From Trichodelitschia bisporula (taxonomy: Eukaryota), in the NCBI GenBank assembly GCA_010356995.1, contig ML996688.1, forward strand, positions 1,586,579-1,650,578: a stretch of 64,000 nucleotides of DNA. The letters are read 5' to 3'. Shown in pieces: positions 1 through 64,000 of the stretch. The position numbers and the translations under genes are program-made. The notes below the pieces were generated by a model, which was not told the origin of the DNA, searched no databases, and saw nothing but the letters and a program-made list of their open reading frames with translations. Positions within the stretch are counted from its first letter, which is position 1; each line of letters starts with the position of its first letter.

Positions 1-2449
1 CAACCGCCATCTTGCGCCCGAAAACCCTCGCCCAGCGCCCCGCCCAAGTGCGCACCAAATTTCCCTCCTCCTCCCCCCCCTCACCCTCAATAATAGCCCC
101 CTCCGTCGCCCCATTCGCAAGCCCAGAAACCGCCTCCACAATGCTGCCAAACAGCGCCCGCTCGCCCACGCGCTCCTTCTCCAGCGTATCGTCGAGGAGC
201 TGGACCTCATTCGCCCCCAACGCGCCGCGCGCCCCCGCGACCCGCGCCTTGACAATCTGCCGCACGCGGTTCGTGACCTTGAACATCGTGACCGAGACCA
301 TCTCATAGCGCCACCACTCGGCGAGCACGCGCCCGTCGCGCAGTGCGTCAGGGCCGAGCGCCCACTGGACCACTGACTCAGGCGTGACGATTGTGTAGTT
401 CAGCAGCTTGTCGACGATGTTGACGGCCGTGCCTGGGTGGTAGGCCCAGTAGCTCACGACGCTTTGGATGATCTGGCGGCGCGCGGCATCGGATTGGGCG
501 CCGATGGCGAGGAGGCGTTCCTTGCAGCGCTCGATGTTGGAGAGCACGTGGGAGAGCGACTTGGAGCCGATGAAGCAGATCGCCGTCATATAGGCATCGG
601 TCGAGGAGACCAGCGGGTCCAGAACGCCGTGGGCCAGAGCCTGAGAGTGGATCGCATCAATAGGAACCTGGAGCTCAGTATCGGCAGCGCGCGAGCGGAG
701 AAGCGCCAGGATCTGACGACCCTCGGCGGCATAGGGTGTGGTCTCAACATTGTACTTGAAGTCCGGGATATCCTTTTCCTTGCCGTCCGGAATCAACGAG
801 TGATACTCAGCCGGAAGCGACTCGCGGATGCGCTTGGTAAAGCTGAGACGGATTTCCTTGTCGATAGAGCTCAAGATGAATGCCTTCTTAGGATGGACAT
901 TTGGGCGTCCAACCTCCTCAGACCACTCAGACCACTTCCACCGGAAGTCGTAGTTGCTGATGTGGTGCGCAAACCAGTCCAAAAACCGGTACGCAAGCTC
1001 CATGTCGAGGTACTCCAGATTCTTGAACACATAGCGGATGGCACGACCCAGACTCGGCGCGATGGCGCCGGGGGAGAAGCGACAGGCCTCGATGACGACG
1101 GAATGGTAGTAGACAAGCTTGTGCTCAGGGGCGGGAAGAAGCAGAAGCTGAGAGAATACCGCGTCGATGGCGCAGTCTTCGGGCTTCCACGGAGATCGAC
1201 CCTCCTCAACGTCCTTGATCTTGTCAAACGGCACGCTGCGCCCAACGAACGTTCCCGGTGCCCAATAGAGATCGAGATCGATGAGGAATTTGGTCACAGC
1301 GATGCGGTTAAAATCCATGACGTTGATCTGGTCGACTATGACATCACGGATGAGGGAACACGCGATGTTCTCTGTCGTAGGAACAGACTAGCACAGATTA
1401 GTTGCATCCTACGGAGTCCGCAAAGTGGACCTACCTCGACCGACAGATCCGCATACAGCGAGCAGAAAGCCTCTGGGAAAACGGGCTTCGGACCCGGATT
1501 AACTGGCGAAGGAACCGTAACCGTCGGGAGGGTTTGCTTGTTGACGACGGCATCATCCGACTTATTGTAAATCCTAGGGATGCAGGCGAACGACCAGCCA
1601 AGCGTTGACTCCCTCACGAGCTGCTTCTGTAGGAGACCGATGATGCTCTGGTACTCGAAGATATTCTCGTCACCATTGCCTGGGAACGGGTTGGCGAGGT
1701 TTTCGAGAGGATGCGAAGCCGACGCGATGATATCCGTATTCTCCAGAAGATCCAGCGCCTTCTGTTCGAGGCCGGAAGAGGATGTAAGCGCATACGGGAT
1801 AGTGACGAGAATAATCTTGACAAGTTCGAGCCCAACGGCGTCTTCCTGAGAGGCAGCCTGCAAGTCCGCCGCAGTATCGAACAGCTGATCAAAGACGCTG
1901 AACACGCCGTCACCTTCCAAGATACCCTGAAGGCAGGCGAAGAAGCGAAGGAAGAACTTGAACTCGCGCCACTCGCCAGCGTCCAGGTACTCCTGCATCA
2001 GACGCCCTGCACGGGCGATGATCTCTTTGGCCGCCTCAGAATTAAGGTCATTGGTGTAGCGAACGGCGGCGGCAATGAAGGGGATCTTAACGGGCTGCTC
2101 CACAAGCAGTGCCATCATGTCATCCAAAAACCCGCCGCGGACCTGATCATCGTCGAAATTATTCGCAATGTCGCGTCCAATGCCACGCGCCTCATCCTCA
2201 GCACTACGTGCCGGCTTCTCTGCGATGACCAGAAGCTGACGCCTCAACTGTGAAGCGATGGGCTCCTCGTAGCGGCGACGTTGCGGCGTGCGTTCGACCT
2301 CGTCATCATCTACACTCTCGGTCAGCACACGCTGCACACAAACTGGTGTAGCATAACTCACCACGGTACCGCCTCTTGCGGCTGTTGTTGTTGTAGTTCC
2401 CATTGTTGCCATTGTGCCGCTTCCGGTCGCCATTGGCACCGTTCTCCAT
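1..2449 (-). CDS. CBP80: Nuclear cap-binding complex large subunit (CBP80/Sto1, MIF4G-like); 3' end lies beyond the window start
   Basis: ATG at 2449 gives MENGANGDRKRH..SRKRRYR (NLS-like). Introns 2310-2361 and 1388-1434 (GT..AG). Motifs LLVEQPVKIPFIAA, WREFKFFLRFFACL, APSLGRAIR, FLDWFAHHISNYDFRWKW. Confidence 0.93.
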
Positions 2450-3158
2450 CGTAGCTCCGTACGATCGCGCTCAGGCTTGCTTGACAAACGGTAGGGTAAT
2501 CAGGAGAGTTGCCGAGGAAAGGCTACGTTGAGGAGTGGATATGGATATGACAGTGCTTGTATCGGAGAGAATATGGTTGACGGTAGCAAGAAGCGGGGAT
2601 GGTTGAAGCTGTCCAAGGGGATTCTTCAGGGATGGAACGCGTTGGTGGAGCTGCGCGAGAAGTTGAGAAGCTGCGACGTCTGGTTCGAAGAGCGCTGTCT
2701 TGGCAACGCCTTCATGCACGGCTTCCAATGCACGTGATATCCAAATCCTGAGGTAGATAGAGCATCACAGGAGCTTTTGATACATATATACGGTTTATCA
2801 GATAGTTCAAACACTTGATTGTGTCCCAATGTCCTGAGATTGTCCCCTGTTTTGCCGAAAGTACGGATACCGGTTGAAGCCCATACAGTCCACGCAGTGC
2901 TGAATGATACGGTATCCGCAGCCTCACGTATCGCCTAAGCCAGAAAGGAAAACTGCAATTCCTCTTCGGTGGAGTTCGTGATACCGCACGGGCTGGACCT
3001 AGCTATCCACGTCTCCATACGCTCGACCGAAGTGTGCTTCATGCCGCATTGAAGCCTCCGCCAACGTGATATTCCCACCTATGTTACACGCTGTAATACC
3101 CGACAAACGACTCCTCCCCATCACACTCAGCTCAACGCCTAAACTCCCTCCTCATAAT

Positions 3159-3758
3159 CTACTGCCTCACCAACCTCTTCTCTACCTCCCCCAACAACTC
3201 AACCAAATCCCCCTCACTCCCCTCAAACTCCACCGCCTCCGCCAACCACTCCCTCGCCTCCTCCAACCGTCCCATCTCAATAAGACATTTTCCCCTCCTC
3301 CACCACGCCTTGCTATTCTGCACCTTCTTCAGCTCCACACTGCACTGCGCATCCACCGCCCCCTCCGGCCAATTCTGCCCCGCCATATGCGCCTGCGCCC
3401 GATTCGCATACAGCGCGCTCAGCTCCTCGCGCACCAGCCCCGCGGGCTCCCACGCTGGCCGTCCGAGCGCCATGTCGATCCCTAGACTGTACATGCGGAT
3501 GGCGTCTGCGTAGGCGGCCTTGCGGTAGTGTGTGTTGCCCGTTTCGCGCAGCTTGCTGATATTCGCGCTGCGCTTTGGGTTTACGGGGATGGGGGGTGGG
3601 GGGACGCCATGGGGCCCGTCGACGGTAAGGAGGGTGCGGTGGAGTTGGTTAAGGGTTTGGAGTTCTCGCGCCAGGTCGGGGGAGAGGTGGGCGCTGGAGA
3701 TGGCCTTTGTTTGGGGATCGAGAGTGAGGGGGAGCTGTTCGAAGGTTTCGAGGTCCAT
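3159..3758 (-). CDS. SEC72: Sec62/63 translocation complex TPR subunit Sec72
   Basis: MDLETFEQLPL..LNQLHRTLL..VPPPPIPVNPKRSANISKLRETGN, then TPR helices (ALGRPAWEP..LYANRAQAHM..KAWWRRGKCL). Intronless, 199 aa. Confidence 0.9.
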   Translation of the reverse strand: MDLETFEQLPLTLDPQTKAISSAHLSPDLARELQTLNQLHRTLLTVDGPHGVPPPPIPVNPKRSANISKLRETGNTHYRKAAYADAIRMYSLGIDMALGRPAWEPAGLVREELSALYANRAQAHMAGQNWPEGAVDAQCSVELKKVQNSKAWWRRGKCLIEMGRLEEAREWLAEAVEFEGSEGDLVELLGEVEKRLVRQ

Positions 3759-4094
3759 TTTGGAGGATGTAGTGGGGGAGTGCGGCGGTGCGTGTGGTGA
3801 GTGGAGGTTGGCGGTTTTGGTGATATATTTGGAGGGTTGGAGCTGTGAAATGGTCCACGTACGTCGAAACAGGTTCTTGGCTGGCACGTGACAAGGCCGT
3901 CCAAATTGTCACAAGGCTCAACAAGAGACTTCAAGAGAATATAGATCAAGGTCTTGTAAATATAGCGGTCTAATCAAGATTCAAAAGCAAGTGGCAGTAT
4001 GTACAGAGCCTCAGACAACGGTCCATAAATCCAAGGGCAGAACGCCAACCAAACGAAGAAACCTGGCAAACGTTGCCGCTCACAACGCCATCCT

Positions 4095-5411
4095 CTACAA
4101 AGCGCCATTGAATGCAAGCAAGTTCGGAGTCCCGGTGTTGGGGAAGATGTTCTTCACCTTGCCCACCGTGGACATAGACTTGATCCGCAGCGCCAGAGCG
4201 GCGGGATCCTGCTGGCCGTAGACGCCCTGCAGGTAGGCGGCCAGACCGGCCATGTGCGGGGAGGCCATCGAGGTGCCAGAGATGATGTTCTACAGCCGTT
4301 AACATTGCTCCCACTCAGACCCTGATAGACTTACGGTAGCAGTCGGCCCGCCAATCCAGGTCGACTCAATATCCAGACCCGGCGCAAACCCATCAACCAG
4401 CCAGCCGTAGTTGGAAAACGACGTGATCTGGTCCTGGTAATCCGTCGCCCCAACCGTGAAGGCAGTGGGCTCCGAAGACGGTGAGCTAGCATCCGTGTTG
4501 ACAGCCTCATTGCCAGCCGCAACAGCGAAAAAGATGCCTGCCTCGACCGCCTCCTTCACCACATCGTTGAGCGCCTGATTCCGCGGGCCTCCCAGACTCA
4601 TATTCGCCACATACCCATTCGGACACTCCTCAGTACGGTTCTTCGAGTCCTCAACCGCATACTGAATCCCAGCAATGATATCCGACCAAGCACCATACCC
4701 ATACTCATCCAGCACCTTGATGCCAAACAGCTTCGTCTTCTTGGCAACGCCATACGTCTTTGACCCAATCGTGCCAGACACATGCGTCCCGTGCCCGTTG
4801 TCATCCGTCGTCGCCGTCGTAGCAAAGTTCTTGAGGAATGTCGCCCGCCCCTCGAACTCAGGGTGCTCGGCATAAACACCCGTGTCGACGATGTAAGCGC
4901 ACGTCCCCGCGCCCGCGCTCGCCGCGAACCGGTACTCCGTCGTCCCGGCGTCGCGGTGGCTGATGCGGGCCAGACCCCACGTCGCGTTCGCCTGGCTCGT
5001 GATGCGGCCCCACTGCGCCTGGTCCGCGGCTGAAACATCCATAGTATGAGCCTCCCTCTTATCGGTCACAATATAGGCGACCTAGACCGTTAACTTGAGC
5101 TCTGAGTCAAAGCTGCGGGTGCTTACCGTGGAGTCCGCCTGCAGCGCGGCGAGCTGCACGGACGTCAGGCTCGCGGCGAAGCCCTTGAAGTTGCCGACGC
5201 CGTAGATGTGCGTCTTCTCAGCAGCGGCAACGGCGCTCGTCGACATGATGCCTGGGCCCGTGGCTGGGGCGGCGGCCGGTGCCGGGGCGTCGGGCTTGAG
5301 CACGACGATGTACTTGCCTGGCGCGGCTTCGGCGGCGGCGTCGGCGCGGGTGTTGAGGGTGGGGGCGCCGAGGGCGAAGGGCAGGGCTGCGAGGGCGGTG
5401 ATGTAGCGCAT
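4095..5411 (-). CDS. Secreted subtilisin-like serine protease (S8A, proteinase K type) with I9 propeptide
   Basis: Signal peptide MRYITALAALPFALG; propeptide GKYIVVLK..FKGFAASL; catalytic triad VDTG, HGTHVSGTIG, SGTSMASPH. Introns 5082-5126 and 4290-4334; stop after LLAFNGAL. Confidence 0.95.
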
Positions 5412-7237
5412 GTTGGCGGGCTGGTGGGTTAGTTGGCAGGCTGAGTGAGGCTGTGGCTGGCTGGTTGGTGATGTTGTTGTTCGAGTATCTTAGCTGTTCT
5501 TTTATATCCCACGATGAGAGGTGTGCCGCAGTGTTGTTAAAGATGGCGACATGGACATGAGGATCTGAGGGCGTGCTACACCAAGTCGAATGCTACCTAC
5601 TCACCAGTGTCTCCATCCTAAACGGTATGCTGAAGTCCGACTCTCGTGTGGCATAGCTACGAGCTTCCTTTCGCATCTTGCCTTCCAGCTATTTTGGATC
5701 GAGGAGATCCAAACCAAGCAGACAGGAGCTAGGCGCGGAGGAGTATCTCAGCCATAGTTACCGAACCGGTAGGTGCAGAAGCTCTTTGACCCCACTGGAA
5801 ATGTCGACATCGGAGCAGATCCCGCGCCGCAATATCTGCCCTGCCAAAATTGGCATGAACGAAAGCAGAGGAGTTGCCCGCCGGCCATGGTCGCCGATCT
5901 ACCCAGGCAATAGAGCACATGGTGTGCACACTGCTATGTATGTCTGCTGAACCATAGACAAGGAATTCACAATCCAGGCTACGGTACTGGTACATCCTTT
6001 AGCACGCGTGGTTCTTGACCGAATTTGGAAAGTAGGTCTCTGTAGATTAATCTAGATTAATCGGCCAGGGTGAGGAGCAGGGCGCCCGTTGCTAAGCTTC
6101 GAACCGGAAGGTCAATCTGGTACAGATGGACTAACGGGGACGTAACAAGGTTAAGCGTGCATATTTTCGCTTCCAAGATCCGGGTGAAGGCGTGGGAGAT
6201 GCAAGTCCACTGTCCAGCATGCGCGGCAGATGTAGCCGAGAACACGCGTGCCTTCATCGGCCAGACCGTCATCCCACGGTGCCTACAGCTGCCTGATATC
6301 ATCGAAGGATGTTGAGCTATTTGCGGAGACTACGCCGTAGACTGTGCCGCAATGGCGGAGGCCAGGTTATTGTGCGTATGACAAACGGGAGCTGGGTAGA
6401 AGTCTTGAGGGACAACGGATGAAGGAAACCCAGTTCAATGTATCAGTCTGTCCCTCACAAAGCTTAGTGATACTCATCTCCGCAGTGAATGCATCTCTAG
6501 ATGTAGTTGGAATAGTAAAATGACATTCACTCAGCGTTTGAGACGGCATGCTTCGCGGACTAGTTCTAGGAATGTGAGCAGCAGCACCCGGCATCAGTGT
6601 ACAAATGCAGCTGGAAGCTTATACAACCGACATTTTATCGTCTAGGATGAAAGGCAGGATTGATCGAAGTGCGGCACAGCCAGTCCAAGGTCGCGAGGAG
6701 AGTTGATGATAAGCAGTTTCATGGTGTTGAGGTTCGCGGGCCACCCAAAGATGTCGCGGTCGCCCATGTCACCAAGACGGCCCGGCAGAGAGGCAGCGAC
6801 TTTTTGTATGACACTTGGTCCGCCAGGCACCAGCCACCAGCCACATAATAGCCGCAGCATATGTGGCAGTGCGGTGACAACGCGCCAGCCTCATCTTTTT
6901 GCACCAGTCACCGCCAGCCACCACACTCACAGGGGAAGCGTGTCATTCACCAACCCTCCCAGCTCAGTTCTCCATAAAAGAACAGGAACTCTACCTCCAC
7001 GCCCACCGCTCTTCAACTCCCCCGGCAAAGGCCATGAATCTTTCGTAGGCGATTTTGAACCTCAATTCGACCATCAAGCCCAGCACTGACGACAGCTTAG
7101 CACGTAAGACCGGCACCCAGCCCGAGGCGACAGATATCAATCCCTTCCCACTCGCGTAGCTCCTCAGGAACCCATTCGTTTCTCCAGATCAGGAATCCCC
7201 CTCCCTCCAGCCCTACCCGGATCCTCTATCAACCATC

Positions 7238-8875
7238 ATGGCCCCCACCTTCTCCGGCAAATCCCCCGAATCCTACGCCACCGGCCTCCGCCGCAAAGAC
7301 TCCAAAAACGCCCTAAACACCTGCCACGGAACCACCTCTACGGGACGTGCCTGCCGCCGCGCCCTCGCCGGCGCCGGCAACCGACCGCAAGGCGCCTTCC
7401 TCGTCCCGGCTAACGACGACCCGGCCGTCTTCTACTGCTGGCAGCACAAGGACCAGGCCGAGCCCGTCGGCGCGGGCTCCGAAGTCTATCCGCTGGATGG
7501 TTGGGAGAGCATCGAGTCCACGTTTCGGCATTTAGGCCTTGATGATGGCCCCCTTGAGGAGGCGATGCGGAACGTCAGGCTCGGGAGCGTGATCGAGGAC
7601 GACTCGGAATCGGAAAGCGACGACGAGCCGATCCCCTCACGCCCGCACACCCCGAATCCCCACCCAGCAACCCCTTCCCCCGCCGCACGCACCCCCCGGA
7701 CCGAACCGAGCCAACAGCGGACCGAACCCCGGACCGAAAAACCCCGCCGCAAACCCGTCCCCTCCCCGCCCAACCCTCCCCGAGGCCGGCGCAAATCCAC
7801 CCCCTCCCCCCCAAAATCCCCCCTCCTCTCCCTCCTCACCGGCTGCTTCGGCTCCGCCCCGCCACCCCCGCGGAGCAAATCCCGGAACCCGCACCACCGC
7901 CGCCGGTCAAGCGCCCACCGCCCCTCCGAGCCGGAAAAGCACTTAAGTCCGCGCCCCGCGCCCGCGCCCGAGACCGAGAAACCCCTAACCCCGCCCTCGC
8001 GCTCGCGCCCGTCGCCGCGCGCTTCCCCGCGCGCCAGTCAGACCTCCGGCCTGCCCTCGGGCCGGAAGGCGAGTCGCCCGTCTAGCTCGAGGCATGACTC
8101 CGCGCACCCAAGCCCGGAGAGCACGCCCCCGCACTCAGCGCCCCGGCCTGCGGCGTTCAAGGCGCATACCAGCCCCAGCGCGAGTCCGCCGCATTTAAGG
8201 CCCGGGGGGGAGTGGGGAAGTCTCGCGCCAACCCACCCGTCCAACTCGCCGTCAACACCATCACGCCCACCCGCAGCACGCATTGTCACCGCCCCAGCCT
8301 CTACTCTCGAACCGCCGCCGCTGCCACCGAACGCGTCTCTCGGGGAGGTAGAGGTGTATGCGAAGCTGCGGAAGGTGATGGACGACCCGCCAACTGCGGC
8401 TGATGGACCGGGGTATATTTACGTATTCTACCACGCCGAAGACGGTATCAATGCGGAGATGCTTTCGCCGTATAACGCGCGGGTGGCGCCTAGGCGGGAG
8501 AGCAGCGGAGGCGGGGTGAAAAAAATGGCGTTGAAGGTGGGGCGGGCGACGAATGTGCATGCGCGGATGGGGCAGTGGAATCGGCAGTGTGGGGCGAAGG
8601 TTGCGTTGTGGAGGAGTTATCCCGCGGTTGAGGGGGGGGTGGGGATGAGGGTGGGTTGTGTTAAGAAGGTGGAGCGGTTGGTGCATTTGCACCTTGAGAT
8701 GTTGGGGAGGAGGGTGAGTAGGGTTTGTGGGTGTGGGACGGTGCATCAAGAGTGGTTTGAGGTTGAGGCGTCGAGGGAGGGGCTGGGGGAGGTGGAGGAG
8801 GTTATTCGTAGGTGGGTTGATTGGGCGGAGACGATGTATGGAGGGCGAGGGGGTAGAGGGGGGGTTGGTATGTAG
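7238..8875 (+). CDS. T5orf172/MUG113 (GIY-YIG-like) domain protein with N-terminal Cys/His motif and Pro/Ser-rich linker
   Basis: 545-aa ORF. N-terminal CHGTTSTGRACRR..YCWQH; C-terminal GYIYVF, LKVGRATNVHARMGQW, VERLVHLHL, CGCGTVHQEWF. Confidence 0.8.
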   Translation: MAPTFSGKSPESYATGLRRKDSKNALNTCHGTTSTGRACRRALAGAGNRPQGAFLVPANDDPAVFYCWQHKDQAEPVGAGSEVYPLDGWESIESTFRHLGLDDGPLEEAMRNVRLGSVIEDDSESESDDEPIPSRPHTPNPHPATPSPAARTPRTEPSQQRTEPRTEKPRRKPVPSPPNPPRGRRKSTPSPPKSPLLSLLTGCFGSAPPPPRSKSRNPHHRRRSSAHRPSEPEKHLSPRPAPAPETEKPLTPPSRSRPSPRASPRASQTSGLPSGRKASRPSSSRHDSAHPSPESTPPHSAPRPAAFKAHTSPSASPPHLRPGGEWGSLAPTHPSNSPSTPSRPPAARIVTAPASTLEPPPLPPNASLGEVEVYAKLRKVMDDPPTAADGPGYIYVFYHAEDGINAEMLSPYNARVAPRRESSGGGVKKMALKVGRATNVHARMGQWNRQCGAKVALWRSYPAVEGGVGMRVGCVKKVERLVHLHLEMLGRRVSRVCGCGTVHQEWFEVEASREGLGEVEEVIRRWVDWAETMYGGRGGRGGVGM

Positions 8876-10648
8876 GAACTGTGTGGTTCTATGCTAATAC
8901 ATCCATATCCTTCGGACCAAGTTCAGCCTTGTGCCTTTGCCGTCTTCATAACTCGTACGCACCCACTTGCTAACACCCGAATGCAAAGAGAGGTTACGTC
9001 AAGCCTCTTGGTGACTGTGGTCGGACGAGCGGGGTTAATCCGGAGAATGTGGAGATTCATATCGTGGTACAAGCGAGCAGACTGCAACTTATGGTAGGAT
9101 TCTGGCAGCCGAGCGCCGGGGACATGATCCTGAGGGTAACCGGTTCTTTTGGTGGGGATGCCGAAGGATGCTGAGCCTAGTGTACTACAGTAAGCCATTT
9201 CTCGCTAACGTATCCCGTCAGATGTTCGAACGAAGCATAGATTCCCGGCCCAAAACAGTTCCTACATCTATTAGCCACCATAGACGTGAACCACGCCTAT
9301 CAAACCGCCTAGACGATCCTTCCTCGCATAACCACCCATCCGTGTCCGAGTCGTGCAACCATCACCACCAAACTGTCATCATCCCATAGCAGGCATTGAA
9401 TCCTTCCTCGGCAAACCGACGCCAAATCCCATCCCTCACAACCACGCAATCAAGCCACTCGTCGTACACGACTTGCATAGACGAGCTATCATGCTCTGCC
9501 ATCCCGTCCTTTAAATCCTCACGCCGACTCCTCACGTCCCCACGGCCGAAAAAGCTCGCCGTTGCACCAACGCACCACTGATTACTCGAAGGGGAACAGG
9601 ACCTGCACGGCTGGTTGCACAGAGCGGCTGGTCGAGCGCTGTATGCGGATTGTCCTATCTCGGCCTGGAGAAGTCCAGTCATAACAACTGCCATCAGACT
9701 GTAAGGACGTCGGCCACCTCAGCTGAAAGCAACGTCGAGCCCGCAAAGTAGGTCCACTACACACCACACCACACCACACCTCAACCGTCCCCCACTCCAC
9801 TTACACCTCACACCTACCACATCTCACAACATTCCAAAACGCGCAAAAGCATCTTGTCAGCCGTGCGGGCGCCTGGAAAAGTAGAGTAAGCCCAACGGCA
9901 TCTCATCCAGACCATCCAGCCCTCCCGCACCGACTCTATGCACGCCTCACACTGTCAGGTCCAGGAACCCGCCCCGCCCACGTCAACGTGGTGGCGCCCC
10001 GATTGCTCGCATGCTGCCTCGCCAAGACCCGCGCGGTGTGTGGGGGCCAAGTCGAGGGGCGTAAGGCTGCGGCATGCAGGGGCGATGCGAAACAACCGGT
10101 CAAGATAACAGCGCAGTGCTGCAGGGTGTGGGAGGCTCCGGGGATAGGCTTCTGATTACTATGTTCTGAGGAGAGGCACGAATGCGGTGTGTACTATAAT
10201 GTAGTTTTTGATGATTCTCGATGTTGGCGATGCGCGGGTTCCCGGCGCCCATAGCTCAGCCTTGCGCGCAGCGCGGATCGCTGCCGAAGCTGAGGTCCTT
10301 CACCTCCCCCTCGTCGTCGGTAATGTACAAGAAATAAGGAAACTAGTGTACAGATGATGATGATGATGATGCGGAATCGTGTCTAGCGAGTGTAGTGCCG
10401 TGTATGTAGCGACCGTACGATGATGTATGCTGCCTCCCCACGAACAAAGAAAAAAAAACGATGGTATCTCCCTAGCCGCGCGCTGTGAAGGAAAACGCTC
10501 CAAAGAAGATCAGAAAATCGCTGGATATCCCACCCATGCCGCCTGGTCCCATCATTGCTCATGAACCGGCGTCGCAAACCCCAAAAAACACCCGCTGAAC
10601 GCAAAGAAAAACACACAATCGGTCCCCTCGTTCCCCTACCCCTCACCA

Positions 10649-11910
10649 TCATTCCCCGTACGGGTAAACCTCCTCTTTCACCCTCCCCACCTCCCGATAC
10701 CCCTCATCAATCAACCGCACCGCCTCATCCACCCCAAGCAACCTTCTTATAACATCCATCTCACTGTGCCCCCTATACCCGCGCATCCGATGACACCACC
10801 TCATCTTCCCCTCCCTGATCAAAAACTCCCCGCCGACCCAGAACGGATTCCCGGCGTTCCAGCGCAGGCGCTCTTCCGTCGCGCGCAGCTGCTTGATCTG
10901 TCCCTTTACCCAATCTCCCCCGGTCATACCCGCCATGTAGCGCGCGGTCCGGGGCCCGGGATTCAGAGTCCAGTTCATGCCGAGGAGTTTGTAGAGCCGC
11001 TTGGATGGGTCTGCGAAGATGGGGAATGGCGTGCCGGTGTGCGCGCGGTAGGCGCGGATGAGTTCCGGGGAGCCGAGGCCGATGATAGTTATTGACGTCG
11101 GCGTCGGGAGCGTGAAATACGTCTGCAAAGAAATAGTATTCGAGAGAGCCTTGAGGTAGTTCTGGCAAGCCTGGGTCGGGGTTAGTATATCACGTTGATA
11201 GTGTTGTGGAGGGGGGAGCCTACGCCGCAGTAAAAATGCCTCACAAAAATAATCAACTGTTGCTCCCCAATCGCATCATCCCCCTCATACAAGCTCCTAA
11301 ACTTCCTCTCATTCCCCTCGCTATCAAACAGCGGTATCTCGCCCGCCTCCGCGAGCGCGCGCGCACTCGGCAATGTATCACTATCCGCAATATCATCGCT
11401 CGTGTCGCTCCCGAACCCATCGAAATACGCATCGAGATCGAATTCAGAAGAATAGTGCGGCTCAAGCCCATACGAGCACTCGTCGTGCGCTTCACAGTCC
11501 CCGTGCGCGTCGGGATAGAAACGCGTGTCGAGTTCGTCGGACTCGTCGTCAGATGCGATGGCGAACTCGTGCTCCTCCTCGCGCCACGCGGAGGCGGTGC
11601 TCGTGCTCGGGCGGCGGTACCCGGAGATAGTAGTCGAGCTCGGCCTCCGCTTGTAGGCCGAGGAGTAATTCGTCGGGGCTGTGGAGTGGCTGTAATGGCT
11701 CGTCGTATCCGAGACCTGGGATTTGGCAGACGCTTTGGATGTGCTGTAGCTGGGCGTGTAGCTAGGCGTGTAGGACGAGCTGTGGAAGTAGGTCGAGACG
11801 CGGGCGTCGGTTGATATTGCGGTTCCGGGGGCGATGTTGCGCTCAAGCGGCCATGATATTTGAGGCCTGGGAGGGGGTGGTGTGGCGGCGCGGCGGCGGA
11901 AGATGGCCAT
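10649..11910 (-). CDS. AhpC/TSA-like (peroxiredoxin-like 2/AAED1-type) thioredoxin-fold protein with low-complexity N-terminal extension
   Basis: IIFVRHFYCG|ACQNYL gives a CxxC across intron 11171-11223. Also IIGLGSPELI, FPIFADPSKRLYKLLGM, GGEFL..WCHRM..H. Confidence 0.85.
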
Positions 11911-14900
11911 GGTGGGGAGGTGAACCGAGGAGGGGTTACCGGCTTCCTGAGGAGAGAGTGGTTGATAAAGGGCGGATAGTCGTGTTTGATGCTCTGCCGC
12001 CTGCTGCCATGTGCACGATGCGGCCGGGCGGTTTGATGCGGCCACGCGAGCTGGCTGAGACGAGCCGGGTCGATGTCGCGCTGGCCAGCGGCGGCAGGCT
12101 GCGGCGGGGAAGGTCACGATGGGGAGGAGGAGAGGTGGAGTAGGCGGAGTCGTCGACGTCGAGGAGGAGGGCGTGGCGGTGGTGTTGTACTCCGGCCGTC
12201 AGACAAGGCTGGTACATAAACGGCGCAACCAGGTTCAATTCCGCTGACAGCACAGCAGCACAGCAGTAGAGTAGTACGGGGAGCTTCGGGGAGGGGTGGT
12301 AGATACGTAAATCGGCTGCGGCATGTCCTCTTCTCCCAATGATCCATAGGGCCACTGGTACGGGTTGCAGCTATCCACTGCCTTCGGACATATTTGCCGG
12401 GACGGTGGCTAGCCTCTTACACCTCCTACTCGTACATGTGCTGTCCGGCCATGGCCCTCTTGTCAGCCTGCCAGTTGCCGTTGCGCATGCCCAGAGCGAC
12501 GCCGTCCAAGCCCCGGCAATCAGCCCCGCGCGCGAATGGCAACGTCAGACGGGGGATGCTGCGCGGGAGTGGCGATGGGCGTGCGCCTCGCGTTGGGTGG
12601 GGAGGGGGGGATGGCAGGCGGGGAGGATGCCACGCTGGGGGTGGAGGGGGCGTTTTGGCGTCTCTCTGTGCGGGGGTGTATCGCTACATCTGTCGCTACG
12701 TCTCTCTTAGGGGAGAGAGAAATGGAGCGAGGAACATGGCTGTAATAGGCATGTGGTCCGCCAATGGATGTTCCTACTGGGCAGGAAAAATCCAGTGATT
12801 CCAGTTGGTGGCACAAATAATGTACCGAAGTTGGCGAACTGATTAGCACCGTTAGAACTCCCCTCAAAACTCAACTCACAAACTCTCCGACAACAACTGT
12901 TTATCCATCTTCACTGGTCCGTTTCAGAGACAGTACTTTCGCTCTCTCCTCCGTTCCCGTCTTCATCAGCTCAAGCTTTCTCATCCTCAGCCTCTCACTC
13001 CTCCTCCCGGCGCCTTCTGAAACTTCTGCTGCCATCACTGCTCTCCACTAACAGCCAGCCTCAGCCCTACCTGCTGTAACAGCCGAGAGCAAAGCAAACA
13101 TCATCGTCTCGCAGCCTCAATCGTCGCATAGACGGGACGCACGCACCTCGCCTCCCCCGTCTCGCACGAAAAGCCCGAAGAACCGAGCCCGATCGTAAAA
13201 CCCAGTAAGAAAAATCAGCCTGCAGCCGCCGCGTGCCCTTTCCAGGCCAGGCACCACGCCCCTCACCATCCAGGCACCGCACCACTCACTCCCATGATCC
13301 AACCGGCCATGCCGCTTCTGCATCTGCGTGTCTCTGCGGCGCAAAAGAGAGGTGCGCAGAGACCGCGGCGGCGCGGGGCGCGATTGGCTTAGGCGCGGCG
13401 CGGCTTGCGTGATCGCGCGGGCGCGGGAGCCAGTGGGAAGGGCGGGCCGGGGTGGTGGTTGTGACGATCCGGAAATAGTTGCGCTGGTTGGAGGGGAACA
13501 GCGAATAGCACTCGCAACTACTCCGCAGACACCAAACTACTAGCAGACCGCCCTCGTCGGCGAAGGAAAGATTTGCCTGGGATAGATGACGGAGTTGGTC
13601 CTCAGAGGATTGATCCCAACATCCCGTTATTTGTGTTGTGTGCAAACGCCTTTTTGCTTCTGTGATGTTGTGTGGGTTGGGCGCACGGAATTAAGGGCAC
13701 GCACCAACGTGATATGTCCCCTTTCCAGCACGTCCCCCGAAATGACCTTCGCGAAGCCTTTGCGAATCGCCGCTAGTCTGGCCCCAGAGCCGCGGAGACC
13801 GATCCGCCTTTTATCCGAAGCCTCAGGTAGCCCCGTGGGGATGGGAGGAAGGAGGCTGAGATGGGGGCGCGAACGAACCGGGTCGAGAACCTCTGAAGCG
13901 AAAGCCTCATCTGACAGTCTCACGAACCACGGCGGCGCGGGGCGGCCGTGCTATTTCAAGCCCGTTCGTTATCGGCTTGCCGACCTCGTTCGCTTCGGCC
14001 GGTTTGGATCTATCACCCAGGAGAAGCGTCCGCACATGCCTGTGGACGCGACGATATGAAGGGCTGCGCGCCCGGTCGTCGGGTCGAGGTATCTACTTGA
14101 TCGCCACCAGGATTGCCGATATACAAATCCTTTGGACCATTTATGGCGCGGGAAAAGGGACTGGATGATGGCGTGCGGGCGAATTGGTTCAATATCGACG
14201 CTCGTGTACGGTTATCGCCTGCTGGATACCGCTCGCTGCTGCCGTCGCTTTGTTGTTGTAGCAGCAACATCGTCGTCAGGGAGACAGAGCGTCGGCCGCG
14301 GCGTCCACCCGTCCCACCCCATCGCGGCGGGCCCATTGATTCAGAAGCGCCGGCCGGTTGGTTACGCGGACGAACCACACCAGCGTAGCACAGTAAAAAA
14401 AGCCTTCGTCAACCATTGCACAGAGTGCGGACAGTTCTGGCGAGGCCGATTTTGCAGTACCGCCTACCAGCTCACCGACCCAGACCCCCGTCCACAGTGC
14501 AGGAACGCAGCTTCGCGGCGAAAGCCGTAAACCGGCAGCATGAAGCGAGCATCCAGATAGCAAGCAGCCTCCCCGCCTGCATGGTGCATGAAACTCCTGC
14601 GCCAGCTGTCGCGCCCTCCACGTCAAACCAACTCTCCGATCCCGCCACCAACGCATGCGGCGCTTAGCATCTGCGGCTGCTATTTGTGGGCGCGGCTGCT
14701 GCGGTTGGCGCTGGCCGCGCGGGTCGCATTCGGCTTTGGGGGGGTTCGAATGAGGAGTGTTCGGAGGGTTTGGCAAAGACGTTGGACGTTGGACAGTGGT
14801 GAAGATGAGAAGGATGGGGGACTGGGGAAGTTTCGACGGAGGGCCGTCCGGTGGTGGTGTGGCGCATGTGTGGCGCATTGTGGGTCAAGGGTCGTTTTGC

Positions 14901-16135
14901 GGGGTGACGAACATTGAGTTCGACAACGTTTGCTTTTTGGGAAGTTTTGAACGGAGGTTTCTTGATGATTGTATCGATGATGATGCCACGATTTCGCTTT
15001 GCTACTCTGCATTGATTGAGGTTTGATGTCGCCCTACGGGGTTGCGTCGAGAATTGAATGGCATGGTCGAGGCTGGCGGTTGAAGCGCATGCGGAGAATG
15101 TCCCGAAGCTTCACTTCATCAGACGTCATGAAGTTGAGCGATCTGAACAGCTGCTCTTCTGGCCATGACAGATGAGCAGTCTCATTTCCAGGCGAGCGTG
15201 GAACCGCAAATTATAAACTTCCATGTTCCATTTCTTAATCGGGACCACGATGCTTTCAAATAGTTGGGATTCGGGAACGCTTCCGGATTTTCATTTCTAT
15301 CACTTCAAAGCGCTATGAATTAGACCCATAAGCCTTCGTTTCTATCCATGTTGTTATCAAGGTTGACAAGAATCTACGTTGGGATAGAATGCGAGGCCGA
15401 CAAATGAAGCTGCGTTATCAGCCTCGATGGCAGCCTTGCGTCTTAACCATCACCAACTTACAACACGAGCACTCCACGAAACATGAACAAAATTGGGATT
15501 CCACACGCTACGAGAGGCCTATAGCCTTTAAAGTAACAAAAGGCTCTCCTCCCGGAAGGCTACGAAAAGCCTCACAAAGCGGGATTTTTTCGATTCAAAC
15601 ACTCGACTTCACAGGCATGCTGTACCTAGCGGTGTCCCACTAGATCCATGTATCCGGGGTTCCTACACAGAATGATGGATATAAATTGCGGAGACGAGCA
15701 ATATATAGGCACATTGGCAGTTCGGGGCAAACAACGCTGCTAGACGCAGCTCAGTACTTGATTGAAAGGTCGTCTAATACCATCTCAAACATCCCCATAA
15801 TCACCCTCATACTCATCGGTTACCAGGCTCGCCCTCCCCACCGTCAGCCCACTACCTCCTATCACCGTCTGATCCTGCACAGCTGACTGCTCTTCTGACT
15901 CCAAACCGCTTCAGTAGAGGCCTCAGGTTGTTCCGGCGTTCCAATGCAAAGCGAACTGGGAGGTCTACTCGAACGGCAGACACGAACGTGTTCCGAGGCA
16001 AGATCATACAGAACATTACTTTCCAATGCTATATGGTTCAGACTTAACACCGTTGAAGATGCATCCCAATCTACGCTAGCCCACCATCAAACCAGCCGAC
16101 GCCCGCTGTCACCAAGCCCATGCAGCGTCCACAAT

Positions 16136-16873
16136 CTACCACGGCACCTCCTCCCCATTACGAAACCACTTCCCAGTCATATCCAGCCCGCCCTGCGTCG
16201 CCATAGCAACCAATTCCTTGGCCCCATCTTCCGGCGGTGCCGTCCCGCTATAGTTATTGAGGTTGGTCGCGCAGTACCCAGGACAAACAATCGTAACCGT
16301 AATCCCATCCTCCTTCAGCAATACCGTGTAGTACCCGGCCAGGCCGTTCAGCGCCGACTTGGTGATGCTGTACCCCAGATACGCGGTCTGCGGCGGACGG
16401 CTCAAAGTCACCGCAACGCTGCCGAGCGTGGAACTGACGAACACGATACGCCGACCGGGCGCTGGGGCCTTGGATGCCTTGAGCAGCGGGACGAGGGCTT
16501 GGGTGACCAGGTGCGTGCCGACGACGTTTGTATTGTAGGAGTGGTTGAATTCCTTGCGCATCTCATCCTGGAAGAAGGTGTAGCCCGCGGCATTGTTGAT
16601 CAGAATATCAAGATAGCCATACTTGGTCTTGATGTACTCTGCGGCTGCTGTGATGGTATCGTCCTTTTCCAGATCGATGACAATCGGCTCCAGCTGCGAG
16701 GGGTCGAGGGGGGGGTTGGCTTCGAGAAGCTTTGCGACGGCCGCCTTGCCCTTTTCCAGGTCCCGGCATCCGACGAGAACTTTGTGGTTGTGCTGGGTTG
16801 TGAGGATTTCGGCGGCGTAGTATCCAAGGCCTTGGTTTGCGCCGGTCACGAGGGTGAGGAGCTGCTGAGACAT
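16136..16873 (-). CDS. Short-chain dehydrogenase/reductase (carbonyl-reductase-like)
   Basis: TGANQGLG nucleotide-binding motif, LDILINNAA, VFVSS, catalytic YSITK, CPGYCATNLN. Confidence 0.92.
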   Translation of the reverse strand: MSQQLLTLVTGANQGLGYYAAEILTTQHNHKVLVGCRDLEKGKAAVAKLLEANPPLDPSQLEPIVIDLEKDDTITAAAEYIKTKYGYLDILINNAAGYTFFQDEMRKEFNHSYNTNVVGTHLVTQALVPLLKASKAPAPGRRIVFVSSTLGSVAVTLSRPPQTAYLGYSITKSALNGLAGYYTVLLKEDGITVTIVCPGYCATNLNNYSGTAPPEDGAKELVAMATQGGLDMTGKWFRNGEEVPW

Positions 16874-17159
16874 CTTGGGCTGGAAGTGTATCGGATTGAG
16901 CTTCGAGACACGGTAAGTGAAGGACTTAATAATGAACAACTTCACATCAATGTCCCAGCTTTATATGCTTCGCTTTGTACTGCAGCCTAGGCGCCTAAAT
17001 CCGATAGCCCCATTCAGCAGCGGTGCGGAGGTGTTCGCCGGTTGCTTGGTAATCCGGGGTACGTACATCCGTAGAGCGTTCGGACATAGCGAGAAGATCG
17101 GTTCCCTATCACCGGTGGCCCTCCGGACATGAGAATCTAGCTGTACATTCTTGTATTCC

Positions 17160-17840
17160 CTAGTCCCAATCGTCATCGTCTTCCTCCTCCTGTTTGGCTG
17201 GTTTCCTGCCTGTTCCGATGAAACCCCTAGCATCGGCCTCGTTAAGTTTCGCTCTTACTAGAACGCCGGACTGGAGAAGACGAGCTTCCAAATCCTTGGT
17301 CGTGAAGTTGTCGCCATTCCCCAGGCCCTCGAAGCCAATGATGCGGTCCGCGCCAATTGCATCAACGAAGGCTATGACACAGGGGAGGACTTGGACTTTA
17401 AGTTTGGTTACGAGGAAGGGCGCATTATCGACGTTCACTTTGAGGAAGCGAGTGTCGAAGTGTTTGGGTGCAAGCGCCTACAGTAATGATGAGCAGACGA
17501 TTGCTAGAGCCAGTAGCTGACAGACCTCCAGATGCCGGTCTATGACGCCGCAGCGGCCAAAGTCGTTCTTGTAAAAGTGGACAACCACGTACTTCGTGCT
17601 TGTCGTGATGTCCATGACGCTCTTCTCGTCCATGGCTTCAGTGTATGTGCCATTCCCCTCCTCGCGCATCTTCTTTGCCCGTGTGAATTCCGAGTGTAGC
17701 TGCTGGAGCCGCTGTTCGCGGTAGCCGGAGAGGGCTTCGTCGTCATCTTCTTCGAGTTCCGCGATGAGCGCGTCTTCGTCATCCGAGTCGAGCGTCCGCC
17801 GGTCCAGCAAGCCGGCAACTTTGGAGTCTATGCGTGACAT
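17160..17840 (-). CDS. Phosducin-like/thioredoxin domain protein (TXNDC9/Plp1-like)
   Basis: YREQRLQQL, VVVHFY..F.RC..ID.HL|ALAPKHFDTRFLKVNVDNAPFLVTKLKVQVLPCV, IIGFEGLG. Intron 17478-17525. Confidence 0.9.
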
Positions 17841-18733
17841 TGTGAAGGGTGGTGGTTCACTTGGAAGGCGTCAATTGCCCTTCTTCATCGTCTCCCTCGC
17901 AATGTTGCCTCCCCTACGCACATGTGGGGCACGGTTGATGTCCGGAGCCGGGGCTACCCGTTCCGGGCCAACCTTGCCTCAACTTCCCCAAAACTTCGGA
18001 GCCGTTGAGAAGCACTTGTCACGAAGCTCCATATTGTAGCTTCTCTACGATCATATGTGGCATTATATATGGCATTGGATGAGAAATATTCGCCATGCTG
18101 GCAATCGGTAAGAAGTTTCAAACGCGTGTAATGCCAATTGCCGAAAACCAGATCCGTCAACCTCCTTGGAAGCCGTGTTTGTTTATCGATGTATCCCCAA
18201 GTCGAAATTATTCCTTGGGAGACCTGAACAATAGCAGAGCCGTTGCCAAAACAGGTGCGAGCCCTACCTTCAATACCTTAAGCATTGCCATCGGGGGACT
18301 ACACCTCGCAGATCAAGATGCAGGCACACAGGCCGGAAGGAGCACACGAGGACTCAAGTCTTCGCCCGGATACGCTAAAACTCATGTTCGAGGATGAACA
18401 TCGACTTAAGGTGCCGATCCAAGGCTCTGATCTGAATCATGAAGTAATATATGTCGGTTGCCAGATCTAGCGACTCTTGATTCCGATCCGATCTCTACTC
18501 GTTTCAGATTGGTTGCTGGCCCACGCGGCGATCAATCAAGCAGTCTTCCAGAAGCCCATTTGTGTCAATGCATGATTTGGCATGAATGGTTCGTTTACGC
18601 TGTCACTCATCCATCGCTCCTACAATCTCCGGTGCTCTGGGAGTACGTCACAGCATATATCCCAGCAAGACCTGGTGTCCGGCTCTCTTCTTGGCTTCTC
18701 GGCCTGCAGTTCTCTTCATAGTCTCTCATTAAG

Positions 18734-19508
18734 ATGCTCTTAATCCAGATCCTCGCTATTCTTCCTTTCTTTGCGGCAGCCCAGGACTCAGCACCCGAAG
18801 GCCTAATCGCTGCATCCACAGCACAATGTCCTCCGGTCCACCTGATAGTCGCGCGCGCCAGCGGCGAACGGCCTGGCGAGGGGATCATCTCATCTCTGTC
18901 TAATGCCATCAAGCAAGCCGTTCCAGGCTCCACCTCCGAGGCTCTGAACTATCCAGCTAAGATGCCCTACTCTGGGTCCATTCCAGTCGGCGTGACAAAT
19001 CTCAAAGCTGCGATCGCACGGTACACGCAACAATGTCCGTCTGGCAAGCTCGTGCTATTAGGGTACAGCCAGGGAGGCGCCGTGATAACGGATACGCTGT
19101 GCGGGGGAGGAGGAAAGGAAGTCGGGCCTGCGACGCCGGGGCTTACGGCGGAGGAAGGGAGACTGATCAAGGCTGTTGTTTCGATGGGGGATCCGAGATT
19201 TGTGCCTGGGATGTCCTACGACAAAGGAACAAACAAGAATAAGGGAGGTGTAAGTAGCCCTCGCCGTCCTGCCTGTCGGGCGTGCCTGCTTACTGATCGA
19301 TGGACAGGTTGCCGAACGAAACCGGGCTGCGGCACCATGTCCTGTTTGGGCTTCAAGGATGGTGTCTTACTGCGATGCCAACGACTCCAGATGCGCGAGC
19401 GGGAGTAGCTTGGAAGTGCACAAGACGTACACCGAGAGATACAACAACCAAGCAAAGGCGTTTGTGCTGGAAAAGCTGCAGGATGCCCGACCTCTAGGTG
19501 GGAGTTAG
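18734..19508 (+). CDS. Secreted carbohydrate esterase family 5 (cutinase/acetylxylan esterase)
   Basis: Signal peptide; ARASGE, YPA, GYSQG nucleophile, GDPR. After intron 19250-19307: SYCDANDSRC and EVH (catalytic Asp/His); stop TAG ends at 19508. Confidence 0.9.
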
Positions 19509-20212
19509 CTTCTAAATTCGAACCACGTTTGAGCTTCACTGGTCTTGTCTGTCTCATGCAGTGAAACAAGTTCCAGCTGTAGACCATGTTGTAGTCATGG
19601 ATTCGGTCCCCGAATGCCTAAGTCGAAAGACCGAACAAATCCTTTGTAGTATGGGATTCGGGATGCAGGATCCAAGGGGAGGATGCAGTTCTGTCTTATC
19701 ATCGTAGCGAGCCATTCAGCCTAGCAGCAAGAGCAGCAGCAGCTGTGGAGGCGTGACAGGTGTTATCAAATGAGGCTGTGCCGCCTGCCGTCGGCATTCA
19801 GTTTGTCGGACAGCGTTTGTTGTCAGTGTTCACGAAGTGAAATATCGTTTCAGTGGTGGCATCACGTAGGAATGCAGAAGCAGCTTAGGACAAAGGTGCA
19901 AAGCACAGTCAAGACCGAAGCGACTGGAAGCAGCGACGCAGGATCCGACAGATAAACGGAGTTCGGGGGCGGTGAGCCAGACCAGTGTGGCTTCTGCCTC
20001 CGCCCATCGGCAGAATCACGCCAAGCAGGCCGCTTGCGACCTGCCGTCACTGGGGCACCCCATTTCATTGCTGTGCCTTTCACCAAACCCCACGTTCTTA
20101 AAGACCTTGTTGACAGCTACACCTTTACCACTACAACTCGAACACCTGGAACTTGTCTTGTCTGTAAACTCACATCACATTTGTTCCATCTCCTTCTCTC
20201 AGCAGTATCAAC

Positions 20213-20804
20213 ATGTCTGCTACTCAGAAGCTCACCCTCACCTCGTCCGATGGCATTGATATCGAAGTCGGTTCGTCAAGCCTCTGTCTGCCCTGACCGA
20301 CACGAAACTAATATTCACAGAGCGGAAGGTCGTTGAGCGCTCGGTTCTAATCCGTAACCTGCTCGAGGATTTGGCTGAGACCGCCACGCTCGAGCCGATC
20401 CCCATCCCTAACGTCAATGAACCTGTCCTGAAGAAGGTCTTGGAGTGGTGCGAGCATCACAAGGACGATCCCGTCAGCATGGGCGATGACGACTCCGACT
20501 CTCGCAAGAAGCAGACGGACATCGATGAATGGGATCAGAAATACATGTCGGTCGATCAAGAGATGCTCTTCGAGATAATCCTGGTACGTACCGCACCCCC
20601 ATCACATTTACACCGCTAATATATCAGGCTGCGAACTACCTTGACATCAAGGCCCTCCTCGATGTTGGCTGCAAGACGGTTGCCAACATGATCAAGGGCA
20701 AGTCGCCAGAGGAAATCCGCAAGACTTTCAACATCCAGAACGACTTTACCCCCGAAGAGGAGGAGCAGATTCGTCGCGAGAACGAGTGGGCTGAAGACCG
20801 CTAG
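20213..20804 (+). CDS. SKP1: SCF ubiquitin ligase subunit Skp1 (SconC)
   Basis: [63 protein letters not shown]. Introns 20271-20320 and 20584-20627. Confidence 0.97.
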
Positions 20805-21410
20805 GTTCGCTGCTCTGAGTAGGAGGATGAGTGGGGCTGATGACTGCTAGTGCATTTTTCTGTCTGATTTTGTTTCCGGCGTTATGGCCAGGTTTAAACT
20901 GGATGGGAGACGCCTTTGTGCAACAGAGGGCTGTTATCGTTACCGGAGGACTTAATTCTCCGACGATAGCTCCCACGAAGTATGAAAGGCACATATGAAG
21001 CTCGAATGACAGAACGATTCCCGGAACCCCCTTTGAAAAACACATGCGCCGAGTGATTTGCATCTACTTTCATCAACCTTCTCATTAGATCTATCTCCCA
21101 CGCCGTCGCAAGCATCCAGACACCCTTTCGTCCCAAAAGAACCCGAGGATGTCCGCAAGAGATCGCTCTGAAACCCGAATCCAGAGCCAAACAGGAAACG
21201 CCAACACCGCGGGCTGTGAGCCAGGCCACAGGACCTGCGTCGACCTGGCATGCCTTGAATCGAAGCGGGAATGGGGGGTCTAGGAGGTAGATGGAGAGCT
21301 AAAGGTATACAAGGTAATACAGGCCCGGCACGCGAAAACAATGAATCCTTTTTTGCGGTTCGCATCTGCGTCCGGAATGTGGGTCGGGCACAACATGCCA
21401 GCTTGCAGGT

Positions 21411-22697
21411 TTAATCCTTCAGCGCATCCTTCACGCTCTGGTTGCTTGCGCTGCCCACCGGGTTCGCAACCGGAAGCTCCTCCGAGGCAGGCTTCTTGAG
21501 CTTTGCGATCGCGAACACAACACCACTGATACAGCCCACTATGATGGCACTGATACTGCCGAAGGTGACGGGGGCGTCGAAGAAGATCAAGCCGCTAATG
21601 GCGATGGGCAGCTTGTTGAGGGCACCGACCATGCTATAGATGGTGCTAGTCGTGACACGGACGCACCAAGCCGAGGAATAAGAGATGAAGACGGTCGACA
21701 GGCCGGAGAAGATCATGGCCATAATGATGTTGTTCCGCTGGTCGATGGGGAAGTTGCGCGACAGGTTGGCCGAGGACCAGTCTTCGATGAGGAGCGAGGA
21801 GGCCAGAAGAATCGGGATGGTGAGCAGGTTGTTGTAGAACATGGCTAGAGATGTCAGCCGGCGGTGTACGAGGACAAAGTTAGAGACTCACTATCGAAAT
21901 CCTTGAAGTTGGTCAATTTGATGCGCTTCCGCATACCGAGCGCATATGATGCCGTGCACAGGCAGTTGACCAGCATCCAGAAGTATCCGGCATTCAGAGT
22001 CGAGACTGCCTGGCTAGCCTTCTCCGAGGAGCTATGGCTGCTCAGGGCGTACTGAATGTCCGACCACGCAGCAATGACGGAGCTGACAACCATGAGGCCG
22101 AATGAGGAGAGGGTCAGCTTGGATACGGAGCCGCCGAACCAAAGAACCTCGCCATATGCGATCAAGATGATGGTCAGATTCTTGAAGATCGTGTATACGG
22201 GAATCGAGAGGAATTGCAGCGCCTTGGACCCGGTGTAGATCATGCCGATAAGGAGGAGGGAGATCGGAAACCCTGTCTCGTCAGTATCCCTCCGAGAGTT
22301 ACGGTGTCTTCTGAAAGCTTACACTTCTTCGCCTCATCAGAGTTGTAGTCCCGATATGAGATGAAGCCCATAGACTTCGCCGTCTGGATAGCTATCACGC
22401 AGACAACAGACTGACATGGTTAGCCGCACGGCCAACACAACGCGAACGTCCACCAACCTGTACGCAGAGCAGGAAGAAGTTGAGGTTGTAGTCGAGACCC
22501 GAGAGAACGTATTTGTTCGTGACGGTCATTAATATCGACGAGAAGCAGTAGAATATGATGGCAAGGAGGCCATTGTTGGCGAGACTCGTGTGCGGCGGAG
22601 CCATGGACGCGCTTCGGGACGGGCTTGCCTCGAACTTCTCCCTCTCCCGGTCGTCGATGACAACGGCGTAGTCACCTCTCTTCTTGTCGTCAGACAT
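21411..22697 (-). CDS. VRG4: Golgi GDP-mannose transporter
   Basis: [54 protein letters not shown] (GALNK motif). Three short introns. Confidence 0.95.
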
Positions 22698-23251
22698 CGT
22701 GTGTGCGTGAGATCGTCAGATGGCAGGCGTGAGAGAACGTAAGTTGAAGAGGTCGCGATAAAGGGGGCGCAATCTCCCAGTGTTGTACGCCGCTGGTGAA
22801 CACTTGGCGCAAAGAGTGGTGACCAGTGAGGTAGGTGAGATTGCCAGAACGGGTGAAAGCAGCAGGAGAACAAGACGGGATTGGAAAGAGAATGCAAAGT
22901 GCGTGATGTTGAAGGAAGAGGTAGAGGCAAATCTCGCAAGGTATGTAAGAAAGTGGAAGTAGACCCTGAAGAGGAGGCGTTCGTGGATGCGATTAGAAGT
23001 GGATTCGTTTTCCCTTGGAGAGGGACGCCAAAGTCCGTTCCGCCGCCAAACGGCGCTCGTCAGCCACCTTCAGCCCCTATTCTTGGCCGTGGCGCTGCGC
23101 CATCATGCGCGATAGCCACACCCTTGCCGCTCAGATGTAGCGCGCCGGGCATAAACACTGACGACAGCCATAGTTTTGAACGCGCGTCCATTTCAGCCCA
23201 CCACGTTATTTCACCCGGCTCGCCGGAAAGGACATTCTCCCACCGTCAGCC

Positions 23252-25000
23252 ATGGATCGCGACGAAGATGCAGCTTTGCGCAATTTCCTAGGTACCTCCT
23301 CATTCGGAAAGGCATCCAGGGAGGCCAACATTCAGGCGCAGATCGATCTCAGCAAGCGCAAGACCGCACCGGAACCCAAAAAGGTCACACAGGGCAGCAA
23401 ACATGAAGTAGAGGAGGAAGAGGACGAAGAAGAGGAAGAAGAAGAAGACGATGATGATGATGATGATGATGATGACGACGATGAGGATGAATTCCCCGTC
23501 TCGCACGAGCTTGTGCTCAAGACTCACGAAAAGGCCGTTACAACAGTCACGATAGATCCCTCGGGTGCACGACTGGTTACAGGCTCTCTGGACTGTACAT
23601 TTAAGCTCCACGACTTTGCCTCAATGACGCCGACAACATTACGAGCCTTCAAATCCGTCGATCCCGCAGCTACCAAAACCTCCGCTACTGTCGAAGCCCA
23701 CCCCGTCTACCAAGCCATATTCAATCCCATCTCCCCAAGTCAGATCATCGTCATTATGGCCTTGCCGCAAGCCAAGATATTTACTCGTGATGGCGAGCAG
23801 CAGATAGAATTCATAAAAGGCGACATGTACTTGCGGGACTTGAACAACACCAAGGGCCACGTTTCTGAGATTACATCCGGGGCATGGCACCCAACGAACA
23901 GGGGGCTCTGTGTAACAGCAGGCACGGACAGCACGCTGAGAATATGGGATGTTGCGCAAAAGCGCGGCCAGAAGGACGTTATCGTATTCAAGTCCCGGGC
24001 AGCAGGTTCCGCTGGTAGGACGCGTATGACCTCGGTCGCTTGGGGAGCATCTCCTGAAGGGAACTCGAGTGTGCTCGTGGCCGCGGCCTTGGATGGCAGT
24101 CTTGTCATGTACAATGGCGATGGTCCATACCACCGCCCTATGGGAGAGGTACGGGACGCCCACGCGAAGGAGACATGGACCAGCAGCATTGCACTGAGTG
24201 GCGATAGCAGGCTCCTAGCCTCCCGTGGCGGCGACGACACGGTTAAGCTGTGGGATTTGCGCAAGTTCAAACACCCTGTCTCGACTGCGAACTATGCGTC
24301 GATCTCATCACAGTTTCCAACCGCTAACATACAATTCTCACCCACGTCTGCAAACATCATCATGGGAACTGAGACGGGCCATCTCAACATACTCAATCCA
24401 GCCACTCTCAAACCAGAACTCTCCACGCCAATCACGCCCGGCTCGCCAATAATCACGGTCCTCTGGCACGAAAAGATGAACCAAATCGTCACCGGTTCCG
24501 CCAACGGTGAAGTCCACGTTCTCTACAACCCCGACCTATCGACCGGCGGCGCGAAAACAGTCATGTCCAAGGCGCCGAAGCGGCGACACATCGACGACGA
24601 CCCGAATCTGACGATGGATCTCTCCCAAGGCATTTCGGGCGACAGCATCGTAACGCCCGGTGGCATCCTCCCGAGCGCAAGCCAAGCAGCCATGACCTTC
24701 GCTCAGCGCCATCCAACGGTCGGTCTCACGGCATCGGGCAAGTCGCGCGACCCGCGGCGCCCGCACATGCCAGCCACGACACCATTTGCGAAGAGCCAGC
24801 CTGATGCGAAGCACATCCGCGAGAGCATTCCGCTCAGCTCGATGCGCGATGAAGATCCGCGGGAGGCGCTGCTCAAGTATGCGGATAAGGCGGAGAAGGA
24901 TCCGATGTTTACGCGGGCGTGGAAGGAGACGCAGCCTAAGACGATCTATGCGGAGATTAGCGATGATGAGGAACCAGAAAAGAAGAAGGCGAGGCGTTGA
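23252..25000 (+). CDS. WD40-repeat protein, WDR70/Gad1-like
   Basis: 582-aa ORF with FPVSHE, GDMYLRDLNNTKGHVSEIT, SRGGDDTVKLWDLRKFK, DEDPREALLKYA, AWKETQP; acidic N-terminal tract. Confidence 0.9.
   Translation: MDRDEDAALRNFLGTSSFGKASREANIQAQIDLSKRKTAPEPKKVTQGSKHEVEEEEDEEEEEEEDDDDDDDDDDDDEDEFPVSHELVLKTHEKAVTTVTIDPSGARLVTGSLDCTFKLHDFASMTPTTLRAFKSVDPAATKTSATVEAHPVYQAIFNPISPSQIIVIMALPQAKIFTRDGEQQIEFIKGDMYLRDLNNTKGHVSEITSGAWHPTNRGLCVTAGTDSTLRIWDVAQKRGQKDVIVFKSRAAGSAGRTRMTSVAWGASPEGNSSVLVAAALDGSLVMYNGDGPYHRPMGEVRDAHAKETWTSSIALSGDSRLLASRGGDDTVKLWDLRKFKHPVSTANYASISSQFPTANIQFSPTSANIIMGTETGHLNILNPATLKPELSTPITPGSPIITVLWHEKMNQIVTGSANGEVHVLYNPDLSTGGAKTVMSKAPKRRHIDDDPNLTMDLSQGISGDSIVTPGGILPSASQAAMTFAQRHPTVGLTASGKSRDPRRPHMPATTPFAKSQPDAKHIRESIPLSSMRDEDPREALLKYADKAEKDPMFTRAWKETQPKTIYAEISDDEEPEKKKARR
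23407..23490 (+). repeat. GAR/GAT trinucleotide tract encoding poly-Glu/Asp
   Basis: gaagaagaagacgatgatgatgatgatgat... within the WD40 ORF. Confidence 0.85.
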
Positions 25001-25583
25001 ATCGAGACAAAAGTGGTGCGCATTGGACTCTCTTCTGGCTTTGATGTTTTCAAGATACCCGTCGTTGAGAAAGGTCGATTAATGAGGCTAGAGCCCTTGG
25101 CCTGTTGTACAAGCCCTTTGTGTTCGGACACCGTGTGGTGGCATGAAATTACGGCCTTGCAATCTAGAGCCATAGGGCGTTGGCTGGTGCAGTACCAGTG
25201 CGGCTTCCACGGCTATTCTCGCAATTCGGGGGCGATCGACAGAGCGGGGATGTGGGTTTGAGATGTCGGATGTGGCCAATATCTCGTGAGGGTCGATATG
25301 GCTGTATGAAGAAGACAGACTCCCCTGTCACGCCATACACTCTATGCAATAACCATCTCATCCCATAAGCCCCTGCTGATAGCTGCAGTAGTACTCAAAT
25401 CTGACATATTTCTCCGCAAAAGGCGAGGTACATGCACAACTTTGCATGGACGTCGATCACCACGGGACAGATCTCCGAGACCCGTGTTTAGCTGAATACT
25501 ACCATACATAACGCGGTGCTGTCGCATATTATGATGCTTGACCTTTCCCCGCCTTCTTACTTTGATTCCTCCGTTCGAGTGCT

Positions 25584-27375
25584 ATGGCCGACTCCAAGGT
25601 CGCCGCGCTGCCAGAGCACTTGGAGAGCTCGGTGAAAGCCAACGACATCAACGATGAGCAAAAGCGACTCATGACCCGGCGCATTCTCCTAAAGCTAGAC
25701 ACGCAGTACGTCCCAATTACCCAACTCAACCAGCCAGACGCCTAACCCCCCAGCGTCCTCCCCGTCCTCGCCCTCATGTTCCTATGCTCCTTCCTCGACC
25801 GCACCAACGTCGGCAACGCCAAAATCCTCGGCCTAGAAAAGGACATCCACATCACCAATCGGCAGTACGACCAAGGTCTCGCCGTCTTCTACGCGACGTA
25901 CATCGCAAGGTACGCTTACCCTTCATGAGCGCAAGGCTGGCGCCCAGCTTACCCGCCTAGCGAATTGCCCAGTAATCTTGTGCTGAAAAGGGTCTCGCCG
26001 AGAATATGGCTGCCCTTTTTGACTTTCGCCTGGGGCGTCATAGCGATGTGTCTGGGGTTCATTCGGGATTTCGCTAGCTTTATGGCTGTGCGGGCGCTGT
26101 TGGGGTTTGCGGAGGGTGGGCTGCTCCCGGGCATGGTGCGTATCATCACTTCCGCCTTTCCTGTCTCATGCAAGGCAGGTGCTTTATCTCTCCGGGATGT
26201 ACACGCGGGGCGAGATGGCCCTGCGCATCGGCCTGTTTTACACGGCGGCCTCGCTTTCCGGGGCTTTTGGGGGACTGCTGGCGCGCGGGTTGTCGGCTAT
26301 TGGGCCTAGGGGGGGACTCGAGGGGTGGCGGTGGATATTCATTATTGAAGGTCTGATCACCGTTGTCTGCGCTCTGGTAGCGTACATCTTCCTCCCAGGG
26401 AGTCTGGAAACGGCTGCCTTTCTGAGCGTTGATGAGCGCGTATACGCGGCGCGGAGATTGGCTGGGGACGTTCCTGCAGGCCATGAGGACCGATTCAGCG
26501 CAAACACGGAGCGCGATGAACGATTCCAGTGGTCAGAGGTGCGGCGGGGCATCTTCAACGTACAGGTCTGGCTGACAGCAACTGCGTACTTCGCCATTCT
26601 CTCAGGACTGTACTCCTTCGGTCTTTTCGTGGGTCTCCACATGATACACGAAGCCACAGCTGACCCTCTAGCTTCCCACCATCATCAATGCTCTTCACAT
26701 TACCTCCGGGCCTAACGAGACGCAGCTCTGGAGCGTGATCCCGTACGCCGTAGCCACTCCCGTAACCGGTTCGTCCCCCCCACCCATAACAACCCCGCGC
26801 TAAGCCTCAGTCTTCATCGCACTCCTCTCCGACCGCCTGCGCCTCCGCGGCGTGATCATGCTCTTCACCCTCCCCGTCGCCATCATCGGCTACGCCGTGA
26901 TTGCCAACGTCTCGAACCCACGGGTCAAGTTCGGGATGACCTGTCTCATGGCCACGGGGCTGTACAGCAGCGTGCCGTGCATCCTGGGGTGGAACTCGAA
27001 TAACTCGGCTGGGCATTATAAGCGGGCGACGACGTCGGCGCTTCAACTTGCTGTGGCGAATTGCGGGGGGTTTGTTGCTAGTGAGTGCAGTTGGTGGCTT
27101 TAATGAGGATGAAACTGATGGCGCAGCGTTTATTTACCCGTCGAAGCAGGGCCCGAGATATCACCAGGGACATACTGATGTGCTGGGATTGCTGGTTTAT
27201 GCGTGGTTTGCGTAAGTCGGCTCCCTATGTTTGGTTCATGTCCACTGATGGAAGCAGCATCCTGCTTAATGTCTTTTACTGTAGGAAGATCAACAGGGAT
27301 AAGGCAAAGGGGAAGTATGATGCCTATGAAGGAAGCGGGGATGATCGAGATCCCAAGTTCAAAATGATACTATGA
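25584..27375 (+). CDS. MFS transporter, allantoate/nicotinate permease (ACS/Tna1-like) family; multi-exon
   Basis: RRILLKLD, FLCSFLDRTNVGNAKI, ELPSNLVLK, RALLGFAEGGLLPG, YTRGEMALRIGLF, LEGWRWIFIIEG, NNSAGHYKRA, GDDRDPKFKMIL. Several short introns. Confidence 0.9.
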
Positions 27376-28074
27376 GCATGTTTAGAAAAGGGCTGGCTGC
27401 TGCTCAGTGTGCTCAGTAATTAGGGAATACTTATTCTGAAGTGTCTAAGATAACTTCCCGGGTCGTTGGAGAGCATTCGCGGAAGCCGGATATGCAAGCG
27501 GTGCTTCGGAGAGGTTTCCGGTCAAAAGACATCGTGGGGCTGTGCGATGTACATCGCCTCGATGCTATTGATTCTTGCAAATCAAAGGGCCTCCAGAAGA
27601 GGAGCGAAATATCTCGAGATGTGCAGAAGGGTTATCACATGCTGGTTGTACAGCACTGTTGTTTGTTGTGTTTATCCGTTACTCCGATCCTCCAGAATCC
27701 TCCTGAATGACATCAGATTGGTTGATGTCGCTGCCCGCCCATTGTTGGCTGCAGGAAGAGGGCGGCCGAAGCTCGGGCCAATCAAATATGCGGACGGCAG
27801 TCCGGCTTTGAGATGCCATCATGCACGCTTGAGGTGTCAACCTGCGTCGCAACTCATACTTGACAACATTCACACCACGCGTCCGACTATCGTCCTCCAC
27901 CGCATCGTCGGTGTCTGCCTCCCCATACATGGCAGCCTACCGAACCTCTGACTAGGTGCGTTGCGCGTACCCCGGACTGCGCCTCGCATCCTGCGCTTTC
28001 TCCATACTTAAGGCCTGGCTAACGTTGATGACGCGGTAGACCACGACCCAACGGTTCCTCGTGGCACCGCGGCT

Positions 28075-30266
28075 ATGAGAGTTCCCGTGAATTCCAATGC
28101 CGCCGCCGGCCCCTCTTTCTTTGCGCAAACATTGATCTTCGTCGGGAATCTTATTCCGGATAGAAACGACACTGCGCGCTGGGACTCCTTGATCGGGATC
28201 ACCACGGCCATCTGCGGCAATATCCTCATTTCCATCGCTCTGAACACCCAGCGCTATGCACATATAAAGCTCAACCAGCAGCTGGAGGAGGAACAGCGGA
28301 ACCTGAAGCGTGCGCGGAGGCGGGTCGCCAGCGATGGGCAGGGCACCCGGAATGTAGATCGACACAAGGAGAGACGGCGCGACGAGCCACACGCGCGGAA
28401 TGGGCATGCATTTGGCGAAGGCGATGGTGAAGAGGAGGCCGGAGAGTCGGAGCCTTTGCTCGCCTCTAGGGATTCCGAGGACTACGGTGAACCTGACAGT
28501 CCCGTACGCGATGTCGAAGCGCAGCCGGAAGTCCTGCGGCGCAAGTCGTACCTGAAGTCTCCATATTGGTGGGCCGGTATCATTCTGATGACGGTTGGAG
28601 AAGCTGGAAACTTTCTGGCATACGGTTTCGCACCCGCGTCCATCGTGTCGCCCCTTGGGGTGGTCGCATTGATCTCGAACTGCGTCATCGCGCCCTTTTT
28701 TCTGAAGGAGAAATTCCGCAAACGAGACTTTTTTGGGGTGCTGGTGTCGGTGGCTGGAGCTGTCACGGTTGTTCTCAGCGCAAAGGATAGCAACCCGAAG
28801 CTTGGACCTGACGAAATCTGGGACCTTATCGCCCGGTGGGAGTTTGAGACATATCTTGGCATCACAGTCGCCGTTATCATTGCTTTGATGTTCGCCAGCA
28901 CGAACTATGGCCGGAAGTCTATCTTTATTGATCTTGGCCTGGTCGGCCTCTTTGGTAAGTTGGCTATTCCTGCAGTGTAGCCTTGACTGACCATATAGGT
29001 GGATATACGGCGCTGTCAACGAAGGGTGTTGCCTCGATGCTATCCTACACTCTTTTCCGGGCCTTGACCTTCCCGATCACCTATCTTCTTATTCTGGTTC
29101 TCCTCTTCACTGCCGTCATGCAGATCAAGTACATCAACAGGGCTCTCAAACGGTTCGATGCCACGCAAGTGATCCCGACTCAGTTCGTCATGTTCACCTT
29201 GTCCGTCATCCTTGGGAGTGCCATTTTGTACCGGGATTTTGAAAGGGAATCTAGCGGAGACGCCGGAAAGTTTATTGGCGGCTGCGCCATGACATTTCTC
29301 GGTGTGTACTTCATCACGAGCGGGCGACACTCCGATCCGGAAGAGGAGGACGAGCCATATGACGTTGAAGGAGACGAAGCCATCGGACTGGTTCGTGGAA
29401 GCCTCGATCGAGACGCCGAGAATGCCCCTGATTCTGGACATAGGACCTCGCTCGGCAATGGGGAACAGTCAGCGGCTAGGGTGCACGACTCCTACCGCGA
29501 TGACGACGAGTCGACAATCTCACCCCCAGAATCCCCAACCTTTCATGCAGCGCAACCTCCACGGGTATCTCCCATGAGTGTGCCAGAAGAAGACCCATTC
29601 GACGACCCCCACACCCCCTCCGAGCCCGTCTCCGCAACACCCTCCTCCCTCGTCAACAACCCCTGGATCGAACCCGAAGACTACACCAGCCGCGCCCGCC
29701 AAACCCTCTCCTCCATGCTCCAACCACTCACCAAAACCCTCCCCTCCGCCGAACACGAGCCCCTCCCCAACACTCTAAGCAAAACGAACTCCACCCCCAC
29801 TCTCCCCACCGAACGTCCCTCCACGCCCCCCAACCGCGCCTCTCTCGATCTGACCAACACACCGCATAACATCCACGAGCATCCCAACTTTTCGCACCAG
29901 TCTATCGCGGCTATATTCACCGGTCCTCTGACATCCCCGCTGTCGTCGCCCCTTACCGCTGTTGTGGCCGACTCGCTCCGGCGTGGCGTCGATATTGCGA
30001 CGTTCAAGCCGCGCCGGAGTCGGGCAAGAGGTCATGCCGCGCCGCATACGGCAGGGAGTCGGTTAAGGCCCCGTGGGAACTCAGAGAGTACGGTGACTAC
30101 GCCACCGCGCGGGAGCGAGAATACTGCCCCTGCGGTAGAAGCAAGCCGTAGACGAAGTCTAAGTGTCACATTCAACGATTTGTTCCGAAGGAAGGGGAAG
30201 AAGCCTGATCAGCGGCCACCTGGCGCGGGAGAACCGGCTGAGGAAGGCGCTGGCGAGGCGGCATGA
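28075..30266 (+). CDS. NIPA/DUF803 magnesium transporter family protein
   Basis: GNILISIALNTQRYAH, YLKSPYWWAG..GEAGNFLAYGFAPASIVSPLG, YINRALKRFDATQVIPTQFV. Intron 28955-28998. Confidence 0.92.
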
Positions 30267-31247
30267 AGGGCAAATATGCATATTCCTTCTTTATTTTGAG
30301 CATTTTCGGCGTTTGCTCGTTTCTCACTTTGGCGGTTCCTCGTTGCACTAGAGAGCTTGGTGGCCGGCCTGAAGCATTCGTGTTGAAATTTTTTTTCTTT
30401 GCTTCGTATATTGCTCTTCGATTGTGTTTGCGATCTGTGATACCCTCTCTTTCTAGGCTTTAGATAGATCGTCTTGTGTGCTGCGAGACCGTGGACGGAG
30501 GTTAGTGTTGTGGATAGCTATTGTAATGGATGGCCTAGGGGGTGAGACCCATTCGGCTATCGTTGTGCAATCCACGTCAACGGTGCACACATCCCCATAT
30601 CTCGGCTATCTTCCAGCAAAGCGGAGCGAATGTCACCCGGTAATGACAACTCCGGGGACCAAATTGGCACATGACGCAAGCGAGCACGTAACCCAGCACA
30701 TACGGCCACAGGTCGAAGAGAACACCAGTCCCCGTCTGCTCACTGAAGTTAAGCTTCGAACCGGTTGACTAGTAGTTGCGTGGGTGACCAGCAGCGAATC
30801 CCAACTGCTGTATGTTTTTGCCTTGTCCTTTTTTGCTGGTTGTGGATGTGGATGGGAGGGGTGAAAAGGGAAGGCTGCTGGGGGAAGGCTCGACCGGGCG
30901 TTGCTCCGATCCTCAACCAAGCCGGCCGGCTTATGTACCACATGGCACTTGGCCTGTGGGAGAAGTTAGCTAGTTGAGAACTGGACGCCTGGTAGCCAAA
31001 TTTTCTTTTGGTTGGAGGCTCTGCAGAATATAACCGATGCTGGCTATTCCGACAACAGGTTGGGACCTCTCAGGTGGTGCGGACTGCTTAAATACGGAAC
31101 AGGAGTGTTGCTATTAACTAGAGACCATGAAGGGTTTCGTACGAGACTCGTTCTATGCTCGTGGGGGTATTGTGAAGGACTAAGGACAAAGTGATTGCTC
31201 CGACAACACCGAACAACGCCTAAAGCAATGATGTATGCTTATGATGC

Positions 31248-31849
31248 TCAGCCTTGTGACGGCGGCTTCGGCTCCTCCCGCCCAAACATCCATGCGTCCT
31301 TCTCCATGGAGCGGAACATGCGATCGCGACTCGACCTCAGCGCCGCAATGTACTCTATCCGCGTAAGCCCAGCTCAAGATTCAGTACGAACGAGGGAATG
31401 CACACATACCCTCCATCCCTTCCGGCGGCAAATCGTCCACCTGAATCAACTCACGAAACATAGTAATCGACTGATCCTCTGCCTCTGCCCCACATCAGCC
31501 CTATTCAAATCTCTCAGCCATACTCGGGGTAGCAGCACATACTCTCCTCTTCATCCTCCGGCTCCCCTATCAGTGGCTCCACTTTCGGCATATCAACGCG
31601 CCAATTCCCCTTATCGTCCCGCTCCGCCGGCTCCTCCTCCGGAGACAGCTTCTTCTTGACAGGTGCCGTGCCTGTCGCGGGTGCCGCGGCCGTCCGCGAT
31701 TTGCGCGTGCTGGTGCTGGATACGGGCGGCGCCATGGGTCGCCGCAGGTTGGTACTGAAGAGTGTGCGCCGGATTGAGGTTGAGGTGGTGGTTGTGGTGT
31801 TTGAGGGGGCGGCGCGGGTGCGGGAGGGAGCGGCGGTGGAGGGCGGCAT
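31248..31849 (-). CDS. Small 3-exon protein, possibly APC16/Apc9-like anaphase-promoting complex subunit
   Basis: MPPSTAA..IRRTLF..ERDDKG..; two GTATGT-donor introns restore the frame to KAEDQSITMFRELIQV..EEYIAALRSSRDRMFRSMEKDAWMFGREEPKPPSQG*. The gene model is well supported; the function is inferred. Confidence 0.6.
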
Positions 31850-32275
31850 GCTGGGTGCCTTGCTTGGGGGGTGTTTTATGCGGGCGCGGGGAGGCGAGAT
31901 GATGCGCGTGGCGATCGGAGGTGGTACAGAATGGGTAGGGAAAGCGCGGTTGGAGGGCAGGGCTGGAGGGAGATGGGATTAAAGGAGGTAAAGGGAATAT
32001 AGCAGGTGGGTATGCGAGTGGATGGGTTCAAACTATGCTGCACCATGGGGTGGAGAAACGGGTGAGAGTTACGTTGGTGTTTGTTGTTCGTGTGCGGTTG
32101 GAATTGGGTTTCCACGCGGCGACCGTTGTTGCGGGGCGGCGCGCGGTTAGAGGTTCGGACTGGGGTCCGATCTTGGGCTTGCGGACGACGACGCGCGGGG
32201 CGTGACTGCACTTCCTCTTGCGAACACGCCATAGGCAAGGCTTTGATGCTGAGGGGCTACGCGAAGGCCGTCAAA

Positions 32276-34064
32276 ATGTCACAGATATTCCATTTTCCAC
32301 TTCAGCCGCTGCAGCGGTTTACCAGTGGGGGCGCGGCGGCGATAAAAATGCCCAAGGTAGGCGCGACGATGCGATGGATGGCATGGAAGTGCTGATGGCC
32401 GCAAAGGAGATCACGCACTTTTCCTACGATGATAGGCATGAATACCGCCCGGATGATTCATCCATGACTTATTATTATCCCCCGGAACTGGGGGTCGATT
32501 TGTCTGCGGGATTTAAGGACTTCGTGAAGCTGGATGATACAAGGGATGATCATTTGGAGGGGCTGTTGAGGGCGCTTATGACGGTAGAGGAGAAGGAGGG
32601 GAAGTTGCGTGTGGTTGACTTCATTACGTGGAGAGGCATGATGACGAAGGTGAGGAGTGCTCGGGGTGATATGCAAGGTTGCGGAGATGGCTAATTGTTC
32701 TAGATAATGACTACGCCATATGACAATTTTGATGGGTAGGCCCGGCTTCATGGAGTTGGTATGACTTTGCTGAGCGGCGATAGGTTTGAGATGAATGCGA
32801 CGCGCTTCCAGGTATGCTATTCCGAATGGTAGTCGGGGTAATCACTGATGAAGCATAGGACACGATGTAAGTTGAACGTCCCAATCTGTACGATTTGCCT
32901 TCGGGGCGTTGTGGGTGGGCTCTGAACCGTCTACGGCAGCTGCCTGTGATCTTCGGGACTATGATATCCGGCATAGAGCAGCTCTATTCCGAAAGCGCCC
33001 CTCCGCTATCATGCCCCGAGGCAATCGTCCTACGCCAACCTGACGCAGCAAGGATGAATAGCAATGCTAACTAGATCAAGCTTCATCGAAGAAGACCACG
33101 CCGCCAAGTTGGCCCGCGTTCGCGAGCAAAATGCCAACAGACGCAGACCGCCGCCGGGAGCTCCAACTCCAGATGTGCAGTCGTATTGGGGTCAGTGTGA
33201 TCGGTCACCTGGCAATAGACTCGGCTGCTCACAGTGATCCCAGGGTACAAGTTCGAGACTCTGTCTGTCATTCCAGATATCATGGACAATGTTTCGAGGG
33301 ATTACATTGAAACCCGACCCAAAATGGTCGTCAACAACCACGCTCAGTACTGCTCTGTCGTCATGACTGGCTTCACTCCAACTAGCATGATATTAGGGGG
33401 CGAGGTCGATGCAAGTATGCCACTCCGATCCCATGTGCAGGATGGCTCGTCCACATTCTATTGCCTTTGGCTCTCCCGAAATGCTTTCGTACTCTGGCTA
33501 ATTCTTTCCATAGTTTGGGACCGCCGTCCCGATGACCCCGATCAACCGATCAACTGGGTCGAGCTCAAAACATCTCAAGAGATCTATAACGACGGCGACC
33601 GTCTTAGATTTGAACGAAAGCTATGCAAGTTCTGGGCCCAGTCTTTCCTGCTCGGTGTGCCTAAAATCATCGTCGGGTACCGGACGCGGGACGGTCTCCT
33701 GAAGCGTCTCGAGGAGCTGAACACACGAACGATTCCCGGGATGGTCAAGCGGAAAGGCAACAACAGCTGGGACGGGAATCTGTGCATCAACTTCGCTGCT
33801 GCCTTCTTGAAATGTGAGTCCTAGTTTACCGCTACGGCGTCAGCCGTGGTCCAACTTCCCGGTTTGCCATATACTAACATGGATTTAGTTCTCAAAGAGA
33901 CCATCACGTCCGAGGGTGTGTGGAAGATCCGCCGCCAGCAGAAATCGCCGGTGATTGAGGTCTTCCAAACAGAAGCACAAGGGACGGGCGAGATCCTGTC
34001 TAAGGAATTCCTGGAATGGAGGACGCAGCGGTATCCTCAGAAAATAGCCCAAATGCTGAATTGA
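32276..34064 (+). CDS. RAI1: Rai1/DXO-family decapping exoribonuclease (9 exons)
   Basis: EITHFSYD, FITWRGMMTK, FIEE, WGYKFE, GGEVDA, WVELKT, KFWAQSFLLGVPKIIVGYR. Exons 32276-32356, 32407-32649, 32704-32735, 32784-32811, 32859-32866, 33081-33190, 33244-33414, 33514-33813, 33889-34064. Confidence 0.93.
32890..33028 (+). ncRNA. Putative structured intronic RNA element in RAI1 intron 5
   Basis: Arms ACGATTTGCCTTCGGGGCGT (32890-32909) and ATGCCCCGAGGCAATCGT (33011-33028) pair over ~18 bp with 2 bulges. Internal hairpin ATAGAG-cag-CTCTAT at 32973-32987. Confidence 0.45.
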
Positions 34065-37000
34065 GCGACTGCTCGTCCATCTCCTGCCACAGTACGTCGA
34101 TGTCCGAACCCGATATCGGGTCGTAGCACTAACACAAGCCCGTAGATCTCGGCCATACGCTCCATTCCGCATATAGCGAGCTAAAGCATATGCTATACTC
34201 GATTCCCTTGCCGTCGTACTAACTCCCATATCTCCCCCACTATCCAACAAGCCCCTCAACCGCCCCACCCATCCGATCTCACCCCACTCCTCCCCATCGC
34301 CATCGCCCATCGCGGCCCAACCGTTCTAGAATCCGCTCACTCCTCAAACCGTTCTTACTCGTACGGCACCCCCATCTCACCACCGCCATCCCGTTCACCC
34401 CACCACCGCATAGTATTATAATTAAAGGACCTATACAAACACCAGACCCACACCCGCCCTTCCGCCCCTCCCCGGATCTAACCTCTAGGGCCCCCCTCCC
34501 CCGCGATAGCACTGACCCCGCGCATGAAGGCTGACTCGCCATGGTCCCACCCCCCCCCCTTTCTGCGGGGTCTTCGCCCGCTCACCGGCAACCGCTCGCC
34601 ACTGGTGCGTTTGGATCCGCCGCGAGCTCACCAGCAGCTGGTCGTGCTCGCCACGTCGGTGCTCGCCACTGGTGCGCCTGGACCCGGCGGCAAGTGCCGG
34701 CGATACCGCGATACCGCGCGCACACCCCTCTAGCCGCACGTCCCTCCGTAGCCGCGTCACCCGCGTTGCGCACTCAGGCACACTCCGCCGTGCCCTCCGG
34801 ACTTTCCCACGGGCCCGCCGGTCCTGTTTCCTCCGGCCTGTGTCTTCCGGTCAGCGCCCTCCGCGTCCTCCCTACGCTCTATGCGCCGCCGATCAACGTC
34901 TCGCTTGATCGCTACTGCACCGCGGCGTCGGGTCCCCGCGCCCGGAGCCGTGCTTCTAGAAGGCCGTGCCCGAAGAGGGGGGTATATGTGAAACGCGGGT
35001 GTGGGCAGTGGGGTAGGCGGGCTTCGTCTGTCTGAGACGTGAGGGCGGTGCGTTTTGTCTGATACGCGGGACGATCATACTGGCTTTGAGAGGTGGGATG
35101 TGGGGGAACTGTGGTTCGGTGACGGAGGGGGAGGAGGGGGAGGGGGGATGGTGGGATGGGGTGACGGCGTAATGGATGGTGGTGGTAGTGGTGGGTAGAT
35201 TTTCATTGAGTGATCTCTGGCGATACTCCCGCTGCATACGTGCTTGCATGCTGCAATGATAGCACCGAAATGGACACGTCCCAGCTCCCCTCTCCTATCT
35301 AGACACGTTGTCCGATCCCTAGGGCGGTCGTCACGAGAGCACTCAGCGCACCTGCGGGAAATGAGCACACCCTCACGATCCTCCACCCCGCATCGATCCT
35401 ACCTGACTCTCCGCGTACATATGTCAGGTACACGATCCCCCATCGCCTCCATCACACCCAGACCCTTCGCTAGAACACCGTTAGGCACCCAGGCCTTCCA
35501 TCCTGCTAACCAGCCTACTACCCCCGCTCGCGGTAGTGCTTCAGGTCATGCACCCCCCGCATCCGCGTTTGAACTACCCAGCCCGGCAAGCTCGCTCGGC
35601 CAGACCCGAGAGCGCCGCGAAAGCGGGGGATCAAACTGTGGAACAACTTCACGGCTCTGCGCTGCGAGCTGCTGAGACGCAGCATCGGGAACAGCGGGAC
35701 GAATCGGCGCTTTTTGCGCGACCCACTGCTGCAAGTAAAGGGCACAGCAAGCGCGGGATCATGCTCCGGCAGCGGGAATAGGAGGGCGGGCCGCGACTCG
35801 GGGCCTGCGCTGGGAGTCCGAGGACGCCGGCGTGCGCTGTGCGGCGGGGAGATGCGGGGGAGGGGCGAGTGGAGAGAGGTGGGCTGGAGTACATGCGCTT
35901 CGGAGGATTTCTCCAGCGGCGATGCAATGCTTCGCTTTCCTGCGCGGTGCTCTGCTGCTACTGCCGCTGGTTGCTTGGGCCGCTACTCGCTGATGCTACT
36001 TGCTGAGGGAAGAGAGGGTGTTGGCGACTCAGGCGCCCGCAGGCGTGGCGAAGTCATGCGCAATGCAGGCCGGGGCGGGGGCCGGGTGCAATCTATACTG
36101 GCGAGGATGATGGAGGATGATGGAGTTGTATGCAGGTACTTTACAATCCCTGCGCTGCTTGCATTGGTGTGCTGCGGTATGCTTCTCGCTACCCTGGGCA
36201 TGACGGGAGGAAGTTGGTTGTGTATCGTGGATGAATGATCTAAGCCGCGCCACCTTGTTTTTCGTCAGCCATGCCATGCTGCGTGCCGCAGCGGCTGCGT
36301 AGTGTTGCGCGCTATCGATACGAGCCGGCGGGGATCGCGGGGTTGCTATTCGCAGCCCGCGAGAGATGCTTCGAGACCCCCATCCCCGCGCTGGCGCAAG
36401 ACTACGCAGTACGCCATCGTACTAAGGCGGCGGGCGCAAAGTTTCACAAGTCTCGATGGCTGGAGAGGCGTGCTTCCCCGGATGTCTCAGGGCTCGTTGA
36501 AGAAAAAGAGGCTTACTGCCGGCCGGTGTTTCCGAGGCAAGGCTGAAGAACGCCCGCTTTCCATCGCTGCTGAGGAAGGCATGCATGTGTTGCAACCAGT
36601 TTCGTTGCTCCCAAATCGGGAGTGCGCTGACAACAAGAATCCATCCCCAACATGAGACTGCCGAACAACCCAGTTGCCTCGTTTACTTGGCATGAAGATG
36701 GAGATTACTTTAGATTGTTTGACATGATGCCCTTGGCCGCAGCAGGTGTAACCGGGTTTACTAACGAACTTTGCGGGGGAGAGAGACTGGGGATGAGAAT
36801 TCGGGTCTCGATAGATGAGGTGTAGATGGAATAAATGGAGCGGCACGAGGTGGCGCCGCGGTAGTCGCGGGAAAAGCGACAAGGCGGAGGCTGGTCAAGC
36901 GTGTGCAAGCCGACCCGACGAATGATGCTGGGGAAGCTTTTCTTAATATCCAGCCTCCCCGAAGTGGCATCGCGGGGTCATGCGCTACGCAAATCTTTGC

Positions 37001-40000
37001 AAATCATCGCATCTCCCAATATTCGTGCATGCGAAGGGATTCTTGACTTGCGTAGACTTGCGCGGACCTGCGTTGACTCTGCCTTGGGCCTGCGCATCAA
37101 ACCCCCTCGTAGTGTTTCAATGCACCTGGTGATGCGTGCGCCGGGGTCTGCGAGCTACGAGTAAGGTGTGTGTCTCGAGGTACCTAGGTACCTTGCGTCG
37201 ATTTGAATTTCTCACCTGCGGGCTGGAAGCCTTTACACGACAGTCTTGCGGGTTAGTGTCGTCAAAAGTACCTAGGTACCTTGACCCCGCATGACAAAGA
37301 AACAGTGTTGAGAGGTCCAAAAGCGGGATGGTGAAGGCCTTGGCCATGCAGCCTCATGGCGAAGGACGACGGTCGAACTTATCGTGGTGTTCTGTCCACG
37401 GTCGCTGGATCGCTCTCCCCGGCAACCAGCCATGCAGATGCAGATACAGAAACACCCATCTCTTCGTCGCCCTAACCGCATGGGCTTCTGGTCTGGATAC
37501 GGTGATGCGGGTATGGGGTATCTTCAAACCGTACCTTGCAGCGGCTGCTCCCAGCATCACCGTCGTGCTGCGCGCTCAACCAGGCCGGTGGTTTCCCATG
37601 CCTACCTTGACCCAGAGAAGGAAGAGGAGAGAGATGGCTGACACAGGTACCATCTTCGACGGTTGGAGTCTCATGTCCCAACTCGTCCCAAATGGAGATG
37701 GCCTGTGTCCGACTCGACAGACGACTAGAGATGTGCTTGCTGGCCGGAATAGCCGGGGACGATGCAAGCAACTCGGCAGAGCAAATGTCCAGCCGCGAGA
37801 ACAAGTCGTCGACGTGGTGCGCTGAGAAGAGACTGGGAGACCCGGTGATTAATGAAGTGCATCTAAGCGCTTAGAAAGTGCGTCCTTCAGTAGAGTTTGT
37901 TGAAAGGTTGCTGTTCCCTGATGATACTGTAGGGCTCGGCGAAACTATTCGACCACATGCGGCCCATCTCCGAGCTCATGCCGAGATCAGAGTGGAGGGG
38001 AGGGAGGAGAGGAGTGGAGAGAAGACCGAGGAGAGCGGGACAGGGGGCGGAGAATCACGGGCCGCCAAACAGGCCCTGCACTCGCCTTTGGACTTTGTGA
38101 TTGGTGCTGCAGCCGGGAGAGCCAAGAGTTAAATCCCCGCAGCGCCACTTTCCACCCCGGCATTATTATGCCTGAGGCATTTTTCAACCTCAAGTCACCC
38201 GCCCCGCCTCCCCCACCACCATCATCCCCGCCCCGCTCTCAACCTCTCAAGCAAGTCGACCTTCCACCCGGCCCTCTCCCGCCGCTTTCCGCCCAACGAG
38301 GCTTGATAAAAGGAAGACGTACAGCCCAGCCTCGCGGCACCATTGGCCGACTCGATGATGCAGTTTCAGGTTGGTGATCAAACCATAACGGCCATCTGCA
38401 CGAAGACATGCAGCCACACTGCGAGCCTGGCCACACGGCAAGACAAGCCGTGAGATCCTGCCCTTCCCGCGCTGCCCATAATTCTCTGCTGGCCTTCTTT
38501 TCTTACTTTCCGGGGAGAGACACGGGATGATCATCCCATCCGGTTGCCGAGCAAGAAACGCTGCGTTACGAAGGATGCTATCGATAAATGCCCGCATTCC
38601 GTGCACTGGCCGCTGCCGTCACCTCTCTGTCGGGAACGGGGAGAAGCGAAAGGAATGTGCGCACAGCGCGGCTCTCCATGCCTCCAAAAATGCCTCTGGC
38701 GGAAAGCGGCGAGTAAGCAGGCTCGGTTCTCGAAGGGCGTTGGTATCAGATCTCGGGACCCGTGCTCTCTTGCGTGCGAGTCTTGCGCAAAACGATCTCG
38801 TGTGGCTTGTCCCTCTAGTCGATTCACAGTCTCTCAAGTCGCAAGTTCCCGCAGAAGGCTGGCAGCCCGTCTGCCCTGCCAGGCCATGACGAATAATGGA
38901 GGCTCGGACCGCTTTGAAGGGCACGGGCCAATACGGGCGGCGATTGGGGTGTGGTACGTAGCGGCGGTTGGCAGTAGCGGGGGAGGAAAGGCCAGGCCTT
39001 AACTCGACTACCCTAAGAAGTACCCGACCGTTGATGCATTCTCACCATGCATTGAAAACTAGATGGCCGGTTAGGTTCATGACATGACTCTACAGCAGTA
39101 CCCCGACCCGGTTCGTGCCCATGGAAGGTGAATGATCCTTTGGAGAAATGGACGGACCAGCAGGTTCACGCGCTTCACTGGGGGGCGGTGGCCAAAAGAG
39201 GGATGATGGATGAAATAAGGGCAGAACAACCTGGAAGCACGGTGGGGAATAGGAGATGGCGACTAATATTAAAAATGATCAGAGGACGCTCTTGTCTCTC
39301 TCGATGCGCAAAGACAACCATAATTCATAATTTGCCTGATTCCGCGTCAGTTTTTCAGTCGTTCAGTTGCCACCGGCGAGACGCTGTCACTTGCAAGACA
39401 ATCCAGTCACAAAATAACTAAAACAACACGGGAAGCCCCACCACAACAAGCCACAGCCTACGCGCCTATTCAATCCCACGCCATCCAGTAGACGCCTGCC
39501 CGGCCGAAAGCGCGAAAAAGGAAGCCGACCAACGACGACCAATCCATCACCGAAAGCGGCCTGCCATCGTAACACACCGACATCGACACGCTGAGCAAGC
39601 GATCACCGCCAAACGCACTGCAGAGATACACGCAGTGCAGCCTTTCGTTCACGCCCAACCCGCGATTTGACGACTTTCTCCGAACTTCTTGGTCAGCCTA
39701 ACGTCCAGTGTACGTACCTCTTTCTTTGCTTGGTCGTTGCCTGTATCTTGTCCCTTCTGCGAGCGTGTCTGCCACATGCGCAGATCAACCCAACGGCCGG
39801 CGGGACGGGCCTGAAGGGGCGGGAGCATGACGGTTGGAGTGGAGCAAGTAAGAAAGCTTGGTGGAGGGGAAGAGAGGGGCGTTGGGCGGCTGCAGACAGC
39901 GTTTGCAGTTGTCGACGCTTCGTCACCTCGTATCTGGGTGTTCCTCTTTCTCGTCAACCAGGCGGCTTCGCGACTTCGATGCTCGGATGCTGCCTCTGCC

Positions 40001-41350
40001 TGCCCTGCCTGCCCTGCCTGTCCCACCTGTCCTGCGTTTTCGGCCTGCTGTTCGGGTTGTCCCTGCCCGTCGTGGCTTCTCTTCTCTTGCTCCCCGTTTC
40101 TGCAGTTTCCATCCCAGGATCTCTTCTTGCACCTGGATTTGCATTTGGCTCTTGTCCGGGGGTCACAACCTGCCGACTCGTTGCGCAGCAGCGCAAGCAA
40201 GCGTGGTTAGTCGTCCTTTCGCTCGACGCTTATGCAAGATACTTCTGTTGCGACCACCTACCCCGACCATAATCCCAAACCCCTCTACCCGGTTCTCTGT
40301 CTCTACTCTTTCCACCCTCTCTGTCTCTCTGCGTCTCTTCCTCAGCAAAACCCCAACCCATTCGGCCAGTGTCGGGCCAGCCAGTGACGCGAAACCCTTG
40401 CTCGGGGCTCAAGTCGTCGGTGCGCCATTGGCTAGAAGAGGACTAGTGTGGGCGGCTGGGATTGGTCAGTCAGCCGTGATTGCCCCTGCTAGCCCTGGCA
40501 TCCGTGCACGGGCCAGCTGGGAAAGCAACCCAGCAATCATCTCTTCTATCATTGGCTGCATGGAAGAGACGCGCCGGGGGTCCCACCTGAGGTCTCACGC
40601 CTTCTCTTCGCACTTCGCACCTCCTCGCACGGTCCTCTCCCCTCTTTTCTCTCTCTTCTCCCATGCTTCTTCCACCCCCCCACCCCTCCCACATTCACAT
40701 CCCCCCCCTCCACCCCCGGCCAGCCAGTGCCAACGCCAGGCAAGCCAAAATCACCCTTTGGACCATTTTTAGCGGATGCCTCGCCCGTTCATTTCGTTTC
40801 ATCCCCCAGTCTCTTTTCCACACCCCGTCCCCCCTCAGAATCTCTGACACAAGTAAAGCTCGCTCCCTCCCCGTCAAATCCTCAGACTTCTGTTTCGTCT
40901 CAGGCCTGCGTACCTCTCACCGCGACCGCACCCCTCCCTCACCACCACCCCCTCCCATCCTCACTATTCCCCCATCTACACCATCAACCGCTGCATACTT
41001 TCTATCATACAATTAAACATCTCACCTCGACGGCGAGATCCAATTCTTCTTCGCGACTTCGAGGGCGGGACCCACGATATCCGATTTTTTTGCCCACACA
41101 TATCACTTCTCTAACCCGCCCCTTCCCCCGAACACCATCCCTCCCCGGCCGCCCCTTCCTTCACTTTGCCTCCTCCAAAAATCTTCCTTCATTTCGTGCT
41201 TCACCTCAACTTTCATTCTCGCGTCCTCGCTGGCTAGGACTGCACGCAGACTTTCTTGAGCTCGTCTCAATTGCAAACCCTTTTATCAACTCGTCTCGTC
41301 TGACGCTGGATCTCAGGTCGTTTTGACCCCAACTTCAACTGCAGCATATC

Positions 41351-43790
41351 ATGTATTCAAGCTCTCACGCCTCAATGCCTCCGCCACAGCAGCGACAGGT
41401 CGCGCCTGAAACCTTTTTATTAGACCAGGAAGCTCAGCGGAGTTTGCCCCAGGAGGCCGTCATCGCTTTGCGCCAGGTTGAAAATCGTGAGTTGCTTTGC
41501 CACCCAGTTGTTGGATGCCTCGCGCTTCCAACATCAACATCCAACAACAACAACTAACCCCACCACAGTCAAGTACTTTCTCATCTCTGCGCCCGTGGAC
41601 TGGAGTCCCGAGCAATGCATCCGTCGCTTTCTTCTGCCGACTGGCGAATACGTTTCCTGCGTGCTATGGTTCGTGATCTATGTCGCGCTTCTTTTTTGGC
41701 TTGCAATTAACCAAGCTTCAGGAATAATCTCTTTCATATCTCTGGTACCGACATCGTGCGATGCCTGTCCTTTCGCTTCCAGGCCTTTGGCCGCCCAGTC
41801 AAGAACTCGAAGAAATTCGAGGAGGGCATTTTCTCGGATCTGCGCAACCTGAAGTCAGGCACCGACGCGTCTCTTGAGGAGCCGAAGAGCCCGTTCTTGG
41901 ACTTCTTGTACAAGAACAACTGCATTCGCACCCAGAAGAAGCAAAAGGTCTTCTATTGGTACAGCGTGCCGCATGATCGCCTGTTCCTTGATGCCCTGGA
42001 GCGCGACCTGAAGAGGGAGAAGATGGGCCAGGAGGCGACTACTATGGCCGTCAGCGAGCCCGCACTCTCGTTCGAATTCGACTCATCGCAATCACTGTTC
42101 GAGCAGCTCACCAAGGCCCAGCAGACCAACTCGTCGTCTTTCACTTCTAACGTGCAGAGCTACACGCACGCATCCCCGGTCGAGCAGATGGCCCCGCCGC
42201 AAATGATGGCCCAGCCTATGGCACCAGTTGTCGTTGACGATTCGCTGAACCAGATCGGGAACTACCCGCAGATGCAACAAATTCCCACGTCGATTCCTGG
42301 CGTCTCCAACGCTGTGGTGGCGAAGAGCCGCGAACGCGATTTTGGCCAGCCGCAATTTGACCGCAATGGCATCCCTTTGGGACAGCTGCACCAGCGCGCG
42401 AACTCGATGCCCGCTTTCATGGAATGCTCGCCTGCGCCGTCACTGGCTCTGTCGCACTATGATGACTACAGCAACCCGCGCATGTCTTTTGAGCCGCTCA
42501 CTCCTCCTCAACATGCTTTCAGCCTGGGCCCTGAGCCGTCGTACATCCCCAATGAAGACACTGGCCTCTATTCGGCGATTCCCGACCTCAACGTGTCTGC
42601 GACCTTCAACCCGATGATGCAACTGCCGCCTTCCAGCTTTGGTCCGCAATTTTCCGTGACTCGCACCTTCCCTCCTCCCAATGTCTACTCCGTCATTGAA
42701 GGGTCTCCCACCTACAAGCAGCGCCGGAGACGATCTTCCATCACCACCAACGTGGGGGTTGTCACTGCCAGCGGAGCCGTTCAGGGTGTGCAGCGCACCA
42801 GCGATCTCCGGAGATCAATGTCCAGCTCTGTTGTCCCTGTTCAGGAGGTTGACGAGAACGAGCACGACTCACCGCAGAGCTCGAATAACTACGCGCCTGT
42901 GCAGAAGACTGAGCCCTTCCCCGATCTGTCCAGGCACGGAACGCCTCTGGCGACTGTTGAGGACAGCCCCATCCAGCAGCCGATGACGATCATGCCGCAG
43001 GACGAGCTTTCGCAATTTACCAACGGTGATTTTGCAGAGGCTCCTCTGCAGCATAGCGCTTTGGCTCGCACCGCTGGTGGCGTATTTCGGCGCGCGCGCA
43101 GCGCTACGATGATGGAGCTGGGTCCCTACCCGCAGAAGTCACATTCGTGCCCGATTCCTACTTGCGGAAGGTTGTTCAAGAGATTAGAGCACTTGAAGAG
43201 GTAAGCGCTTGTTTCCGATCCCCAAGATGCCTTGTGGAGATTAGATTGTTTCACAATTGCATCTCAGCCAAAAATAGAAGCTGACTCCCGGCGCTTAGGC
43301 ACGTGCGCACGCACACTCAGGAACGTCCATACGTCTGCCAACTCTGCAGCAAGGCCTTTTCGCGCTCTGACAACCTCGCACAGTATGTTTCACGTGTACG
43401 CGCCGTCACTTGGATTGTCGCTAATCATTTCTTAGACATAAGCGCACGCATGAGCAGCAGCAGAATGGCGAGCAAGTCAACTTTAGCGAAGAGGATTTTG
43501 AGAACGAGGATGACCATATCCCCGCTCTGGACGAAACGTCGCCGGGCTCCGAAGAACACTCGTACCTCGGCAATGGCATGCCGCCTTCGACTTCGGACCT
43601 GTCGGCGTCGTTGAACTCCCTCTCGGGTGGTAACATGTCCGAGCACCCGTACCTCCACGGAAACAACTCCACTCCCGACATGTCTACGGGAATGGGCAGC
43701 ATGAATACAGGCACGAGCAACATGAACGGCCCGAGCATGAACGGCACTAGCATGGGACCCCCTCCCATGGTCGCGGCACATAACTACTAG
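41351..43790 (+). CDS. STE12: Ste12/SteA transcription factor (STE homeodomain plus two C2H2 fingers)
   Basis: [97 protein letters not shown]. Introns 41487-41568, 41669-41721, 43201-43298, 43383-43435. Confidence 0.97.
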
Positions 43791-45810
43791 GCCTCATCTC
43801 GTCTATCCTAATATCTCCCGGGTTTAGCCTTGGTCTTTTTGGCGCAAAAGGCATGGACGCACCCTGTGAGCCGGAGTCTTGATTCTTATCATGAACGACC
43901 GATAGATTTCTCTGTGTTTATATTGTCATCTACTTTTTGGTTTGATGTGCTTGCATCCGCTTTCGGGGCAAGAGGTCTTTTTGCGGAGTTTGGGAGAAAT
44001 CTGCTGGCGCGTAGACATGACTTGGACGATCCTTTGGTGTGTGCAGCTCACATGCTCCCTGCAACCTTTTCTTTTATCCACACTGCTTCGGTGTTTTGGC
44101 GGTGCTTGGTCGGTCGAAGGGGGTCTGGGGTCGGGGGTGCGGATAGGAACTGGGTGAAAAAGCGCTCGGATGTTTGTCTTGCTCTGCTCCGGTGCAGGTG
44201 GATGGGGCGGGCTGGACGGAAGGTGTTCGGTTACAAGATGGGATCGTGGTTCCACGGATGATATCCCGTGATGGGGCGATGGGTGTACCGTACTTTTGCT
44301 GCATGGCCCGCATGGCGGTGTTTGCCTTGTGCCCGGTGAAGGGCGATGTGGGCTGTATTTGTTTCTCTGCGCTGGCTTCTTGTCATGTAGACCGTGTGTG
44401 GCCTGTAACATAGATAACTATGTCTTGATGATGTTGGGAATACGTGATGGTGCTTGATGCTCGGGACGACAGCCTTTCCCCCCCCCCCCCGAGGGGGGGT
44501 TTTTAGGCAAGCCTGCCGTGCCTGCCTGCTTCGATGTAGTACTGGACTGGACGTCCTCTACCGGAAGGAAAGGTAGGTTCTTGACGTGTTCCGCGGTTGT
44601 TCTACTGACGACGTGATCTAGCATGCTGCACAGCACCTTCCTTCTGGAAAACCGCGTTCGGGAAAGCGCCATCCTGGCCCTCCGGAATCAGAGACTAGAA
44701 CTAGACGCCAAGTTCCCCGCACGACACTTCATCCGTGACCTCACCCCCACCATCCAACATCGCCCCGGCCTGTCGTCCGTCATCCCCAGAATCCCTTCAT
44801 GTTGCTCTACGCAACGCTCTCTGCGCAACTACCGGCTTGTTAAGAGACCTTTCCCTGTCTGATCGACACTACTGCGAATGACGAATGCCATTTGGTAACG
44901 CAGTCGAAGGATTTCCGGAAGGCCTTTCAGCACATGCGCTTCCGCCGCGCGCTGCTATACTCAGACGTCCCCTTCTTTGGGTGCAGCCCCACCATCGACA
45001 AGGACACTGCGATAGCGGAGAGAAGAATATGGGATACAGGAACGAGAGCTTATCTGACATGCGGACGTCGATTGATCGCCCAGAGATCTCACTTGCATTC
45101 AATCCTATCCCCAAGAAGGGGATCCTATACGAGGGCGAAAAGGTTCCAGAGCATAGAACTAGTCCGGCCTTTTGCGCTTTTCTTGGGGTTTGGATGAGAT
45201 GTGAGAGAGATCTCGGGTGATCAGTGGACGTCCTCATGACTGTTAACCTCTCGTTTTGGAACTCCCTGTTTTTCTTTACCGCTGTCTTGGTGTTCTTATC
45301 GGTGGTGGCGCTGCATTCTAAGAATGGGACGCCACGAGCTCTGGCTCTCGCTGCCGGCGTGTCTTCGCTTCATCTGGCGAGCGCTCGAACGCGGCGCAGC
45401 CCACCTCTACCGCGACTGCCCAGAGATCCAGGCAATAGTCCAGGAGGGGATCGCCCATCTGGCCACTGAGAATTCAAAGTTTGGATTATCGGTGGGCAGA
45501 TACGCAATTCCGTCCTGGATTATCGCCTGGATCTCTGGGCAGTCGTGGTAGAGGTGAGCTATGCCGCATCTGAGCGCTCGCCAGAATCAGCGTTGCAAAC
45601 TGCTCTATCAAGACGGCTCATGACTTGAAACACACAGCGGTCTTATCTCTCGCGGCCTGCGTGTTCTCCGCTTTGTCTTCTGCTGTAGGCGAACTCACCT
45701 CACTTCTACTCTGGAAGCTCCGTTGATACAAATATAAACGAGTGGTGCTTTGGGTTCTGGCATACAACAGCGTCACGCCTCTGCAAATATCGTTCCGGAA
45801 ACCAAAAAGA

Positions 45811-46500
45811 ATGGACGAGAGACACTTATATATGGCTGAACTGACCGAATCGTTTTCCAGGTTACAGTTAGGCCAAGACTTAAAGCCGATGCTTACGCGG
45901 GAACGAGCCAAGGAACTATACTACATGTTCATCTTCCAACAGTTCCCCGAAAGAAGGCGCTACGGCCGCGATAATGACGGGCCTCTTGTGGATATGTGGA
46001 CAGAATGGGCCTTGAGCATGCGGTCCCAACCCGAGGCCCAGGACCTCTGGCGCTATATCACCGGTGAGGCTCCCAAGCTGCTCGACTTGAATTATGCGAA
46101 CCACTGGCTCCTTGACCGGGCGCTCAAAACGTGGTTGCAGAGACAATTCTCCCTGGTGGACTTGGCCGAGATTTACGAGTATGAAGCTCAGGTTCAAAAT
46201 GAGGCTCTGTTTCAAACTGGGCTCAGGCCTGAAAAAGAGTCGGCGCCGCATTTGTGGAAGATGATGGAGCTCTGGGCGACGCGGAAGATAGCCAAAACGG
46301 CCCTGAGTGCACAAGGGGTTGGTATTCCTGTGGTCTTGGGCTGGAAGATTCATGGGTGGCCCTTGGGCTCGACTGCGGGTTCTTGCGCCGCCTTTCAAGC
46401 GGAAGCATACCTTGGTAATCTCTTGATGCAAATATGCGATTTCCCTCTCCAAGTAACTGTCCAGCTGATGGACGGCGGCAGCCTCATCGTCGGAAAGTAG
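45811..46500 (+). CDS. Orphan paralogue family member A (229 aa), copia-Gag N-terminal-like
   Basis: TATA-like ATATAAA near 45732. WTEWALSMRSQPEAQDLWRYITGE..LLDRALKTWL..LAEIYEY..SAPHLWKMMELWA is shared with downstream copies. Confidence 0.7.
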   Translation: MDERHLYMAELTESFSRLQLGQDLKPMLTRERAKELYYMFIFQQFPERRRYGRDNDGPLVDMWTEWALSMRSQPEAQDLWRYITGEAPKLLDLNYANHWLLDRALKTWLQRQFSLVDLAEIYEYEAQVQNEALFQTGLRPEKESAPHLWKMMELWATRKIAKTALSAQGVGIPVVLGWKIHGWPLGSTAGSCAAFQAEAYLGNLLMQICDFPLQVTVQLMDGGSLIVGK

Positions 46501-46785
46501 GTCAGCTGTTGCTCTCTGAATGACCCTTCATTCAAGGAAGTCCTGAATGCCATGCTCTTGATTGGAGAGCGGGTATCAGCACATAATTGAGTGGGTGGAT
46601 GAACTGCTGTGTAACGGCATCCGCCGATGAGCTGACTCGCTCGTCTTCTTTAAAAAGGCGAGGTATCTTGCTCGTTGACTTTCAGTTTCACTGAAGCACC
46701 TTCTCAAGTTTTGAATGGCTGGTATATATCTCTCCTGTTATGATGGCATGTTAGCTAAAGGCGCGCAGTCAACAACATCCGGTAC

Positions 46786-47022
46786 TTGCACTGCGGCCAT
46801 CGTGTGGATCGGAAACCCAAGGCCTTCCTGGTAAAGCACTGCACCACTGCCGCTATGGTCGAAATTGAACGCTTTGTGAAGGGTATTGAGAATCCATTGT
46901 CTGAAGATAAGAACTTCTGGGTTGGTTCGACGCCGCGCTGGTGGGCGATGGCAGAGCGTTGGGCGGCAGATAACAAGTCCAAGGCTGTCGGCCTTGCCGA
47001 GGAAATGGGGTACATGGATTGA
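46786..47022 (+). pseudogene. 5'-truncated family member B
   Basis: DRKPKAFLVKHCTTAAMVEIERF..WVGSTPRWWAMAERWA aligns to the C-terminal half of member E. An in-frame TAA lies just upstream and the N-terminal half is absent. Confidence 0.65.
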
Positions 47023-47325
47023 GCTTCTGGAAGTAGTGTTCATGTCTTGCCTTAGCAGTCTTGAGAACGCAACCCTCCGATAGCCGAGGAAGACCCTGAA
47101 TTGATATCGCTTTGAATTTCCGCAAACCATGTGCCCATCGCAAACCCGCAGCGGATGAATGGAACCCTTCCTCTTCCCCGTGAAAGAATCCAGACCGGGC
47201 CATCTTGCTAGTCGGATCTTGTGTCCAGCAACCTTTTCCCCTAGCGCTCTGGTAGGTGCGTCTTCCAACATCCAATATTTATAGTTGCCATATGGGTTCA
47301 CTGGTCATCATTCTCCACGATCATC

Positions 47326-47398
47326 CAACCCTCTCCTCAGCCTCCACTCCTCAAACCCACCTTCAACCCTCTCCTCTGCCTCCACTCCTCAAACCCAC
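47326..47398 (+). repeat. Tandem duplication of a 35-nt unit (period 38, 1 mismatch) upstream of member C
   Basis: caaccctctcctcagcctccactcctcaaacccac / caaccctctcctctgcctccactcctcaaacccac. Confidence 0.85.
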
Positions 47399-47444
47399 AC
47401 ACCGCAACCACCTCCTCCCCATCCACACCACCCCCGCCCCCAAA

Positions 47445-47858
47445 ATGGTCTTCCTATCCGACCTCCAAATGGACATGATCCACGCCGCCCTCTACTCAGG
47501 ACAACAAATCGCCCTCCCCGGCGTGCTCTACTCCCCCACCGAAGGCAACCTGTCAACCTCCTCCCCGCGCTACCAAGACTGGCCCGCCTGGTCCGCCTTC
47601 GTGCGCAACCTAGTCTCCGCGCTCGACATGGGCAAATCTCTGCCCACTAGCGCAGAGCAGAGCGGGTCCGCATACCACGACGCCAACCGCACCCTCAAGG
47701 AGATCATGGCGCAGAACTGCTCGCCCACCGCGGTGGCTGAGATCGAAGCTTTCTCCGCGAGGGCGGCGGAGGAGGTCGAGGTTGTTGGCGGCGCGACGCA
47801 TTTTTGGAAGTGTGCTGAGCTGTGGGCTGCGAGTCGGGAGGGGGAGGTTACGGCTTAG
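47445..47858 (+). CDS. Orphan paralogue family member C (137 aa)
   Basis: CAAAATG start context. IALPGVLYSPTE..DWPAWSAFVR..NRTLKEIMAQNCSPTAVAEIEAF..ATHFWKCAELWA. Confidence 0.7.
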   Translation: MVFLSDLQMDMIHAALYSGQQIALPGVLYSPTEGNLSTSSPRYQDWPAWSAFVRNLVSALDMGKSLPTSAEQSGSAYHDANRTLKEIMAQNCSPTAVAEIEAFSARAAEEVEVVGGATHFWKCAELWAASREGEVTA

Positions 47859-48598
47859 GGGTTACGCTGAGGGTTAAGGTTGAAGGGTCTGGATTGAATT
47901 TGTGGGGAACGGGGGGGGGGTAATGGAAGGGTCCACGTGGTGGGGAATTGTTCTTTTCGGTGTTCGCTTTCGGCAGGCGTGGTTACGAGTATCCGTGGGG
48001 ATCGAGTTTGATTGCCTCGGAGTTTTTCGTCTTGCGTGTTGTATTTAGTAGGATAATGTAATGACTCTGGCGGATATGTATGAATATCGTAGCATGAATG
48101 GTGAATTTGCTCCCCGCTTCCACTCGGGACTGTCCTGTGGCACGAGAAGCATCAGTGATGCCCGATTCGGCAATCTGGAGAACAGCAGGTGTATCGATTA
48201 GCTTGCCCAAGTGACTGGACAACGCATTTGAGTTCGAACTGTCTGTTATCCGTATCTGCCTTGCTGGATGTTCCAAGGTCAACTTGCGTTAAATTCAGCC
48301 AATTCGCATCGTGCTTGCACCTCCATCTCAGCGGTAGAAACCTTGCGACGGACCGAAAAGGCTGAAGCCCCCTTGTCACTTGTGGCTTGGCAGCCTGTTA
48401 TGCTTTACGACAATCACCTTCCATGTTGAGGGGAGCTCTGTTGGGCTCTACAGACCATTTTCTCCAACCCTCCAGGTGCGGGGTCGTCTTAGGCAGGCGC
48501 TGGGTATAAGTATCGTGCTGCTGCTGCCTCTGGATCATTAATCACTCACCCTCCAAAGTCACCGTCAAATTCCAGAAATCCGACTCGACGCCATTGAG

Positions 48599-49122
48599 AT
48601 GTTTACATACACCCACCAAGAGATCGACGAAGTCTTCCCCTTGAAAGGATTCGAGCCGATCGTCGTTCTCTAATCACCAACTGAGAATGTGGATGAGCTT
48701 CCGCTACTCAAGCGTCCGGACGCACAGTACGTCGAGCGGCCGGTGTGGTCAGTTGTCACGCACTACACTCTCGATATGGTCGACCTGTGGGACTACATTG
48801 ACCACGTAAATTCCCCACTGTGTGTGGACGAGCGTCTTCCGTGCCTTCTTGATCGCGGCATCAAGCTTTGGCTGGCATCCAACTGCACTCCGACTGCCAT
48901 AGTTGAAATCGAAGACTACGCCCAGGATGTATCGTCACGGCGACCAGACGTCAAGAAAACTTGATCGGGTCCGCTTAACACTGGTGGAGGATGTCGAACT
49001 TGTGGGCGAAATGTATTACTTCTACGCCCAAAGATGTTGTCCCTAAGAAAAGTCTCAAGAGAAAGGCGTCGGGGATGGGGCCAGAAGAAGATATGCATCG
49101 TGCAGGACTGAAGCGAAGGTGA
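48599..49122 (+). pseudogene. Family member D, pseudogene (two premature TAA and one frameshift)
   Basis: ATG at 48599; VVL*SPTE (TAA 48671-48673); PVWSVVTHYTLDMVDLWDYI..LDRGIKLWLASNCTPTAIVEIEDYA; 1-nt deletion near 48963; then IGSA*HWWRMSNLWA (TAA 48976-48978). Confidence 0.75.
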
Positions 49123-49442
49123 CTCCAGATTTATGTAATGCGGGACGAAGAAGCGTTTTGGTTGCTTTCATTCGTGGCTTGCTTTTGTTCTTTGTCTTCT
49201 TCACGGATGATTTGTGGATTTCGAACCTTCCCATGAGTGCGCGCGGAGGATGTGAATGTGACGGCTGTATCTTTCTCTCTAGTCTAATGAAGAGATGTCG
49301 TTAGAAACTGAGATGGTTTGGTCGAGCCGACGTCGCATATGCTTATATAAGCTGTCGATCCATGTGCTCCTTCCATCATGCAGAACAGCAGTCCAACATC
49401 AACTCTCATCTCAAACTGCAACCATCTTGCGAATTCCTCAAA

Positions 49443-50090
49443 ATGGGCCTTTCAACAGCCCAACTTGAGAACAGATTCGTTCTTCTGGACAGAATCGCTC
49501 TACCCGGCATTCTCGCCTCCCCCAACGAGGCTACGGGCAGGCCTCAGCTCAAGGTCCACGAAGGCCTTCAACCTCTGGACTGGCCGGTTTGGTCGGCATA
49601 TGTCCGTTACGAACTCGACGTTTTCAACATGTGGGAGTATCTGTCGACTATAAAAAAGGACGAGGTGGCTTTGTTCCAGGGTTCAAATAAGGAACGACAG
49701 TTGGATCGCAGGCTGAAGTTATGGCTGGCTTCCAAGTGTACCCCTACCGCTATGCTTGAGATTGAAGGATTTGCGGAGCAGGTACCGGAAAATCGTAACT
49801 CCTTCACCAGCAAGGTCAAAGCCGGATGGATCGGTTCGGCGCCGCATTGGTGGAAGATGGCGGAGTTGTGGGCTGAGAGTCACAAGGCTGAGATTCAGGC
49901 TGAGAGCGTGAAAGAGGAGAAGAGCGGCCCGAAGGGCGTGGAAGGGGAGAAGGGAAGACTGAAGGAAGATAGTACAGGAGAACGGACCGAGGAAAGTGTA
50001 GGAGACGATACGAAGGGGAGTTCGAAGGTAAAATCACCAGAGACTTTGAGGGCTGAAGCGTGGAGAGCGCGGTACGGGCTCCCGTATTGA
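49443..50090 (+). CDS. Orphan paralogue family member E (215 aa)
   Basis: TATATAA near 49344. IALPGILASPNE..DWPVWSAYVRYELDVFNMWEYL..LDRRLKLWLASKCTPTAMLEIEGFA..WIGSAPHWWKMAELWA; charged tail. Confidence 0.75.
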   Translation: MGLSTAQLENRFVLLDRIALPGILASPNEATGRPQLKVHEGLQPLDWPVWSAYVRYELDVFNMWEYLSTIKKDEVALFQGSNKERQLDRRLKLWLASKCTPTAMLEIEGFAEQVPENRNSFTSKVKAGWIGSAPHWWKMAELWAESHKAEIQAESVKEEKSGPKGVEGEKGRLKEDSTGERTEESVGDDTKGSSKVKSPETLRAEAWRARYGLPY

Positions 50091-51057
50091 AGTCCACTTG
50101 GTATAAGGCGAAGAGGGATATCCAAATTGATCTTGGGCTTTGTATTTAGCTTGGAGTACGCTCGTTGGCTCGATACACTGAGATGAATGTCATAATCAGC
50201 GAGAAAGCATCACATGCTGCTACGCCCCGGATATGTGCCAGAACCGTGGGACACAGTTTCTACCGGTTGCACAGAGTAACGGGAACTTAGCTAAGACACG
50301 TGCAGTGGCAACAAGTACAGACTGAAAGCATTGTAAAAGACGAAGGACAGAAGAGAGGGGAGAGTGGCAGGGCCGCTCGTATCCAAATACACTTGTTGTC
50401 CTGTCCCTGGGTTTCCTTCCATTACTCCCCACAGCCACTTCCCGGTTTAGGATACTCCTTCCAAGAGTACGGCTGCTCCTTTCCTGAGGACACATCAGAG
50501 AGCTTCGAGGATGATATAGTTAATCGCCTACTCGAAGCTTTCGTCTCTAACTAAGTGATCTTCGAGCCCCTGACCTGTCCGATTCTATATGTTGGAGCCA
50601 AGCGTTCACAGTTCAGTTCATCAGCGGCATCAAGTCCAGAAACGAATACCAAGCGAGCAGAGCAGCTTGCATGCTATTCAAGGCCTAGGTACAGTCGCAT
50701 CTTCCACTCCTAGGCGCCAGTTTCGAAAACTCCCCACCTCAGCTCTAAGCAATGTGCCCGAAATTATTGTAAAACACATGCCGCGATCCACTGTGCAGGA
50801 GACATAATCAAGGACAAGGAGGAAATAATAAACTGAAAAAACTGAAAAAACCCGCAAAGACCGACCACACGCCGTGAAAAGATTTCTGCAACCCATTCCG
50901 AATTTCGCCCATACTCGCCACGCCCCCGTTATGATCTTTTAGTTTCCCATGTCATAGAGTACCCCATCCCATTTCGCGAAGTTCATGATTCACACCGGAA
51001 GATGTTTACTTGGCTATGCGGGCAAATGTCAGCGTCATTCTTGATATCAGCGAATAA

Positions 51058-54000
51058 CTAACCTTGAGCAAGTGGAGTTCCAGCGCTGGACACAGGAGCC
51101 GTAGACTGGCCATCGCGAGTAGAAGACCCCCCGTCATCGAAGCCTTGGAGTTCAGGGTAATTCTCCGTCTCCTCGCGGAGGCGCTTCAGCGTTATTTGCT
51201 CCGGAACGTTAGCACAAGATCATACATGAGATTTTTAGCATTTACCTCAATCAGGTTAGCATCCTTGTAGAGAATACTACCGTCCTCGTTGAAGGTACGA
51301 CAGTTATTGCACAGGAGGCCAATGTCAGTCCGGAACTGATAGAGGTTCTGGTACTCCTTCTTGTTGATCTTCTTCTGGATCTGCTTCATGCAAATCGGGT
51401 TCGTGATAATGACGTAATACTCAGGGTAATCATTCTTGTCAGGAAGATCCAAGAAAGGATCAATGATACCACGGTTCGCAAGATCGGGATCCGTAGACTC
51501 CTCCTCCAGATCCAGAAGCGCATCATAGACAGCGTTCAGAATCTTCTGAAGGATTGCACGGTTCGCCGGCGTGAGAGTATCCTTAGCATTGCCTGGACGA
51601 CCACGCTTCTTCGGGGGCGGAGCAACGTCAGCATCAAGCCCCGCCTCCTCAGCCTTGCGCTTCTCGGCCTTGGGCTTGCGGCCCCGCTTCTTAGGCATAG
51701 GCGACTCAGAGCTGTCGCGCGACGGACGCGGCGATTCCGCGATGATCTGGTCGGTGCGCGTTTTCTTGTCGCGGTTCTTCTCGCGGCGGCCCTGCTTGGC
51801 CTCCTTGCGGGCAATGGCCTCCTCGATGGTATCTTCGTCGTTGTCGACAGCATCGAGCCACTGCTCCTCAGTGAGGCCGTCGTCGTAACGAACGCGCGTC
51901 CGCTCGCGAGCACCACGACCGACGGGCTCTTCCACCTCTTCCACGACAGGGTTGTCCTCCATCAAGTAGAGCTCTGGCAATTCTTCGTCGCAGAGCAGGC
52001 GCGGGTACTTCTTGCCAGGTCCATACTTGGCGTTCGTGATGCGATCTTGATCCATCTGCTGGAAGAGCTTGAGTTCGTCCTCGGAACGCATCATGATCAC
52101 GTTGAGATCATCATCGTCCTGCTCTTCCTGTTCCAGGGTCTCCGCCGCTTCAGCAGACTCCAACATGACCCTCAACATGGCATCACGCTCTTCGTTTGTC
52201 GACTTGTTATCGAATTTACCGGCCTGAATAACCTTGCCATCCATGTCGAGCTTGAAGTTCGCGCGCTCGAGAATCTTCTCTTCAACTGAGTTGGTGGTGA
52301 TCAAGCGCAGAATGCGGACTTCGTTCTTCTGACCGATACGATGTGCACGATCCTGGGCCTGCAAATCTTGATGAGGATTCCAGTCGGAGTCGTAAATGAT
52401 GACAGTATCCGCAGTTTGAAGATTGAGACCCAAGCCACCAGCACGAGTGGAGAGCAAGAAGCAGAAGTACTCCGAGTTCGGAGCATTGAACAGCCTGAGC
52501 AGCTCAGAACGATCGTCTGCTTTCGTCGACCCATCCAGCCGAAGGTACTTGATGTTACGAAGGCGCAAGAAATCTTCCATGATGTTCATAATCTGCGTCA
52601 TCTGGAAGAACATGAGGACACGATGGTTGGTGGCCTGGAACTTGGGAAGGATCCGGTCAAGAAGTTCGAACTTGCCGGAGGTGCGCCACAAGAGGTCGTT
52701 GGTGCTCCGGGTGGGGTTCATCTGATCTTCGACCTCTTCGAACACGAAGGGATGGTTGCAAAGCTTGCGTAACTGCATAAGCATGTTGCTCAACCCACGC
52801 AGACCGGTCTTGCCTCCCTTGCCGTCGCTGACGGTGAGGCGGTTGTGGTTGACCAGCTGTTTGTACAGTCTAGCCTGCAGAGCAGAGAAGCTGCACTTGA
52901 TAACGCGCTCAGTCTTGTCAGGAAGATCCTTCTCGACATCCCTCTTGAGGCGACGGAGCAAGAATGGCCGAAGAACCTTATGAAGACGACGAATGACGAG
53001 CAACTGCTCTTCTTCAGTGAGCTCCATCTTGTCTTGTCCACCGGTATTGGCAAAGGGCGTGTTGAACCACTCGTCAAAAGACTTGACGGACTTGAAGATG
53101 TTCGGGAGAACGAAATTGAGAAGCGCCCACAGCTCAGGCAGGTTGTTCTGCAGCGGCGTACCAGTCAAGATAAGACGGTAGCGAGTGTTGTAGTACTGCG
53201 TGATGGTGCTGCTCAACTTGGAGCCGGCATTCTTCATGCGGTGACCTTCATCGACGATCATGTGGACCCACTTGATCTTGCTGAGAATCGGGCGATCCTT
53301 GATGACGAATTCATACGTTGTAAGTAGGACCTGGAACGAACCATAGCGAATCTGGTTCTGCTGCTGCTTGCGCTGGTTCGGCGGGCCCTTGTAAACAATC
53401 TTCTGCACGCTCGGCGCCCACTTATCAAACTCACTATTCCAGTTCGTCAAGGTGCTGAGAGGAACAATGACCAGGAAGGGGCCATGTTCCTGCTTCTCCG
53501 CAATGAGATAGGTGATTAAGCTGATGGTCTGAATAGTCTTTCCGAGACCCATTTCGTCGGCCAAGATACCATTCAGGTTGTTGTTGTACAGCGAAATCAT
53601 CCACTGAAGACCCTTGAGCTGGTATTCCTTGAGAGTACCGCCAACGAGATTGTCAGACTGCTTATAGATTTCCTCCTTTTTGCGATGCGCGACTTCGTAG
53701 TAGTCAACGCGACGAGCGCGACGCTCTTCGTCATCTTCATCCTCATCGTAGGAATCGCTCTCGTCGGAGGACTCGTCAACCGTATCCCTACCACCGTACC
53801 GCTTGACAGCGCTGCGCTGTTGCTCGCGAACGGAGGCCGCAAGTTGGTTCAAGAAGCCATCGGTTTGCTTGAGCAAGTGGGAGATACGCGTATCCTTTGC
53901 TTGACCGAGCAGCTTCAGGTAGGTCTCTTCATCGTTGGCCTTCAAAGCCTGAAGACGCTGCCTAGCCGTGCGCTCGACACGCTTCTGCTCTTCCTTCTCG

Positions 54001-55407
54001 AGATGGTTGTGCTGAGCCATGGCAAGGCGACCAAGCTTTTGAGCCCGCTGTTGTTTAGCATGGGCCTCTTGACGAATCTCCTCTCCGTGTTTGATGACAG
54101 AGTTGAGGAAGTCGGTATGTTTCTTCTTCTCCTGAGACTCCCGAGCATCGCGCTGCTGCTTCTCCAGTTTCTCAGTGACGCGTGCTTCACGGAACGACAT
54201 CTTTTTCACGCGACGGTATTGCGCCCGGTTCGATGTGATAGCCAAGTTGTCCGCGTTGAGCATTTCGCGGCTCAGGTGTTGGCGCAACTGGCGCTGCTTC
54301 TGAAGGAGGCAGAGCTGCTTGTATTCAATCAGGGCCTTACGCTTGATCGAGTCATCCGGGTCCTTGAAGAGTATGCTACGGGCGTTCCAGGTGGCGATAT
54401 TGGCATGTGTCTGTTCGAGCTCCTGCTTCCGCGCCATGATACGATTGTACGCAATCATCTCGCGTTCTTCCTGCATCCGCTTGACATCGATTCCTTGAGG
54501 AATTATGCTCGGAATCTGTGGGCGAAGGATGCGAAGAGCATGATCACTGTAGCCTATTTCGCGCCTCACGTGCGAGTAGGGGTCGGTGAAGGACTTGAGA
54601 TATTCATGTGCAGCAGTACGCTTCGATGGTTCGGAGGAGGGCTCCACGCTCGCCGATTCCTTCACAGGTGGAGCATTCTCGATGCCATGTTCCTCAGTAG
54701 CCAGGACTTGCTTCGTCATGCTCGCCTGTTTGGCCTGAGAGAAAGTGTGCAGTGTTTGCTGGATTGACGCAGGCAACGGCAAGTTCCTAGTGAGTTGGCG
54801 AAACGCACCCAACTGGATTTTAAACAATGCAAGCTGTTCCTTGGTGAATGAGGAAGCAGGAGCCTTTTGACCAGAGGGGGCCATCTTGCTACGAGGAGAA
54901 GGGCCCGCAGCAACGGATGGAGCAGCCGAGCCGTTTGTCGCGGCTGTAGGCAGGTTCTCGGATCCAGACGCGGATGGCATTACAGTGCCGTTGGTCAGAG
55001 TTTGCGGAGCAACACCGTTCGCTTGATGCTGTTCTGGCAGCTGGACCTGCAACTGAGCCTGTTGCATGTTATCCTGCTGCTGACCTTGCTGGTGTGCAAG
55101 AGCTTGCTGCTGCTGCTGTTGCATCATCTTCTGCTTCTGCCACTGATTTTGCTGGTGGACAGCTTGGAGGAGGTTGCGGGCCTTGATGAATTCCGGGTCA
55201 TCTTCACGGACATTCTGAGTCTTCATCTGTTGGTACTTCTAGATATGGATGTCAGTCACTGGATACGAGACAGCGGGTGGTGGAAGGGAAAGATATGTGG
55301 GGGAGATATACAATGTATGTTTGTTTGACCATGTCCCTGGTGAGATTTGGTGGAATCACGCCTGAAGCCTGCGCCTGGATGTGGCCAGGCTGCTGAAGAG
55401 TCGCCAT
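51058..55407 (-). CDS. STH1: SWI/SNF-RSC chromatin-remodelling ATPase (Sth1/Snf21/Snf2): QLQ, HSA, SNF2_N, helicase C, SnAC, bromodomain
   Basis: GILADEMGLGKTIQTI, DEGH, LTGTPLQN, STRAGGLGLN, QAQDRAHRIGQ, bromodomain DYPEYY..NCRTFNEDGS. Introns 55239-55311 and 51199-51245. Confidence 0.95.
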
Positions 55408-56648
55408 GGTGGTGTCAGGCAAAACTCAACGCGCGAAGGCGATGAGGGGAGATGCGCCCGGCGCGGAGAAGGCGACAATCGCAAGACCGCGACCGCGACT
55501 GCGCCGTGACGGCTCCAGATCGGACGTGTCCAATGCCCAAGGGGTTGTGCTGATGCCTCCGCCGGATCAGGCGTACAGCGAAACGGCGCGTTGATGGCCA
55601 AGCGATGGCAGAGGAGATAGAGGGGGTGCTGTATTTGATGGAGCGGGATGGAGGGAGGCTCGAGGCGGACTTGCGCGGTGCCAAACGGAGATGGACGGGC
55701 GGTGCGCAAGTTGAAAAGAGCGTGGAATAGTTGGGGCGAACCTCGCACGCGATTACGCGTGGTGGGGTTGAAAGAAAAACGATATTGAGAATGTTGCGCG
55801 TTGGGGTGGATGGCTTCACGTCGGAGATAAACTTTGGTGATGCCGTGCGGTCGTCGCCTGTGGGTTACTTGGGGGGGGGGGGGGGGTGCTCTCCGGGCGA
55901 CGGGGCAAGTTTGAGCAGTGCAGCAAAGAAGACTGGGCGAAGGAGACGAACGGGCGAGTGAAGGGGGAGAGCTGAGCGAGCGAAAGAGAACCCGTGCGCT
56001 CCGAGTCACGGGAATTCGCTTGGCAAGGAGACGGAGGCCGCCCCACCGCCACTCGGCAAAATGATTCGCCGATGTTTTGATGCCAAGAAAAGCCAAAAAC
56101 CCCTTCCCGCGTTCGCGCTTGTCTGCTTTTGGTGCCTGTCAAAAAGAGAGACGCGACGGTTGCCAAGACCGGGAAGACCGTTGTTGTGCTTCATCAACAC
56201 CCCGCTTCTCAACAGCCTTGCGTGCAGCTAGCCCCCCATGTGATTCCATGCACGTCATCAGCCTTGTATACGACCAGCCACGTCCATAACATCCTCTAAA
56301 AACACCCCTGATCTACCTAGATTCCCACAAGATGATAGTCCCTCAGAAGTAGAGTTGTACGCCCGAAAATCAATCATTGCAGCATAAAAATGAGGGGAAA
56401 AGGGACAACACAAGACGCTTCTCAAATCATCGCATTCCCGTCAAAGCAGGATATTAGCTGGCAAACAACCGAAGTACCAGCAACCCGCTTTTCCCCGACA
56501 TCCAAGCGCTGGAATGCGCGACAAAACCCATCCGACTCCACCCATACTCCGCCCATACTCCATCACACCTTCCACCACGATAGAGTACAGCAATGCAGCA
56601 CGTAATTCATGTCTCGAACTTGCATGCGCATCTCCCCACATCAATCCC

Positions 56649-58124
56649 CTATCTCGTCTGCGTGAAGTCCGTATTGTTGAGGGTGCTGCGCTTCATTGGG
56701 GGAGGCGGAGCTGGCTTCTTTGCGCGCGACGGGGGCGGTGGAGGAGCCTTCCTACGTCCGTCTGTTGATACATTGTCCGCCGTAGACCAGCTTGCCGTCC
56801 TAGATGAACCTCCGTAGGAAGTGGTGGGCGAGTCGACTCTGTCGTTGGCATTGGAGAATCGATCCCCACTTCCACCATCTTGACCGTAATCGTCCACAGG
56901 CCTCACAGGGCGCAGCGCGGTCCTGTTGGCCATGATGGTTGACGGTTCAGTAGGAATACGTCCCAGTCTCGTGGTGCCTATAGGGGAGTAATCGCGGGGG
57001 GTGGAAACCTCCGTAACCGAGCGGTTGAACTGGGGACGACCGTCAGGAGGGTCACGCCGACCAGATGGAGAACCAGAGCGCGGTGCCAGCTTGGGAATCG
57101 TAAGCTTCGCGACCGGGGCCGGCTCCTCTTCGACAGGGTTGAAGCGATCGGCATACGAGTGAGCCGTGTTGGAGCGCGATCTACCTACCGGTACTTTGCG
57201 CCCATCGCGGCTCTCGGCCCGTCTGAGACAGTTAGCAGAGCCCCACCCTGTAAAAAGCAAAGAGACAGCCTTACCCGTACGCGCCCGGCCAGTCACGCTT
57301 CAACTGCAGCAGAACCTCGCGACAGTTGTCGTAGTAGGCAAGCTCCGCATCCAGAAAAGCAGTCATGTCCCCGACAGAGTCGACTTCAGCCTCCTGAATG
57401 TCCATCATACGACGGAAGACATCTTCGCTCGACTCCTCGTATTTGGCCTTTTGAGCGCGCAGCTCCTCTTCAACCCGGAAGTCTTCCTTCTTCGCCTTCT
57501 GCATCTTGGCGAGCGACGCATCATATGCAAGCCGTCTAGCTTCAAGCTTTTTGCGGGCCGCCTAGCTCCCTGTCAGCACTAGCAACTTCGGTGGGAAGGT
57601 GCACCGTACTTGATACTCCTTCATCTGCGCCAAAGACCGCTCAAGTGATTCCAGCCAGCTCGTTGTCGCATGTGCAACGTATGATTCTTGCTTCCGAGCA
57701 ATGGCTTCATTTGCACGACCAAAGCCTAAGCGCGAGTCAGTCGCCGCCGGGTTAGAGCGATGGGATATGACGTACTTATCAGGCAGTTGCCAAACTCCGA
57801 ATCGGGCTGGAAGTCCTGACCATGGCTAATCATGGTCGATCCAAGAAACCCTACCGGGAGGATCTTCTCGGCGCCTTCTTCAGCGCGCTTCGAGATGGCT
57901 TTGACATAGACGGTCATCGCCTTCTGCAGCTTTTCCATGCCTGCTTGACGTCAGCGAGAAGCGTCTCCTAGCATTGATGCTTGTGGAGAAGCCATACCCT
58001 CATGGCGCAGATTCATCTCCGCCTCGAGCGCTTTGAAGTCCTCTGAGGTGTTTGTCTTGGCTTCCCCGCCCATCTTCTCGCCAGCCCATTGCTTGAAGCG
58101 ATCGAGTTTCTTGTTGACGTTCAT
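56649..58124 (-). CDS. N-BAR domain protein (endophilin/Mug137-like) with Pro-rich C-terminus; multi-exon
   Basis: MNVNKKLDRFKQWAGEKMGGEAKT..DFKALE, HGQDFQPDSEFGNCL, RKKLEARRLAYDA, EEELRAQKAKYEES; C-terminal KAPPPPPSRAKKPAPPPP. Confidence 0.85.
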
Positions 58125-58173
58125 GGTGAATGGTTGCGCAGAGCGAGAGTTGTGGTAACCGCGCGGTTTACCG

Positions 58174-58220
58174 AGGTGTGAGGTGTGAGGTGTGAGGTGC
58201 GAGGTGTGAGGTGTGAGGTG
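58174..58220. repeat. (AGGTGTG)n heptamer microsatellite upstream of the BAR gene
   Basis: About 6.5 copies: aggtgtg aggtgtg aggtgtg aggtgcg aggtgtg aggtgtg aggtg. Confidence 0.9.
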
Positions 58221-58359
58221 GGTGGTGGTGGGGTAGGGAGGCGTTATCTCTCAACCGAGCTCTCGATGCGTTGGGCGCAAGGTAGGAATGTGTCAGTAGC
58301 GTTGTGTGGGGTAATAATAAGATCTTGAGGAATACGATGCGGGGCGCAGAGAGGTGAGT

Positions 58360-58395
58360 GAATGCTGAGAATACTGAGAATGCTGAGAATGCTGA
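58360..58395. repeat. (GAATGCTGA)x4 nonamer repeat
   Basis: gaatgctga gaatactga gaatgctga gaatgctga. Confidence 0.85.
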
Positions 58396-59106
58396 CGGTG
58401 ACGGAGTGCGGCGGATGGACGATACTCCGCTTAGTGGTCGCGGTACAAGAAGGGGAGGCGGATTATGTTTCAACTCTCTCTCAGACTCGTAGCTGTGGTC
58501 ATATAGGGTGGTCGGGCAACGCGCCATTGGCTTGTGGCCTTCTGAATCTGGGGGCAACCTGCCGCGAAACCCCGCTGGCTCTGCTTGCCAAGCGGCCAGG
58601 TCAACTAATCAATCCTGGTCAAGCATCTCGCCCTGCTCTCACATCTTACACCAATCCCGCATCTGCACAGCGCTTGACCAGCGAATGGAATATATTGCAA
58701 GGCAATTTGGTCACACACAACGATGTCTGCGAACCCTATTTCCCCCATGACGGCGGTGGCAGACGCTGTAACACCGTAGCTAGCACACAGCCGTGTATCC
58801 TCTTTGGTGACGGCTTAAAATTAGGTTCGACTTTGCCTGGTTGTATGGGTCGCCCCTCACTTCCCAGCTCGTGCTCTTTGGGGATCTCCTAAGGTAGACC
58901 AAGCAATATGTTCCATCATTTCACTTGCCGCTTTTGGGGAATAGTTATGGTTCAATCATGGTCCGAATGCTTTTCTAAAACTGGAAAACACACTCGTAAC
59001 CTTCCAGACGCCAGTAGCCTGCCTCTACGAAATGGGTCATTTCTCCGACCACCCGTAGACAGACAAAGCTTGATAGCCGAGATGCACCCCATAAACACAA
59101 CCCCGC

Positions 59107-60200
59107 TTAGTCCTTCGTCTTCTGCGTACCACGGAGCAGACCAGTCCGACGGGCAGCGATGAGACCCGCCTTTTGACCTTGTGCCGCGTACCGGGAGATC
59201 GTGGAGGCCTTGCCGATATGCTGGTGGTTACCACCACCGTGAGGATGGTCGACGGGGTTCATGGCAACACCGCGAGTCTTGGGCCACGAGTTGCGCTTGA
59301 CGGCGAACTTATGCTTGGCACGCGAAGCCTCTGTAGAGTTGTTAGCGGTTGCATCAGCCGCACTGAAAGACATGAACATACTCAGGAGGGGCTTGTCAGT
59401 ACGACCACCGCCGGCAACGATGCCGACCATGCCGCGGACAGAGCTCCTGACGACCTTCTTGGCACCGCTAGGAAGCTTGATGCGGGTCTTGCCCTCATCC
59501 GGGTTGTGGCCGATGACGGTGACGTAGTTGCCGCTGGTGCGACCGAGCTGGAATTGTCAGCGTGGTCCGTGAGACCCAAGGTGTTCCCTTACAGCGCCGC
59601 GGTCCCCGATCTTCTCCTCCACGTTGCTCACAACGGTACCCTCGGGGCACTCGCCGACGGGCAGGATATTACCGACGTTGAGAGCCGCCTTCTTGCCAGC
59701 GTAGATAAACTGGCCAGTGTACATGCCCTCGTTGCTTTTGTTGGTCAGCCCTGTACTTGTACTATTTCAGGCGTTTCGGGTATCCTTACGCAATGAAGGT
59801 CTCGGTGCGGAGCTTGTAGCGGTAGGGATCGCGGAAGACGACCTTCGCCAGAGGGGCACCACGGCCGGGATCGTGGATGATGTCCTTCACGACTCCACGG
59901 ACGTAGCCATGGCGCTCAGCGTAATCGACCGACCGGAACTTGGCGGGGGCCTTGTTCAGACTAAAAACAATGAGTCCAAAGTCCGGGATTGCACAGTGCG
60001 AGTTTGCTCACCGAGTGTGGGCAGTGAAAATGGAGCCGCGGCCCTTCCTCTGATTCCTGTAGGGAATATTAGCATGCTGCGTAAAGCGACAGTTGAGCGA
60101 GTGCGTTGTACCTAATAACCCGACCCTATGTCAATGTTAGCACCAATTCATAAGTCGCATGCGAAGTCAATTGTTCGCATCCGTGTAAGTAACTCACCAT
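59107..60200 (-). CDS. RPL2: 60S ribosomal protein uL2 (L2/L8), 7 exons
   Basis: [64 protein letters not shown]. Introns 60126-60197, 60057-60111, 59961-60011, 59735-59789, 59548-59592, 59331-59381. Confidence 0.97.
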
Positions 60201-61898
60201 CTTGACCGTGTGCTGTGGTCAAAGTCGTCGCCGAGTTGAACTTGTAGTTGGAGATTTCAACGGAGGACCGATGGCTGCGTGGATGGGGATGGTGGCCGGT
60301 GCGCCGATTAACCGAGCTCACGTGCCAATCAGGCCGCACTAGGCCCGCAAAGCTTGGCATTTCCTTCCGCCAACTTGAGTCTGGCGGATCGTGAACCTCT
60401 CTTGATTCCCCGTTGTCTATCGTCTCGTCGCACTGCTCTACATGCTTTCTCGTCAAGCTTAGGAGCCCTTCGCTTTTTCAGACGGTTCTCTCCGAAGCCA
60501 TGTACCGTTTTCTAAGATCGCGTCATGCAGTATAATTGGATATTCACCACATCTCTCTTTCTTCTTGAAGCTTTCCGGATGCCCTTTCCAACATATCTCG
60601 CATCCCGGAAGCTTATGCGGGCTGGGGTCCACGACTGGGAGGGTGCATTTGTTTACCGTATCCGTTGTTGAAGATACCAGCTAGGAGTCCCAGCTTGCCC
60701 GTCCTAGAACCTGAATCTGAACAATCAACCCACTTCACTGCTCCCGTCTGAAAGAAGGGAAGGCGAGATTGTTTATCGACTTCATTTGTCCAAGGGTTCC
60801 TCATGCTAGATCATTCCTCTACATTCAGATAAGCAGGGGCTGCTCTTTCCCATTCAGTAACAGAGGTCTTCCTCCGTCTCAGTCATCCACTTTCCTTGTA
60901 TCTCTGCTGTTTGCATCTGGCTAACACGCCTTCCAGTCTATCAACACTGGTAACAAAGCGTCTGATGCCAAACGCTGCATATACGCTCGGTACAACCTGC
61001 CACCGGTCCTTCGCAACGAACAGTTGGTAGAGCTGGATTATGTCACTCCGGTACTCCGCGTTTTGCGTCACGTCCGCCAGTACCTCACATTGTGCACTTG
61101 CATGCTGCTCAGGTGCTTCAGAACGCAGCAGCATGAACGGTGCCAAGCATCCCGCGCTGGCCTACGTCTGAGTTGTCAACTCCCGAGTACTCTCCTCGCC
61201 GCATTCTTGGAGACATGCCGAAGGCCACTCACTTTATCCCACAGTACGGCTGTAACGCAGCTGGAGTCAGTAGAGAGTTGCCCACTGTCCTTGCCTTACG
61301 GCGCGTCTGGATAGGATTGCAAGTGCTTGACCTTAGATTCTCCCTCCGATTTCGGACGAAACTTGGCATTTGTCCTTAATCATCCCACTTTGGAACTCTG
61401 GGGCAGAGCGAGCGGTACCGTTACAAATTTGGCACCAAAAATGTGGAAAGTCACTCTGGACGGTATCGCATGCGGACAGTGGCCTAGTAATCTGGATTCA
61501 GAAGTGGAGATGGAGATGGGAGGGGTAGCGTTGCTGCAAAAGCAATTGGGCACATTGGACGCGACGATGAGGATGGCAGTTGAGAGATGATCCTTCACCG
61601 GCGCGCGGGTCCGAGAAGCTTCGGAACTCGTGTCTCTGAGGCAGCCCAACTTTTCTCCTGTTGTCGCTATCCAATAAAAGGACTGTTCTTATGACGAGAT
61701 AACATTGCCGTATGCCGAGTGATCCCTTCCAGATGTGCCCAAAATTACGCCGGTGACCCAATTCTGATTTGTGCGCCGCGCGCCGACTGAGCTGTTCTCC
61801 GCAAGCCGCACCTACCTTCCAAGTCGCACTTGCACCTCCCCCATCTTCCACCACACGCGCAACTCCACCCTTCCCCAACATCCAAGTTTACACCAACC

Positions 61899-63990
61899 AT
61901 GAGTGCAAACTCCTCTCCCCTCTCTTCGCCGCCCTCCACGGACGACGAGATGCCATCCTTCACGAGCACCCTCAAACGTGGCGACCTCACTCTCTCCAGT
62001 TGCGATAGCTCCCCTTCGACCAAGTTGCCTCCTCCGTCAAAGCGCAAGCGTCCGGCCTCCCCTCCGCATGAAGAGGTTCTCGCAGACAAAGATGATATTG
62101 CGGTATGTTGTTGGCGCGTAAATCGCGTCGAGAAGTGCGCGAAATGCGCGTACACGGCGGGCTGCTCGGGTACCTTTGAGATCAGGTTGCTAACGCCTCC
62201 GTCGCATTCATAGTTCATCGTCATGTTCCGGTCGCGCTTCAGCGAAGTGTTTTCCACCAAGTTGATTCAGTTCGGGCCGCAGGATATCGAGCGCGGCGTC
62301 GCTGGTCAGCTGCCATCGCCTCAAGTTGAGGCACTGCTCTGCGCCCTTCTGGGCTTGGTCCTCAATCGCAAGAAGCCTGTTGAGTGAGTCCGGCATACCC
62401 TTCGCGTAAACATAGACGGAGTATAGGTTGGGGGCTCGAAGCTCCTGCTCTGTCTTCCTGGAACATGTTCTGACCACAACTGCAACATAGGCGCGGACAC
62501 TATGGGCGTGCCCTCGAAGAAGCCATATCGGTCAACAAGTCTCAGTGGCCTCGGGCGTGGGGTAGTGCCAACCCTATCAACAGCAACAGGTCCTTCAATA
62601 CGATGTCAGCTATGGAGCGCGTACGTATCTCTGCATTCTTCGACAGTACCTGACTAACAACACTAGCTCACTCTCCTGAAGGCGCTGATCATGTGGTCGT
62701 TGCACAGTTCCGATGCTGTCTCCGGCTTGATTAGAAAGTCCTACAAGCAGTCGCGCCACGATGATGACCTGAATCAACCTCTCTCTGTGCAGCCGTGGGG
62801 GCGTGACGGTGACAAGCGGAGATACTGGCTGATTGAAGGGCGTGATGACACTCCTTTCCGCCTCTATCGCGAAAGTAACCCGGTGCTGAAGAACGTCACC
62901 TGGCGGAGCGTTGCAGGCACGATTGACGAGCTGCGCGCCGTCGTTGAAAAGCTAAACGCAGATGGTACCCAGGCTGCGCGCCGACTTGCTGATCGCATCA
63001 CCAACGCCATTCCCCGGTTCGAGGCTACTGAGGAGGTATGTACTTTTGCTTACCATACAATGCAGTGGGGTTCTAACTGCGATACAGAAGCGTAAGCGAC
63101 GCGAGTACCGCCAGGCTAGAAAGGCCCAGTTCACGCGACCGGAGCCTGGATTCTCTCTCTATGAGGGCCGTACCCGTGGCAAGCGGATGAAGTACACTTT
63201 CTCAGATGAGGATGAGGAGGATGACTTAGAGGAGGATGACGTCGTCGAAAACAAGGGAACGCGCCGGTCCGCCCGGAATTCTGGCAAGAATTCCGGGACT
63301 GGCACTTCAGCTGAGCCCACTGGTCCAACCTACACCTCCAGTGGCCGGCGCACCGGATTACGCGGCGGAAGCAAAGACGTCAGCGGCCCGTCGAGCACTG
63401 CTGGAATTTCTCCAGCTGCGGAAGACCCCAACCATACGGATGCTTCAAATGCTCCAGCACCCCGCAACGGCCGATCGACGCGGACTTCCGGCCGGGTCGG
63501 CAAGACTGAGTGGGCGAAAGGGCGGAAGCACATTGAATCGTACAACTCGGTCGACGAGATGGACGACGAAGAAGATGCAACTTCATCCGGTGGCGACTGG
63601 GATGGTGGGGATGAGGATGAACCGGAGGAGGTCGTTTCCGACGAAGACGAAGACAGCTCCATGGGAGACTCGGATTTTGACACTGAGCCTAAGAGTCTCA
63701 TTGTCAAGCTCCCCGTTGGCAATGGTGGACTCAAGGCTAATACGGATGTGAGCAAGCAGAATGACACGATCGCCGTCGCTGCACCCAAGCTGTCCATCAC
63801 CAACGGGACCTCGGTTCAAGCGCCTGCTGATCCAGCCGTCAAGACCCGCAACGGCGACTTTATTGTCCTCAAGTCGCCTGTGGAGCCAGCGTCCGTCAAG
63901 CCGGAACACGCTCTTGTCTTGAGCCCTGCGTCACAGCACAAACCCGTCGTGGCTGCCTTCGCTCCGTTGGCTGCTCAGGGTTCGCAGTGA
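61899..63990 (+). CDS. WHIM/WSD-domain chromatin protein (putative ISWI accessory factor); multi-exon
   Basis: MSANSSPLSSPP, RPASPPHEEVLAD..FIVMFRSRF, QPWGRDGDKRRYWLIEG..FRLYRE (WSD-like G.D...R.YW), SLYEGRTRGKRMKYTF; acidic tail. Confidence 0.75.
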
Positions 63991-64000
63991 TGTGTTCATG

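Follow-up and report, generated by a model that had tools for sequence, protein, structure and literature searches.

On balance, we consider it somewhat probable that five paralogous loci in a 64,000-nt stretch of DNA (the window, analyzed here at its full length) represent an old family, in part decaying, that arose from the N-terminal domain of a copia capsid. Predicted shape and a short sequence motif converge, weakly and repeatedly, on the front half of the copia capsid protein, so the loci may be captured capsid genes. In the proposed history, the ~120-residue core of these small, all-helical, tryptophan-rich proteins would most likely descend from the capsid N-terminal domain (CA-NTD) of a Ty1/copia Gag, whose capsid C-terminal domain, zinc knuckle, pol region and long terminal repeats (LTRs) would have been lost. 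Local duplication followed by birth and death may then have left copies A, C and E intact, B reduced to half a domain and D dead.

When the copies were run by tblastn over the entire window, only five loci matched, all co-oriented on the + strand, a result that confirms the array of five paralogues named in the original prediction. The other copies are 27-39% identical to copy E, and their tblastn E values against it range from 1e-20 to 1e-6 (C, 1e-19/1e-20; D, 1.5e-17, in two frames; B, 2.8e-10; A, 1.3e-6). At the DNA level the SAPHxWKMxELWA motif is recovered as a 38-nt family of five copies with 63-87% identity to the unit of copy A, and the conserved core stops ~10-15 residues past the ELWA motif. 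Four loci begin where they had been placed, but the predicted start of copy B at 46786 was wrong, and its ATG lies at 46715. Copy A (45811..46500) is an intact coding sequence of 229 aa with its core at about residues 55-170. Copy B (46715..47022, stop included) encodes 86 aa, in which the family domain is reduced to its C-terminal half. Copy C (47445..47858) holds an intact 137-aa ORF from the ATG at 47445; an extended ORF runs from 47292 and includes a proline-rich repeat, and the protein library contains a form of 173 aa (P0006). Copy E (49443..50090) is an intact coding sequence of 215 aa, in which the core (about residues 38-160) is followed by a K/E-rich tail. Copy D (48599..49074) is a pseudogene, judging by its sequence, lesions and tblastn matches: its reading frame meets a TAA stop at 48671-48673, shifts within an A-run near 48953-48961 and meets another TAA at 48976-48978, where copy E has the P of SAPHWW.

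Copies A and B are transcribed and spliced, and copy E is transcribed. RNA contigs with GT..AG joints cover A and B over 45743-47110 (contigs 45535-46414 and 45743-46720 for copy A), and a contig at 49403-50118 covers E. The runs with A/B and E contigs also show spliced STE12 and STH1. The copies had been described as intronless, which holds for E, whose contig has no joint, but not for A or B. Copy A has a 5'UTR intron at 45685-45742 and an optional intron at 46415-46481, removal of which changes the C-terminus and shortens the product from 229 to 213 aa. Copy B contains a 47-nt GT..AG intron (46722-46768), spliced in contigs of two runs, X3 and X4, which are not recorded as RNA and whose RNA nature is shown only by the spliced joints. 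The spliced ORF begins MAVNNIRY, and the X3 and X4 contigs with the joint 46720/46768 also bridge copies A and B. A TATA-like element was likewise expected before each copy; E alone has a canonical TATATAA box (49344..49351, + strand), which precedes by ~55 nt the point (49403) where its RNA contig begins; strings resembling a TATA box close to A and B fall inside intron or coding sequence. No ATG occurs in 49403-49443, between the start of this contig and that of copy E. RNA depth is low for A and B, and contigs cannot rank expression. Copy D has no RNA contig cover (47976-49043) and copy C has little, which is not evidence of silence. Proteins are presumably made from the array genes.

The array lies in ordinary gene-dense DNA, between the two genes named in the original prediction. 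To its left is a STE12-like transcription factor gene (approximately 41424..44431, + strand; Pfam STE, 3.3e-48) with four introns seen, GT..AG joints and an RNA contig that reaches 44431. To its right is a SNF2/STH1 chromatin remodeller gene (approximately 50643..55312, - strand) with matches to SNF2-rel_dom (2.1e-100), Helicase_C, HSA, SnAC and Bromodomain, CT..AC joints in RNA contigs and a 100% identical library protein (P0008). Two antisense ORFs within the array (45919-46527 and 46741-47304) were rejected as genes, having no Pfam match and lying where the orientation of the introns fits the + strand.

Copia Gags carry the N-terminal motif NYxxWxxxMxxxLxxxxLWxxVxG, and the family stretch W-x3-[MVT]-x3-[LVP]-x4-[LM][WG]-x2-[IL] aligns to its NYxxWxxxMxxxLxxxxLW portion. 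The likeness to the Gag N-terminus that had been proposed from the sequence gains some weak support in a stretch of ~28 residues but none over the rest of the domain. Aligned by hhalign with a profile of 23 Pfam-confirmed copia Gags, which were selected as having the N-terminal motif, the family places E46-73 on the DUF4219-type motif with a score of 27.7 (P 1e-3), a value reached by 0/150 column shuffles (maximum 16.6), of which a format error touched one replicate at most. N-terminal sub-profiles alone give P 1.1e-5, and a loosened alignment pairs family columns 37-137 with Gag columns 3-98. These values do not constitute an independent test, since the hypothesis was chosen from the motif and the Gag set was picked by the same motif. 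Copy A, singled out in the original prediction as a close fit, reaches 13.5-15.4 bits on the Gag N-terminal HMM at residues 65-86 (15.4 bits: E 0.001 among 2,440 sequences), against 5.7 bits for the best of 694 window decoy ORFs; like every other copy, it lacks the motif's N-Y. On the same HMM copy D scores 6.0 bits, and copies E and C, at -0.5 and -1.3 bits, fail to match when taken singly. Over the domain body the hhalign score is 9.8 (P 0.5; 67 of 150 shuffles are as good), and E, A, C and B, the copies listed for the Gag-body HMM, are all negative.

Structural comparison, proposed earlier as a check against the copia CA-NTD, gave a divided result. When AlphaFold models were compared with 48,161 PDB representative chains by VIA-align, the Drosophila copia capsid NTD ranked first and second for copy E, and second and fourth for copy A. 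Both models align collinearly to residues 1-100 of the copia chain. Retroelement capsids make up 15-16 of the top 50 rows for model A. All Z values are at most 5.1, and the two models are of low confidence (pLDDT 50.1 and 59.4, pTM 0.43 and 0.42). At E up to 0.001 Foldseek, by contrast, matched neither the E model in PDB nor the A-core model in PDB or BFVD; the PDB rows of both models are free of capsids, and an HIV-1 Gag fragment stands at rank 48 in BFVD (E 6.7). In the ESM Atlas, clusters of DUF4219, Retrotran_gag_3 and Retrotran_gag_2 occur among the 30 feature neighbours of copy E, and 4 of the 10 listed structure rows are Retrotran_gag_2 clusters (TM by query 0.36-0.39). The Atlas search with copy A produced no usable feature match, its model was poor (pTM 0.23), and its structure rows were unrelated. 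Taken with the motif, the models weakly suggest that the array proteins may have the fold, and share the ancestry, of a capsid NTD.

The same material could be read as a set of small, helical, lineage-restricted proteins that arose de novo or from a source other than a transposon, in which a short amphipathic, W-rich helix motif and a generic helical bundle resemble a capsid by chance; we give this reading a substantial though minor share of the probability. It gains from the lack of sequence signal over the domain body, from the empty Foldseek and copy A Atlas searches, from the choice of the hypothesis after the motif had been seen, and from the searches for relatives. The expected Pfam profiles were not found: DUF4219 (PF13961), Retrotran_gag_3 (PF14244) and Retrotran_gag_2 (PF14223) match none of the five copies at E up to 10, and the sole Pfam row is TMCO5 (E 0.3) for a piece of copy D. 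As a positive control, 23 Gag ORFs from metagenomes were all detected by Retrotran_gag_2 (E 2.4e-4 to 2.2e-38), and 20 of them by DUF4219. A HMMER profile search of 1.84 billion representative proteins at E up to 0.001 gave four matches, of which three are copies A, C and E of the window itself. The remaining one, P0007 (2,956 aa; E 3.1e-8, seven stretches), is a repeat protein rich in T/S/G/N in which the unit NQFWKNGN recurs, and was judged a spurious, chance motif match. Word-index protein searches recovered E itself alone among 98 candidates with copy E as query, and just E and A among 3,201 candidates (E up to 10) with the alignment; the profile matched only Diaphanous (E 1.6) among PDB sequences. 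In metagenome DNA the alignment of E, D and C yielded 222 pattern-matching stretches, none of them confirmed, and the five-copy alignment has no stretch conserved enough for such a scan. Viral contigs scanned with the Gag motif gave nine loci and no copia Gags, and a literature search found no work pairing Trichodelitschia and retrotransposon. On the other side, phmmer with a true copia-type Gag (L020) also fails to reach the copia capsid chains in PDB at E up to 10, so missing sequence similarity is weak evidence against a common origin. Were the likeness due to chance, the locus would be an ordinary orphan gene cluster.

A further reading is that the loci are ordinary decayed copia insertions or a gag-only fragment, with selection gone and transcripts incidental. 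The three disabling lesions of D, the half domain of B and the low RNA depth of A and B fit such a remnant, as does the lack of any known relative through which purifying selection between species could be demonstrated. We nevertheless regard it as very unlikely, since no other transposon part surrounds the array, just as the original prediction had stated. The whole 64 kb contains no direct repeats of at least 50 nt that would mark LTRs, no reverse transcriptase, RNase H, integrase or protease Pfam domain is found in its 168 ORFs of at least 110 aa, and the CCHC pattern of a zinc knuckle is missing from all six frames of 45500-50300. A capsid C-terminal domain was not found in the array copies either. 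The spliced introns, the TATA box of E, correctly placed for its transcript, and the gene-dense surroundings also speak against a remnant. The copies further differ from decayed insertions in their coding history: the third codon position is the least identical in all 10 copy pairs, positions 1 and 2 being better kept. Synonymous sites are saturated (pS 0.60-0.80 among copies), so the duplications are old, as predicted, and three copies nevertheless remain open at 137-229 aa. In the six copy pairs with defined dS, dN/dS is 0.35-0.53, a selection comparison that covers paralogue pairs only.

If the array is capsid-derived, as we favour, its products may act, by the mechanism that we think likeliest, through protein-protein contacts of the CA-NTD type, with each other or with resident copia Gag, and such contacts could conceivably disturb the assembly of copia particles. 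Fv1 is a Gag-derived restriction factor. Together with Ty1 p22 and DRT2 it belongs to the truncated or domesticated Gag pieces of host genomes, which the candidate array genes would resemble and which served as the functional model in the original prediction. Both p22 (PMC4599808) and DRT2 (PMC10951436) are reported to include the capsid C-terminal domain and to have a proven effect on retromobility, whereas the array family would be equivalent to the N-terminal domain alone. The array might supply capsid decoys consisting of the NTD only, which insert into, or cap, the NTD rings during particle assembly and restrict the genome's own copia, its birth-death turnover reflecting an arms race; we regard this as rather unlikely. 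If true, it would be a mode of Gag-derived restriction distinct from that of the yeast proteins, which is based on the C-terminal domain.

Compared with copia Gag itself, the array family resembles the CA-NTD (solved Drosophila copia capsids 8vvw and 8s41) in a predicted all-helical core of ~120 residues, but has no Pfam match, a sequence signal confined to the first ~28 residues, and neither a capsid C-terminal domain nor a zinc knuckle, pol or LTR. Co-opted gag genes are rare: in a survey by sequence similarity, ~740 eukaryote families yielded 14 events, three of them fungal and all single copy (PMC8321522). Wang and Han (2021) describe two genes of copia origin from Dothideomycete fungi, Crtg12 and Crtg13, and one from plants, Crtg9, which is tandemly duplicated, and they take synteny conserved across host families and purifying selection between species as criteria; the fungal Crtg genes are given there as all single copy, recognizable by sequence and conserved above the family level. 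The Crtg genes and, on the favoured reading, those of the array are host genes made of gag alone, lacking LTR and pol, for which a copia origin is proposed, in the array from profile and structure likeness, and Crtg9 shares tandem duplication with it. The array differs from the fungal Crtg genes in its five copies, in having no detectable relative and in a Gag likeness seen only by profile and structure methods. A capsid origin would imply that captures of greater age or faster evolution are missed by sequence screens and can be found only by such methods, and that a host can keep and amplify the capsid N-terminal domain alone. Three intact genes, a half-gene and a pseudogene side by side would then offer a tractable case in which to ask whether fungi outside yeast turn capsid fragments against retrotransposons. 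The species named for the SNF2 protein of the window falls in the fungal class that also contains the hosts of Crtg12 and Crtg13. For that flanking protein, even the closest relatives sequenced are just 58-60% identical over residues 100-480.

The array between 45811 and 50090 consists of five co-oriented plus strand relatives, as originally predicted: tblastn of five translated pieces against the 64-kb window gives significant matches at five loci only. With copy E as the query, the E-values are 1e-19/1e-20 for C, 1.5e-17 for D, 2.8e-10 for B and 1.3e-6 for A, and protein identity to E is 38% for C, 39% for the D piece, 36% for the B piece and 27% for A. The 38-nt DNA family encoding SAPHxWKMxELWA is likewise present in five copies, with 63–87% identity to the unit of copy A. 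Three copies (A, C and E) are intact, B is a half-domain yet spliced and transcribed, and D is dead. Pfam domains confirm the flanking genes named in the original prediction: a STE12-like gene on the left (STE, 3.3e-48) and a minus strand SNF2/STH1 remodeller on the right (SNF2-rel_dom, 2.1e-100; HSA, SnAC and bromodomain).

Transcripts were traced in two sequencing runs from one sample, X3 and X4. Both are RNA, as shown by contigs from which the GT..AG introns of STE12 and the CT..AC introns of STH1 have been spliced out. Contigs from two runs span A and B together (45743–47110), which does not imply a shared transcript: the genes may have a read-through transcript in common or overlapping transcripts, and the contigs cannot tell which. 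RNA contigs define an intron in the 5'UTR of A (45685–45742), and an optional intron (46415–46481) exchanges the non-conserved C-terminus of A, giving 229 or 213 aa. In B, removal of a 47-nt intron (46722–46768) leaves an 86-aa product with its own ATG at 46715, corresponding to the C-terminal half of the domain alone. Copy E is covered by an RNA contig of 716 nt (49403–50118) without a joint, where the first ATG is at 49443, and a TATATAA box lies at 49344, ~55 nt upstream of the contig start. The expectation of intronless copies preceded by TATA-like elements therefore holds for E, but A and B contain introns, and the AT-rich strings before them fall in intron or coding sequence. D is a pseudogene, with a premature TAA at 48671–48673 (the corresponding residue is Y in C and A in E), an A-run near 48953–48961 that carries a frameshift, and a second TAA at 48976–48978, exactly at the position of P of SAPHWW in E.

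Several small repeats accompany these genes. Just upstream of A lies a 113-nt inverted repeat (45366–45592) whose arms, 45366–45478 and 45480–45592, are separated by 1 nt and show 81% complementarity. It may be an element that folds into a hairpin, or a small foldback/MITE-like insert; an X4 RNA contig begins within its right arm, at 45535. Three direct repeats of ~35–38 nt at 47326–47439, of which two are 97% and 66% identical to the first, code for a proline-rich segment of a longer ORF upstream of the ATG of C; the 173-aa version of C in the protein library (P0006) begins within this segment. A 32-nt stretch at 50441–50472 recurs between unlike flanks in DNA and RNA contigs from other records (loose ends in X1 and X3), suggesting that a short repeated element lies upstream of STH1.

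The N-terminus of copia Gag carries the motif NYxxWxxxMxxxLxxxxLW. Metagenome contigs scanned with a degenerate pattern of this motif yielded 122 stretches, and in 23 of these the motif precedes an ORF of 150 aa or longer; Pfam detects Retrotran_gag_2 in all 23 of these Gags and DUF4219 in 20. Hhalign of the family against them finds a single local match, which pairs residues 46–73 of E (DWPVWSAYVRYELDVFNMWEYLSTIKKD) with the Gag N-terminal motif (score 27.7, P 1e-3, probability 21%), a score that none of 150 column-shuffled versions of the family alignment reaches (mean 10.9, maximum 16.6). N-terminal sub-profiles alone give P 1.1e-5. Downstream of the motif the score is 9.8 (P 0.5), and 67 of 150 shuffles are as good. 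An HMM of the Gag N-terminus, run in unfiltered hmmsearch, scores A at 15.4 bits (E-value 0.001 among 2,440 sequences), D at 6.0, E at -0.5 and C at -1.3 bits, while 694 decoy ORFs taken from elsewhere in the window reach 5.7 bits at most; a Gag-body HMM scores all four listed copies (E, A, C and B) negatively. The motif tests are not independent, since the original prediction came from this motif and the Gag set was also picked by it. The match in E falls in the register originally proposed for the likeness to the Ty1/copia Gag N-terminus. Phmmer with one true copia-type Gag as the query misses the Drosophila copia capsid chains in the PDB at E-values up to 10; Gag bodies therefore diverge past sequence recognition even among real members, which weakens the negative result for the body.

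Structural comparison draws on AlphaFold2 models with only the five paralogues as input alignment. The models are all-helical and of low confidence (E: pLDDT 50.1, pTM 0.43; A core: pLDDT 59.4, pTM 0.42), and Foldseek, a check suggested beforehand, returned nothing for E in the PDB or for the A core in the PDB and BFVD. In VIA-align against 48,161 PDB representatives, the PEG10 capsid ranks 42nd for E. Capsids make up 15 of the 50 best rows for the A core, or 16 with 2x82_A, which we take to be a capsid chain; they include the N-terminal domains (NTDs) of EIAV, N-MLV, RELIK, HIV-1, Ty3, RSV, HTLV-1 and CAEV, and PNMA2 and PEG10 are also present. On the copia capsid chains, released in 2025 and therefore impossible for AlphaFold2 to have memorised, the models align over residues 1–100, the NTD side of a 184–187-residue chain. 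Loosened hhalign, aligning family columns 37–137 to Gag 3–98, agrees with this span. The authors' preprint describes the chain as an NTD plus a C-terminal domain (CTD) (10.1101/2024.02.21.581285). The ESM Atlas lists 30 feature neighbours of E with scores of 0.81–0.85, below the bar of the tool, including a DUF4219 cluster at rank 6, Retrotran_gag_3/DUF4219 at rank 21 and Retrotran_gag_2 at rank 29; 4 of the 10 listed structural rows are Retrotran_gag_2 clusters (TM by query 0.36–0.39, residues 7–197). Copy A gave no usable match.

Each of these signals is weak by itself, yet different methods yield them and every one points to the family proposed beforehand; we lean towards descent of the family core from the copia capsid NTD. 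There is an appreciable, though smaller, chance that the array is an unrelated orphan helical family resembling capsids by coincidence. By sequence-based tests it falls outside the Pfam Gag families: none of the five pieces has a relevant match at E-values up to 10, including DUF4219 and Retrotran_gag_2/3, where one had been anticipated. Word-index protein searches return no proteins other than those of the window itself, a sequence profile search of the PDB finds nothing, and 0 of 222 pattern matches in metagenome DNA were confirmed as relatives. Searched with the family profile, HMMER recovers A, C, E and P0007 from 1.84 billion representatives. P0007 is a 2,956-aa T/S/G/N-rich repeat protein whose seven matching stretches (E-value 3.1e-8) owe their match to a repeated NQFWKNGN(V/T)W unit, and we judge this a chance motif match. 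For the window's SNF2 protein, the next best proteins after itself are only 58–60% identical (residues 100–480). With no close relative sequenced, orthologues of a fast-evolving small protein could therefore go undetected.

Functionless transposon debris, which might account for the dead copy D, seems improbable. In codon alignments, conservation is lowest at the third position in each of the 10 paralogue pairs (for example, 0.49/0.61/0.36 for E and D), and the proportion of synonymous differences is 0.60–0.80. Corrected dS is 1.2–2.1 in six pairs, with dN/dS of 0.35–0.53, and undefined in four; these figures are rough, given site saturation and a protein-level alignment. Saturation and the third-position pattern indicate that the duplications are old, as had been proposed, and that the copies were coding while they diverged. 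The absence of LTR and pol sequences noted earlier is borne out: the whole 64 kb contains no direct repeats of at least 50 nt, and none of 168 stop-to-stop ORFs of at least 110 aa (171 in total, three family ORFs being scanned separately) matches reverse transcriptase, RNase H, integrase or protease in Pfam. Nor is there a CCHC pattern in six frames of 45500–50300, in agreement with the reported lack of a zinc knuckle. Base composition is even throughout, and Pfam matches are to ordinary genes (MIF4G, subtilase, SDR, cutinase, Skp1, WD40, MFS, NIPA, RAI1, ribosomal L2 and others). A 571-aa plus strand ORF at 7160–8872 has a C-terminal T5orf172/MUG113 domain (4.9e-16, 6.4e-11) and no other Pfam match over most of its length.

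If derived from copia capsid, the family would represent just the NTD: conservation among the copies stops soon after ELWA and does not extend into their tails. Such a family would be new as an NTD-only tandem array with turnover, invisible to sequence screens. Co-opted copia gag genes of Dothideomycetes, Crtg12 and Crtg13, are single copy, in contrast to this locus, whereas Crtg9 of plants is, like the array, in tandem copies (PMC8321522). We found no paper joining the species name with 'retrotransposon'. Gag-derived inhibitors suggest, by analogy, that the proteins might work by capsid-type contacts, either among themselves or with the Gag of resident copia elements. Yeast p22 and DRT2 use the capsid CTD (PMC10951436, PMC4599808), and action by an NTD-only family would therefore be a different mode.
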